A stretch of DNA of 64,000 nucleotides from Okamejei kenojei (taxonomy: Eukaryota), in NCBI GenBank assembly GCA_035221665.1, contig JAVHYY010000078.1:62001-126000 (forward strand), given 5' to 3'. Made by a program: the position numbers and the translations under genes. Shown here in pieces: positions 1-64,000 of this stretch (its first letter is position 1; each line of letters begins with the position of its first letter). Under the pieces are notes generated by a model that was not told the origin of the DNA, did no database searches, and worked only from the letters and a program-made list of their open reading frames with translations.

Positions 1-1112
1 GACAGCAGAGCTAGAAACTGGAACAAATTCTAAAGTGCATTCCACAAATAAAACAGCATTTGCCACAGCCCAGGAAACAAGAACAAATCTGGTGGGACTG
101 TAAATCAGCTTCAGTTATTGTAATTTACAAATGCACTAAAAATAAAATAAAATTGATATGCATATGCCTGTGAACCCCATTGGGATCCAGAGCAAATTGT
201 CCAGGAGCATCGGTATAAATAGAACTATCAAATATCTCAACAAATGAAAGTTTAAAGATTTCTAAAAAATAATAAATATTCAAAGCGAAGTGAGATCTAG
301 AAAATGCATTGAAGAGCTGGGCGCGTTTATGGTTTATTTCTCAAATAAAGAAGAATCCTCCACAAATCTCCTCAAGGTTTGTCTACTTCGAAGAAGTTCT
401 CCTCCTCTCTCTGCCAAGAGTTCAGCAACATCCTCTCTCACTGCTCCCCCTCTGTGTTTCCTCCTTTCCTCCGACTCAACGACCACATTTTAACCCAGAC
501 CCGTTACCACAGCCACGTTTGTTTTCTCGGGACTTGCCTGCACCTCCATCTTTTACCTCGTGAGCTCCAGCATCGGTTCCAGGCCTCCCAGTTCAGACCC
601 AACCCGGAATACAGGTTCCGACAGTCGATCTGCCATTTTTCACAACAGTTCTCCTCCCGTGCCCTGTGTTCTACACTGGCTGCGATGCACCGGCACCAAC
701 AGGCCCTTGCTCTGACTCTCCCACAGCTCCGGGCCTCACTCAACCACACCTGCAACGGATCCCAACTGCTCTTCATTCAATGCCAGATCCATACACGCAA
801 CAAATGCTTCCTTTCCTACCTGGACTCCAATAAGGAAAGCAAACTTACCCGCCTCCAGACCGGTCCCTCCGCCGACACTCCTCGACTCGACTGCCCGCAG
901 GCTCCGGGGCTCCACTGCAGGTCTGCGCCGCCTGCCCGACCACCACAAGGCCAAGACCCGCGACCCCATCACTGCCATGAGGAGCAGCACCAACACTCAC
1001 CGCCATCCTGGCCAATCCCAGGCCCAGACCACTGAAACTGACACCGTTGTCGACCTTCACCGCCTCCCCGGAGCCACAACTGCTGCTGCCGCAGACCTTC
1101 ACCGCCACTGCC

Positions 1113-1561
1113 GCCAACTGTCCCGTATTAGCTGGGACATCCCGTATATTGGGCTAAATTGGTTTGTTCCATAGGGACAACATTTGTCCTGTATTTGACT
1201 GCTGCAACTCGGGTCGAGGGGACTGTCGGGTCGGAGCGCCGCGTCCGGCCCCGCATCACCAGTCCCGACGTGCAGCAGCAGCGCCTCGCCCGTGGCCCCG
1301 TCGGTCGGCAGCCCGGCCAGCTGTCCGACCTTCAGACCTTCACTTACCGAACTCATGGCCGATCATCAGTTCATGAGTTGGATGGGGTGCCGGACCAAAA
1401 CTCCTCAGCTGGCTCGCCGGCTGGGCTTTGTACAGTCCAGCACCCGGGTCAACTCATCATTCACCCAGCCACAGCTGATTCGGTCAACGAATTGGCGACA
1501 GGGATTTGTCCTGTATTTTAACCTTTTGTCCCTTATTTGGGAGTGAGAAAGTTGGCAACCC
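1113..1561. mobile_element. Non-autonomous hAT-like element nested in the PLE
   Basis: Right end ...gttggcaaccc (1551-1561); the left end keeps only gccaac (1113-1118) of the complementary TIR. Repeated subterminal tgtccc/tcccgtat motifs at both ends. Interrupts the PLE between its N-terminal ORF and RT. Confidence 0.6.
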
Positions 1562-2401
1562 CAGCTGACCGGGACCACCGACGCTTCATCCGACTGACCT
1601 CCAGTCTCTAGCGGGCTTCCACCAGCAACTCCGCCGACCATCGCCACTCCACCGCCCACCAGTGGGCCGCAGCCGTCGCCTTACCTGAGTCCTTGGCTCC
1701 GCACTGGTCCTAGTCTCCACATTACCTGAGTCCCAGGCTCTGCACCGGGCCCACAGTCTCCACATTGCCTGAGTCCCAGGCTCAGCACTGGGCCCACGAC
1801 TCCACGACGCAGACTCTAACACGGGGTCTGACTCTGCTGGGGCCTACTGCTCCCCCCCTCCTACAGGGAACCTCAGTGGGGGTTTCACTGGTTCTTCCCC
1901 TTCCCCTTTTATCCAGGTGGCCCCAGCAACTCCCCACCCATACAATAGTCCTCATGCCCCCTCCTCTCTGAACACGCACCATCCCCCCACCAGACATCGT
2001 CTCGGCCTCCATCTACTCACCTATCTTCCTCTGACACGAACCCCCACCCTTGCTGGCTGTTCACCATCCCCCTGACCTCTCCCTTTCTGATACGGAATGG
2101 TGTGTCCTCAGCAGAGGCCTCACCTTTGTTCCCCTCCGGCCCCACCTCGAGTTCCGGGTCCGACACGATGTAGAGCTCTTTTTTTATCGCCTCCACTTCC
2201 GGGCCTTTTCCTATGGGAGGGAGTCTTCACCACCCCGTGATGACCCCTTCTCCCGTCTCCACCAGTCCCCCTCCCCTTGAACTCCCCCGGAAGGCCCTCT
2301 AACTTCTTTGGACTTTTTCATTTCCAACTGCTGGCGGGACATCAAACGTCTCAACTTTTTTACTCCCCTTACCTATTCTAACCTCACCCCCTCTGAACGT
2401 A

Positions 2402-3286
2402 CATAGAAACATAGAAGCATAGAAACATAGAAATTAGGTGCAGAGTAGGCCATTCGGCCCTTCGAGCCTGCACCGCCATTCAATATGATCATGGCTGATC
2501 ATCCAACTCAGTATCCCGTACCTGCCTTCTCTCCATACCCTCTAATCCCCTTAGCCACAAGGGCCACATCTAACTCCCTCTTAAATATAGCTAATGAACT
2601 GGCCTCAACTACTCTCTGTGGCAGAGAGTTCCAGAGACTCACCACTCTCTGTGTGAAAAAAGTCTTTCTCATCTCGGTCTTAAAGGATTTCCCCTTATCC
2701 TTAAGCTGTGACCCCTTGTCCTGGACTTCCCCAACATCGGGAACAATCTTCCTGCATCTAGCCGTCCAACCCCTTAAGAATTTTGTAAGTTTCTATAAGA
2801 TCCCCTCTCAATCTCCTAAATTCTAGAGAGTATAAACCGAGTCTATCCAGTCTTTCTTCATAAGACAGTCCTGACATCCCAGAAATCAGTCTGGTGAACC
2901 TTCTTTGCACTCCCTCTATGGCAATAATGTCCTTCCTCAGATTTGGAGACCAAAACTGTACGCAATACTCCAGGTGTGGTCTCACCAAGACCCTGTACAA
3001 CTGAAGTAGAACCTCCCTGCTCCTATACTCAAATCCTTTTGCTATGAAAGCTAACATACCTTTCGCTTTTCCCACTGCCTGCTGCACCTGCATGCCTACT
3101 TTCAATGACTGGTATACCATGACACCTAGGTCTCGCTGCATCTCCCCTTTTCCTAATCGGCCCCCATTTAAATAATAGTCTGCTTTCCTGTTTTTGCCAT
3201 CAAAGTGGATAACTTCACATTTATCCACATTATACTGCATCTGCCAAACATTGACCCACTCACCCAGCCTATCCAAGTCACCATGT
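2402..3286 (-). mobile_element. 5'-truncated CR1/HER1-type LINE nested in the PLE
   Basis: ORF 2758..3468(-) has the CR1 RT C-terminus (WQMQYNVDKCEVIHF, LVRPHLEYCVQFWSP, LEFRRLRGDLIETYKIL). (TTTCTATG)n tail at 2402-2432. The PLE frame resumes on both sides. Confidence 0.92.
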
Positions 3287-5164
3287 AGAGACCTCTGCTC
3301 ACTCTGCAGCGAGCCTGACAATATAATCAAACCCACCGACAAGAGAGATTCCGTGGTTGTCTGGTGCGCTTGACATCTACTGTCACCAGCTGAGGCCAGG
3401 TGACAACTCTCAGACATCTCATCCTTGGACCATGACCCCCACAGATGACCACCAGACCTTAATATCACATTACTTCCAGCTCTCTGCCCTCTTCAGCCTT
3501 CAACCTTATCATTCCCCAGCACGACTTTATCTTCTCCCTAAAATTCACAAACAGAATTGTTCTGGCAAACTCATTGTCTCTGCTTGTTCATGTCCCACTG
3601 AATTAATTTCCACATACCCTGACTCCATCCTATCCCCCTAGTCCAGTCACTCCCTACCTATGTTCAAAACACACCACACGCTCTTCATCTCTTCAATGAC
3701 TTCCGTTTTCCTGGCAGCCATTCCCTCATCTTTACCATGGATGTCCAGTCACTCTACACCTCCATCCCCCACCAGGAAGGTCTTAAAGCCCTCTGTTTCT
3801 TCCTCAACCACAGAATCAACCAATTTCCATCCACTAACACTCTTCTCTGCCTAGCAGAGCTGGTCCCTACCCTCAACAACTTCTCCTTTGACTCCGCCCA
3901 CTTCCGCCAAATCCAAGACGATTTGGGCCCTAGCTACGCCTGCCTCTTTGTAGGAAACGTCGAACAATCACTGGTCAAGGCGTACACTGGCCCTATCCCT
4001 GAACTCTACCTCCGCTACATTGACGAATGCATCAGTGCTACCTCCTGTACCCATGCAGAACTCACTGACTTCATCAACTTCACGACTAGTTTCCATCCTG
4101 CACTCAAATTTTCCGACATCTTCCTACTGTTTCTAGATCTCACCATCTCCATCACAGGAGACGGACTATTGACTGACATCTATTACAAATCCACTGACTC
4201 CCATAGCTATCTAGACTACACTTCTTCCATCCTGTGTCTAGTAAAGACTCTATCCCCTACTCCCAATTCCTCCGTCTACGCCGCATCTGTGCCCAGGATG
4301 AGGTTTTCCATATCAGGTCATCAGAGATGTCCTCATTTTTTAGGGAACAGGGTTTCCCCTCTTCCATTATAGATGAGGCTCTCATTAGGGTCTCCTTGAT
4401 ATCCCGCAGCTCCGCTCTTGCTCCACCTCCCCCATTCGTAACAAAGACAGAGTCCCCCTTGTCCTCACCTTCCACCCCATCAGCCGTCGCATATAGCATA
4501 TAATCCTCCAACATTTTTGCCGCCTCCAACGGGATCCCACTACTGGCCACATCTTCCCAGCTCCACGACTTTCTGCTTTCTGCAGACCGTTCCCTCCGGA
4601 ACTCCCTGGTCAACTCGTCACTTCCCACCCAAACCACCCTCTCCTCAGGTTCTTTCCCCTGCAACCACAGGAGATGCAACACCTGTCCCATTATCTCCCC
4701 CTCAACTTCATCCAAGGACCCTGACAGTCTTTTCAGGTGAGGCAGAGGTTCACTTGTACCTCCTCCAACCTCATCTACTGTATCCGCTGTTCCAGATGTC
4801 AACTCCTGTATATCAGCGAGACCAAGCGCAGGCTCGGCGATCGTTTCACTGAACACTTCTGTTCAGTCCGCCTAAACCTACCTGATCTCCAGGTTGCTCA
4901 GCTTAACTCCCCCCTCCCATTCCCAATCTGACCTTTCTGTCCTGGGCCTCCTCCGTTGTCAGAGTGAGGCCCAGCGCAAATTGGAGGAACAGCACCTCAT
5001 ATTTCGCTTGGGTAGCTTACACCCCAGCAGTATGAACATTGACTTCTCTAACTTCAAATAGCCCTTGCTTTCCCTCTCTCTCCATCTCCTCCCCCTTCCC
5101 AGTTCTCCCACCAGTCTTACTGTCTCTGACTACATTCTGTCTCTGTCCCGCCAACTCTTCTAAC

Positions 5165-5205
5165 ATCAGCCTGAAGAAGGGTCCCAACCCGAAACGTCAC
5201 CCATT
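5165..5205 (+). ncRNA. Minimal type I hammerhead-ribozyme-like motif at the PLE 3' end
   Basis: CTGAAGA (5171-5177), extra A, stem II GGGT-CCCA-ACCC, then GAAA-C-GTC with the palindromic ACGT helix III typical of PLE minimal hammerheads. Helix I is weak, so activity is unproven. Confidence 0.6.
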
Positions 5206-5603
5206 CCTTCTCTCCAGAGACGCTGCCTGTCCCGCTGAGTTACTCCAGCATTCTGTGTCTACCTTTGATTTAAACCAGCATCTGCAGTTCTTTCCTACAC
5301 AAGAATCCTTCATCTTGATGATGTTAAATCAACACCCCATTACAAATAATAAGTTGTCACAACAGCTTAGAGCTATTTACACTGCACCATGATGAGCAGA
5401 ACACACCACATTGATGGATAGAAAATAATAAAATGAAAGGTGCAAAATGATCAGAGGCAAATGAAGCAACATCTTTATCGGTAATGCCTTTCAGCTGTCA
5501 CGTTCTCCATGAACTGCATTTATCTTCTGGAAACATTCTGCTATGCGTCACCAATACAAATGGTTTCAGCTACTCAGAGAAATATGATATGCTTGTGCCT
5601 TAC

Positions 5604-5749
5604 CTCAGCATTGGTTGTGGTGAGTGTGACGGTTGTTCAGCATTGTGGTACTGAGGCAGCTTTTTGGTCACTTGCTTGTAAATATTTCTGGCAGTGACAC
5701 AAATCCAGAAAATCGTAGAGAGTGTGGAGTAGTGTAAAACAATCCCAAC
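5604..5749 (-). CDS. ADGRA1: ADGRA1 coding exon (TM3-ICL2)
   Basis: ccttctag|GTTGGGATT...ATGCTGAG|gtaagg. 146 bp, phase 0 after the previous exon. Translates [48 protein letters not shown](R). Confidence 0.95.
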
Positions 5750-6471
5750 CTAGAAGGTAAAGATATATATATATATATGTATTATATCATCAGGAGAGGA
5801 AAAACAACAGAGATATTTGAGAGTGATAACGCAACACATTTAAAGGATTGACGTGTGAAATGTGCCCTTTGCATGTTTATGAACAAAAAATTCTTGTTCT
5901 CTGAGGGCATCAGTAGATTTTATTCTCTTTTATTTTATTTTATGTTATTTTATTGTATTCTCACGAGGGAAGATAAATATCTGCACAAATAAATCAAAAT
6001 GTATAATTCAAGTTGGAAAAGAATTAAACCTGTTTTAGACATAATTTATAAAAGCATCTCCTGAACGCACGTCTCCCGCCATTTCTGCCATTCATGATTT
6101 TGTTGCCGAACAAATGTCAAAGAAGCAGTCACTGCAGCGTGCGTTCATGTTCGGTTTCTAACGTATTCGTTAAAATTCACAGCAGGTCTTCAGCATAACA
6201 GCAACCAAATTTTTGTTTGAGTTTAGCAGTCAGATTTACATAGCTGTTCACCACAAACATAAACTATCATGTCAGCACAATAACCCAGGCAGGGATACAT
6301 CACAGTCACAATAATGCTGCATCCTGTCCAAGCCATTTCAAGAGGCACAGCATCTTCCAATCTCTTCTGGGACTATGTCTGGAAGGCAGAATTCCCAACA
6401 AGGTGAGGTAAGCAGCCTCCAGAAGGTTCGGTATTTTATTTGGAACGTGTACTGAGGTACAGTGAAATTAA

Positions 6472-6666
6472 TTTTTGTGTACAGTCAGTACAAGTACTAT
6501 TCTCCATGAGCACGTAGAAACATATTAGATAAGCATCTCAGATGCAGTACAAGTGTACAGCAGTAGTACAGTACTATACACTTGAGCTGTATCCGAGATG
6601 CTTTTCTAATAAGTATCTAAGTGCTTATGTAGAGTGATACTTATAGAACTATATATTTACAAAAAG
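6472..6666. repeat. Imperfect ~95-bp-arm inverted repeat (foldback/MITE-like)
   Basis: tattagataagcatctcagatgcag (from 6523) matches the reverse complement of ctgtatccgagatgcttttctaata (from 6587). Similarity continues outward to tttttgt/acaaaaa. Confidence 0.7.
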
Positions 6667-6894
6667 CAGCTACAAAATTAACCAAGACTCTGAAAATAAA
6701 AAAGAATCAAAATATACATTCACATTATTAGATTTGAGGTTAAGAGCACTGAAGGAAGATGAGATAGCTCCCTCCGAAAGCTGCTTTTGCCGGAGTTTCC
6801 ATCAGTGTGATACATCTGGTGTTGCAATAGGCTACTGTTTCAATCATCCTGCCACAAATCACTCTTGAACCACTCCTACGAGCTGATACCCTTG

Positions 6895-7440
6895 TATCCA
6901 GGAAGCATAAACCTCTTCTGCACCATTTCCTAAGCCTCCACGTACTTCCTGACCAGAACTGCATTCAATACTTCAAATGCAGTCCAACCAAAGTTTTATA
7001 ACTTGCAACATGACATTCAGACTCATACCTAATACCCCGACCGATAAAGGCCAGCATATGGAATACTTGCCTTTGTTGGTTCCACTTCTTTACCACTCGA
7101 TCTACTTGTGTTGCTACTATCAAGGAGCTGACTTGGATCCCAGGATATCTCTGTACATCAATGCTTACATTTGACCGAGCAAGGCATACCATGTCACTCT
7201 TGTCCAGATTAAACCACCTTCCATTTTTCCACCGGTATCTGTAACTGATCTATATCCTTTGATAACCTTGTTCACTGTCTGCAACTCAGCCATATGTCTG
7301 TATCAACTGAAAACCCACTCACCAACTCATCTTGCATTTTTGTGCACATTTATATATACATCACAAAACAACAGAGTCCCGGCACTGATCCCTGCAGAAC
7401 ATTAGTTGCAGACCTCCAGCCAGAATAACACCACCACTTC
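6895..7440 (-). mobile_element. Old CR1-type LINE RT fragment
   Basis: Minus-strand remnants MLAFIGRGIRYES, YKTLVGLHLKY, QFWS; heavily frameshifted. Confidence 0.7.
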
Positions 7441-7524
7441 TGACCTCTGTCATTATTCCAGCAGAACTAATGGGGTGCATCCTGATCATTTTCAGAACCA
7501 GTGTGTTTGAGAGTCAGCCAATAA

Positions 7525-8226
7525 AGGGCCTGTCCCACTTACGCGTCCTTGGCACGCAAATTACGTGACCTCGTGGTCACGTTGAGCCGAGATGGTCGAG
7601 CGAAGGTCGGGCACGATTACATGCGTACGCACAGCCGTCTGGAGCGCGTGATGTCATTTGAAGATGGACACAAAGCTGCAGTAACTCAGCGGGACCGGCA
7701 GCATCTCTGGAGAGAAGCAATGGGTGACGTTTCGTGTCGAGACTCTTCTTCAGTCTGAAAAGAGTCTTGACCCAAAATGTCATCCATTGCTTCTCTCCAG
7801 AGCTGCTGCCGGTTCCGCTGAGTTACTCCTGCATTTTGTGTCTATCTTCAATTTTCTTGGCTCCGTTCTGGGAGTAGAAGTGGGGGCGGAATCGAACCCG
7901 CAACGGCCGTGAGCCCCAGGCCGAGTTCGGCGATCGTTTGCCTGCTTCTGCTGCTGTTGAGGGTGAGACGTTGCATCGCGCCAGGGTCTTGGGCCTGTCC
8001 AACTTTGCCCGTCATTTCCGCGACAGGCCGTTGGCGCGCAAAGATTTTGTTTACTGCAAGAATTTCGGAGCGCCCCGTGATGTCGGGACCAGCCCTGCAC
8101 AACTCCGTACCCCTCCGCACTTCTAAGTGGGACCGGCCCCGCGCGGCCGTACGGTGCCCGTATGCCTCAAGCGACCATGAGGTCGCATAATATGCGAGCC
8201 AAGGACGCGTAAGTGGGACAGGCCCT
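7525..8226. mobile_element. PIF/Harbinger-type MITE with nested inverted hammerhead-motif pair
   Basis: TIRs of ~55-60 bp (agggcctgtcccacttacgcgtccttggc... / ...gccaaggacgcgtaagtgggacaggccct). TAA TSD at 7522-7524 and 8227-8229. Confidence 0.88.
7662..7851. mobile_element. Head-to-head inverted pair of PLE-terminus (hammerhead-motif) repeats
   Basis: A minus copy (7662-7755) is fused at cttcagtctgaa to a plus copy (7750-7851). Both match PLE terminus 5167-5270. Confidence 0.8.
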
Positions 8227-8824
8227 TAAGTCCTCACTGAGAACCACAGCTTTGCAACCGAGGCCTGATGTCAAACCAGTATTTACAGGCGTTTGCTTGG
8301 CTAGAGATTTGTTATTAACAACCTTCACATTTTCTCAGAAGATTGTATTTACAGAACAATGGAGCCTCATATTTAGGACATGCAATTTAAAGATGTGGGA
8401 GAGGGAACTGTGCATATGAAGGTCTGCATGTGTAGTTTTCATCACAACAGCTCTTTTCACATCAATATACTGCAGCAGAAATGAACAGTTTATCATTTTC
8501 TGCTAAATTAATTTGATATTAATGACCTTGAAATTTGTGCATGTATTCCTCCAGGCAACCCCCAATTAAGAACCAGCTGAAACAGATTTGTTCTTTTTAA
8601 TGGCTCTCGTACACCTGCCAATTTTATTGTGAAAAATGCATGGGTAACTTCCTCTGTTTGATACATCCAGACAATGAACGTGATATTAACCAGAGAACAG
8701 CTTGGAAGACCTCGATACACTCATTATGTAAAATACCTCCGTCGGCATCACTCAGGAACAAATATAAAGATAGATTATCTCTCGTTATCTGTGAATTAGT
8801 ATCCTAATTGTTTCAATTTCAACT

Positions 8825-9197
8825 TCAGCTTAGTTTTTTATTGTCACGTGCACAGGGTACAGGTACAGGGAAAAGCTTTTGTCACTTGCGATCCAGTCAG
8901 CAGAAAGACTATGCGTGATTACAATTGAGCCATTTACAGTGAGTAGATACTTGATAAGGGAATAATGTTTAGTGTAAGGTGAAGCCAGCAAAGTCCAATC
9001 AAGACAAGTCCAAAGAGGTAGATAGTAGTTCAGCACTGCTCTCGGGTATTCAGTTGTCTGATAACAGCTGGGACGAAACTGTCCCTGAATCTGCAGATGT
9101 GCGTTTTCACACTTTTAAACCTTTTGCCCGATGGGAGAGAGAAGAAGAGGGAGTGGCCAGGGTGCGACTCCTCCTTGATTATGCTGCTGGCCTTGAT
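8825..9197 (-). mobile_element. Rex-Babar-type LINE 3' end
   Basis: Reverse complement of the 3' UTR seen at 30755-31008, 36330-36706 and 57790-58610 (...ggtacacgtgacaataaactaaactg). Confidence 0.75.
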
Positions 9198-9988
9198 CAT
9201 AGTTACAGTAAGAAATATTGCTGTGTGAGTAGAGATTTAAGAGTGTGGAGCGATTGTAATATGTGTTTTTAGATCTGCTTCCGTGGCGAGCACACAAATA
9301 GTCGCCTGGGTTGGGCGCCATCTTGGAAGCTAGGAATGCTGGGAAAGCTAGGATGCTAGGAAGCTTGGAATGCTTTGTTTCTTTGATTTCTATGATTTCA
9401 TCTGATTTGTAGATGTAATTAGAAGAGGACAGTTGGATTCAGGAGGAGGGATATGATCCGCAGGAAGTGTCAATAAATGGGATTTGGAATATGGGTAAGT
9501 GTGCATCACCAAATGCAGTATCCACAAAATCCTCAAAATTCCCTGGGAGTATAAAACCAATATCACATATTCCCTCAGGCCAACATCCCCAGCATTGGGG
9601 ATGGTCCATTGCATAATTGGGACTTGCCATGTTGTTCATATGCCTGACAGCAGGCTCCCAAAATAGACATTCTGCTGTCAGTTCTGTCAGATGGACAGAG
9701 GGAAAGATTCAACAGTAACGCTCAAAGCTTCCTCAAAGTAGTGCAACATCTCCACTGATGTATGTGACTGCTCAAAATAGAGAAGGAGCACTGTGGATGG
9801 CATTAGGAACTCTGAGGCTGTGAATTGGGGACACAATGATACCGTGCATATGCAGAACCTCATAACCCTCCCACCATTTCCTGCCCCATCTGTGGGAGAT
9901 TCCACAAAATCAGAGGCCTCAGAAGAGTGCATGAAGTAGAAATCAGAATCAGGACACTAATAGCGGGCACGTAAAGCAAAGAGAAGTG

Positions 9989-10122
9989 TGTAGGAAGGAA
10001 CTGCAGATGCTGGTTTACATTAAAGATAGACACAAAATGTCTCGACCTGCAACGTCACCCATTTCTTCCATCCAGAGATGCTGCCTGTCCCGCTGAGTTA
10101 CTCCAGCATTTTCTGTCTATCG
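9989..10122. mobile_element. Hammerhead-motif PLE-terminus repeat with inverted 5' part
   Basis: Minus tail (tgtaggaaggaactgcagatgctgg...cacaaaatg) joined to plus body (ctcgacc...gagttactccagca). Confidence 0.7.
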
Positions 10123-12129
10123 AAAGCAAAGAAAGGGCAGCAGAGCTAAAGAAATAATGGAAAGTTTGTATTGAATAGAGCTGAGCAGGATAGGTAAAAG
10201 ACTTAGAGTAGAAAATTAACAGATTAGGTGATTAGTCAATAGCATTATGTGATTATGATGATCTAATGATGGAATATAATTTCCACAGAGTGTCACAAGA
10301 TTAACTTGGAATAATTGACACTCATGACCATTGTAAAGGCATTTAAATAGACAGACAAATATGAATGGGAAATTAAAATAATAGGTTGACAAGAATGTGG
10401 AACAAATTATCATAAAGAGCTCAAAATAGCTCTGAATGGTTCCTGTCAGCAGGTTGGATTCATTGATATTAGATCTATAAAACATCTAGGAAATCTGGTG
10501 CCAATTGTACGTTTTAACTAAATGGTCTGAAAAATGTTTTTACATAACTATCAGAGATAGATAATTATCACATTTTCCAAAGACATTTGGCAAAGAAATG
10601 TCAATCAGCACCACCCATGTCAATTCTTTCCTTGTTATCTCCTGACAGTTAGCTAAAATCCGTCAGAATACTCTCAAAAGTAGGAGTATTGCTTTAGGCA
10701 ATCAGGGATTCTTAATTGAAAACATGTGTGGACATAGAGCAAAGTTTGTTTGAAGAAAATAAAGACTGAATTACTGTATGTCATGGTCTGCTTTCATTTA
10801 GACTCTGTCCCTTGGTTATTATAAATTTTGTTTCTCCTTAAAGGGTGCATTGTTACAAACTCTGCATTACATGGATATAAACGCAGATACTAAATAATAT
10901 GACAACTCTTTCAAAATATATGGATTTTAATGGTTGTGAATGAGATCAATGACTCAAGGAACCAAACCCGATGTTTGTTAAACTATAGCGAATAAATTCC
11001 TAATCAAATTATATAAAAATACTTTGAAATATAGGATTTTCGAGACATGTATGTTGCTTGCATGAATGACAAACTGCAACCAATTACCATCCATATGCGA
11101 TCATTTAAAATGTATTCTCAACATGTGGGAGTTGTTTAAAGACCACTTGATCAGAGTTCAGGTTTGGCATGTTTCAGTTAGGTGGAGGGACAACTGTGGG
11201 CAAGGTATGTAAACCTTGGTTGACAAGGCTGGTTGTACATTTCTTCAAAAAGAAGAAGGAAGCACATATACCGTTTAGGAAGATGAATTCAGACAGAGCT
11301 GCTGAGGAATGTAAAGAAAGCAGGAAAGATCTTGAGCAGGAATTAAGAGAACCAAAAGAGGCCTTGAAATGCCATAGCAAGATGGATGTAGGAGATGCCA
11401 GTTTTTGTTTTCACATATAATGGTAGCTGCCTGGAATGCACTGCCAGGGGTGGTGGTGGAAATAGAAATGACAGTGGCTATCAAGGAGCTATTAGACAGG
11501 CACATGAATATGCAAGGGAAGGAAATGAAGCATGCATAGGCAGAAAGGATGACTTTAATTGAACATTATGGTCAGCAAAGACACAGTGGGCCGAAGGGCC
11601 AGTTCCTGTGCCATGTTGCTCTATGTTCTCCTTAAACATGTCTTGTCTCTGTTGCAAATGGCAAGATACATTCTAAATAAATACGTTTGTACAATGAAAA
11701 AGATCTCCCATGTTGATGCTCATGGCGAGGGAGCAGGTATGCTGTTTCATACAAAGATTATTTTATAATTATGTAAAGATCATGCTATATTTTACAAAGA
11801 CTGGCTACATCAAATGGAAAATTTAAATGATTATATTTTGACATTTTTATTGCTTCTTTAAGGCACATTCCAAGACTTTGTCTACTAGTCAATGCAAAGA
11901 GTAAATAATTGATTATTAATATTATATATACGGACAAAGCACACTCTCTGACATGAGCCTTAAGTTAACCAGGTGGTGTGTCTGAAGAAACAATGGCAGA
12001 TGCCTCAAAGTCAATTGATGAAACAAACACTGAGTGAATCCATCACTTGGACTGCGTCTACTCCAGGAAGTTGTAGAAGCTTAGTCTGCGAACAGCTCAA
12101 AATAAAGATAAATCTTTTTTAGGGGGTAA

Positions 12130-12754
12130 TGGGCCTGTCCCACTTAAGCAATTGTTTCGGCGACTGTCATAGACGTAGCGGGTCGCTGAAAAAACAGCGA
12201 CTGGACCCCCCATGACAATGTCTACGACAAGCTACAACAACCTACCACCTAGTTGACGTTAAGCTACGGCAAGCTACCGACAACCAGCGACCCATTAGGA
12301 CGTCCACCTAGGAACACACCTACCACAACCTACGTCCACCCGCGACAAGCTACGACAAGCTACGACCCTGTCGGAGACAACTGAAGACAACTTAAAACAT
12401 TTCAGTCGCCAGTACCTGTCGCCAGTTGACGTAGGTTGACATAGGTAGTTGTGAATGGAATTCACCAAAGTCAGCACCAGCGACAACCTACGTCACCTGG
12501 CGACAACCTACGTCATGCTGGTGACAACCTACGACAGTACCTACGTCAGGAAAAGTCAAGCTACGCTCATTGGCGTCAAGCCCACTTTTGCCGAAAATTT
12601 TTGAACATTTCAAAATCCAGCGGCGACCAGAAAAACACTACAACTCTTTGGGCGAATGAGGAGACTACTCACGACCAAACAGGCGACACCCCGGCGGCCA
12701 TGTGGCGACAGCCTAGTTGCCTGTAGTCGCCTAAAAAATTGCCTAAGTGGTCCT
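12130..12754. mobile_element. PIF/Harbinger-type MITE
   Basis: Left taa|tgggcctgtcccactt; right TIR truncated (gcctaagtgg-tcct|taa). Internal arrays of cgacaa/acctacg motifs. Confidence 0.75.
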
Positions 12755-12994
12755 TAAGGAATCAAAGGATAATTGAATTGGGCAGGAAGCAGAATTGATA
12801 TAAAAGTGCATCTACAACTTTCCAAAATGAATAAGCAACCTTCAGGGAATCACATAGCATATTACTTTTCCTTATTCTCAAGCATGTTTATATTAAATGC
12901 CAATTTTCCGATGGATTGGACTAATTGGACTAATTGTCAGAATGAGGTGGAATGTTTGGATTTGCCCTTGTCTTTTTATGGATTTACACAACTA

Positions 12995-13974
12995 CCGTAA
13001 ACCATCGTTATAACGAACCCCAAGGTGGAGTGGTGTCCGTTATTGCCGATTGTCTGCTATAACCGAGTAAGGTGTTATCATTGTATGTAGTTGTAACAAA
13101 GAACTGCAGATGATGGTTATACACAATAGAACATAAAGTGCTGGAGTAACTCAGCAGCTCAGACAGCATCTCTGCAGAACATGGATAAGTGAGATGTCAG
13201 GAACCTTCTTCAGACTGATTCAATCTGTGAGTTATTCCAGCACTTTGTGTTGTTTCACCTTAAAACTAGGTCTCAATGCCACTGGTCTGCATCAGCAATC
13301 CCTTCTTCATGGCCCCATGGACCAGTGATGCTTCTGTTGTTGCAGCTCACGTTGTATCCCCTTTACCCCAGCTCTTTCTTTAGGCCACTCCCAATGACAG
13401 GATGCTCTCGGTCACCATGGGGCTCCCTCCCCTCTCACCTTCTGCCGTCTCATCCTGTCTGTTTCCCTATCACCGCCACCTCCTCCTCCTTCTAGCTCAC
13501 AGTCGCTGACATGTTCCGAGGCAGAATTTGTTGGTGACTCCGGGGAAGGAGGAGGATGAGGCGGTAGTGTTGGTGGGGTGGGGTGGGGTGGGGAGAGGCC
13601 GAGTGAACAGAGTGACGGGAGTAGGAGTAAGCGGTAGCGGTGGAGCGGTGAGTGAACAATGGGATGGTCAACAGGAAGAAGCAGCAGCTGGTAAGAGGGG
13701 AGCAAGCCCCATGGTGACCAAGGGCATTCTGTCGGTGGCAACGGCCTGAAGAAAGCGTTGTCCCCAGGTGCTACAACGTGAGCCACAACAACAGCTGCAT
13801 TAACTGGACCCTGCGGTGGGTGAAGAAGGGCTCGCTGGTGCACTTTGCGAGTCAGGAGTGGTGTTGGGCTGTAAGTGGCCTTGGAGACGGTGGGAACCGG
13901 GGATGGCATCAGCAGGTCTGTCCGCTATATCTGAAATCTGTTATAAAGGGTTCTGTTAAAATTAGGATTTACTG
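12995..13974. mobile_element. Non-autonomous pogo/Tigger-like DNA transposon
   Basis: TA|ccgtaaaccatcgttataacg ... tgttaaaattaggatttactg|TA. Contains a hammerhead-motif repeat (13092-13250) and an internal inverted segment. A related copy lies in the opposite orientation from 28685. Confidence 0.65.
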
Positions 13975-14303
13975 TACTTAATTATACTGCTATGCTGCAG
14001 CTACATTATACATTCTGCTTATAATAAGGCAAAGGATTTCTGATTATGTAACTGAAAAAAAAGGTTTTTAGGGGCTGGGCTTTCTTCACTTATTCAACAT
14101 ATTCACATATGTTTGAAATGTTGTGAAATTAATGAAGACAGGTATATTATTTTCAGAATTATTCATTTTATTAGCCATAAAATAATAGTTTAATAAATAC
14201 ATGTACACATTGAGGTTTATAACTAAAATATTGCTTATATGGGTTCATGTGGTAAGGCCATCATTTATTGTTCACTGTTTATGGTGTTAATATTGTGTTT
14301 TAC

Positions 14304-14425
14304 AATATAGAAGTTTATAAGAATTATTCGTAACATTCGTATACTTATTGAAATAAGTTGGTTGTGTATTTGAAAAGTTGTTATACTGTTGTTATGATGG
14401 ATTACTTCTAATAAAATATTATTAC
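14304..14425 (+). mobile_element. Short retroposon 3' fragment at the DIRS left junction
   Basis: Perfect 15-bp direct repeat aatattgtgttttac (14289-14303, 14426-14440). AATAAA followed by a tattatta tail. Confidence 0.65.
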
Positions 14426-15002
14426 AATATTGTGTTTTACTTTGGAGTCACGTGAGTGACTACGTGAAGAAGCCCCGCCAGAGGGCCTGCGCGTCATTAC
14501 GTCCGCCGCGTTTGGCACACGGACAGGCTGGAGAGCGCAGCTCCACCAGCGGTAAGTAAAACACCCGCAGGTAAGTGTTTTAAACTTGCTGCGGTTTACT
14601 AGGTCCCGTAAGGCTGTTTACAGGAGCCAGCAGGGACACTTTCCTAAAGGGAAAATATTAAAATAATGAAAATAAGGCGAGTATGTTGCTTATAAAGTAA
14701 AACCTACCTGCAGCCAGTCCGCATGGGAAGGTGAATAGGGATCGGAGAGAAGGCATCCCCGGGTCTGTTCTGCTGCTATACCTGCGTGTGATGCTAGTAT
14801 TGGAAGAAATAGCCGGCTTGCCCCGACAGCAAGCTGACGGAGCAAACTGTGTCCCCTCAACAACGGGTCAGAGATATCCTCGCTAGCCATCTGCTCCACC
14901 CTGGATCCGCAACCACTGAGCATTATTCTATGCTCACCAAGGGTTTTATTTCACTTAGACTGCTGTAAAAATGTAAGAAAATGACACACATTCTATGCAG
15001 AA

Positions 15003-15366
15003 TTATTTCCAAACACCCGAGCTATAACTGGGAGCCTGGTTCAAAAAACTGGAGGTGGCGCTGGAGTAATTGAGAGTGTTGTGTGGATGGTGCAAGGAGC
15101 CCAGTCCAGACATCGAAAGGCGAAGTCCCCTCTTGAAAAATGTGCTCGTGGACGTGACCAACGCCGGCGACGTTTGCCCGTCGTCCCGCTGATGAACACG
15201 TCGTCGCTGGACGGGTCCAGCATCCAGTAATTACCCCTGCCAGGGTCATCGTAATGTCGAGGCACTTTGACGAAACAACTTATTAAGGCTGAGGTTGTGG
15301 CGGATGAAGTTCTGCCAGCCTTGCTTGTTCTCAATAGTAGGGGAAATTCCTCATGATGAACTCATA
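15003..15366 (-). pseudogene. FoxG-family (FoxG1-like) forkhead gene fragment, frameshifted and internally deleted, inside the DIRS element
   Basis: Minus strand across about 3 frameshifts: [68 protein letters not shown]...[30 protein letters not shown]. Diagnostic FoxG forkhead C-terminal half plus downstream motifs. Minus-strand AATAAA at 14945-14950. Confidence 0.9.
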
Positions 15367-16329
15367 GCTGCGGTCAGTGGATGATGACGGCTTTTGAGAC
15401 GCCAACTTTATAGCCACCGGCAGTCCAGCCAGCAGCAGCAACTCCGGTGCTTTAAAGCACTGTGGCTACTCCCGTCGGGAGGCAGGCCAAGAGTAAATTG
15501 TCCAGGCCTGTCAACTCTGATGTGGGGCCAGAAAGACTTTTCCCTTCCAAAAAATTAACATTGGGGACGTCTGGACATCGTGGAACACCTCATAGCCAAG
15601 AGATAACAACCAGGAGGTGTTCCAGCCGGGGTTTTTACCCCAGGGTCTCCAGCAGCTTTTAGCAGCAACCTCTAGCAGAGATCCGTTAAGCAAAAGAGCT
15701 GTACACATATGAAGGATAATTTGCCTACGTGTCTGCATGGGGACCCATAACAGCAGCACCTTATTTAGGGCTGCATGTTTCCTCCCGTGAACAGGAGCCG
15801 GGAGAAGCCAGGGCAGTCACATAAGCAGTGACACCCTGAAGTTTGGTGTCACTGCTTATGTGCATACACCAAAGCACTTGAGCTATGCTCCGGATGTGGC
15901 CAGCAATTTGCTATACCGGCGGGAACTGGTGAAGCCATGGATGACAATCTGGCCAGCAATTTAATTATATGGCCTCTCACCAGCTCCAGGGCTCCATAAT
16001 GGAGGAAACTTCGCAAGACATATCAAACACCTGTTAACTGTGCATCGCTCTAAAGGAGCGCATCATGAGGGCGCATGAGTTAAGGCTGCAGAAGTCCTAA
16101 AAACTGGTTGGAGCAGGAATAATGGCATTTGGGAAAATGGTATAAGGGCACCACTATCTAAACACAGCAGGATATGGACCCTGCTGTGTAATACCCATTT
16201 TTAGAATTAATTATTCACGAATAACCATCCAGCCTACGCTCAACCCACGGTTCACAGCCTTGCGCAGATCCTTTAATATCCAGGGAAAGACCACTAACTG
16301 CAGGTGAATGATGAAATTGGTATTTTATT

Positions 16330-17500
16330 CCAAAAAAGAGGTAATTGAAAGGACGGCATATTAGCCTCAACAATTTGTGTCCAATATTCCCCAGCCAAAA
16401 GAACGATGGTGGGTGTTGAGTCATTCTGGGCCTAACCAGACTTAACTCTTAGGTCCAGTATAAATGTTTTAAAATGAAAGTTTTCAGTATTGCAACTGGT
16501 ATCAAAAGGGTGTTATATTGGCAACTATAGATCTGAGAGATGCATAATATTCTGCTACCAAACACCTGTTCAGAGGTTAGGTTCCTCACCCATCTAATTA
16601 AATCCAAATTAGTACCATTTAGAATAATTGGCTATTTGAGGTTCATCATTGATTTAATTAACATGTCAGTACTTTGCCTACGGCCAAAACTGTAACTAAT
16701 GTCTCGCGATGTACTAGAGACATTCTGACTCAATAACCTTTAGTTTACAAACTGATGTGAGCGCTTCGGGATGGGGAGCCACTGATATCGAGGTGGCAAG
16801 TGGAATGTGAAAGAGGAATTAATCCTGCAGAGGCATGGGGTAAACTACGTAGAATTGCTGGGTGCATTCTATGGCCTAAAAACATTCTGCTCAACAATGC
16901 ATGATTTGCATGTGCAGCTTCAGATTGACGATACCACAGCTGTTGCATATCAATCACATGGGTGGAATTAGGTCATTATTCTGTGACAATCTGGCTAACC
17001 TCATCTGGCATAATGCATTACGAGAAACAACTGGGTCTCAGATATCTACATACCAGGTCACGTAAATTCAATGACAACACAGAATGGATGATGAATCCAA
17101 AAGTTTCAAAATGATTGTCAGCCGGTATGGATTGCCAGACATAGATCTGTTGCATCCGGGTTAAATCACCAGTTACCTAAATACGTCTCATGGGAACCAG
17201 TTCCAGGGGCAGTAGCGGAGGATACATTCTTGCTACGTTGGGGTCGTACATTCTTACGCTTTTTCCCCATTCTGCCGCATTAGTCAATGTCTCACCAAAA
17301 TAGAGTACGACTACGCTTAGGTGTTTGGTAGTTCCTAACTGGTCCACACATCCATGGTTCCCATTGGTTCTGAGACTGATGACACAGCCATTCATGACTA
17401 TCCCCAATTACAGCAACTTGTTGGTTCATCCCTGGGACAGGGAGGAGAGTTCCCCTTTACATGAGCGTATTAATCTGTTGATTTGTATCTTCTGACCCGA
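16330..17500 (+). pseudogene. DIRS RT / RNase H / methyltransferase-like remnants
   Basis: Motifs as listed for the DIRS element. The segment expected to hold the RT YLDD motif appears deleted near 16555-16580; many stops. Confidence 0.8.
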
Positions 17501-17509
17501 CTGTTCCAG

Positions 17510-19975
17510 GGACTCGGACTATCGAGTAGGACCATCGAATGTGATTACGGTGGCCTGGAGAAATAGTACTAAAAAACGATATATATCTCATATTAAGAAA
17601 TGGGAAAAGTTCTGTTTACAGTCAAATATATCTTATGTTGCAGGCATACCGGATGTATTGGAGTTCTTTGCTACTTTGCTTTTTTGACGTGCAGTTAACA
17701 TATAGTGCCATTTATAGTGCTCAAAGTGCTTTGTCCTCCTATTTAGGGCAAGAGTCGGGACAACACTCTGTCGGATCTCATCTATTGGTGGCCCGATTCA
17801 TAAGAGGTATTTTAACTAAACCCTCCCAGACCTAGATATTCGTAAGTCTGGGATGTGGGTATACTTCTCACACTGCTTTGGCAATGGGCTCCAATTACAT
17901 TTCTGCCTTTCCAGAAGTTAACGCTCAAAGTGGTCATGTTCATGATGCTAGTGGCAGCGCAATGGGTCCAGATATTGCAAAAAGTTACGACTGGACAGCA
18001 TCCATTCTTCTGTAGATAATATTACGTTTTATGTATATGATCTAATCAAACAGAGCAGGCCAGGGATGGCTGGAACCAAAATAAGCTTAAAGTATACCCA
18101 TTGACCCATAATCTAAATTACATTAGATTTTCCCAAAGATATCTCCTACATGTGATAAATGTCAAATTTCAGAAGCAAATTTGTCACATTCATTTACTAA
18201 CTGTATAAAAATTGTAGAATACTGGAATGAAATATTTAAGATAATTTCGAATGTTGTCAATATAAGTATGACTCCTGACCCAAAGTTAATTATACTTGGA
18301 ATATTTGAAACTGACCAACTAATAACAATGAATCAAAGAACTTTTATTGATTACTGTCTAATAATTGGGAAAAAATTAATATTAAAATTTTGGAAAGGCC
18401 CTGCATTCCCAACAATCAAAATGTGGAATATAGAAATGTCGGAGACACTCCATTTGGAGAGATTGAGGCTTATTCTTATAGATGGGTTAGACCTCTTCAG
18501 AAGGATTTGGTCTCCGTATATTAAATATTTACAGGGTCATAACGGTTCGGCGCGAGGACTTGACTGAGGCCTGGATATTTGAATGGATGAAGAAATATAT
18601 ATAATAAATCATGAATATATCTTTAAGGGCGAATTAATGACGAATGTTCTATTCTCCATCAAACCTTTCTCATTCTTTATTCTATTTTCTATTTTCTTTT
18701 ATCTATATAAAAAACTAGAAAATAGCATAGAAACAAACGATCTTAACCTCTTAATACCGGTGCGAATATAAATATTATTAATTTCATGAGAATATTATTA
18801 GTATCTTATATTTTTAATTATATAAAATTGTGTATTTTCAATTATATAATAAATTTTAAATTTAAAATCAGTGATAACACAAATATTGTTAACTTTACGA
18901 AAATATAATGAATATTATAAAAGTTTTACTAGTATTTCATATTATTAATCACATAATATTTAGCATTATACTTAAAATTAGAGACAAAATAAATAGTATT
19001 AACAGTATGAGTATATTGCTAATATTATAAATGTATTATTAGTATCATGTATTTTTAGTTATATAAAATATATAACCTTGAAATTTATAATTAAGAACAA
19101 TACAAATAATATTAATAGTATGAATTGATCATTAATATTATGTATTTTTACTATAGTAAAATAATGTACTCTGTTATTATTTTGTTTCTATAATAAATAA
19201 ATTAAAAAAAAAAAAAAAAAGTATACCCATTGACCTAAGACTATGTGTAGTTACGCACCTGAGCCAATATATCAAGGTCATCAAGCAATTTATAGTGCTA
19301 GAAGTACTTTGTCCTCCTACTTAGGGCAAGGGTCCGGACAACACTGTTGGATCTCATCTATTGGTGGCCGATCCATAGGAGGTATTTTAACAAACCCCTC
19401 CCAGACATACATATTCAGAAATCTGGGATGTGAGCGTAGTTCTCACACTGCTTTGGCAATGGGCTCCAATTACATCTCTGCCTTTCAGGAAGTTAACGCT
19501 CAAAGTGATCATGTTCATGGTGCAGCATTATGGGTCCAAATATTACAAAAGGTTTGACTGGAATGCATTCTTTTGTAGACGATATTGTGTTTTATGCATA
19601 CGATCTAATCAAACAGAGCAGGCCAGGGATGGCTGGAACCAAAATAAGCTTAAAATCTACCCATTGATCTAAGACTATATGTAATTACTCATCTGAGCTA
19701 ATAATATCAAGGTCATCAAGAGTCTCAGAGGCTCTGAAACAGCGATGCTCGTCAGTCACATAAAACCTCATACAAAGGTGTCAGTACAAACTATTTCTAA
19801 CCAGCCGAGACAGGTTTGCGTTATGCTGGAGTAGATACTGATATGTTTAAATCACTCCACCAGGACGGCGTCAACGTATGCAGCAAAGGCGCAGGACGTG
19901 CCATGAGACCAAATCCTCATCGCAGGAAGGTCCAATGAAGGAACCTTTTCACGATTTATGATAAACCTGTCCTTG
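17510..19975 (+). pseudogene. DIRS tyrosine recombinase remnant, partly duplicated and split by an L1
   Basis: AWRNSTKKRYISHIKKWEKFC; LTYSAIYSAQSALSSYL; KLTLKV; AGVDTDMFK-HSTRTAST; TFSRF-DKPV. Confidence 0.8.
18107..19220 (+). mobile_element. 5'-truncated L1-clade LINE inserted in the DIRS YR
   Basis: ORF2 C-terminal CCHC motif (PTCDKCQISEANLSHSFTNC..IVEYW), very AT-rich 3' UTR, AATAAA and poly(A) at 19204-19220. TSD gtatacccattgacc (18092-18106, 19221-19235) at a CTT|AAAG site. Confidence 0.9.
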
Positions 19976-20405
19976 CAATGCAAAGATTTGGGCATGCTGT
20001 TTTGGGTTCGGTTTGAGTTCTCCTTTGTAATTTCCCCTGCGAAAGAGGGGTTATTACTGTTCTTTTATTGCTTAAGACGTTCAATGTATAATTTAAACAA
20101 TGTTCAATACATTATTTGTTTCTCCTGTGTCAACCAAGGCAGTGTGTCGTATGGAACTGAAATCACAGAGCTTTGAAATCTTCACGTAGTCACTCATGTG
20201 AGTCCGAAGTAAAATAGTAAGATTAAATGAGAACTTACCAGTTTGAAGTTTGATCTTTATTTTATGAGGAGTTACGATGAGGGATTACGTGCCCTCCGCT
20301 TCCGACCCTCATAATCGCAAAGATCATCTGGTAGTTCTAGTCTTCTGAGTCTTACTATATCACTTCGACTGTAGTTGCTGTGATTTCACGCCGCTGCTTT
20401 GAAGT

Positions 20406-20863
20406 CTATCTACTGGATAGACTCGGTTTATACTGGATAGACTCGGTTTATACTCTCTAGAATTTAGGAGATTGAGAGGGGATCTTATAGAAACTTACAA
20501 AATTCTTAAGGGGTTGGACAGGCTAGATGCAGGAAGATTGTTCCTGATGTTGGGGAAATCCAGGACAAGGGGTCACAGCTTAAGTATAAGGGGGAAATCC
20601 TTTAAGACCGAGATGAGAAAGACTTTTTTCACACAGAGAGTGGAACTCTCTGCCACAGAGGGTAGTTGAGGCCAGTTCATTGGCTATGTTTAAGAGGGAG
20701 TTAGATGTGGCCCTTGTGGCTAAGGGGATCAGAGGGTATGGAGAGAAGGCAGGTACGGGATACTGAGTTGGATGATCATCCATGATCGTATTGAATGGCG
20801 GTGCAGGCTCGAAGGGCCGAATGGCCTACTCCTGCACCTAATTTCTATGTTTCTATGTTTCTA
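20406..20863 (+). mobile_element. CR1/HER1-type LINE 3' fragment between the DIRS ICR and right ITR
   Basis: RGDLIETYKILKGLDRLDAG..TRGHSL; (TTTCTATG)n tail; tgaagt TSD (20400-20405, 20864-20869); 20-bp tandem duplication at its 5' end. Confidence 0.9.
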
Positions 20864-21360
20864 TGAAGTATGACGCGCAGGCGCTCTGGCGGGGCTTCTT
20901 CACGTAATCCCTCATCGTAACTCCTCATAAAATAAAGATCAAACTTCAAACTGGTAAGTTCTCATTTAATCTTACTATTAATTTCCCAAGGATGCTTGCT
21001 GAATCTATTTAGTGATTTGAGATTTGTTAAAGATTCGACTTGGGGTGGACATAATGGCTTTTGGGAACAATGTGGTTCTGGCACACATATAATCTGACAG
21101 CTATAATTTTGATATTTGCAGCATTTTAAAAGAGACAAATGTTTAAAGGCATATTACAGATGGTGCTGGATGAAGGGAAAGGTGTATGATGACATCTCTA
21201 CAGATGCACGATCGAAAGCATTCTTTTGGGCTGCATCACAACTTGGTTGGGCGGCCGCTCTGCACAAGGCTACAGGAAGTTGCACACAGTTCGATGCAGT
21301 GCAGTCTATTATGCGTATCAGCCCACTCTCCCTCCCATCTCCATCTACACTTCAAGCTGC

Positions 21361-21498
21361 ATCAGGGGGTATGGAGAGAAGGCAGGTACGGGATACTGAG
21401 TTGGATGATCAGCCATGATCATATTGAATGGCGGTGCAGGCTCGAAGGGCCGAATGGCCTACTCCTGCACCTAATTTCTATGTTTTTATCTTTCTATG
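21361..21498 (+). mobile_element. CR1/HER1 3' end
   Basis: Nearly identical to 20728-20863 including the tttctatg tail. Confidence 0.85.
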
Positions 21499-21887
21499 CT
21501 ATAGGATCTTTGAGCTGCACCGCTCGGCCCCACACCTTCCTGTAGGCTGGTGGAGGAGGGGACAAGATGGCGAGGAGTTCCCAACCGCCTCCCCTTTGGC
21601 GGCGGCACTTTGGCGTTGGACAGGGACGGCCAAGGCTGCAGGGCGATGTTGTCCGATGAGTGCTGACTTCCTTCCACCCCACCTCCTCTGCCCCTCTCCC
21701 TCCCCTCTCTCTCTCTCTCTCTCTCTCGTACGCCCCTCTCCACCCCTCTTATCCTGGACCCCTCCTCTCCATCCCGCACTGATCCCCATTCCCTCCTCTA
21801 TTCGGTCCTCACTGACATCCCCTGTGCTCCCCTCCAATCTATTCATCACCCTACCCACCTCGCATTGATTCTCCTGCCACCCCCCCC

Positions 21888-22510
21888 CATCCATCCTACA
21901 CTGTTCCCCCAATTCATCCTGTACTGACCCCCCTTCCCATTCATCCTGCACTTCTCCCCCCATTCATACTGCACTGATCCTCCCATTCATCCCGTACTGA
22001 CCCACCCCACATTTACCCTGCACCAATCCCCCATCAATCCTGTAGTGATCTCCCCATTCATCTTTTATTGATCCCCTCATTCATCCTGTACTATTCCCCT
22101 CACGCATCCTGTACTGATTCCCTCATGCATCCTGTACTGATCCCCTCATTCATCCCGTACTGATCTCCATTTCATCCTATACTGATGCCCTCATTCATCC
22201 TATAGTGATCTCCCATTCATCCTGCACAGACCCTCAGATCCACACTGGCCTGACACCCCACCCCCCACCCTCCCCCCATTCATCCTGTACTGACCCCCCC
22301 ATTCATCCTGTACTGATCCCCCCCATTCAAGAAGAATGAGGGGAACAGTCTGAAGAAGGGTCTCGACCCGAAACGTTGCCTATTTCCTTTGCCCCATAGA
22401 TGCTGCCACCCACTGAGTTTCTCCAGCATTTTTGTCTACCCCCATTCATCCTGTAGTGACCCCCCCATTCATCCTGTACTGATCCCCCTCCCATCCATCC
22501 CGTACTGAAC
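21888..22510. repeat. ~22-bp minisatellite (cattcatcctgtactgatcccc)
   Basis: About 20 degenerate tandem units, interrupted at 22330-22439 by a hammerhead-motif repeat. Confidence 0.85.
22330..22439 (+). mobile_element. Hammerhead-motif PLE-terminus repeat with an intact core
   Basis: cagt-CTGAAGA(22350-22356)-A-GGGT-CTCG-ACCC-GAAA-C-GTT, then tatttcc...ctgagtttctccagcatttttgtctacc. Confidence 0.8.
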
Positions 22511-23246
22511 ACCACCACTGACACCCCCGTGTTCTCCCCTCACAAATTTACATAATCCAACCAACACGTACTAATTCCCCTGCCTCAATCCATCCCTTCC
22601 GCACCGATTGCCTTCTCAACCCCCCCCCCCCCCCCCCCCCCCGCCATCTATCCACCCCGCATTGATTCACCCCCTCCCCTCCCTGACCCTATTGTGCTTC
22701 ATGGTGTTCAGAGTAAACATTGACTATGTTTGATAACGGAATGCAATCAAATGTGTTTTAATTCCCAATTTATTATTTCTTTTGACACCTTTAAACATAT
22801 TACCAAAAGAACATTTGCTGTTATGTCCTTTGGCCATCTTTTGTCAGTTAGTGTAATGTTTAACCTGTCTGATGGGTATAGTCGGTTTTAACAGCTATTA
22901 TCATAAAATGCCTTTAGAAATTTCCTTGCAACCTGGATATTTTGTTGTCGATAAATGATGTGGGAAGCGAGAGTGTTTCTGTACCAATAGCAATAACGAC
23001 CCATGCTAAGGCCATGTCATGATAATTTGCGGTCCTTCACAGAAAACATGCTTGCATCAATATGTAGTGTGCATGGTTAAGCATATATGTTACCATGGTC
23101 CAGGATTTATTGACACAGGTTGATCATATGCTGAATTATCCAACCACACTTTTGTTTGGAAGTGGAAAGAACTAATAGAAATTGCATTAATTGCAATGTG
23201 TAAAAAGAGTTGAGATATTGTATTATAATTTTGCTGCATGTCATTT

Positions 23247-23614
23247 TAGAAACATAGAAACATAGAAATTAGGTGCAGGAGTAGGCCATTCAGCCCTTCG
23301 AGCCTGCACCGCCATTCAATATGATCATGGCTGATCATTCAACTCAGTATCCCGTACCTGCCTTCTCTCCATACCCTCTGATCCCCTTAGCCACAAGGGC
23401 CACATCCAACTCACTCTTAAATATAGCCAATGAACTGGCCTCAACTACCCTCTGTGGCAGAGAGTTCCAGAGACTCACCACTCTCTGTGTGAAGAAAGTC
23501 TTTCTCATCTCGGTCTTAAAGGATTTCCCCTTATCCTTAAGCTGTGACCCCTTGTCCTGGACTTCCCCAACATCGGGAACAATCTTCCTGCATCTAGCCT
23601 GTCCAACCCCTTAA
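23247..23614 (-). mobile_element. CR1/HER1 3' fragment
   Basis: Nearly identical to 2410-2778; same antisense ORF (MIMADH...). Confidence 0.9.
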
Positions 23615-23717
23615 GGTATATATCTTATGGTATTTTGGTATTTTGGTATATATCATGTCTTGATTGGTGAATATGTTTAGTTTGTGAGTTATTTGAAGCA
23701 GAAATAATATGTGAATG

Positions 23718-23934
23718 TAGACAAAAGTGCTGGAGAAACTCAGCGGATGCGGCAGCATCTATGGAGCGAAGGAAATAGGCAACGTTTTGGGCCGAAACCC
23801 TTCTTCAGACTGATGGGTTTCGGCCTGAAACGTTGCCTAATTCCTTCGCTCCATAGATGCTGCTGCACCCGCCGAGTTTCTCCAGCACTTTTGTCTACCT
23901 TCAATTTTCCAGCATCTGCAGTTCCTTCTTGAAC
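23718..23934. mobile_element. Inverted hammerhead-motif pair inserted as one unit
   Basis: Minus copy 23718-23812 plus plus-strand copy 23815-23934, flanked by a perfect 14-bp TSD ataatatgtgaatg (23704-23717, 23935-23948). Confidence 0.88.
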
Positions 23935-24204
23935 ATAATATGTGAATGCTTCATTGAGCATAATTCCGACTGGTAACTACGCACTTTGTCCGAGTACATT
24001 ATCGCACGTGTCATGCAAACCATCTTAAATGACCACCTAAACTGTAATTTGGCAACCTAAAAATCTGTCAAGGTTGCCCGGCTGGCACAGGGAAAGGTTA
24101 AGTGAGAGCCCTGAAGACCCTGGAAGAATGAAGGACATACAATTTATTAACTCAAGAATTGAGATGGGTTGCACCATAGAAGTGGCAGTGATTAATTCTG
24201 GAAA

Positions 24205-24484
24205 AGTTAGTGGCTTACAGTGCCATAAAACCAGATTCAATCCCGACTATGGGTGCTGGTCTGTACGGAGTTTGTATGTTCTCCCCATGACCTGCATGTG
24301 TTCTCTCCTCGATCTTCCATTTCCTCCCACACTCCAAAGACGTTCATGTTTGTAGGTTAATTGGCTTGGTATATATTTAAATGTCCCTAGCATGTGTAGG
24401 ATAGTGTTAGTGTGCGGGGATCACTGGTCGGTGCTGACTCGGTGGGCCGAAAGGCCTGTTTCCGCGCTGTATCTCTAAACTAAA
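24205..24484 (+). mobile_element. HE1-type tRNA-derived V-SINE
   Basis: B-box-like gattcaatccc; V-domain ggagtttgtatgttctcccc; 3' gggccgaaaggcctgtttcc...ctaaactaaa. Confidence 0.85.
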
Positions 24485-25261
24485 TGAATAAAATACAGAT
24501 TGAGATAAACAAGATGCCAAGATTACAATCCATCTTGTTCCGTGTAACGTATTAGCCAGAGAGTGTTATAATATCAATTAAAAAGTTTATGGTCAAGGCA
24601 TTCTTTTTTTGAGAGAGCTGGAGGAAACCATATCATATATGACCTGATGCAGGAAAATAAGTCTGACAGTACAGGAATGTTTGCAGGTTGAGATAAATAC
24701 CAGAGAAAAAGATTCAGATGCAGGCAACACATGGGAGTAATACAATGCCTCAAACAACATTATAAAATAAATCAATAAATACAGGTTAGATCCCAGGAGG
24801 AATCTGGAAAAATAGTCCAGGGCTGGCAGAGAAACCATTGCAGGAAATGTATTGGTAGTAGAAGGAATGGAACTAGGTCACCACAGTTCTATAGAGCTTG
24901 ATAAAAGAGGGGCATCTGAGGAGGATGGCACAATTGATCATGACAAATGACTTTAAATATCTGGAATATCAAAGCATGCCAAAGGACAATTTGCTGCTTT
25001 AAGCCATAACTGAGATTCAAATTGGTATTGATATTGGTTTATCATTGTCGCACGTACTGACATACAGTGAAAAACTACGTCTAGCATTTTATCCAGTAAA
25101 TTCATAGCATGTATGAGTATAATCGGTCCATACACGAGTCCAAAAGGTAGTGCAAAGAGAAAAATAACCAGAGTGCAGAATATAGTGCCACTGTGTTATT
25201 GTGTTGTAGATCCAGAGAAAGTGCAAGGGCCACTATGAGTAAGGCTGAGAGATCAGGGTAA

Positions 25262-25799
25262 AGGGGCTATCCCACTTGGGCGACCTAATTGGCGAGTTTA
25301 GAAGAGTTTGAAAAAAATGACATGTTGAAGACCTCCTTCGACTACGTAGAAGACCTCCTTCAACCTCCTTTGACTATGTTGAAGACCAGCTTCGACTAGC
25401 TATGACTAGCTTCAGGAAAATTGAACACCGAAGAGTGGCGAGTGAAGACGACCTCCTTCGATCCCCTTCGACCTACCTCCAACTATGATGAAAACTACTT
25501 ACGACTGCCTTCTACCTTCGATTACCTACAACTAACATGTCAACCTACTACGACCTTTACGAGTAAAAAAAGTATAGATATTTTCTATGGCGACCTTTGT
25601 TTTTACTCACGGGCATTTTTTAACATATTGAAAAAATGCCGCGACCTAGCTGAGGCCTCGAGTACGTGGAGACCACTCTCGAGCATGAAGGAGCATTACG
25701 AAGACTTCCTACGACCTCGTGTCGACCATGCTGCGAGTATGAGTCGAGGGCAAACTCACCAGAACTCGTGGATTAGGTCGCCTAAGTGGGACAGTCCCT
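25262..25799. mobile_element. PIF/Harbinger-type MITE
   Basis: aggggctatcccactt...aagtgggacagtccct, flanked by TAA/TTA; internal gacctccttcgac repeats. Sits within a minus-strand Rex-Babar fragment. Confidence 0.8.
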
Positions 25800-26597
25800 T
25801 TACAGTTCTAGTGTATGAGAAGTCCATAACAGCGGCAATGTAGCCTCTTTTGAATCTGATGGTTTGTTCTTTTGTATTCGTCTGCTTGATGGGAGAGGGG
25901 AGAAGAGTGAATGTGTGGAGTGTATTATGTTGATTATGATGGCTGCTTTTACAAGGCAATGTGATGTGTATATGGTGTTGATTCAGGGGAAGGCTAGTTT
26001 GTGTGATGGACTGGGCTGCATCCACAACTTTGCAACTTTTGTGGTCTGGGGCAGAGATTTCACAAACCATGTTGTGATGTATCCTGATAGGATGCTTTCC
26101 ACAAAGTTGGTAAAAGTCATTGCAGGCATGCCAAATTTCCTTGAAGATAGACACAAAATGCTGAAGTAACTCAGCGGGACAGGCAGCATTTGGAGAGAAC
26201 GAAAGGGTGATGTTTAGGGTCGAGACCCTTCTTCAGACGGGTCAAAATTTCCCCAAACTTCCTTTGTCTCCCGAGGAAGTGGTATGCTTTCTATCCCAGA
26301 GCATCAATATGATTAGACGGGGTTAGATCATTGGTAATATTTACGTCCAGCAACTTGCTGAGAAGAAATATGGTAGCAGCAAATGGCTGAAAATATCATT
26401 GAAGCAGCTGATTAGATAATCCCTTTCAAATGAAAATAAGAAATATTTAAAATGTTGGAAATCTGAGATAAAATAGAAAATGCTTGTCCGGAAGTATTTG
26501 TGGAAAGAGAAGCAGAGTTAGCATTTCAATTCATGCACTCATCATCAGAGCTATTGTGTTCCGATGATAGTCTCCGACTGGAAGCATGATTTCTGTT

Positions 26598-26904
26598 TTT
26601 AGTTTAGTATAGTTTAGTTTAGAGAAACGGTGCGGAAACAGACCCTTTGGCCCACCGAGTCCACGCCGACCAGTGATCCCCGCACACTAACACGATCCTA
26701 CACGCTGGGGACAATTTACAAATTTACCAAGCCAATTAGCCTACAAACCTGTACGTCTTTTGAGGTTGAGAGGAAACCAGAGCTCCCGGGGAAAACCCAC
26801 GTAGGTCACGAGGAGATCGTCAAACTCCGTACTGACGGCACCGTGTAGTCAAGATCGAACCCCGATCTCTGGCGCTGTGAGGCAGCAACTCTGCCGCTGT
26901 GCCA
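26598..26904 (-). mobile_element. HE1-type V-SINE
   Basis: Reverse complement of the 39549-39863 family; (tttag)n tail at the left. Confidence 0.88.
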
Positions 26905-27999
26905 TCTTTCTTTCAACAGCTGTTGCCTGATCTGTTGATTGTTTCCAGTATCTTCTATCTTTATTTCTTAATACCTTTCAGTGATGTTGGTTGAGACATA
27001 AATACTGGTCAGGCTATCAGAAGGACACAGCTGCCATTTACTGAGAAACCCCATGCTGTATTTCACACACAAATTAAGAGCAGGAGCAGATTATTCATTG
27101 AATGGTGGTGCTGGTTCGAAGGGCCGAATGGCCTATTCCTGCACCTAATTTCTATGTTTCTATGAGTCACTGCAAATGGTCCAGAAGGTTATTCATGTTT
27201 TTGCACCAGGATCTTCAAAGAAGTTTCTTCTGATATCTGCATATCAACATTCAAGACTGTTTGATAGAAAGTGAGCACTTCAGGAAAACTCAGCATTAAT
27301 AGGCCCACCCCTAAATGTCCTTTGAAAGGTCTCCTGATGGCCATCTTCTTCAACTGATTTAGCACATGGCATGCAAGGACCATCACAATGCTGTAAGGTA
27401 GGTAGTTCAGGATTTTGACCAATTGACAAGGATAAATAAGTAATCTATTTCTAAGGCATTATGTTGTATAACCTGGAGGGGAACCTCCTAAGGTGCTATT
27501 CTCATTTATTTTATGCTGTTAATGCTTTGGGACATTCAACAATTTGGATTTGGGAGGTGTTGTCAAACAGGCTTTGGCAAATTGCTGCAACATTCCTTGT
27601 AGGTGGTATTTTCTCATTCTGCAGATTAGAATGAATGAAAAACTGCTACCTTTAATTACATATAAACAATAATCTGTGATAGATTGTGAAATCTTTTCCT
27701 ATTATACTTGTTTAGAAATGTATAATAATGCTTTTATGATTACATTCATGAACATTTAACTTCAGTGTCTGGTTTAGAGCTGCAGTGCAGAAACAGGCCC
27801 TTCGGCCCACTGAGTCTGCACTGACCTGTGATCCCTGCACATTAACACTACCCAACACACTACAACCACTCGAGTTCTAATCTAACCTCTGCTTCTGTTT
27901 GCATGGATGTTACAGGTTTCTCTGTGACTGCATGGATTTGTCATGGGGCCTAGATTTCCTAGGTTGTTGGATAAATTGGCCATTGTATATTACTGCAAG

Positions 28000-28455
28000 A
28001 TGTCATTAAGCTGGAAAGAGTGCACAGAAGAGTTATGAGGATGAAGTTCCCGGTGGCCTGAACCATAAAGAGAGGTTGGGCAAGCCAGGACTATATTTTG
28101 GTTGGAACAGAAGGCTGATCTTATAGAGGTGTATAACATCACGAGGGGAATTGATAGGGTGAATGTACAGTCTTTTACCTAGGGTATGGGAATCAAGAAC
28201 TACAGGGGATAGGTTTAAGGTGATATGGGAAAGATTTAGTAGGAATCCTGTGGTTGCCCTTTTCATACAGAGGGTGGTGGATATATGAAACTAACTGCCA
28301 GACGAAGGAGTTGGGGCAGGTACAATAACATCATTTAAAAAAAACAATTCGACAGTTACATCCCTGGAAATGGTTTAGAGGGATATGGGCCAAATGCGCA
28401 TATGGCACATAGATGGAGCATCTTGATCAGTTATGGGCAAAGGCCCACTGATGTC
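28000..28455 (+). mobile_element. Degenerate CR1 3' fragment
   Basis: aagatgtcattaagctggaaagagtgcacagaagag...gatcttatagaggtgtataa...gagggatatgggccaaatgc. Confidence 0.7.
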
Positions 28456-28684
28456 CATGTAGACTACATCCATTACATTGCCCTCATCTATATATTTAGT
28501 TACGGGTTGAACACAGATTTTCCGGTAACCGCCCACCCCTATAGCCCGGGCAAAATTATGAGAGCTCAGTTGAAATTCCCTGAGCGTTGTGAGTGGTGAG
28601 CGCTCTTTCTGGTCGCATCCTACTGTTGTGAAAGAATCAACTGTGGTCTCAATCTTCCCTCCTAACAGTTTTGAAAAGACAATA

Positions 28685-29430
28685 CATTAACCCCTTGTTT
28701 TAACGACCCCTTCGAGTTTCACTGTACCTTAATTGGTACACGTGACAATAAAATATCTTTGAACAGACATGAAATATAGCGGACATACCTGCCGATCCAT
28801 CCCCGGCTCCCACCGTCTCCCTGGCTGATTGGAGCCCTGGATTCCTACTCCACTCCCGGCATGTGAGGTGCACCATGGAGCCCTTCTTAACCCACCGACA
28901 GGGCACAAAGTGCTGGAGTAATTCAGTGGGTCAGGATCTCAGGACAACTTGGACCTTTCCTCAGACTGAGTTACTCCAGCACGTAGTGTCGTTTCACTTT
29001 AAAACTAGGCACCGATGCCGCTGGTCTGCCCCAGCGCTCGCTTCTTCACTGGTTCACACGGCTGTTGTTGCGGCTCACATTGTAGCCCCCAGGGACAGTG
29101 CTTTCTTCGGGCCGCTGCCACCAGATCCCTGGAGCTCCCTCCCCTCTCACCAGCTGCCGCTTCCAAGGTGGAGTTTGTCAGTGACTCCGGGTGGGGAAGG
29201 AGAGGGCGGCAACCCGAAGTAAGTGATGTCGTCAGTGGCTGCAACGTGAGCCGCAATAACAGCCGTGTGAACTGGTGAAGAAAGGCTCGCTGGTGCATCG
29301 GGAGTAACTCAGCTGACTGAATCAGTCTGAGGAAGGGTCCCGATGTCACCTCTCCATGTTGTCCTGACCCTTTGAATTACTCCAGCACTTTGTTTCCTGT
29401 CGGTGGGTGCAGAAGGGCTCGCTGGTACAC
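28685..29430. mobile_element. Second, inverted copy of the pogo/Tigger-like element at 12995-13974
   Basis: 28685-28900 matches the reverse complement of 13810-13974 (atatagcggaca..cccaccgtctcc..gcccttctt.acccaccg). 29000-29150 matches 13258-13440. Confidence 0.65.
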
Positions 29431-30754
29431 CTTGCGTGCCATTCAGCCCTTCGAGCCAGCACCGCCATTCAATATGATCATGGCTGATCTTCCAAAATCA
29501 GTACCCCATTCCTGCCTTCTCGCCAAATCCCTTGATTCCCTCTGTGTGAAAAGGTTTTTCCTCATCTCCGTTCTAAATGGCTTACCCTTAATCTTAAACT
29601 GTGGCCCCTGGTCTGGTATTCCTTTAAGAACCAGCTTTTCATTGTGCTACGCTCACCTGGAACAGTGTTAATGAAACAGACTCTCTGGAGTGCGTCCCAG
29701 ATACAGTGCCGGCAACTCAACCAAGGCGAGCCCTTCTTTAAACTTTTTTGCACTCACCAAGCCTACCCTTACTGTCACGCTGACTCTCATAACCTTAACG
29801 ACACCCTGGTTCTGATATCACAATCGATCACTCATCAATCCCAACTAAGATAATTAAGCATGTTGATTTTTAATAATGACACAATTGTTCAAATAAAAAT
29901 AATGCTTTTAGATCTCAGTGCAAGTCTCAATTCACCATTGAAACACCAACCAATCTTTCCTTTCTCCCAGCCCAGACCAGGGCCCGAGCTCGGGAAAGCC
30001 CTTCCCGTCTGCCAAAGGCGGCACTACCAATTTTTTCTGTGGGACCCATGTGATTATTGGCAAGCTATACTCATACCTTCAGCATTTCACTGTGTGACAG
30101 GTAAATTTGTAGGCCTAGATGACAGAGTGCTCTTGCTCTAAAGCACCTTGCGCACCATGTTCCACTACTGTTTTGGAGATCCACATTTGACATATAATTG
30201 CGAGCAAGGAGAGAAGCCACAGGATTGATCGCTCATTGCAAACTATTGAATGATTGCAAAAGAACTCACAGGGTTAATGATTTTCATTGCATACTTTTTA
30301 ATTTTAGGAGGTTTTTGGAGAGGTGTTATATACAAGCGAAGGACATGAATGGAAAAGCTTTGTTGCTAGACAGTGGGAACAATACATCATCATCTCTGAA
30401 TAAGGGTTAGTGTTACATCCATGATTGCTGGGTGGAAGACAGATGGAGAAAAGATAAGTAGTTGTTGTAATAGGACTTATCCTTATAAAGATTTCTTTGC
30501 TAAATGGGAACCCACACAATCAGATATCTTTGGCAGCAGTGCTATGAAAAGATGGCTGGTTCAGAATTAGCTAATGGCAGGTCCATGTTGGAACAGCACG
30601 ATCTGTTTTCCTGGGCAATGTTGCATGAAAGGGGATTGATGACATTTTATGCAACAACACAAGAGTGATTTACAATGGTTCATGCGTGGTTGAATTTCAG
30701 CAGTGCTGCAATTCAATTTAGAATAGATTTTGCTGCAGGCAATCCTGTGCCCGC

Positions 30755-31008
30755 AGGCAACTGAATCATCCTATCACAACCAGAGAGCAGTGCAGAACTA
30801 CTATCTACCTCATTGGTGACCCTCGCACTATCCTTGTTTGGACTTTGCTGGCTTTGCCTTGCGATAAACATTATTTCCCTTATCATATATCTATACACTG
30901 TAAATGACTCGATTGTAATCATGTATTGTCTTTCTGCTGACTGGATAGCAGCAACAAAAGCTTTTCACTGTACCTCGGTACACGTGACAATAAACTAAAC
31001 TGAACTGA
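30755..31008 (+). mobile_element. Rex-Babar-type LINE 3' UTR
   Basis: aggcaactgaatcatcct...ggtacacgtgacaataaactaaactgaactga; same family as 36330-36706. Confidence 0.8.
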
Positions 31009-33358
31009 GCTATTGTGTATAGGATTGAATTGCATTGAATGAAGTAGACATTTGAATTTCCAGACCAGTGTGCTTCAAATGTTCTTCCAAACTATATCAC
31101 TATTACACCAGTATTATATTTCTCATGCCTAACATCAGCCACCCTGATTTCCCCCAGTGCGAAATGAGAATTGTGAATAATTTTATGGGTCTGATCGTAC
31201 TTTCCCAAGAATTGGGTTTAATTTGGGCAGACTAATTCCATACAGGATTGACACTGATGGGAAAGATGGCCACTTTCATCTCAGTTTCCTGTGGGGTTAA
31301 GTGCAGGTTCTAAAAGCAAATGGGGAATTTGTAAATTAACGGCATCACTGACAATTCCTGTAACTATCTTTTAAATTGTATTTATCTTGGACCGAAACAC
31401 AGCATTTGGTTTAAAATCTTTAGAACTACTGGGTTAATGTAATCAGGGGCTACTTAATATCCTGGATACTTAAGTATAATGAAGCTCCATATATCCCAAT
31501 CATATGACTTCAAAGATAGGGTACATCATTTGCAATAACAGTCCTGAGGGAACACTTTGCTTCATGGTTCAATCAATTATCATTGTTTCCTTTTGAGTGT
31601 GAAGTTAAGGGAGCGGTATGCAATTTTAAAGAAGACAATCATTTATTAGATAGCACAAAAAGCTGGAGTAACTCAGCAGGACAGGCAGAATCTCTGGAGA
31701 GAAGGAATGGGTGTACAGTATATTCAGTTAATTTGACTTCATATATGCATGAGGAACATATAAAAAATGCAGTGATGTAAAAATGTTATTTATATACAGA
31801 TGTATTAACCATCATATGTGCTAATTTTGCAAAGAACTTCCATCTAAATTAACAATGTTTTAAATTACCTCCTAAAATTAAAAATATTTCTACATTCATA
31901 TCATATCATCACATTGTTTGGCTTTTGGCTTTAGGTGTGCTGTATTTACCATAATAACGGTAGCAGCTCATTTCATATACGGACTATTGTCATAAATTGC
32001 CTACAAAGCATTGGTTGACAAAACATCAAATCAATGCTAACTGAGAGGACATAAAATTGAGGAATAGTTCAAAAACGACCTCACCAAAATGCAAGCCAAA
32101 CTGATCAAATCAAATATAATATTTGTGCTTCTGTAGGTTTGAGATAATTTATTGCGGAAAATTCATTCCCTATAAATGATAACCTACGCTTAAAACTGGA
32201 GCAATAAGTGTTCCCTTCCTACCAAGTTTATATCAAATTCACAGTCGGCCAATATTTGATTTATTTAATTTTTAAAAATATTTTACAGCACAGAAACAGA
32301 CTCTTCTACCCAACTTATCCATGCCGAACAAGTTGCTTTACTGAGCTAATCCCACTTGCCTACTCCTAGTCCATATTCCTCCAAACCTTTCCTAAGCATG
32401 TATCTGAGCCTTTTTTAATGTTGTAATTATACATCCTCTACCACTTCCTCAGGCAGCTCATTTCATATACGGACCATTCTTTGTGTGAAGAGGTTGCCCC
32501 TCAGATCCCTTTAAAATCACTCCTCTCTCACCTTAATCCTATAGCCACTAGTTTTGGACTTCCTTACCCTGGGGAAAAGACTGGTTATTCACTTTATCTA
32601 TACAGACTGTGGCTATTCACCTTATCTGTGCTTCCAAACCATATTCCTGGAAGAAATGTTCAGCGGCAGCTCTGTTTGTCCTTATCAGGTCAAGTCAGCT
32701 GCAGGAAGGATTCTAGCCTTGTTAATTAAATATGCTAATTTCTGTCAACTTACTTTTTGTAGTTATCAGTAAAGCCCCTGAATAATCCAGGGAAAATGCC
32801 AATTTTAATTAAGTGGAACAATTGTACTGCGTTACTTCCAATTGGACCTAAATTTAGACACAATATGCAATTGGTGCACCAGTGATTCACATTTTTTTCT
32901 CTCCTAATTTTAACCCTTTTATTAACTGATCTATTTCTTCATGGAATTCAGTTTACAAATTGCCATTCATTTTGCTTGATCTAATGAACTAATAACAGAA
33001 AATATTTTGGGTTCCATATGTTTGTTAAATGTTCGATATATAGTCACACAACTGTTCACAGATAGTGGGAATGTATATGGCAGTAATCAGTGCACAGATT
33101 CTTGCGATTATCCAGTAAAATAAAAAAATAAATAAAATATACATTCAAATTAGACATTGAGCTAGGGCTATTGGTCCCTTGATGCTATTTTGTGCACGAT
33201 AAAAGATCAAGCATTTTTTTAAAGTGAATAAATGTGGAACAGTAGAATGAAGACTCGCTTGCCCTTGATTGTCCAATAATGAGTTACTTTGACAGGCTCT
33301 ATCATTCATTCTCCAATTTAGTGATTTCCCAAACTGGAAAGTAAAATATGCTACTCAC

Positions 33359-33482
33359 AGCTTGACAGATGATAGGGTATTTTGTGCGATTGATCCCTCC
33401 AGCGTAGACAGCACAAGTGAGGGCAATGTGGAAACAGAAATTCAGCAGCATATGCCAGCCTTTCCTGCTAATGCGGATGGTG
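33359..33482 (-). CDS. ADGRA1: ADGRA1 coding exon (ICL1-TM2-ECL1)
   Basis: ttctcacag|CACCATCCGC...CAAGCT|gtgagt. 124 bp; its first base completes the AG|C Ser codon of the previous exon. Translates (S)[41 protein letters not shown] (ORF 33302..33517 -). Confidence 0.95.
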
Positions 33483-35139
33483 CTGTGAGAAGAGAAACAT
33501 TTGTAATGCAGATACATTTATACCTTTGTCAAAATCGGAGAAATACAATGGGTGTTTTAATGCTAAATGCACAGGCAGTTGATCACATTGTCCTTTCTAG
33601 CAGGAATAGATGATCAGGTTCACTGTCCTTGAAAAGAAAACCTGCTTGCAATTAATAATTCTTGTCACAAAGATGAAATGCACCATGAGAAATCATCTTG
33701 TAAGCCAGTCTCCATCCCATTGCATTCACTGTGGTTAACTGTTAGACACAAAATAATCTGAGGATTTTAAGAATTGTTTAATTCACCAATTAATGGACTT
33801 CCTCCAGAAGTTTTGAGTTGAGGAATACATAATCAGTAACTATTGATTAACCAGGGTTTGAAATATTTGTATTTCACTGATTACAGGGAAGCAGCATAGC
33901 CATTTAACAATCTACAAATATGTAAAAACAAAAGTTAAAAAAAAACTGTATTTGCATACTGTTGTACGCACGAAAATATCTTCTGAAAATGTCTCTGCCG
34001 TAAAGCAGAGTAAAATTGAATATTTGATAGTTATAACTTTACAGTTGTATTTGATGTTAAATTCAATGAACAGGACAGCCACCGCTCATTCAATGTTCTT
34101 GAAAGCAGCATGTATCTCAAAAAATCGTAAATTAAACATGTGTTTGCCAGAAGAATGTATGCAAATGGTACAGGTTAGGGGAATAGTCATAATACTGTCT
34201 ACATCACACAATAAATAGTTCATTTATGGCTGCTATTAATATTTTACCATACTCCTTAACATGAAAAAAAACGGTTAATAAAGAAAAAAAAGCAACAGTA
34301 AAGACATTTTAAATGAACATTATGCATTCCTTTTCTCCAGAGATGCTGCCTGTCACGCTGAGTTACTCCAGCATTTTGCGTATACCTATTTTGCATTTAA
34401 AATCTCTTTTTGAATTTCAAGGCTAACATTTACATTGATGACAGCTTGCCCAAGAAGGCATAGATGAGGGGTTAGGTCATAAGTGATAGGAGCAGAATTA
34501 GGCCATTCGGCCCATTGAGTTTACTCTGCCATTTTATCATGGCGGATCTATCTCTCCCTCCTAATTCCATTCTCCTGCCTTCTCCCCATAACCCCTGACA
34601 CCAGTATTTATTAAGAATCTATCTATCACTGCCTTAAAAATATCCTTTGTGGCAAAGAATTCCACAGATTGAGGAGGGAGGCTGCTGGGAGTGGAGGTCT
34701 CAGTAACAAAGCAAATATGTAGCATACAAAAATGGAGAGAGTGGTAAGTGGCAGCTTGCTGTACAGCATCACTGTTGTACTGTACAGTATCTTTCCAAGC
34801 ATCACACGCAACTATGCCGCCAGGCATAATTCTGAGCGCATTAGTTCAAAAATACCAGCATGTAAATTAGTCTCTGATTAATTAAACAAGTGCATTATTC
34901 CAAAAATGCATAAATCAAACACGCATAAAACCTGAGGTGGCTGTATAGTGGTGTCAAATTAACCCATCACATCTATGTCATATCTTTGTGATGCCGCTCT
35001 CCAATTTCCTTTTCTATCTCGCTACAGTATTTCTCCCCCTACACTTATTCATTTGAAATCTATCACCATCTAGCAAAGCCCCTCAGTGCAATCAAACTCC
35101 AATTCATGCTCCCACTCATTCTTTTACCAGTCACCTGAA

Positions 35140-35465
35140 ACATGTAGAAACTGTAGATGCTCGTTTACAAAAAGGGCACAAAGTGCTGGAGTAACTCAAT
35201 GGGTAAGGCAGTATCCCTGGAGAATATGGATACGTGATGTTTTGTCTCAGGTCACCTTCCCAGAAGAGTCCCAACCCGAAACATCACCTGAAGAAGGATT
35301 TCAGCCCGAAACGTTGCCTATTTCCTTCGCTCCACCCGCTGAGTTTCTCCAGCACTTTTGCCTACCTTCGATTTTCCAGCATCTGCAGTTCCTTCTTAAA
35401 CACATCACCTACCATGTTCTCCAGGATGCTGCCTGACCTGCTGAGTTGCTCCAGCACTTTATTGC
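35140..35465. mobile_element. Cluster of hammerhead-motif PLE-terminus repeats in inverted and nested arrangement
   Basis: Minus copy 35140-35260, then plus copies including ctgaagaaggatttcagcccgaaacgttgcc (35288-35318). Confidence 0.7.
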
Positions 35466-36329
35466 CTTCAATATATGCTCACAGTTTTCTACAGTTTGAT
35501 TTAGTCACTCGAAAGAGGTTTGATGTATTTGCTCTGACCATTTCATGAACATTTTAACAGCTTTTATTTTAAGCTTTGCTTGAAAGGCAACCCTCAATTT
35601 CTCTGCTCTAAAAGGAACAGCCTGGCATGTTTGTCCAGCAGGTAGCTGTGCTGCCTCACAACTCCAGGATCCTGACACCGATGCTGTGAGGAGTTTGCCC
35701 ATTCTCCATGTGACTGTGAAGGTTTATTTCCATATCTTAACGGCATGCTGGTAGGTTAATTAGCTACTGTAAATTACCCCTTAGAACAAGCATGTGAAAA
35801 AAAAATCCAAAGAGAGCTGATATGACGTATGAGAAAGAATAACTTGCAGAGATTCAGTCAAATTAAAAGATAAAATAGGGCAGGGGATTGATGCTGGGAG
35901 CTTGCATGGAGATTGAAAACTGGAAAAGAGAAGTAGTTAGTCTTTTTTGCAGCGTTCGCCCCGCTAATCCAAGAGTCTGAAGAATGCTCCCGGCCCAAAA
36001 TGACGACTGTCCACTTCCTTCCACAGATGTTGCCTGATCCACTGAGTTACTTCAGCACTTTGTGCTTCTCTGAAGATTCCAGCAAATGCAATCGTTTGTG
36101 TCAGCATATGAGCCCCTGTGTCTTCTGTGGGTTAGCTGGGAGGTAATGCGAGTCATCAAATGAAGGTTAGTTGATGAATGCGACGTACCTCGAGTTAAGA
36201 TGGCGGTGGTGGTGGGCAGGAAGGTGCTGAGGGCAGGGGGTGGACAGTGGCCAGCAGCATTTTGAATGACTTGAGATCTTGGAGGGAAGGTTGATGAAGG
36301 GAAGCCAGGAGACCACGGGAACCTCTGTT

Positions 36330-36706
36330 AATATCTCACGCTGCCTAGGCAAGGCCAGCAGCATAATCAAGGATGAATCACACCTTGGACACTCCCTCAA
36401 AAGGTATAGGTGTGAAAACGCACATGTCAAGATTCAGGGACAGTTTCTTCCCAGGCAACTGAATCACCCTACCACAACCAGAGAGCAGTGCTGAACTACT
36501 ATCTACCTCATTGGTGACCCTCAGTCTATCCTTGATCGGACTTTGGTGGCTTTACCTTGCACTGAACGTTATTCCCTTATCATGTATCTATACACTGTAA
36601 ATGGTTCGATTGTAATCATGTATTGTCTTTCTGCTGACTGGTTAGCACGTAACAAAAGCTTTTCACTATACCTCGGTACATGTGACAATAAACTAAACTG
36701 AACTGA
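36330..36706 (+). mobile_element. Rex-Babar-type LINE 3' end
   Basis: ISRCLGKASSIIKDESHLGHSL followed by the family 3' UTR and an aactg tail. Confidence 0.8.
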
Positions 36707-37379
36707 GTCAAGACCAATGGTAATAAAGTTTGTATAAAAATTGTATAGGTAAAGGTAATAAAGTTTGTATAAAAAAGGTAATAAAATTTGTATAAAAATG
36801 AGAGGATGTGATGTGCTGGAAGGCAGGTGACCTTATATGATGGACGTTAGTGATAGCATGGATATATGGCCCAAAGCGTCTGTTCAGCTTTCAGACAGTG
36901 TCCAACGGGAGGGATTACTTGGACATAGAGTTTGTGCCAGGGACTGAAGATCCTAGTGGTTAGCTGGCAGAAATGTATGCTTGTCCATTATCAGACATTG
37001 GACAAGTAATCTGATCATTTATATGCAGTGGTGAGGTTATGAGAAGTATAGCTACCTGTTAAAATACACCTTTCCTATGTTTAACTTTATAGATAACACT
37101 GTAATCCGCAATCCTTCACTTGTCGTCTTGAACATTATACCATTTTCCCCTCTCCTTCCAGGTTGTTGCTACCTTCAGATTTCAAAAGTAATATCTTTCC
37201 CCACCATCCCAATTCAAGTCACAGTGATGAACCTGCATCAGAATCAGCAATTGTTCCAACACTGGAACATCACCAAAAACCTCCCTCAAATCTGAAAAAC
37301 AACCATTCTATCACTCAACTATTTTTTCATTCATCAGATTTATTATTGCTAAGAATTCTATTATGTTACACTACATCAA

Positions 37380-37684
37380 GCGGCACGGCGGGACAGCAGT
37401 AGAATTGCTGCCTTACAGTGCCAGAGACCCAGGTTCGATCCTGACTATGTGTGCTCTCTTTAAGGAGTTTGTACGTTCTCCCTGTGACTGCGTGGGTTTT
37501 CACTGGGTGCTCAGATTTCCTCCCGCACTTTAAAAACGTGCAGGTTTGTAAGTTAATTGGCTTTGCTAAAATTGTAAATTGTCACTAGTGTGCAGGATAG
37601 TGCTAGTGTATTGCTGGTCAGCACAACCTCGGTGTGCCCAAAGGCCACATGTCCAGGCTGTATGTCTTCGGTCTAAAATCTAAA
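37380..37684 (+). mobile_element. HE1-type V-SINE
   Basis: tRNA-like head gcggcacgg...ggttcgatcc, V-domain, ctaaa tail. Confidence 0.85.
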
Positions 37685-38032
37685 TAACACTCGCCTTGAA
37701 AATATTTACATGCAACACCATTTACATTGCCCTTATACACCCCCCATTTTACCCCGTCAATAATCCCTTGGATACCAGTTATACAAAATCATTTTACCCG
37801 TAACAAATTTTTGGTGGCTCTTTAATTACTCCATCTTTGTCGAAGCAGATGTGAATATTTATTTGCAAGAGCTTCAACACCACCAGCATGTAACTGACAG
37901 AAAGGAAATGATCGGCTTTATTCACCTCTAGGTCAAGCTTGTGATGTTCGAAATTCTCCTGTTCACTGACACCACACGTGTGTCAAAGAAAGATTGATAG
38001 GTAATTTGAATTTTGGGGACATGGTTCAGAAT

Positions 38033-38111
38033 GAGCAATATTTGTACCACACCCATTAGTGCAACAAGGTATAGAGCAATATTTGTACCACACCCATTAG
38101 TGCAACAAGGT
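38033..38111. repeat. Perfect 38-bp direct duplication
   Basis: gagcaatatttgtaccacacccattagtgcaacaaggt at 38033-38070 and 38074-38111, separated by ata. Confidence 0.9.
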
Positions 38112-38779
38112 TTTATTGCAGCTGTAATATCAGCCTGCTGATAGGATTAGCTGGCACTGTGGGCTATCTTTCCTTTCATCTCCATGCTCTCGGTAGGAAT
38201 CAATTCCAGCAAGAAGGAATGGAAAAATTCTTTCCCAACCAGTTTCAAGGATTTGAGTCAACACTTTTTATGAATCCTTAACGCTGCCAGCTGGATAGAG
38301 ATCACTTTAAATTCATGTTTCATGTATCTCATTGTGTTTTATGACTGTTGGCAGACCAATTTCCCTCCTGGGATAAATAAAGTTCCATCGTATCATATCG
38401 TGTCGTATCAACATCACAAAATTAATCATATTAGCTGTATAAAGGGGAGGAGAGGTGAACTTGATAACTCTATGGGAATACCAAGCATTGAGAGAGAAAA
38501 ATCACAAAGTTGCAATGGGCAATTCTGCTTTGCCACAATGTTTATTTTGTGAGTCATAGACTTATAGTCATATTCACAAATCTGCCATGCACAAGTTTAA
38601 TGTTTATCGTAACTACCTCAGTTTCAATTTTTCTATCTCTTGGTTTATCTAAAGTGGCATTCACACACCATCTGCAGGATTTAAAGTGAAGGAAAGAAAG
38701 CAGTCGAGACGTCTGAAGAAATGTCTCCACTCAAAATGTCACCAATTCCTTTTCTCCAGAGATGCAAGACTGACCCTCA

Positions 38780-39435
38780 CCGCCATCATGGCTGATCATC
38801 CAAACTCAGTACCCCGTTCCCACTTTCTCCCACTTTCTCCCCATATCCCTTGACTCTGTTAGCCCTGAAAGCAAAATCTAAAGGGCCTGTCCCTCTTACG
38901 TGTCCTTGGCACGCAAATTACGCGACCTCGTGGTCGTTTTGAGCCGCGATGGTTTCACCCGTGCGCCTCAACACGACCACGAGGTCGCGTAATTTGCGTG
39001 CCAAGGACACGTAAGTGGGACTGGCCCTTAACTCTCTCTTGAAAACATCCAGTGAAATGGCCTCCACTGCCTTCTGTGGCAGAGAATTCCATCGATTCAC
39101 AACTCTCTGGGTGAAAGTTTTTCCTCATCTCGGTCCTAAACGGCCTACCCCTTATTCTTAAACTGTGACCCCTGGTTCTTGACTCCCACAACATGTAAAA
39201 CATTTTTCCTACATCTAGTCTGTCCAATTCTCTAAGAATTTTATATGTTTCTAGAAGATTCCCTCTCATCCTTCTAAATTCCAGTGAATATATGCCCAGT
39301 CGATCTATTCTTTCTTCATATATCAGTCCCGCCATCCCGGAAATTAACCTGGTGAACCTATGCTGCACTTCCTCAATATCAATAATGTCCTTCCTCAAAT
39401 TAGGAACTGCACACAATACTCCAGGTGTGGTCTCA
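38780..39435 (-). mobile_element. CR1 3' fragment interrupted by a Harbinger MITE
   Basis: ORF 38955..39449(-): PNLRKDIIDIEEVQHRFTRLI...LEFRRMRGNLLETYKIL. Confidence 0.85.
38882..39028. mobile_element. 147-bp Harbinger MITE, a TIR-only derivative of the 7525-8226 family
   Basis: Near-perfect ~55-bp TIRs; TAA TSD at 38879-38881 and 39029-39031. Confidence 0.9.
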
Positions 39436-39548
39436 CACAGACACCACAAATCTCAACTGAGCTAAGCTGGAGTGGCCCAAATTAAATCCATGCAACCACT
39501 GGATTCATAACTAACCTGTGGATCTCTGATCGCACTGTAGACAACTGT

Positions 39549-39863
39549 GGGCGGCCACGGTGGTGCAGTGGTAGAGTTGCTGCCTTACAGCGCTTGCCAC
39601 GCCGGAGACCCTGGTTCGATCCCGACTACGGGTGCTGCTTGTACGGAGTTTGTATGTTCTCCCCGTGACCGCATGGTTTTCTCCGAGATCTTCGGTTTCC
39701 TCCCACACTCCAAAGACGTACAGGTATGTAGGTGAATTGGCTTGGTGTATGTGTAAATTGTCCCTAGTGTGTGTAGGATAGTGTTAATGTGCGGGGTTCG
39801 CTGGTCGGTGCGGACTCGGTGGGCCGAAGGGCCTGTTTCCATGCTGTATCTCAAAAACTAAAA
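39549..39863 (+). mobile_element. Full-length HE1-type V-SINE
   Basis: A box tggtgcagtggtaga, B box ggttcgatccc, V-domain, LINE-like 3' end gggccgaagggcctgtttcc, aactaaaa tail. Confidence 0.92.
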
Positions 39864-40327
39864 TAACAAAAGAAAAACTGTAGACTGAAAATGCAAAGGT
39901 CAAAATGGAGTGGAGGCATTGGTGAAGTTTTCAGTAAATAAACAAGAAAAGGGAGTTTGACCTTTTGGTTGCTTCATTCTGGACATTATGGAAGAAAGTA
40001 TTTTAAAATTGATTGGAAACTGAACAAGACCTTTGGAAATGTAATTGCAAAATGAAAATGTCATGATGCAAGAATGAAAACAGTCTTTGAAGCCTTTAAA
40101 TCACAGGAAGCAAAATACAGTTTTGGAAAAACCAGTGTCCATCAGTTCGAAAACCTAAAATCAACCTGGAAATAATTATTGTTCTGCTTTAAAATTCCTT
40201 CATGGAATGTGGGTTTCACTGTCAAAGCCAGTATTTTTATTGCCCATCTCGAATTACCCTTGAGAAGTTGGTTTTGAGCTGCAGTAATGCACCAATGCAG
40301 TAAAGTTACTCCTGCTGCGCCTTGATG

Positions 40328-40655
40328 TTTTAGTTTTAGTTTTGGAGATGCAGCATGGAAACAGGCCCTTCAGCCCACTGAGTTGATGCTGACCATCTAA
40401 AACCTATTCACACTAGTTCTTTGTTATTTCACTTTCTCATCCACTCGCTACACATTAGGGGCAATTATACAGAGGCAAGTTGGCATGCAATCCTGGATGT
40501 CTTTGGGATGCGGGAGGTAACAGGAACACCTGGAGGAAACCCACACAGTTACAGGGAGAACGTGCATACCACACAGTCAGCACCCAAGGTCAGGATAGAA
40601 TCTAGGTCTGTGGCGCTGTGAGGCACCAGTTCTACCAGCAGTGCCACTGTGCTAG
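40328..40655 (-). mobile_element. HE1-type V-SINE, older subfamily
   Basis: Degenerate reverse complement of the SINE consensus. Confidence 0.75.
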
Positions 40656-41119
40656 CCACTAATTGGGAAGAGAGCTCAAAGATTAAGACTGTGATGATGA
40701 AGGAATGGTTAAATGTCTTCAAATAAGGATGGCGGACAATGGTAGTCCATACAACTACTGCCCTTCTGCTTCTTGGTGGCAGGGAATGATGGTTTGAGAT
40801 GTTTTGTTGCAGTAGCTTGGGGAGTGACTATACTACATTTTGTAGATGGTATGTATTGCAACCAGTGTATTTATGGTGGACAAAATGAATGCTTCGGGTG
40901 ATAGATAGGGCGCCAACGAAGTGGCTGATATTGAAACTGTACAAATGAAAACAAATGAAAATTATATTACTTATGCTTTTCAGATTGTGGGCGAGCCTTG
41001 GGACAGTTTTGTTCTGACAGCTTTGTTCCAGGGTACAGATGCTGCAGGTGAGATAGAGCTGAGAGTAGTAGAGCAAGGAGCGTTGCTTTATTGATTTAGA
41101 ACATCTTACTGTTGTCTAA

Positions 41120-42750
41120 CATGACATTACTGAAGGATCATCCAGTGAGGCTCTGTGGGTGGAGATGAGAAATAAAAAGGGGATGACCACCTATTTGATT
41201 GCACTATAGATCTCCAAAGTGTCAACGGGAATTAGATGAACAAATATACTGGGAAAATGCGGACAGCTACAAGACTGATAGAATTGTCATCGTAGGGATT
41301 TTAACTTCCCCAATGCAGACTGGGAGTGGCATGGAGCTTCGATGGAGTGAAGTTTGTCAAGTATGTTCCGGGAAGTATTCTTGGGCAATATCTAGAAGGC
41401 ACTAAAAGAGAAGGGGTTAAAACTAAACCTATTCTTAGGGAATTGGACTGGGCAAGTGATGGCAGTGACAGTGGGTGAGTACATTGGGATTGATAATGAC
41501 TGTTCTAATAACTTTAAAGTAGTTATGGATAAAGGTTGGTCCATAAGTTCAAGTTCTAAATTAGTTCAAGACCAACTTTAATGGTATTAGACAGAATATT
41601 GAAAAAGTAGATTTTAAAGGCAGCGATAGATAGATTATTGATTAATACAGGTGTCAGAGGTTTTGGGGAGAAGGCAGGAGAATGGGCTTGATGGGTTGTA
41701 CGTCCTAATTCTGCTCCATTCACTTATCACATGACCTTGATTGGAATAGCTTGTTTGAGGGCAAACGTGCCTCCAGAAAGTGGGGTGCTTTCAAAAATGT
41801 GATAATGAGAGTTGAAGGTATGCATGTTCCTGTTACAGTGAAGGGTAAATCAGGTGGGAGTAAGAAATTCTGCGTGAGGAGAGATCAAGTGTATTCTTGG
41901 AGGTGTATAGGGAATTGAAGAACATAAGGGAATCAGGAGGGCTAAAAGGGGGCATGTGACAGCTTTGGCAGATAAGGTCGAGGAGAATCCAATGAGATAT
42001 CATAAGATGGACACAAAAATCTGGAGTAACTCAGTGGGACAGGCAGCATCTCTGGAGAGAAGGAATGGGTAATGTTTCGTGTAAAGACTGAATGTCATGG
42101 ATAAGGGAAAGGAGAGAGATAGATGATGATGTCCTATTACAGAGTTTCATAAGTATATTGAGGTAATAGGATGTAGAGATAGAATGGGTCGCCTCTGAAT
42201 CCAAAGTTGTCATCTATGTGTGGAGCATATGAGATGGGCAAGTTTCTCAATAAATGTTATATCTCCACTGTTTCTACCGTGGAGAAAGAAATGAAGACCA
42301 GCAGACTTGGGAAAGTTAATGATGATGTCTTGAGGACAGTCCATATTACAGTTGAGAAGGTGCTGAATGTCCTAAGATATGTGAAGGTAGGTAAATCTAC
42401 TAGGCCTGATCGGATATATTCAAGGATACTATGGGAAGCTAGAGAAGAAATTGCAGGAGTTTTGCCCCTATTTAAGAAAGGCTAGAAATAAAAACCTTGG
42501 AACTATGGACAAGTAAGCATAATATCTCTGATATTACAGGAGAGGGTTGAGGTATAAGAAATACATGCATTAGGAATGATAGGGTTGATTATGGATTTTC
42601 AGCATGGTATTGTGATTGGGGGATTCATGTCTCACGAATTTGATTACATTTTTTGAAGAAGTAATCAAGAAAATTGATGAGGGCAGGTACATATAGTCAA
42701 TATGATCTTCGGCAAGGCTTTTAATAAGTTTCTGCATGCTGGCTGCTTTG
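41120..42750 (+). mobile_element. Degenerate CR1 ORF2 (endonuclease to RT) with nested insertions
   Basis: Remnants YRSP, IVIVG(D)FNFP, KSTRPDRIYSRILWEAREEIAG, QHG, CLTNLITFFEEV. A hammerhead-motif repeat is nested at ~42005-42085. Confidence 0.75.
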
Positions 42751-43208
42751 GAACTAACTGACTAACCCGAGGTCTGGACCCGAGTGGTTCTGACAATGCC
42801 TGAACAGGGCATCAGCAAGTGGGGTATTTATAAATGCTGCTTTATGATATCACCCATGACTTTGCTGATGATTAAGAGCAGGTTAATAAAGATACAATTA
42901 TTTGGGCTGGATTAGGCCTGCTTTTTTTATGGGCAGAAAAGAATCTGGGAAATGTTCCAGATTGTCAAATGGATGCCAATGTTGTCGATTTACTGGAACA
43001 CATTGGCTAGAGGCACAGCCAGTTCTGGAGTCTGGTCGAAAATAATTGATGCATTATCTGTTCTCGTCTGTGTCTTGATAAGTGATTGAATGCATCTTTT
43101 GTTTCTCAATGAATAGAGCTTTATCATATAGTTTGACTGCAGTATAGAAGTATTCCACTTACAAACAATACACTTTATCTATTTCAGGTGACTGGCAAAA
43201 GTTTCTCA

Positions 43209-44404
43209 AATGGCTGCGTCGCGTACAAGCCAACTCACCGAACGGCCGCTCAGCCGAAAAGTCAAATAACGGACATGACGTTGCTGGTGGGGCGGGATTT
43301 GTCGGCAATTGGTCCAGACCCCCGAAGGAGGGTCTTTACTTTACCCCGAAGTAACCGGCCGAAGGAGCGTGTCCCTCGGTACAGCCCCCACTCTCCCATG
43401 GCCATGGCCGGCATCCGCCTCGTCTGCCCCGTGCGGACGCACTGTGATGGGCTGTGTGTCGGCAGCGCCGGGTGGAGCAGAGGTGTGGGACAGTCTGCTC
43501 CCTCCGCCCACCCAGAGTCACTGACCACGATGCACCGCTATCGGACCCCAACACCCCCCACCCGACTCCCGGACCCCAACCCACACACGGGGTGATTCAC
43601 CCCCGACACCCACACCGGGTGATTCACGCCCCACCCCGGCCGCGGGGACAGACAGCTCGGGGTATTGGCAGCCATAGTAAATCGCTTTTAAAACATGGAG
43701 GAACACAAATTCCCTGGCGGGCCGATGACAAGTGTGCCTGGAAAAGAACTATTTTATCTCCTCCCACTCCCCCCCCCATGCCCACGCCCCCCCTGACAAC
43801 AAGAAGCACGTTTTATTTATTACCGTCTGGTTGCCTGGTAATGCACACCACAATCTCCCACGCACAAAACACCAGATAATCTGTAAACTGGTTTAACCGA
43901 AGATGGACACAAAAAGCTGGAGTAACTCAGCGGAACAGGCAGCATCTCTGGAGAGATGGAATGGGCGACGTTTCGGGTCAAGACCATTCTTCAGCCCTGA
44001 AGACTGAGGCTGAAGGGTCTCGACCGTCCTTTGGGAAGGGCTTATGGCAGCTGGTTTCATAGTGCCTTCATTATTGGTAGGTGCTGTCCTTTCACATGGA
44101 CCGCTTACAACTTGGTGCTCGGGTTCAGACTGCCCAGTCACCTATGGCTTGTGTGGGAAAATGACCCCCACCCTCCTGTCTCCATCAGCCAGTGATGTGA
44201 TGGACGCGGGGGTCTGGACCAATTGCTGAAGTCCCGCCCCCCCCATCGACGTCAAGTCCGATATTTGACTTTTCGGGCTGAGCGGCCATTCGGTTAGTTG
44301 GCTTGTAGGCGACGCAGCCTTTCGGTTAGTTGGCTTTTAGGCATCCCACCCTTTCGGTTGGTTGGCGTTTCGGCTGCGTTTCCGTTCGGTTATTTGACTT
44401 ACAC
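43209..44404. mobile_element. GC-rich non-autonomous DNA element with ~115-bp inverted arms
   Basis: 43209-43324 is the reverse complement of 44207-44322. The right arm continues with tandem ttcggttagttggc units to ...gacttacac. Hammerhead-motif repeat nested at 43902-43995. Confidence 0.7.
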
Positions 44405-44451
44405 TTCTTTGCTTCGGCTTCTCGTCCTTCGACGCCACGTCCGCACACTAA

Positions 44452-44680
44452 TGCGGTTCCCGAAGGTTCCCGGAGGTTTTTGTCAGTCTCCCAAATGGTC
44501 GAAAGTGGTTTCCGTTTAAAAAATCGGTAATTTTTAGTCGAAGCCGGTTGCGATGCTAGTTGAAGGTGGTTGCCGGAGGACAAAAACCTCTGGGAACCTC
44601 CGGGAACCGCACGGAAACTTTGGGTGGGGCGCAAAGTCTCCAGAGGTTTCCATTCAGGTTTCCAAAGTGGGACAGGGGCA
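44452..44680. mobile_element. Internally deleted Harbinger-type MITE
   Basis: Right end aagtgggacaggggca|tta; left end reduced to taa|tgc. Confidence 0.55.
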
Positions 44681-45049
44681 TTACAGAGAGCCCATAGAAA
44701 CTCAATGGACCAAAAGGCTTCCTTCCTTGGTGTTATGACTCCGTGATCCACATTGTTCAGTTTTCTATTGTCGGTAATTGGACAAACTAAATTCCAAGTC
44801 CACCAAATGTAATTGATTATTTACTTCTGTGTTCATAATTGAATAATTGGATATAATACTCGTTTGTGATATATTCATATATTCATTTTTAGGAAAAATG
44901 CCAAGAATTGCTGGAGTAATTGAGCGGGTCAGGCAGCATCTCTGGAGAACTAAGTGACATTTCGAGTGGGAACGTTTTTTCAGACTGCAATGGACCTAAA
45001 CTTTACTTTTTACCCTGCTCTCTCTAGATGCTGTCTGACTCTCTCAGTT

Positions 45050-46010
45050 ACATAGACATAGAAAATAGGTGCAGGAGTACACCTTTCGGCCCTTCGAGCC
45101 TGCACCGCCATTCAATATGATCATGGCTGATCATCCAAAATCAGCACCTCGTTCCACTTTTTCCCCATATCCCTTGATTCCGTTAGCCCTAAGAGCTAAA
45201 TCTAATTCTCCCTTGAAAACATCCAGTGAATTACCTCCACTGCCTTCTGTGACAGAGAATTCCACAGATTCACAACTCTCTGGGTGAAAACATTTTTCCT
45301 CATCTCAATCCTAAATGGCCTGCCCCTTATTCTTAAACTGTGACCCCTGGTTCTGGACTCCCCCAATATCGGGAACATTTTACCTGCATCTACCCTGTCC
45401 AATCCTCTAAGAATTTGATATGTTTCTCTAAGATCCCCTCTCATCCTTCTAAATTCCAGCTAATACAAGCCCAGTCGACCCATTATTTCATCATACGTCA
45501 GTCCCGCCATCCCGGGAATTAACCTGGTGAATCTATGCTACACTCCCTCAATAGCAATAATGTCCTTCCTCAAATTAGGAGACCAAAATTGCACACAATA
45601 CTCCAGGTGCGGTTTCACCAGGGCCCTGTACAACTGCAGTAGGACCTCCTTGCTCCTAATCTCTAGCAATAAATGCCAACATGCCATTGGCTTTCTTCAA
45701 TGCCTGCTGTACCTACCTGTATGCTTACTTTCAGTGACTGATGTGCAAGCACACCCAGGTCACGTTGCACCTCCCCTTCTCCTAATCTGCCACCATTCAG
45801 TTATTAATCAGCTTTCCTGTTCTTGCCACCAAAGTGGATAACCTCACATTTATCCATATTATACTGCCTCTGCCATGCATCTGCCCACTATCCAAGTCAC
45901 CCTGCAGCCTCATAGCATCCTCCTCACAGCTCACACTGCCACCCAGCTTTGCGTCATCTGCAAATTTAGAGATGTTACGTTTAATTCCCTCGTCTAAATC
46001 GTTAATATAT
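45050..46010 (-). mobile_element. CR1/HER1 3' fragment
   Basis: MRGDLRETYQILRGLDRVDAGKMFPILGESRTRGHSL (45202..45444 -); catagacatagaaa tail. Confidence 0.88.
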
Positions 46011-46354
46011 AGAGCTAGTTACACCAGCACTTTTTCTGTAAACCATCATCCCCAGTTCCTTGCTTCTCCATTCATTTTAGGTTTGGTTTGGTTTGGTTAG
46101 AGATTTTTTTTTTTTTTGCTGACTGAAAACATTTGTTATTTATCTGCTGTGCACCTACTGTGAACTATGTTAAATTCCAGCTTACACTTTCCCACTCTGA
46201 CCATCCCTTTGAAATGTGTTGTGTTTCCTATATTTATCTTATTTCATCCCCACCATACTCAGAATTTTTGTTCAATCAAAATGTGATTGAAATTTCATAT
46301 ATTAATATGGGTTACATAGGAATAAATCATTGATAAGCTCTTTGCAGTTCTTAC

Positions 46355-46482
46355 CTGTGATGCACAATATAGGTGATAATAGATGCAAAGAGGCAAAGCA
46401 AAAGGACTGCAGTGCACGCATATACCACAGGGTGCAGGAACTCCCCCGGGTATTGGTCAAACGAAAGCACCGTCTTCAAATC
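46355..46482 (-). CDS. ADGRA1: ADGRA1 (GPR123) coding exon, start of the 7TM region / TM1
   Basis: Minus strand reads gtgttccag|GATTTGAAG...CATCACAG|gtaaga. 128 bp, translating [42 protein letters not shown](S), close to vertebrate ADGRA1 [31 protein letters not shown] as I recall it. Not in the ORF track. Confidence 0.95.
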
Positions 46483-46699
46483 CTGGAACACAATCCAATA
46501 ATAATCATTAAACCACATTTTATTTTTCCTGGTGGGACAATGAATCTACTGAATTAAACTTTACATGAAACAGAAGAAGCAGAAACATGACTAAGCCATT
46601 TCGCTCCTCATGTCAGCTTCTCATTTAATCAGATTGTGGCTGATATTTAACTTCAGTATCATCTTCCTGCAACGCACTATCCCTTTTAGTTTTCTTCGT

Positions 46700-46992
46700 T
46701 TCATTTAGTTTAGAGACACAGCACAGAAACAGACCTTTCGGCCCACCGAGTCTGCACTGACCAGTGATCCCCACACACTAACACTATCCTACACACACTG
46801 GGGACAATTTACAATTTTACCAAGCCAATTAGTCTACAAACCTGTATGTCTTTGGAACGTAGGAGGAAACCAGAGCACCCAAAGAAAACTGATGCAGGTC
46901 ACGGGGAGAATGTACAAACCCATACAGATAGCACCAATAGTCAGGATCGAACACAGGTCTCTGGCCCCGCAGGGCAGCACTACCATGCTGCC
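46700..46992 (-). mobile_element. HE1-type V-SINE about 220 bp upstream of an ADGRA1 exon acceptor
   Basis: Reverse complement of the SINE consensus. Confidence 0.85.
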
Positions 46993-48332
46993 TTCCCTTG
47001 ATTCCCTTAATATCCAAAATTCCTTCAATTCTGCCTGGAATAGATTCAAAGTGAGTTTCAACTGGACTTTTGCGTATTGCATTCCAAAGACTGACTGACT
47101 TCTGAGTGAAATGTTCTTCTTTGCTTTGTCCTGAATGTCTGACGACGTATTCTGAGACTGCGAGCCCATGTTCCTGATCATGTTTGCATCTATCCAATAC
47201 ATTCCAATTAGATCACCACATATTTTTCAGAAATTCAGAGAGTACAAGATCAATCTGCTTAATCTATCTTCATAGGACAAAACTCATCCCACAAATTAAT
47301 CTGCTGAACCTTCACTGCACTCCCTCTATCACAACTATGTTTTTCTTTCGGTAAGGACAGATGACACAATATTTCAGGTTCAGTCTCATTGATCCTACAT
47401 GCAGGCAAGTGGGACTAACTCAGGAAGACACCTTGGTAGCTTGGAATGTTGGGCTGACTGGCCTATAATATATACAGCTATACATCAAGTGCTGTATAAC
47501 TCGATGCCTCTATGACATCTAAAATGTCTATCATGTAACTCATAAGGCTTAGAAAAATCACACTCGTCCAAAAATCCTTTGAAAATCACACCTCATAAAA
47601 TGTAATTTAAATTTATAACATTTTATCATGGTTTTTTTTTTAATTCACCTTGGTTTAGATGACACAATACAAGTTGTAACTATTCAAAATGGATTGGTTC
47701 CAACTAATTCATAAGCATATAATTCATAGGCATAAGCCTTTACAAATCTTTGCTTTGCATTTTGAAAAAGAGAAAAAATAAGATTGATAGACAGAAAAAT
47801 TAAACATAAATGGGACGAGTGTAGCTGGGACATTTTGGCCGGTGTGGGTATGTTGGTCCGAAGGGCCTGTTTCCACACTGTATCATTCTATGACTTGATA
47901 AAACAAATTAATGATTTGAACACAAATCCTTGGGTAAATGGTTTAGTGATGTTATTTTTGTCCCATTTTGTTTGGAATATAAAACCTAATGTTTTGCATT
48001 TAATAATAATGAGAAAAAGTCTGCATTCAACAGAATTATTAAAGTGATAATGAGATCGGAGTTTTGAAAAGTGTGATATCTGGGAATGCAGCTTTATTGG
48101 CACTAAAGAAGCATTAGCGCCCAATCATGACACAGTTGCAATACTTATCATTTAATGCTTCTCAAGCATTTAATCACATTACCAGCATAAACATCAAAAA
48201 AGTTGAAGCTTTAATGATCAATCCTTCAAAAATGGATACAGGGATTGCTGTCTTCATCTCAAGAGGTATCCCACTCATGTCAACAGCTGGAATCTTTAAA
48301 GCTAACTGCACATCTTAAAATGTGAGTTGCAT

Positions 48333-48625
48333 GTTTTTAGTTTTAGAGATACAGCGCGGAAACAGACCCTTCAGCCCACCGGGTCCGCGCCGACCTGCGA
48401 TCCCCGCACATTAACACTATCCTACACCCATTAGGGACAATTTTTTTCAGTTACATTTACCAAGCCAATTAACCTACAAACCTGTACGTCTTTGCAGTGA
48501 GGGAGGAAACCGAAGATCTCAGAGAAAACCCATGCAGGTCACGGGGAGAACGTACAAATTCCGTACAGACAAGCACCCGTAGTCGGGATCGAACCCGGGT
48601 CTCTGGTGATGCATTCACTGTAAGG
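48333..48625 (-). mobile_element. HE1-type V-SINE
   Basis: Reverse complement of the SINE consensus, including B box gggatcgaaccc. Confidence 0.88.
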
Positions 48626-48829
48626 CATTCCAGAGTTCGTTCAGGTATTCCAGAGTTCGTTCAGGTCTGAGAGATATTGATGACTGGCATGGCCTAGGAG
48701 GGAGTAGGCTCGATTGTTTTCTCGTGCTGCTCTGGAGCCCATGGGACAGAAAGAGGACAGAGAAAAGAAAGCCAACCCATTCTTGCCTGAAACATCCACA
48801 AAAAGAATTGGGAGAGAATTCCATCAGCA

Positions 48830-49290
48830 ATGAGTAGGTTAACCTATGATGAGCATTTGTTGGCACTGAGCCTGTATTCGCTGGAGTTTAGAAGAATGAG
48901 GGGGAACCTCATTGAAACGTACAGAATAGTGCAAGGCTTGGATAGGGTGGATGTGGAGAGGATGTTTCCACTAGTGGGAGAGTCTAGGACTAGAGGTCAG
49001 AGCCGCAGAATTAAAGGAAGATCTTTTAGGAAGGAGATGAGGAGAAATGTCTTTAGTCAGAGGGTGGTGAATCTGCGGAATTCTTTGCCACAGAAGGCTG
49101 TGGAGGCCAAGTCAGTGGATATTTTTAAGGCAGAGATAGATAGATTCTTGATTAGTACAGGCATCAGTGGTTATGGGGAGAAGACAGGAGAATGGGTTAG
49201 GAGGGAGAGATAGATCAGCCATGATAGAATAGCAGAGTAGACTTGATGGGCCAAGTGGCCTAATTCTACTACTACTTCTTATGACCTTAT
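48830..49290 (+). mobile_element. CR1 3' fragment
   Basis: 127-aa ORF LYSLEFRRMRGNLIETYRIV...FSQRVVNLRNSLPQKAVEA; cttatgaccttat tail. Confidence 0.88.
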
Positions 49291-49897
49291 AAGACAGTTG
49301 CTGTGATCAATGAGAGCAATGAAACTCTGAGAAACACAACGTACTGGCCCAAGAAATGTAAAGACCTCACTTGAATGGTTCAAGGTTAATGAAATCAATT
49401 TTATATGCCATATCCTACCTACTGCTTGGCTAGCCATAGTCACCTGTTTGCAATTGCTATTAATTGGTGTTTCTGCCCAGCATTTGTATGCTACACCATG
49501 TCTTTACACCAGTTAGCAATGCTATTATAATAACAGTTTACAAAGGCTGCCAGCTATTTAATTATGACAGGAAGGAAAGCCAAATTATCGCACAACGTTC
49601 ATTGGCATCTATGCCCTTCTCTTGCCGGACAGAATGGGGATAATCCAAATTTGCAATGCAAATTAAGTCCAGAATTGATGCTGCAATTTGGACGCAACAA
49701 AGTGAGTGGCAATGATCATGATGGTAGACCTAATGGTTTGTTACTCTCTGAGAGGGCAGTGTGTGCCACTAGACTTTTAGCAAACAGCCACTGAGAAAGA
49801 AGAGGGTTTGTGGAGGAGTAGAAGGAAGAAAAGAGATAACCCAGATGTGCCACTTCTTCATGCACTGACCTTCACCAACTCATTTGACTGCAGTAGG

Positions 49898-50505
49898 GTC
49901 ATAGTGATACAGTGTGGAAACAGGCACTTCAGCCCAACTTGCCCACACCGGCCAACATGTCCCAGTTACACTAGTCCCACCTGCCTGCGTTTGGGCCATG
50001 TCCCTCCAAACCTGTCCTATCCATGCATCTGTCTAACTGTTTGAAACGTTGGGATAGTCTCAGCCTCAACTACCTACTCTGGTTGCTTGATCCATTCACC
50101 CACTACCGTTTGTGTGAAAAAGTTACCCCTCAGATTCCTATTAAATCTTTTCCCCTTCACTGTGAACCTATGTTCTCTGGTCCTCCACTGCCCTACTCTG
50201 GGCAAGAGATTTTGTGCATCTACCTGATTTATTCCTCTCGTGATTTTATACACCTCTGTAAGATCACCCCTCATCCTCCTGTGCTCCAAGGAATAGAGAC
50301 CCAGCCTACTCAACCTCTCCCTATAGCTCAGACACTCTAGTCCTGGCAACATCCTCGTAAATCTTCTCTGAACCCTTTCAAGCTTGACAATATCTTTCCT
50401 ATAACATGGTGCCCAGAACTGAACACAATACTCTAAATGCGGTCTCCCCAATGTCTTTTGCCACTGCAACATGACCTTCCAACTTCTATACTCAATACTC
50501 TGAAT
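49898..50505 (-). mobile_element. CR1 3' fragment
   Basis: ORF 50074..50472(-): RPHLEYCVQFWAPCYRKDIVKLERVQRRFTRMLPGL. Confidence 0.88.
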
Positions 50506-50897
50506 GATATACTATATATTTACTATATCTGGAATTTCGATGAGGCCCTGGTTATGTTTTTTGGCAGCAGAAGGAGGTAAATTAAGGGTTGCAGCTGAAT
50601 GAAAAATTGGAGTTGTGTGAATTCACAGAGCCATCAGCTGAAATGGTGAAAGACTGGCTCAAAATAATTTGGCAGTAATGGATACCACATCTGTCAATAT
50701 ATTTTGCTGCTAGACTCCCCGTGGAGTCCAAAATCACAACACAAGCGTACAGAGAGTTCTCCAGCAGTTACTCAAAGGCACCAGTTCTCAAATCCTGTTT
50801 TGGATTAATCCTGACACAGGATCTACTTTCCTATGGATTTTAGTGTTGTTAATCGGGCTGCGGGAAAATGTAGAAGAAATGTTCTTCTTTAAAAATT

Positions 50898-51900
50898 GTT
50901 TAGATTAGTTTTGAGATACAGCACGGAAACAGGACCTTCGGCCCACCGAGTCTGCGCCGACCAGTGATCCCTGCACATTTACACTATCCTACACACACTA
51001 GGGACAATTTAAATGTATACCAATTTATATTTATTTGTAGGCCAATTAACCTACAAACCGTACGTCTTTGGAATGTGAGAGGAAACTGAAGATCTCGGAG
51101 AAAACCCATGCAGTCACGGGGAGAACTTACAAACTCTCTACAGACAGCACGTGTAGTCAGGATTGAACCCGGGTCTGCAGTGCTGTAAGCCTGTCCCACT
51201 TAGGCGATTTTTCAGCAGACTGCTGGCAACCGTCAAGTTAGACTGTCAGAGTGGAACACACACACACAAACACATCGCAAAGGTGGGGGCCAGGGCCAGC
51301 AGGGGGAGCGCTGTTTGAAATTCACACGGTGCAAAGCCAAGGTGATACAGAGACACACCACGATGAACAGGAAGGTTGGCGCTGTAATTAAGATGGCTAG
51401 CAGAATATACGGTATGTCCTTTAAAATAGGGGGGGGGGGGGGGAGAGGGGGAGGAGAGAATGGGGGGGAGGAGTGGAGACAACTTTTAAGAAGCCAGACA
51501 ACTTTTAATAAGCCAGAGATACACAACTGTGAAGATCGGCGGACATTTAACATTACTGGTTGGTTATCCTTGGTTCTGAAAACTACTGCTTAAGTTTTTT
51601 TTACCCAATGAGCCAATGAAAAAGACTGGTCAGCAAAGGCGATTAACTAAAACTACCTACGACTACCTATAACTACATGGCGACCCCGCTACAACTGCAC
51701 CTACAACGGCAGGATTTTCGATTTTCTCCATGGCGCGACTAGTTCCCAGACTGCGGGAACTCCTCGCGACCATGAAGGAGACTCAGCAGAGACCACCAGC
51801 GGACATGTGGCGAGCACAGAATCTCCTGCACTCGCCTAAAATGTCGCCTAAGTGGGACAGGCCCATAAGGCAGCAATTCTACTGCTGTGCCACTGTGCCA
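50898..51900 (-). mobile_element. V-SINE split by a Harbinger MITE
   Basis: SINE body 50898-51188 continues at 51869 (ggcagcaattctactgctgtgccactgtgcc). Confidence 0.8.
51189..51865. mobile_element. PIF/Harbinger-type MITE
   Basis: taa|gcctgtcccacttaggcga ... tcgcctaagtgggacaggccca|taa. Confidence 0.85.
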
Positions 51901-52182
51901 CCTCTTCTGGTTACTGAGAATTGTGCTTTTTTTGGTTATATTTATTGTTCTAGCTTTTTGTAAGTGTACTGTGAATTTTACTTTATTTTTTTAATCTTTT
52001 TTGAGTAAGTTATAATAACAAAATTGTTGCGTTTTTCTTAACTTTTTTTACACTCTCCCTCCTCCCTCTCCTAGCAGCTACACAAGTTTGTAAGTCCTGT
52101 ACTGGCTCCTTGAGGCGCTGCATTCCAATGATATTTCCTATAATGGGCCCACATTAGAATCAGTCATAGAAAGATATAGAAG

Positions 52183-52279
52183 ATTGACACAAAAAGCTGG
52201 AGTAACTCAGCGGGACAGGCAGCATCTCTGGAGAGAAGGAATGGGTGACGCTTCAGGGTCGAGACCCTTCTTCAGACTG
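52183..52279 (-). mobile_element. Hammerhead-motif PLE-terminus repeat
   Basis: Close reverse complement of 5167-5260. Confidence 0.8.
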
Positions 52280-53536
52280 GTTAGGGATAAGGGGAATGAG
52301 AAATGCAGCATGGAAACTGACCCTTTAGCCCATGGAACCCGTGCCAACCAACAAGCACAAATTTAAATGAATCCTACATTCACCCCATGTTTTACTCTCC
52401 CTTCGTACTCACCAACTCCTTCCTGATTCTACTACTGACTAGTGAGAATTCACAGTGGGAAATAAACCAGCAACCTACATGTTTTTGGAAAATGGGAGGA
52501 AATCGGAGCACCCAGAAGAAACCTATGCAATCACAGAGGGAACAATAGACAATAGGTGCAGGAGTAGGCCGTTCGAGCCACCACTGCCATTCAATGTGAT
52601 CATGGCTGATCATCCCCAACAAGCAAAGCATTGCAGATACAGCACCTGAGGTCAGGATTGAACCCGTTTTTCTGGAACTGTGAGGCAATGTTTTGACCAG
52701 GTGTGTAACTGTGCTGCCTACGGGATCTGTAGAAGTTTGGATTCTGTTGAGGTTTGGGGTCAAGACCAAGTCCTTCAGCCACTGGCACACATTGAGAACT
52801 GTAGTAAAGAAAACCAATATTGCAACAATGGGCTTAGAAATAAACCAGAAGCGTGTGGAAATGGCATTGATTCCTTGAAATAACACTGGTCTGGGTTCTC
52901 TCTGCAGCTGGATGCACATCCAGTGATGAGGAGTGAAGTGAGAGTACTTGCAGTACTACAACACATCAGCATTGGCTACTGACTGATATGATTAGCAGAA
53001 TGAACACAATTCCAAGCAACATGAACCTGCAAATGGTAAATGCCCATACAAGGCAGTATCTGCAGCTTAATGTTACGTGAGAAAAATCCCGATTGTGCTG
53101 ACAAGTTTGTCCACGTGTTGATTATTACTGTACCTTGCAAGCAGATCCTTTGTTAAACGGAAAACGCCCAACATTCAAAGGATCTGACAAAGATGAATTG
53201 CCAGCACAATGTCAGCCATGTTGTCGGAAGACTCTAGCTATAAAAACAAAATGTCTTGATGATTCAACCATGGAATGATATCCATGCTCAGCATTAGATA
53301 GTTATTGATTGTGATCAGGTACCTTCTTAATCTTCTTCAGGGATTGTCTTTCCCTGTGAGAGCTGAATTAAATTTATAAAATGGTTACAGTATGTGTTGA
53401 AAAAAGCAACCTGTTTGTTCTTGAGCTCAGTTATATTTTTTCCTTTTAATTGAGTGATTATACGGTGTCTTCAACTTGATGCAGGGGTGGCACAGTGGCG
53501 CAGCAATAAAGTTGCTGCCTTACAGCATCAGAGACG

Positions 53537-53590
53537 GGGGTGGAAGATTGCAACCTTCACCTGGTCCGCCCTGTTTCGACGAATGCAATC
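53537..53590 (+). ncRNA. Minimal HDV-like ribozyme fold (copy 1)
   Basis: P1 GGGGTGG/CCGCCCT with G1-U wobble; P2 GATTGCA/TGCAATC; P3 ACC/GGT; L3 TTCACCT (G25-equivalent changed to C); vestigial P4 GTTTCGA; J4/2 C(53580)GAA. Confidence 0.75.
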
Positions 53591-53678
53591 AACTCGGCGC
53601 GCACAATCAAATAAGATGAAATAGAACAAGTTGTCCTACAGCTTTAGGCTGTGCACGCCACACGCAAGAAGAAGAAGA
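53537..53678 (+). mobile_element. Short retroposon: HDV-like ribozyme head, structured body, (GAA)n tail (copy 1)
   Basis: Colinear with 56019-56151. Tail aagaagaagaaga. Degenerate TSD acagcatcagagac (53522-53535) / ac-gtgtcagagaa (53678-53690). Confidence 0.85.
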
Positions 53679-53835
53679 CGTGTCAGAGAACCGGGTTAAA
53701 TCCTGACTACGGGTGCTGTCTGTACGGAGTTTGTACGTTCTCCCTGTTTTCCCCGGGTGCTCCAGTTTCCTCCCGCACTCCAAAGACGTTCAGGTTTGTA
53801 GGTTCATTGGCTTTGTTAAAAATTGTAAATTGTCA

Positions 53836-54690
53836 CATCTTCCCATCTGCACACCTATCCACTTTCTGTAGAGACCACTCCCTCCACAATTCCTTAGTTC
53901 ACTCATTATTTCCCTTCCAAATCACTCCCTACCAAGGTACTTTCTCCTGCTAACACGGGAAATGTAATACCTGTCCACACACCTCCTCAATCACATCCAT
54001 CCAGACCTTCCTGGGGAGAAAGAGGTTCAGGTGTACCTCTTCCAACCTCATCTACTGCATTTGGGGCTCCCCATATGGCCACTTTTACATCAGTGAGACC
54101 AACAGTAGACTCGGGGACTGTTTCACTGAAGACTTACGCTCTGTCCACTGAGGCCTACTGGAGATCCTTTTGAACCCCTTCCCATTCCGATCTTTCTGTC
54201 CTGAGCTTCCACCATTGCCAGAGAGAGGCCACATGCAAACTGGAGGAATAGCGCCTTATATTCCACTTGGGTAGATTACAACTCAAAGGTATGAACATTG
54301 AATTCTCCAATGTTACGTAACAAAGCCCCTCTCTTTCCACTTTCTTCCCTGTGCTCCATCCAGATGCGCACCAATTTCTCCCACTATCCCCTTCCACAAT
54401 ATCCCCTCATCTATCTTCACATTTCACTTTTCTTCTGTCTTTATCTTGCACCTTTTAGTTTCCAGTTTTTTTTATCTCTGGCTTTTCATCCACACATCTG
54501 CTAATCAAAACATGGCTCAGTTGTAGCCATCTATCACTTGCTAGGCTTGCCCCTACCTCTTTTCAGCTTTCTGTCCCTTACTACATTCAATCTGAAGAAG
54601 GACCCCGACCTAAAAAGTCACCTATCCATGTCCTCCAGATATGCTGCAGCCTGACCTGCTGAGTTAATCCAGTACTTCGTGTTTTGCTTG
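53836..54690 (+). mobile_element. 5'-truncated Penelope-like element (GIY-YIG region, 3' UTR, hammerhead motif)
   Basis: Colinear with 4545-5260 (tgtacctcttccaacctcatctactgcat; ggtatgaacattgaattctccaa). ctgaagaaggaccccgacctaaaaagtcacc at ~54592. Confidence 0.8.
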
Positions 54691-56018
54691 TTATGTTACG
54701 ATACTGGCTGAATCTTCTGGCCTGAGTAGTATCAGCAAGTGCTGACAAATGGTAACCATCGCAAGGTAAAACCTGCATGATGAATGTTTCTTCTCCCCTT
54801 ATGGGATCATAGGACCCCTGAGAGAACCTTTTTATTTGACAACAGAAACAATAAAAGTTAATTGGACTCTCCTCCTCTGCTGCATTCTGCCTCCATTAGT
54901 GAACTGAGCATGCATGAAGTTATTCTCGTGTGTTGTGGGAAGTCACCAAAGTGGCAATGGATATTCCATTGAAAAAAATAATGCAATCATGGTTTGCATC
55001 CCAGTTCATCATGGATGATGAGGAGTCATATCATTAATGGTTATCAGGCCTTGTATTCTTGAGACGAGATACAGTTCTGCTCAATATTCACCAAGCGTCC
55101 TTAAAAACTGTCCTTAAGACAGCAAACCTAGCAGAAATACAGTGATGACTACCAAAGGATGAGGGCCCTCATGAAGGTAAAGTGTTTGAACTGTAGGCAT
55201 TGACAGACTTATCATCTTCAAGATTGTGTTATTACACAGCGGTTGTAAATCATGGCCCACTACATTTGTTTGTGCTGCCCTTCTCCTTAAGCCTTGAATA
55301 GAGATCCTCTTACATCTCAAGATTCGGTGTCAGTTTGAGTGGAGTGCTGGAAGTATTCTCAAAGGACCTTAGATTCCAAGCTCTTAGATGTTGAAGAAAG
55401 GTATATTTAGTTGGGATCAGAGATGGATGCTGTGAACCAACCTAATTCTCTCGTGTTTAGCTTTAAAAGTTGTACTAGCACTCAAATGGCTCAGCACTTT
55501 GATGTTACAAGTACACTTCGCTAAATAACCTACACAAGCCAAAACAGTACAAAATAAGTAAAATACAGTAAAAAAGTTATATAGAAACATTCAAAAAAAT
55601 GGAGAATGTAATAATGAATAGTCTGCAAGCTACCACCAATATAGGGCAAACAGGAGGTAGTTTCAGCTGCATCCTTGATTTATACAAGAACATTTGGTGG
55701 TGAGATACAGACACTTATTCCCCAGGTTACTCCCTGCTTATCTGGATCTTCCACACCTCTGCCACCCAGTCTCCAACCTCACTTTCCTACCTATTGCATG
55801 CACTCACCGGCAGAGGGGTGAGCTTAGCCCTTAAAATCTACCACTTGAAAATAATAATAAAAATACTGTACATTCTAGAGATCTAAAACAAAAATTGCCA
55901 GAAACATTTCATAGGTTCGGCAACATCTGTGGGAAGAGAAACAGAGTCCACTTGAGGTACCTTTGTGAAAGTTGATTTCTCATTCTCTATCTGTTAACCA
56001 TCTGTAATATTCCTGCCT

Positions 56019-56072
56019 GGGGTGGAAGATTGAAACCTTCACGTGGTCCGCCCTGTTTTGACTAATGCAATC
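56019..56072 (+). ncRNA. Minimal HDV-like ribozyme fold (copy 2)
   Basis: P1 56019-56025/56048-56054; P2 GATTGAA/TGCAATC (1 mismatch); P3 ACC/GGT; L3 TTCACGT; J4/2 C(56062)TAA. Confidence 0.78.
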
Positions 56073-56151
56073 AACTCGACGTGCACAAACGGAAGATCAA
56101 ATAGAACAAGTTGTCCTGCAACTTTAGGCTGTGCACGCCACACGAAAGAAG
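56019..56151 (+). mobile_element. Short retroposon: HDV-like ribozyme head, structured body, (GAA)n tail (copy 2)
   Basis: TSD aatattcctgcct(g) (56006-56018) / aatactcctgcct(g) (56152-56164). The element starts at ribozyme G1. Confidence 0.88.
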
Positions 56152-56159
56152 AATACTCC

Positions 56160-56503
56160 TGCCTGCTCCCTGCCTTGGATGCCCTCCACCGAAAACGGTG
56201 TCTGAGACGGGCTGGGAAGATCATCAAGGACCCCTCCCACCCTAACCATGGACTGTTTGCCCTCCTACCATCAGGGAGGCGGTACAGGAGCCTCAGGTCC
56301 CGCACCAGCAGGATGAGGAGTAGCTTCTACAATAACACCATCGCACTGCTGAACTCGGAGTCCCGCCGATAGATTCCCACATCTGTATTTATTTATCTGT
56401 ATCTATCTAAACATTGCTATCACTACGTACTGACACTAAACAGCATTTCGTTGTACCCATACTTGTATCTGTGCAATGACATTAAATTTGAATTGAATTG
56501 AAT
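56160..56503 (+). mobile_element. Rex-Babar-type LINE 3' end
   Basis: LPALDALHRKRCLRRAGKIIKDPSHPNHGLFALLPSGRRYRSLRSRTSRMRSSFY; (ttgaa)n tail. Confidence 0.8.
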
Positions 56504-56664
56504 TGCAGCCTGTCCCACTGAATTACTCCAGCATTTTGTGTCTATCTTCGGTGTAACATTAGCTTAGCTTGTTTGTTTTCTCTCTAGGAGTTGGAAGGAT
56601 GCCCTGCCTTACTTGCCGGGCAGGTCTTCCTGCATCTTCACTACATTTAGTCAACTCTCACATT

Positions 56665-57140
56665 CATACAGCATGGAAACAGGCCCTTCAGCCCAAATTA
56701 CTCATGCTGACCAAGATGCCCCATCTGCACTAGTCCCACCTACCCACATGTGGCCCATATCCCTCTAAACTTTTCCTACCCATTTCATTGCACAAATGTC
56801 TTTTAAATGTTGTTACCGTGCATACCTCAACTACCTCCTTGAACAACTCATTCCATATGCCCACCAGACTCTGTGAAAAGGTTGCTACCCAAGTTTCTGT
56901 TAATTATTTCCCCTCTCACATTAAACCTACATCCTCTGATTCTTGATTCCCATACTCTGGATAAAAGACTGTGCGTCTACCCTATCTATTCCCCTCATGA
57001 TCTTATACACCTTTATAGATCACCCCTGATCCACCTGCACTCCATGGAATACATTTCCAGCCTGCCCAACCTCTCCCTATTTCACAAGCCCTCAAGTTCT
57101 GGCAACATCCTCGCAAACCTTCTCTGCACTCTTTCCATCT
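56665..57140 (-). mobile_element. CR1 3' fragment followed by a ~30-bp repeat
   Basis: Colinear with 49910-50380 and 60515-60970. Confidence 0.75.
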
Positions 57141-57789
57141 TTCCTACAGAATAAACCCAGTCATTACAGCCCAGGTGTAAGGATATACTCAGAAACTGTA
57201 TACCAGGTCTAAGGATAAAAGCCAAGGTAGACAGAAATGCTGGAGAAACCCAGCAGGTGAGGCAGCATCTGTGGAGCGAAGGAATAGGTGATGTTGAGAC
57301 TCTTCTTCAGACTGATATGGGAGTGGGGGGAGTGGGAAGAAGAAAGGAAGAGGCAGAGATGGTGAATAAAACCCACTCACTACAAACCAGGTGAAAGGGT
57401 AAACCCATTCACCATAAAGTCCTGCAACTTCCTGGTAAATCTTCTCTGGACTTTTTCCAGCTTTCCTATAACAGAGTGACCAAAACTGAACGTAATACTA
57501 GATTTGTGGCCACCACACTGGTGTGCTCACTTTCCCCCCCATTCTCCCGCTACCCCAGCTATCCTTCTCCTTCTCATCTCCCATCCTCAATCCCGTTTTT
57601 CCTTTTATCTGCCCTCTTTCCACCCCCGTCCTTTCACCCATACCCATCCCTCTGGCTTTACATTTCACTCCACCTCTTTTTGCCATATTTGACACCTTAT
57701 TGTCTTCTTTTTACCTTTAGTCTTTAGATTTCACCATTTCCACCAATCTGGTGCCCACATACCCAAGCGACACACATATTCCAGTTTGC

Positions 57790-58610
57790 ATTGATGGCGC
57801 CAAAGTAGAGATGGTTAAAAACTTCAAATTCCCATGAGTCGATATCACCAACAACTTCTCCTGGACCACTCATATCGAAGCAATGACCATGAAAGCACAC
57901 CAAAGCCACTACTTCCTTAGATGGCTTAGGAGGGTCAGCATGTCTCCTATAACTCTCACCAACTTGCACCATAGCAAGCATTTTATCGGGATGCAGCATA
58001 GCTTGGTTTGGGAACAGCTCCATCTAAGACCGTAAGAAATTGCAGCAAATTGTGGACGCAGTCCAGACCGTCACACAAACCAACCTCTCTTCTATTAAAC
58101 TCCATTTATATATCATGCTGCCTCGGCAAGGCCAGGAGCATAATCAAGGACAAGTCGCACCCCGACCACTCCCTCTTCCCCCCATTCCCATCAGGCAAAA
58201 AGGTTTAGAAGTGTGAAAACGCACAGCTCCACAGATTCAGGGACAGTTTCTTCACAGCAGTTGTCAGGCATCTGAATCATCCTACCACAACCAGAGAGCA
58301 GTGTTGAACTACCATCTACCTCTTTGGTGACCCTCGGACTCCTTCATCGGACTTTGCTGGCTTTACCTTGCACTAAACGTTAGTCCCTTATCATGGTTGA
58401 CACAAAATGCTGGAGTAACTCAGCGGGTGAGGCAGCATCTCTGGAGAGAAGGAATGGGCAACGTTTCGGGTTGAGATCCTTCTTCAGATCCTTATCATGT
58501 ATCGATACACTGTAAATGGCTCGATTGTGATCATATATTGTCATTCTGCTGACCATATAGCACACAACACTGTACCTCGGTACACGTGACAATAAACTAA
58601 ACTGAAATGA
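57790..58610 (+). mobile_element. Rex-Babar-type LINE 3' portion with a nested hammerhead-motif repeat
   Basis: VEMVKNFKF, SILSGCSIAWFGNSS, CLGKARSIIKDKSHP and the family 3' UTR. Confidence 0.8.
58396..58489 (-). mobile_element. 94-bp hammerhead-motif repeat with TSD
   Basis: Perfect 10-bp TSD ccttatcatg (58386-58395, 58490-58499) in the Rex 3' UTR. The element 5' end lies about 2 nt upstream of the CTGAAGA core. Confidence 0.85.
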
Positions 58611-60514
58611 ACCCATCACCTGGCCAGAAATGTCACCTATCCACAGAGATGCTGCCTGACCTGCGGATTTACTTCCCAGATCTTTCCTCACTTACACCTC
58701 TTTTCCAGCTCACCTACTCCCCCATTCAATCAGTCTGAAGAAGGATCCCAAACTGAAACGTTGTCTGTCCACTGCCTCCCCAGGTGCTGCCTAACCCCTG
58801 AAGTTTATCCAGCACTGTTTATTTGCTCAAGATTTCAGCATCTGCAGTTTTTTGCGCCTCTTTAAATCTGCCTCCCCTCCTCTGAATTCAGTCTCAGGCA
58901 CAGATGTTTCTAACCTTAGATCGAGGCATGGAAAGATTTAAGGCATTAACTGCTCTGATGCTATGTGGCTCTTTGTGACTTTTTTACCGCAGTGATTACT
59001 GTACCAAGACCTCATCGGTGGAACAGGCAGAGGACGATGGCTGACCCACGTTAAAGGCGCAGCAAAGTCACGGACTGCCGCTGGATCCTGCCGTCCTGTC
59101 CAAGGACTATAGGCCTGGTATGGCCTGGTATAGCCATGACCGAAGGGTGATTGATGTAACACTGAGTCAGGCTGCTACAGGCAGCTTTCTGTGGACGTCC
59201 AGTGACTATCACCCCACAAAATAGCCCATAGTCATTTTGGGACCACAGCAACGATCACAAGGCCAGCGTCACATTGCAGCAATGGAGAAAGACAAATCCA
59301 GTCCACAGCTTTAAATCTGTCTTTCTTTCCTGCATTGCTGTGATAACAGGATTACTCCTATCAGTGCTTAATAAAATTCAGATGGAATTTTCACTGATAG
59401 AAAATATTACGTTTGATTTAATTTTGTGTGGGTCAAAACTTATTAATTAAAGTTACTTTTCACGGAAACGATTTAGAGAACTTGTTGCTCGTATTACCTG
59501 AATTTGGATTATCCATTGATAGCCTTTGAAAAAGAAATATCAGATTGGAAATCCCATAGCACTGTTGTACAATTCAAATTTTAATGACTGCTGCTTTCAA
59601 ATACTAGTTATCACCCAACAGAATTCCTGGCACAGGGTCATGTAAATAACTGGGGTGATCATGTCCTTGCCCATTGTCATATAAGCAATGCTGGCAATTC
59701 ATATTTGTATTGAAATCTTCCAGGGCAGGGGAACGCCTCTGAAGTGGAGAGGCTACTGTTTTAAATTAACTGGCTGAGGGCACATTAGCAATTGGATCAC
59801 TGGGAATAACCTGGATGAGGACCAGGAATAATCATTATTTGGCACTTGCAGCTTGCCACCCCTAAACTCTGCAGTCATGTGAATCGAGCCTATAATGACA
59901 TCTGTTACACAGAGAAAATTGAACATTTTGTGACTGGATTATTCAGTACAGAGCTGACATTCACATTACTTTGTAATCAGACCCATTCTATATTTCATGG
60001 AGCAGCCAATCTTGATATTACAATCATTGCACTTAGCATGAATAGTCTATCACGTCAATTCAAGTCACATCAGGCTACATAGTCAAATACATTTTTTTTA
60101 GACAATGTGCTATCTTAGTAAGAATGAACCAGTACCAGCAGCTATTGGCAATCCTCAAAAATCTTTCTTTGAACTTGAGATACAATTTCCACATTCTTAA
60201 ATATAAAATCATGCTCTTTCAAGCAATAAAATGCTGCCAATTCCATGTATATGATGAAAGAACCATACTTCAGATGCTGGATGAGTGATATAACCAAAGG
60301 TTGTTGAGGGAACAAAGGGTGGAAATGCAGAAGTGCTGGTCATAATTTTCCAATTACCATTAGATTTGTAGTTATGCCTGAAGGCTGCAAATGATAGAGT
60401 AATCCTTTACTCAACACAAGCCAGTGGAAAGGTAAACCCAGCAACTACAGACTAGGTGCAAGGGTTCGCCCTGTAATTAGAGATCAGGTGTAAGGGTAAA
60501 CCTAGTCAGTACAC

Positions 60515-60970
60515 ATCATGGAAACAGGCCCTTCAGCCCAACTTGCCCATGCCAACCAAGATGCCTCACCTACTACACTAGTGCCACATGCCCGCATTTG
60601 GCCCATATCCCTCTAAACTTTTTTTATCTATGTACCTGTCCAAAAGTATTTTAAATGTTGTTGTACTACCACTTCTGGCAGGTCATCCACCACCCTCTGT
60701 GTGAAAAAGTCTGCCACTGAGGCTCCTATTATCTCTCTCCCCTCACCTTAAAACTATACTCGAGTTCTTGATTATATGAAACTGTGTACTCTGGCTAAAG
60801 GACTCTGTGCAGCTACCCTATCTATTGCCTCATGATCTAACAAACCGCACATCACTCCTCATTCTCCTGCACTCCTAGGAATAAAGTCCTAGCCTGCCCA
60901 ACCTCTCCCTATCACTCAGGCCCTTAGGTCCTGGGCAACATCCTCGTAAAACATCTCTGCATTCTTTCCA
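60515..60970 (-). mobile_element. CR1 3' fragment embedded in a ~30-bp repeat array
   Basis: Colinear with 56665-57140, with the same truncation point and flank. Confidence 0.75.
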
Positions 60971-61472
60971 TCTTTCCCATAGCATAAACCCAATTATTAC
61001 AATCCAGGTCTAAGGATAAACTCAGTCACTGCATACCAGGCAAATGGGTAAACCCAGTCACCACAGACCAGGTTTAAGCACAAAATCCAGCAACTGGAGC
61101 AGGAACAGAAGAGACTACAGAAGTTGATGAACAGCCTGGTCCATCACGGGCAAAGCTCTCCCATCTCCGAAGGCATGTCCATGAGGTGCTGCCTGAAGGA
61201 GGTGGCATCTATCATCAATGATCCCACCATCTGGGCCATGCCCTCTTCTCGCTGCTCCCATTAGGCAGAAGGTACAGAAGGCCTGATGGTTGCACACCAC
61301 CAGGTTCTAGAACAACTATTTTCCCACAACTCTCGGGTTCTTGAACTAAACAACACAACCTTTGTCCTATCCTCAATAACGGAACATCATGGATCGCCTT
61401 TTATACTACCACATCTAGATTTTTTCGTGCAGTCATGTTTCTTTTCATCGCCTTGCAAAATTTTATGTGTAA

Positions 61473-61686
61473 CTAGACCAAGTGGGACCCGTTGGGCCCC
61501 TGTCTCAAGGGAGGCCTGGTCTCCCGATGCAATATTGCAAAGCACTCACCCATAGTCCCCACAGGAGACCTGGTTCCCCAACGCAACCCGTTCCCCAAGG
61601 CAAGATTCCACCACCCACCCGTTTTCCCAACAGGAGGCCTGGTACACCAACACAACTTGTTCCCCAAGGCACACTCTCTCTCTCTA

Positions 61687-61719
<33 letters not shown>

Positions 61720-62322
61720 GCCTAGCCCCTCCCCTGACACTCTGAGAGATGCCATCCCTGCAACTGTCAGAAACCTCTCATAGCACAGTAACAGTTATTC
61801 TGAGAACTTGGCTTTTTGAAACATTTAAATATCAATAACATGAAAAATAACATCAAATCTGAAGGAAACTTGACAGGAACGACCGTGGGCCAAAGGTGCA
61901 TAAGGTGATGCAAAAACATATAAGATTGTTAAGGGTCTGTGGAATTCTCTGCCTCAGAGGGCGGTGGAGGCAGGTTCTCTGGATGATTTCAAGAGAGAGC
62001 TAGATCGGGCTCTTAGAAATAGCAAAGTCAGGGGATATGGGAAGAAGGCAGGAACGGGGTACTGATTGTGGATGATCAGCCATGATCATATTGAATGGCG
62101 GTGCTGGCTCGAAGGGCCGAATGGCCTACTCCTGCACCTATTGTCTATTGTCTCTTGTCTACTGTCTAAAAATATATGCACTACAGTGTACCGTTATGGC
62201 AAAGGTCTTCCCTTTATTCTGAGTAAGATTCTGCAAACCTTTTCGTACTATTGTGTACCACTTTCGCGTAGTTCCTTGATTTCACAGCAGGCAGACAAAC
62301 AAGACGAGTCTTTTAATAGTAT
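61473..62322 (-). mobile_element. Non-autonomous Helitron-like element with a nested CR1 3' fragment (~61915-62155)
   Basis: Minus-strand 3' end: hairpin gggaccc-gtt-gggcccc (61484-61500) 7 nt from CTAG (61473-61476), followed by T. Internal (TC)n. Confidence 0.55.
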
Positions 62323-62323
62323 G

Positions 62324-62477
62324 CTAGACCAAGGGGGACCCGTTGCGTCCCCACCCCTCAACGCGCAGTTGCGGGGGGGGGGGGGGGGGGGGGGGCGGCG
62401 GCCTGCGGCGTCACACACACACAATAACCACCCCCCACACACACACACTAACCACCCCCACACACACAAACCCCCCC

Positions 62478-62508
<31 letters not shown>

Positions 62509-64000
62509 CTAACATACACCTCCCCCTTGATATTATATTAATATTATTCATTTGCTCCTTTTACCCCATCCCCCATTCTATCCACTCACACATAGCCCCA
62601 AACTGTGCAGGCACAGTTAGAGAAGGAGATGGGGGGGGGGGGGGATAGAGAGAGAGGGCAGAGAGAGAGAGGGCAGAGAGTGAGAGAGAGGGCAGAGAGT
62701 GGGAGAGAGGGCAGAGAGAGTGAGAGAGAGGGTGGGGGCAGAGACAGAGGGCAGAGATAGTGGGCAGTGAGAGAGGGGGCAAAGAGAGCAGAGATAGGGT
62801 AGAGACAGAAGCAGAGAGGGCAGAGAGAGAGAGAGAGAGAGGGCAGAGAGAGAGAGAGAGGCAGAGAGGGCAGAGAGAGAGAGAGGCAGAGAGAGAGAGA
62901 GAGAGGGCAGAGAGGGCAGAGAGGGCAGAATGGCAGAGAGAGAGGGCAGAGATAGAGAGAGGGCAGAGACACAGAGAGAGAGGGCAGAGACAGAGAGGGG
63001 CAGAGACAGAGAGGCAGCAGAGACACACAGAGAGGGCAGAGACAGAGAGCAGAGATAGGGAGAGAGGGCAGAGATAGGGAGAGGGCAGAGACAGGGAGAG
63101 AGGGCAGAAACAGGAAGAGAGGACAGAGACAGGGAGAGAGGGCAGAGACAGAGAGAGAGGGCATAGACAGAGAGAGAGCACAGAGACAGAGATAGAGGGC
63201 AGAGACAGAGAGAGAGGGCAGACAGAGAAAGAGGGCAGACATAGAGAGAGGGCAGAGACAGACACACATACAGTAACACACTTGATATTATATTAATATT
63301 ATTCATTCTCTCTTTTTACCCCAACCACCGTCCTATCCACTCACGAATAGCCCCAAACTGTGCAGGCACAGCTAGAGAAGGAGAGGGCGGGGGGGGGGGG
63401 GGGGGGGGGTAGAGAGAGTAGGCAGAGAGAAAGAGGGCAGAGAGCGAGAGGGCAGAGAGTGGGAGAGAGGGCAGAGAGCGAGAGGGCACAGAGAGAGAGA
63501 GGGGGCACAGAGAGAGAGGGGGGGCAGAGAGAGAGAGAGGGCAGAGATAGAGGGCAGAGAGAGAGCGGGGGCAGAGAGGGCAGAGATAGGGCAGAGGCAG
63601 AGGCAAAGATGGCAGAGAGAGAGTGGCAGAGTGGGCAGAGAGGGAGGCAGCGAGGGCAGAGAGAGATAGAGGCAGAGAGGGCAGAGAGAGAGAGGGCAGA
63701 GAGATAGCAGAGAGGGGGCAGAGAGAGGGCAGAGACAGAGAGAGGGGGCAGAGACAGAGAGAGGGGGCAGAGACAGAAAGAGAGGGCAGAGACAGAGAGC
63801 AGAGACAGGGAGAGAGGGCAGAGATAAGGAGAGAGAGCGGAGACAGGTAGAGGGCAGAGATAGGGAGAGAGAGCAGAGACAGGGACAGGGAGAGAGGGCA
63901 GAAATAGGGAGAGAGGGCAGAGTCAGAGAGAGAAGGCAGAGACAGAGAGAGAGGGCAGAGACAGAGAGAGAGGGCAGAGACAGAGAGAGAGGGCAGAGAC
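62324..64000 (-). mobile_element. Second Helitron-like unit filled with microsatellite, running off the window
   Basis: Same ctagaccaag end plus hairpin ggggac-ccgttgc-gtcccc (62334-62352); G-runs, (CA)n and a GA-rich array. Confidence 0.5.
62645..64000. repeat. GA-rich compound microsatellite (ggcagagagaga-type units)
   Basis: Directly visible. Interrupted at 63281-63410 by a second copy of 62526-62645. Confidence 0.92.

Follow-up and report, generated by a model that had tools for sequence, protein, structure and literature searches.

Does an antisense piece of a FoxG forkhead gene inside a DIRS retrotransposon record the capture of host mRNA by a tyrosine recombinase (YR) retrotransposon that subsequently multiplied, or only a one-off insertion into a single copy? 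The question was raised by a first-pass annotation of the window, a stretch of 64,000 nucleotides from Okamejei kenojei (contig JAVHYY010000078.1, positions 62,001 to 126,000). The element and its parts, in window coordinates, are as follows.

14435..20979, plus strand: DIRS-like element of the subfamily with FoxG and caspase-3 (subfamily B), delimited by its ends and internal complementary region (ICR), with the same ends in other copies
14435..14497, plus strand: left inverted terminal repeat (ITR; 14453-14497 pairs with 20870-20914, and 14435-14470 with the ICR at 20179-20214)
14547..14626, plus strand: leader containing a pair of GTAAGT donor-like sites and one CAG acceptor-like site (putative splicing)
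14627..14713, plus strand: start of the gag region, parent-derived by comparison with other copies and the empty-site parent
14710-14713: GCGG microhomology with foxg1b, reading GCAG in the window copy
14710..14922, minus strand: captured 3' part of the foxg1b coding sequence (donor L035, ~2279-1985), with deletions of 13, 44 and 19 nt
14920..15013, plus strand: captured piece of the caspase-3 last exon (88/96 identity to that exon)
15017..15367, minus strand: captured 5' part of the foxg1b coding sequence (donor 1984-1581), from YEFIM through the C-terminal half of the forkhead
15097/15098, minus strand: 48-nt deletion in this 5' part, from alignment to the donor
15368..16100, plus strand: gag remnant, with stops and frameshifts common to copies
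16100..17500, plus strand: reverse transcriptase (RT)/RNase H remnant without three parent segments (~217, 206 and 228 nt), one of which contains the YLDD motif
17500..19950, plus strand: YR remnant; in the window copy, a LINE piece and a ~450-nt duplication break it up
18090..19235, plus strand: LINE 3' fragment peculiar to the window copy, with poly(A), flanked by a perfect 17-nt target site duplication (TSD; 18090-18106 = 19219-19235)
20179..20291, plus strand: ICR, from inverted-pair matches
20861..20979, plus strand: right ITR, from inverted pairs and the same end in copies

The carrier is DIRS-like by its inverted repeats and ICR, its gene order and the lack of a long TSD. Its ITR/ICR pairs are 100% identical over 79 nt (I1), 93% (I2) and 92% (I3), and the order gag, RT/RNase H, YR is present as remnants, the YR and RT being recognised by aligning them with L067, an intact relative that has matches to PF00078 and PF00589. 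In the 31 copies that have both ends, the insertion junctions mostly read ...A/TTTT on the left and TA/TT on the right, with no long TSD. The element had been described as a complete DIRS, which holds for its ends but not for its coding part, where breaks disrupt both gag and RT and the RT core has been lost. Pairs of GTAAG donor-like sites, followed by a CAG acceptor-like site ahead of the gag start, also occur in the first 200 nt of L066, L067, L070, L071, L078, L081 and L082; this shared leader is possibly a 5' intron that would serve subgenomic RNAs and be retained in genomic RNA.

The FoxG piece extends over window positions 14710-15367 on the minus strand, is 91% identical to its donor (525/575 aligned bases) and covers donor positions 1581 to ~2279, an internal stretch of ~700 nt. 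Its frameshift-broken minus-strand translation gives the C-terminal half of the forkhead, the downstream motifs and YSS, bearing out the initial reading of an antisense forkhead piece inside a DIRS. A 42-residue translated piece scored weakly against Pfam Forkhead (23.6 bits, under the cut-off of 27) and matched proteins labelled FoxG1 at 92%. The insert had been thought to end near 14915 and to lack most of the C-terminal coding region. Neither proved correct: FoxG coding sequence resumes at 14922 and continues to ~14710 (LSGCGSGVEQMAS...GPG...LAAG), and most of the C-terminal region survives, less 44, 19 and 13 nt lost in three deletions. The absence of about 17 codons between SGLG and SLHHP was correctly noted, its exact size being 48 nt (16 codons); this deletion is present in 47/75 aligned copies.

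Three intact FoxG genes (L033, L035 and L041) were found among the best 30 loci of a genome search for Forkhead with 150 scored matches. In the forkhead part, 53 copies have 92.4% identity to L035 (contig C8, 50.56 Mb) versus 81.2% and 79.7% to the other two paralogues. A protein tree of 26 of the 120 proteins listed, with no cartilaginous-fish reference and with names as labelled by their sources, placed L035 as sister to bony-fish Foxg1b (support 100/99) and grouped L033 with tetrapod FoxG1. As judged from this tree and the copy identities, the donor is the Foxg1b/FoxG3 paralogue, in agreement with the earlier suggestion of a paralogue other than FoxG1. The gene is intronless. Foxg1b is the FoxG3 of Hara et al., expressed in the catshark in retina and cranial ganglia according to part of that report (PMC10789856). 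The third paralogue, L041 (C41, 1.31 Mb), sits on a very long branch of the tree and is likely Foxg1c, by elimination.

The AT-rich segment with AATAAA, originally taken for the 3' end of the insert, is a second host piece in the opposite orientation. It came to light through a long contig in run X19 (the comparison with contigs of this run covered only the first 756 bases of the element), which matched the segment with foreign flanks, one of them unique in the genome at C3:29725486. The segment (14920-15013) is identical at 88/96 positions to the end of the caspase-3 last exon at 29.7255 Mb of contig C3 (genome G000), and comprises the last 13 codons, the stop and ~55 nt of 3' UTR, in sense to the element. 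The frame of this exon matches caspase-3 structures (E 3e-33), with three more caspase exons upstream. Read on the opposite strand, the Phe-Tyr-Phe codons immediately ahead of the caspase-3 stop give the minus-strand AATAAA. Two other readings of the segment had been tried: as a FoxG 3' UTR with poly(A) signal it was without a match in 40 kb round the donor, and the reading as a micro-exon with splice sites was abandoned once the caspase-3 source had been identified. The piece sits inside the FoxG piece, splitting 14710-14922 from 15017-15367, and its junctions show a 3-nt GCA microhomology (14920-14922), the loss of 1 nt and a few filler bases on the right.

The genome-wide counts decide for capture and amplification and against a one-off insertion, in line with the junctions, flanks and empty-site parent described below. 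The right FoxG junction gave 164 genome matches (up to 2 mismatches), the caspase junction 145 (up to 1 mismatch) and the empty site 152 (up to 2 mismatches), with 0 for the control in each case. Since the junction patterns miss part of the known copies (recovering 13/19, 17/19, 37/44 and 25/38 of them), the FoxG-bearing copies number at least 164 and are estimated at ~200-250 in all. A 701-base query returned 654 candidates, 40 of which were scored and gave 43 matches at 84-93%, the window itself excluded. The copies share single junctions: among 64 distinct copies, the right FoxG junction was identical in 61/61 and the left in 56/57 of those in which the anchor was found. The flanks differ among the 31 copies with both ends, except in a few duplicated pairs (for example L124/L125 and L116/L133). 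Sequencing runs under six organism labels contain 21-31% of the query words, and contigs from organisms B and C bridge the chimeric junctions. Some copies (L116, L133, L124, L125, L216, L251 and L256) are joined head to tail to other DIRS copies at the exact terminus, as expected if DIRS elements insert into the circle-junction-like end of earlier copies.

The parent of this family was found with a gapped pattern, which gave 45 empty-site matches (control 2); it reads ...GCGG-GG-CYGCGG at the capture site, and neither FoxG nor caspase sequence occurs in any of the 20 empty-site elements examined. Two other searches for it had failed: all 30 loci picked by gag similarity carried FoxG (16 already in the set), and none of 20 elements with intact YR, at 64-73% identity, was the parent. 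Relative to the empty-site parent, FoxG entered with 4-nt left and 1-nt right microhomology and the loss of 1-2 nt. Neither a poly(A) nor a TSD is present, as had already seemed from the window alone; the CTGCGG repeat at both FoxG junctions, tried as a TSD, pre-exists in the empty site. This comparison largely refutes an ordinary LINE-made retrocopy that landed in a DIRS copy and then rode along, which had been put forward, as an L1-mediated event, for the case of a single copy with TSD and poly(A). LINE insertions are indeed common inside DIRS elements, the window copy included, but the true LINE insertion of the window element, an internal control for ordinary target-primed insertion, shows a 17-nt TSD as well as poly(A), while the captured pieces are internal and end before the mRNA 3' end. 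We regard this explanation as very improbable.

The copies nest, from the parent through elements with FoxG only to those with FoxG and caspase-3. Subfamily A carries FoxG with one 44-nt deletion and without the caspase piece (19/20 loci), and subfamily B, to which most FoxG-bearing copies belong, has in addition the 48-nt deletion, caspase-3 and several more deletions. In a tree of the RNase H-YR region, built from the 39/61 copies with enough cover and 3 outgroups, the parent is paraphyletic, A and B fall inside it (support 87, or 100 together with the parent copy L185) and B falls inside A (98); the support of 87 for the FoxG clade alone is moderate. Tips of the tree are mostly 2.5-4.5% long, and within-group distances are 6.7-7.4%. 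Re-amplification from one capture event is thus seen in the junction counts, the identical junctions and the nested tree. No third host capture shared by copies was evident among 106 unexplained internal stretches, which were compared with each other only. Three empty-site copies, L239-L241 (C545, C787 and C914), share an internal deletion, lie on several small contigs and probably belong to a larger amplified block.

The amplified copies have lost the RT core. On the L184 reference, the deletions correspond to 1313-1530, 1987-2193 and 2339-2567; across 101 loci, some of which do not span the sites, the RT segments are kept in 0/61 FoxG loci, and the exact deletions occur in 0/40 empty-site loci. 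An open gag-pol with YxDD, the mark of an autonomous DIRS, is therefore absent, with 0/61 copies keeping the YLDD segment and with stops common to copies. Since none of the 61 FoxG-bearing loci keeps the catalytic region, these elements likely moved in trans with enzymes supplied by intact DIRS families; the RT of DIRS-1 acts in trans (PMC7192593). Elements with an intact YR and similar termini abound (of 3605 candidates, 96 were scored), and the 40 empty-site loci yielded no intact helper belonging to the same lineage. The sequence makes it probable that the parent was already defective before capture, because its ATG is absent in 32/34 scorable parent copies (it is present in 2/4 copies of the sister lineage) and several stops recur, partly a frameshift run-on effect. 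The loss of 651 nt of RT and the gain of 657 nt of FoxG in subfamily A, a near-equality that may be chance, leave its length equal to that of the parent (4787 for L120 versus ~4800-4900). In another DIRS copy, L067:1575-4844, gag and RT/RNase H form a single stop-free frame of 1090 codons, which is split at different places in the close copies L071 and L078.

How the two pieces entered is a matter of weighing. We lean, without great assurance, towards serial capture of host mRNA by a non-autonomous DIRS through RT template jumps. A DIRS lineage, its coding capacity likely already lost, would have acquired the ~700-nt internal foxg1b piece in antisense and later taken up the 96-nt caspase-3 last-exon piece in sense, both likely from mRNA by RT jumping between templates at short homology. 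The chimeric element would then have spread to 164 sites or more (200-250 by estimate), likely with enzymes in trans. We infer that RNA was the template and DIRS RT the enzyme, that mobilisation was in trans and that the cargo has no host function. Messenger RNA templates are indicated because both pieces are exonic (the caspase-3 piece was not chosen for being so), come from two contigs (C8 and C3), have no DIRS ends by their donors and show short homology at the junctions. The absence of DIRS ends in 40 kb around foxg1b and in 60 kb around caspase-3 also argues against read-through. Neither piece spans an intron/exon junction, so an RNA origin is not proven, and filling of gaps from the genomic donor loci without any RNA step would account for the lack of a skipped intron, foxg1b being intronless. 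We consider such DNA-templated filling improbable, given that both pieces are exonic in a 2.76-Gb genome, that neither donor has DIRS ends nearby and that a founder near the donor did not emerge: L242, the copy nearest to foxg1b (385 kb), is of the late B type.

Jumping during minus-strand synthesis would fit the caspase-3 piece, while the antisense foxg1b piece misfits a simple minus-strand jump onto mRNA, which counts against this mechanism; it would require a jump while the second strand was being made, or else a transcript in antisense. At each capture site only 1-2 nt of the element were lost and no part was replaced, which resembles break repair and likewise counts against jumps. The microhomologies (4, 1 and 3 nt, with filler at one further junction) are short and would fall within the range of chance for 1-4 nt. 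Patching of a double-strand break in a genomic DIRS copy, by end joining or by synthesis-dependent repair from mRNA or from cDNA made by any RT, followed by passenger amplification, deserves consideration. Near-clean insertions, microhomologies of 1-4 nt, filler and opposite orientations are typical of repair, and gap-filled Pack-TIRs show a median microhomology of 2 bp in the part of PMC8277862 that deals with them. On this account, two independent repairs must have struck successive master copies within 0.5 kb, whereas a repeatedly reverse-transcribed master has many more chances of a jump, and many other microdeletions and a duplication in the master lineage are consistent with RT slippage. 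We thus hold break patching to be possible but rather unlikely, and retain template jumps as the preferred reading. Microsimilarity, multi-gene chimeras and re-amplification are the hallmarks of LTR-mediated retroposition as set out in part of Tan et al. 2016 (PMC5131818), where the Drosophila retrocopies described took the place of some of the element and in no case broke into an otherwise continuous copy.

Capture of host genes has been well documented in LTR elements, Helitrons and Pack elements. New here are the YR carrier, a far higher copy number, the nested second capture and the preservation of all stages, with empty parent, single capture and double capture in one genome. We found no published case of host-gene capture by a DIRS/YR retrotransposon in a search outside of which lay Repbase, Dfam, most subscription journals and supplements; the supplements to PMC5131818 might include cases in antisense or flanked by DIRS. 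As far as the sections seen describe it, LTR-mediated retroposition (PMC5131818) shares with our family the partial host mRNA pieces in a retroelement, short junction similarity with filler, two genes per chimera and non-autonomous amplification from one capture. It differs in its carrier (here a YR/DIRS element without integrase), in replacing part of the element where 1-2 nt were lost here, in the antisense orientation of one of our pieces and in having few sites against hundreds of copies. Maize Bs1, in the same source, likewise combines exonic pieces of several unlinked genes in one retroelement with switch points common to copies, but it is an LTR element of 1-5 copies; here, the second gene lies inside the first, no frame is kept and a single-capture intermediate subfamily survives. 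Pack-MULEs and animal Pack-TIRs (PMC8277862, in part) are similar as non-autonomous elements that carry microhomology-joined host fragments, increase their number and may engage in antisense or small-RNA cross-talk. They belong to the DNA transposons, with DNA as template and a bias in cis, in contrast to a retroelement carrier with both pieces exonic and no founder near a donor. The passages on DIRS1-group YR retrotransposons (PMC7192593, PMC9210276) describe the same ITRs and ICR, gag-RT/RH-YR order, length of ~4.8 kb and trans-acting RT; they mention no host-gene cargo, and the present lineage is coding-dead yet near full length. This staged series can be used to test DIRS cDNA synthesis on foreign templates, including an antisense orientation unpredicted by the simple model.

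The cargo itself decays neutrally. Across 75 aligned copies, 175 of the 704 rare substitutions in the FoxG piece are synonymous versus 180.5 ± 11.1 expected, and 23 are nonsense; the match with expectation points to neutral cargo, with no sign of a protein role. An apparent selection on the FoxG frame (raw pN/pS 0.67 and 0.77) vanished after matching for base and CpG context, and an in-frame fusion of antisense FoxG into gag was rejected, all three sense frames having stops common to copies. Only 4/56 copies have a forkhead part without any deleted base. Differences from the donor common to most copies number 14 (12 synonymous, 2 non-synonymous), a pattern that fits, as expected, a donor that would have evolved onward under constraint.

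Retention of the cargo might still be due to some use at the RNA level, where antisense foxg1b RNA or small RNAs would adjust the activity of the donor gene or protect the element from being silenced; this reading deals with why the pieces were kept and can go with any route of capture. The FoxG piece lies directly behind the leader, 82/83 copies retain one or more 21-nt stretches that match foxg1b perfectly in antisense (9/58 for caspase-3), the subfamily with both captures makes up most of the FoxG-bearing copies, and cross-silencing of donors has been described in maize (part of PMC13317346). The perfect 21-nt windows per copy have a median of 51 for foxg1b and of 2 for the other paralogues. 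Against this stand the steady deletion of cargo along the master lineage, substitutions neutral for protein and an empty-site lineage that is about as numerous (152 vs 164 matches), so that we find a useful cargo quite doubtful. In a broader and similarly doubtful extension, DIRS particles would collect host mRNA time after time within a limit on packaging length, and the 200-plus copies would put antisense foxg1b directly behind the promoter of the element, feeding germline or embryonic small RNAs that act on foxg1b. The 657-nt FoxG gain and the 651-nt RT loss fall on the same short branch. If true, a dead transposon family would have become a dispersed trans-regulator of a transcription factor of placode and eye.

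A practical consequence concerns the study of Fox genes in this lineage. All 20 partial Pfam forkhead matches picked for a FoxG-like range were FoxG-bearing DIRS copies; some 200 decayed foxg1b pieces thus inflate forkhead searches, and they can mislead foxg1b probes, the mapping of RNA-seq reads and counts of Fox genes.

The window copy has further features. Its LINE fragment (18090-19235), presumably L1-like, carries an AT-rich ~110-nt tandem array, with related pieces beside L022, L023 and L130. The ~450-nt YR segment is present twice (17707-18104 and 19285-19667); since the duplicates are only 88-90% identical, the duplication suggests a recombination between two different copies. A further 3' fragment, which we take to be CR1-like and which is very common in the genome, is inserted between the ICR and the right repeat at 20432-20865.
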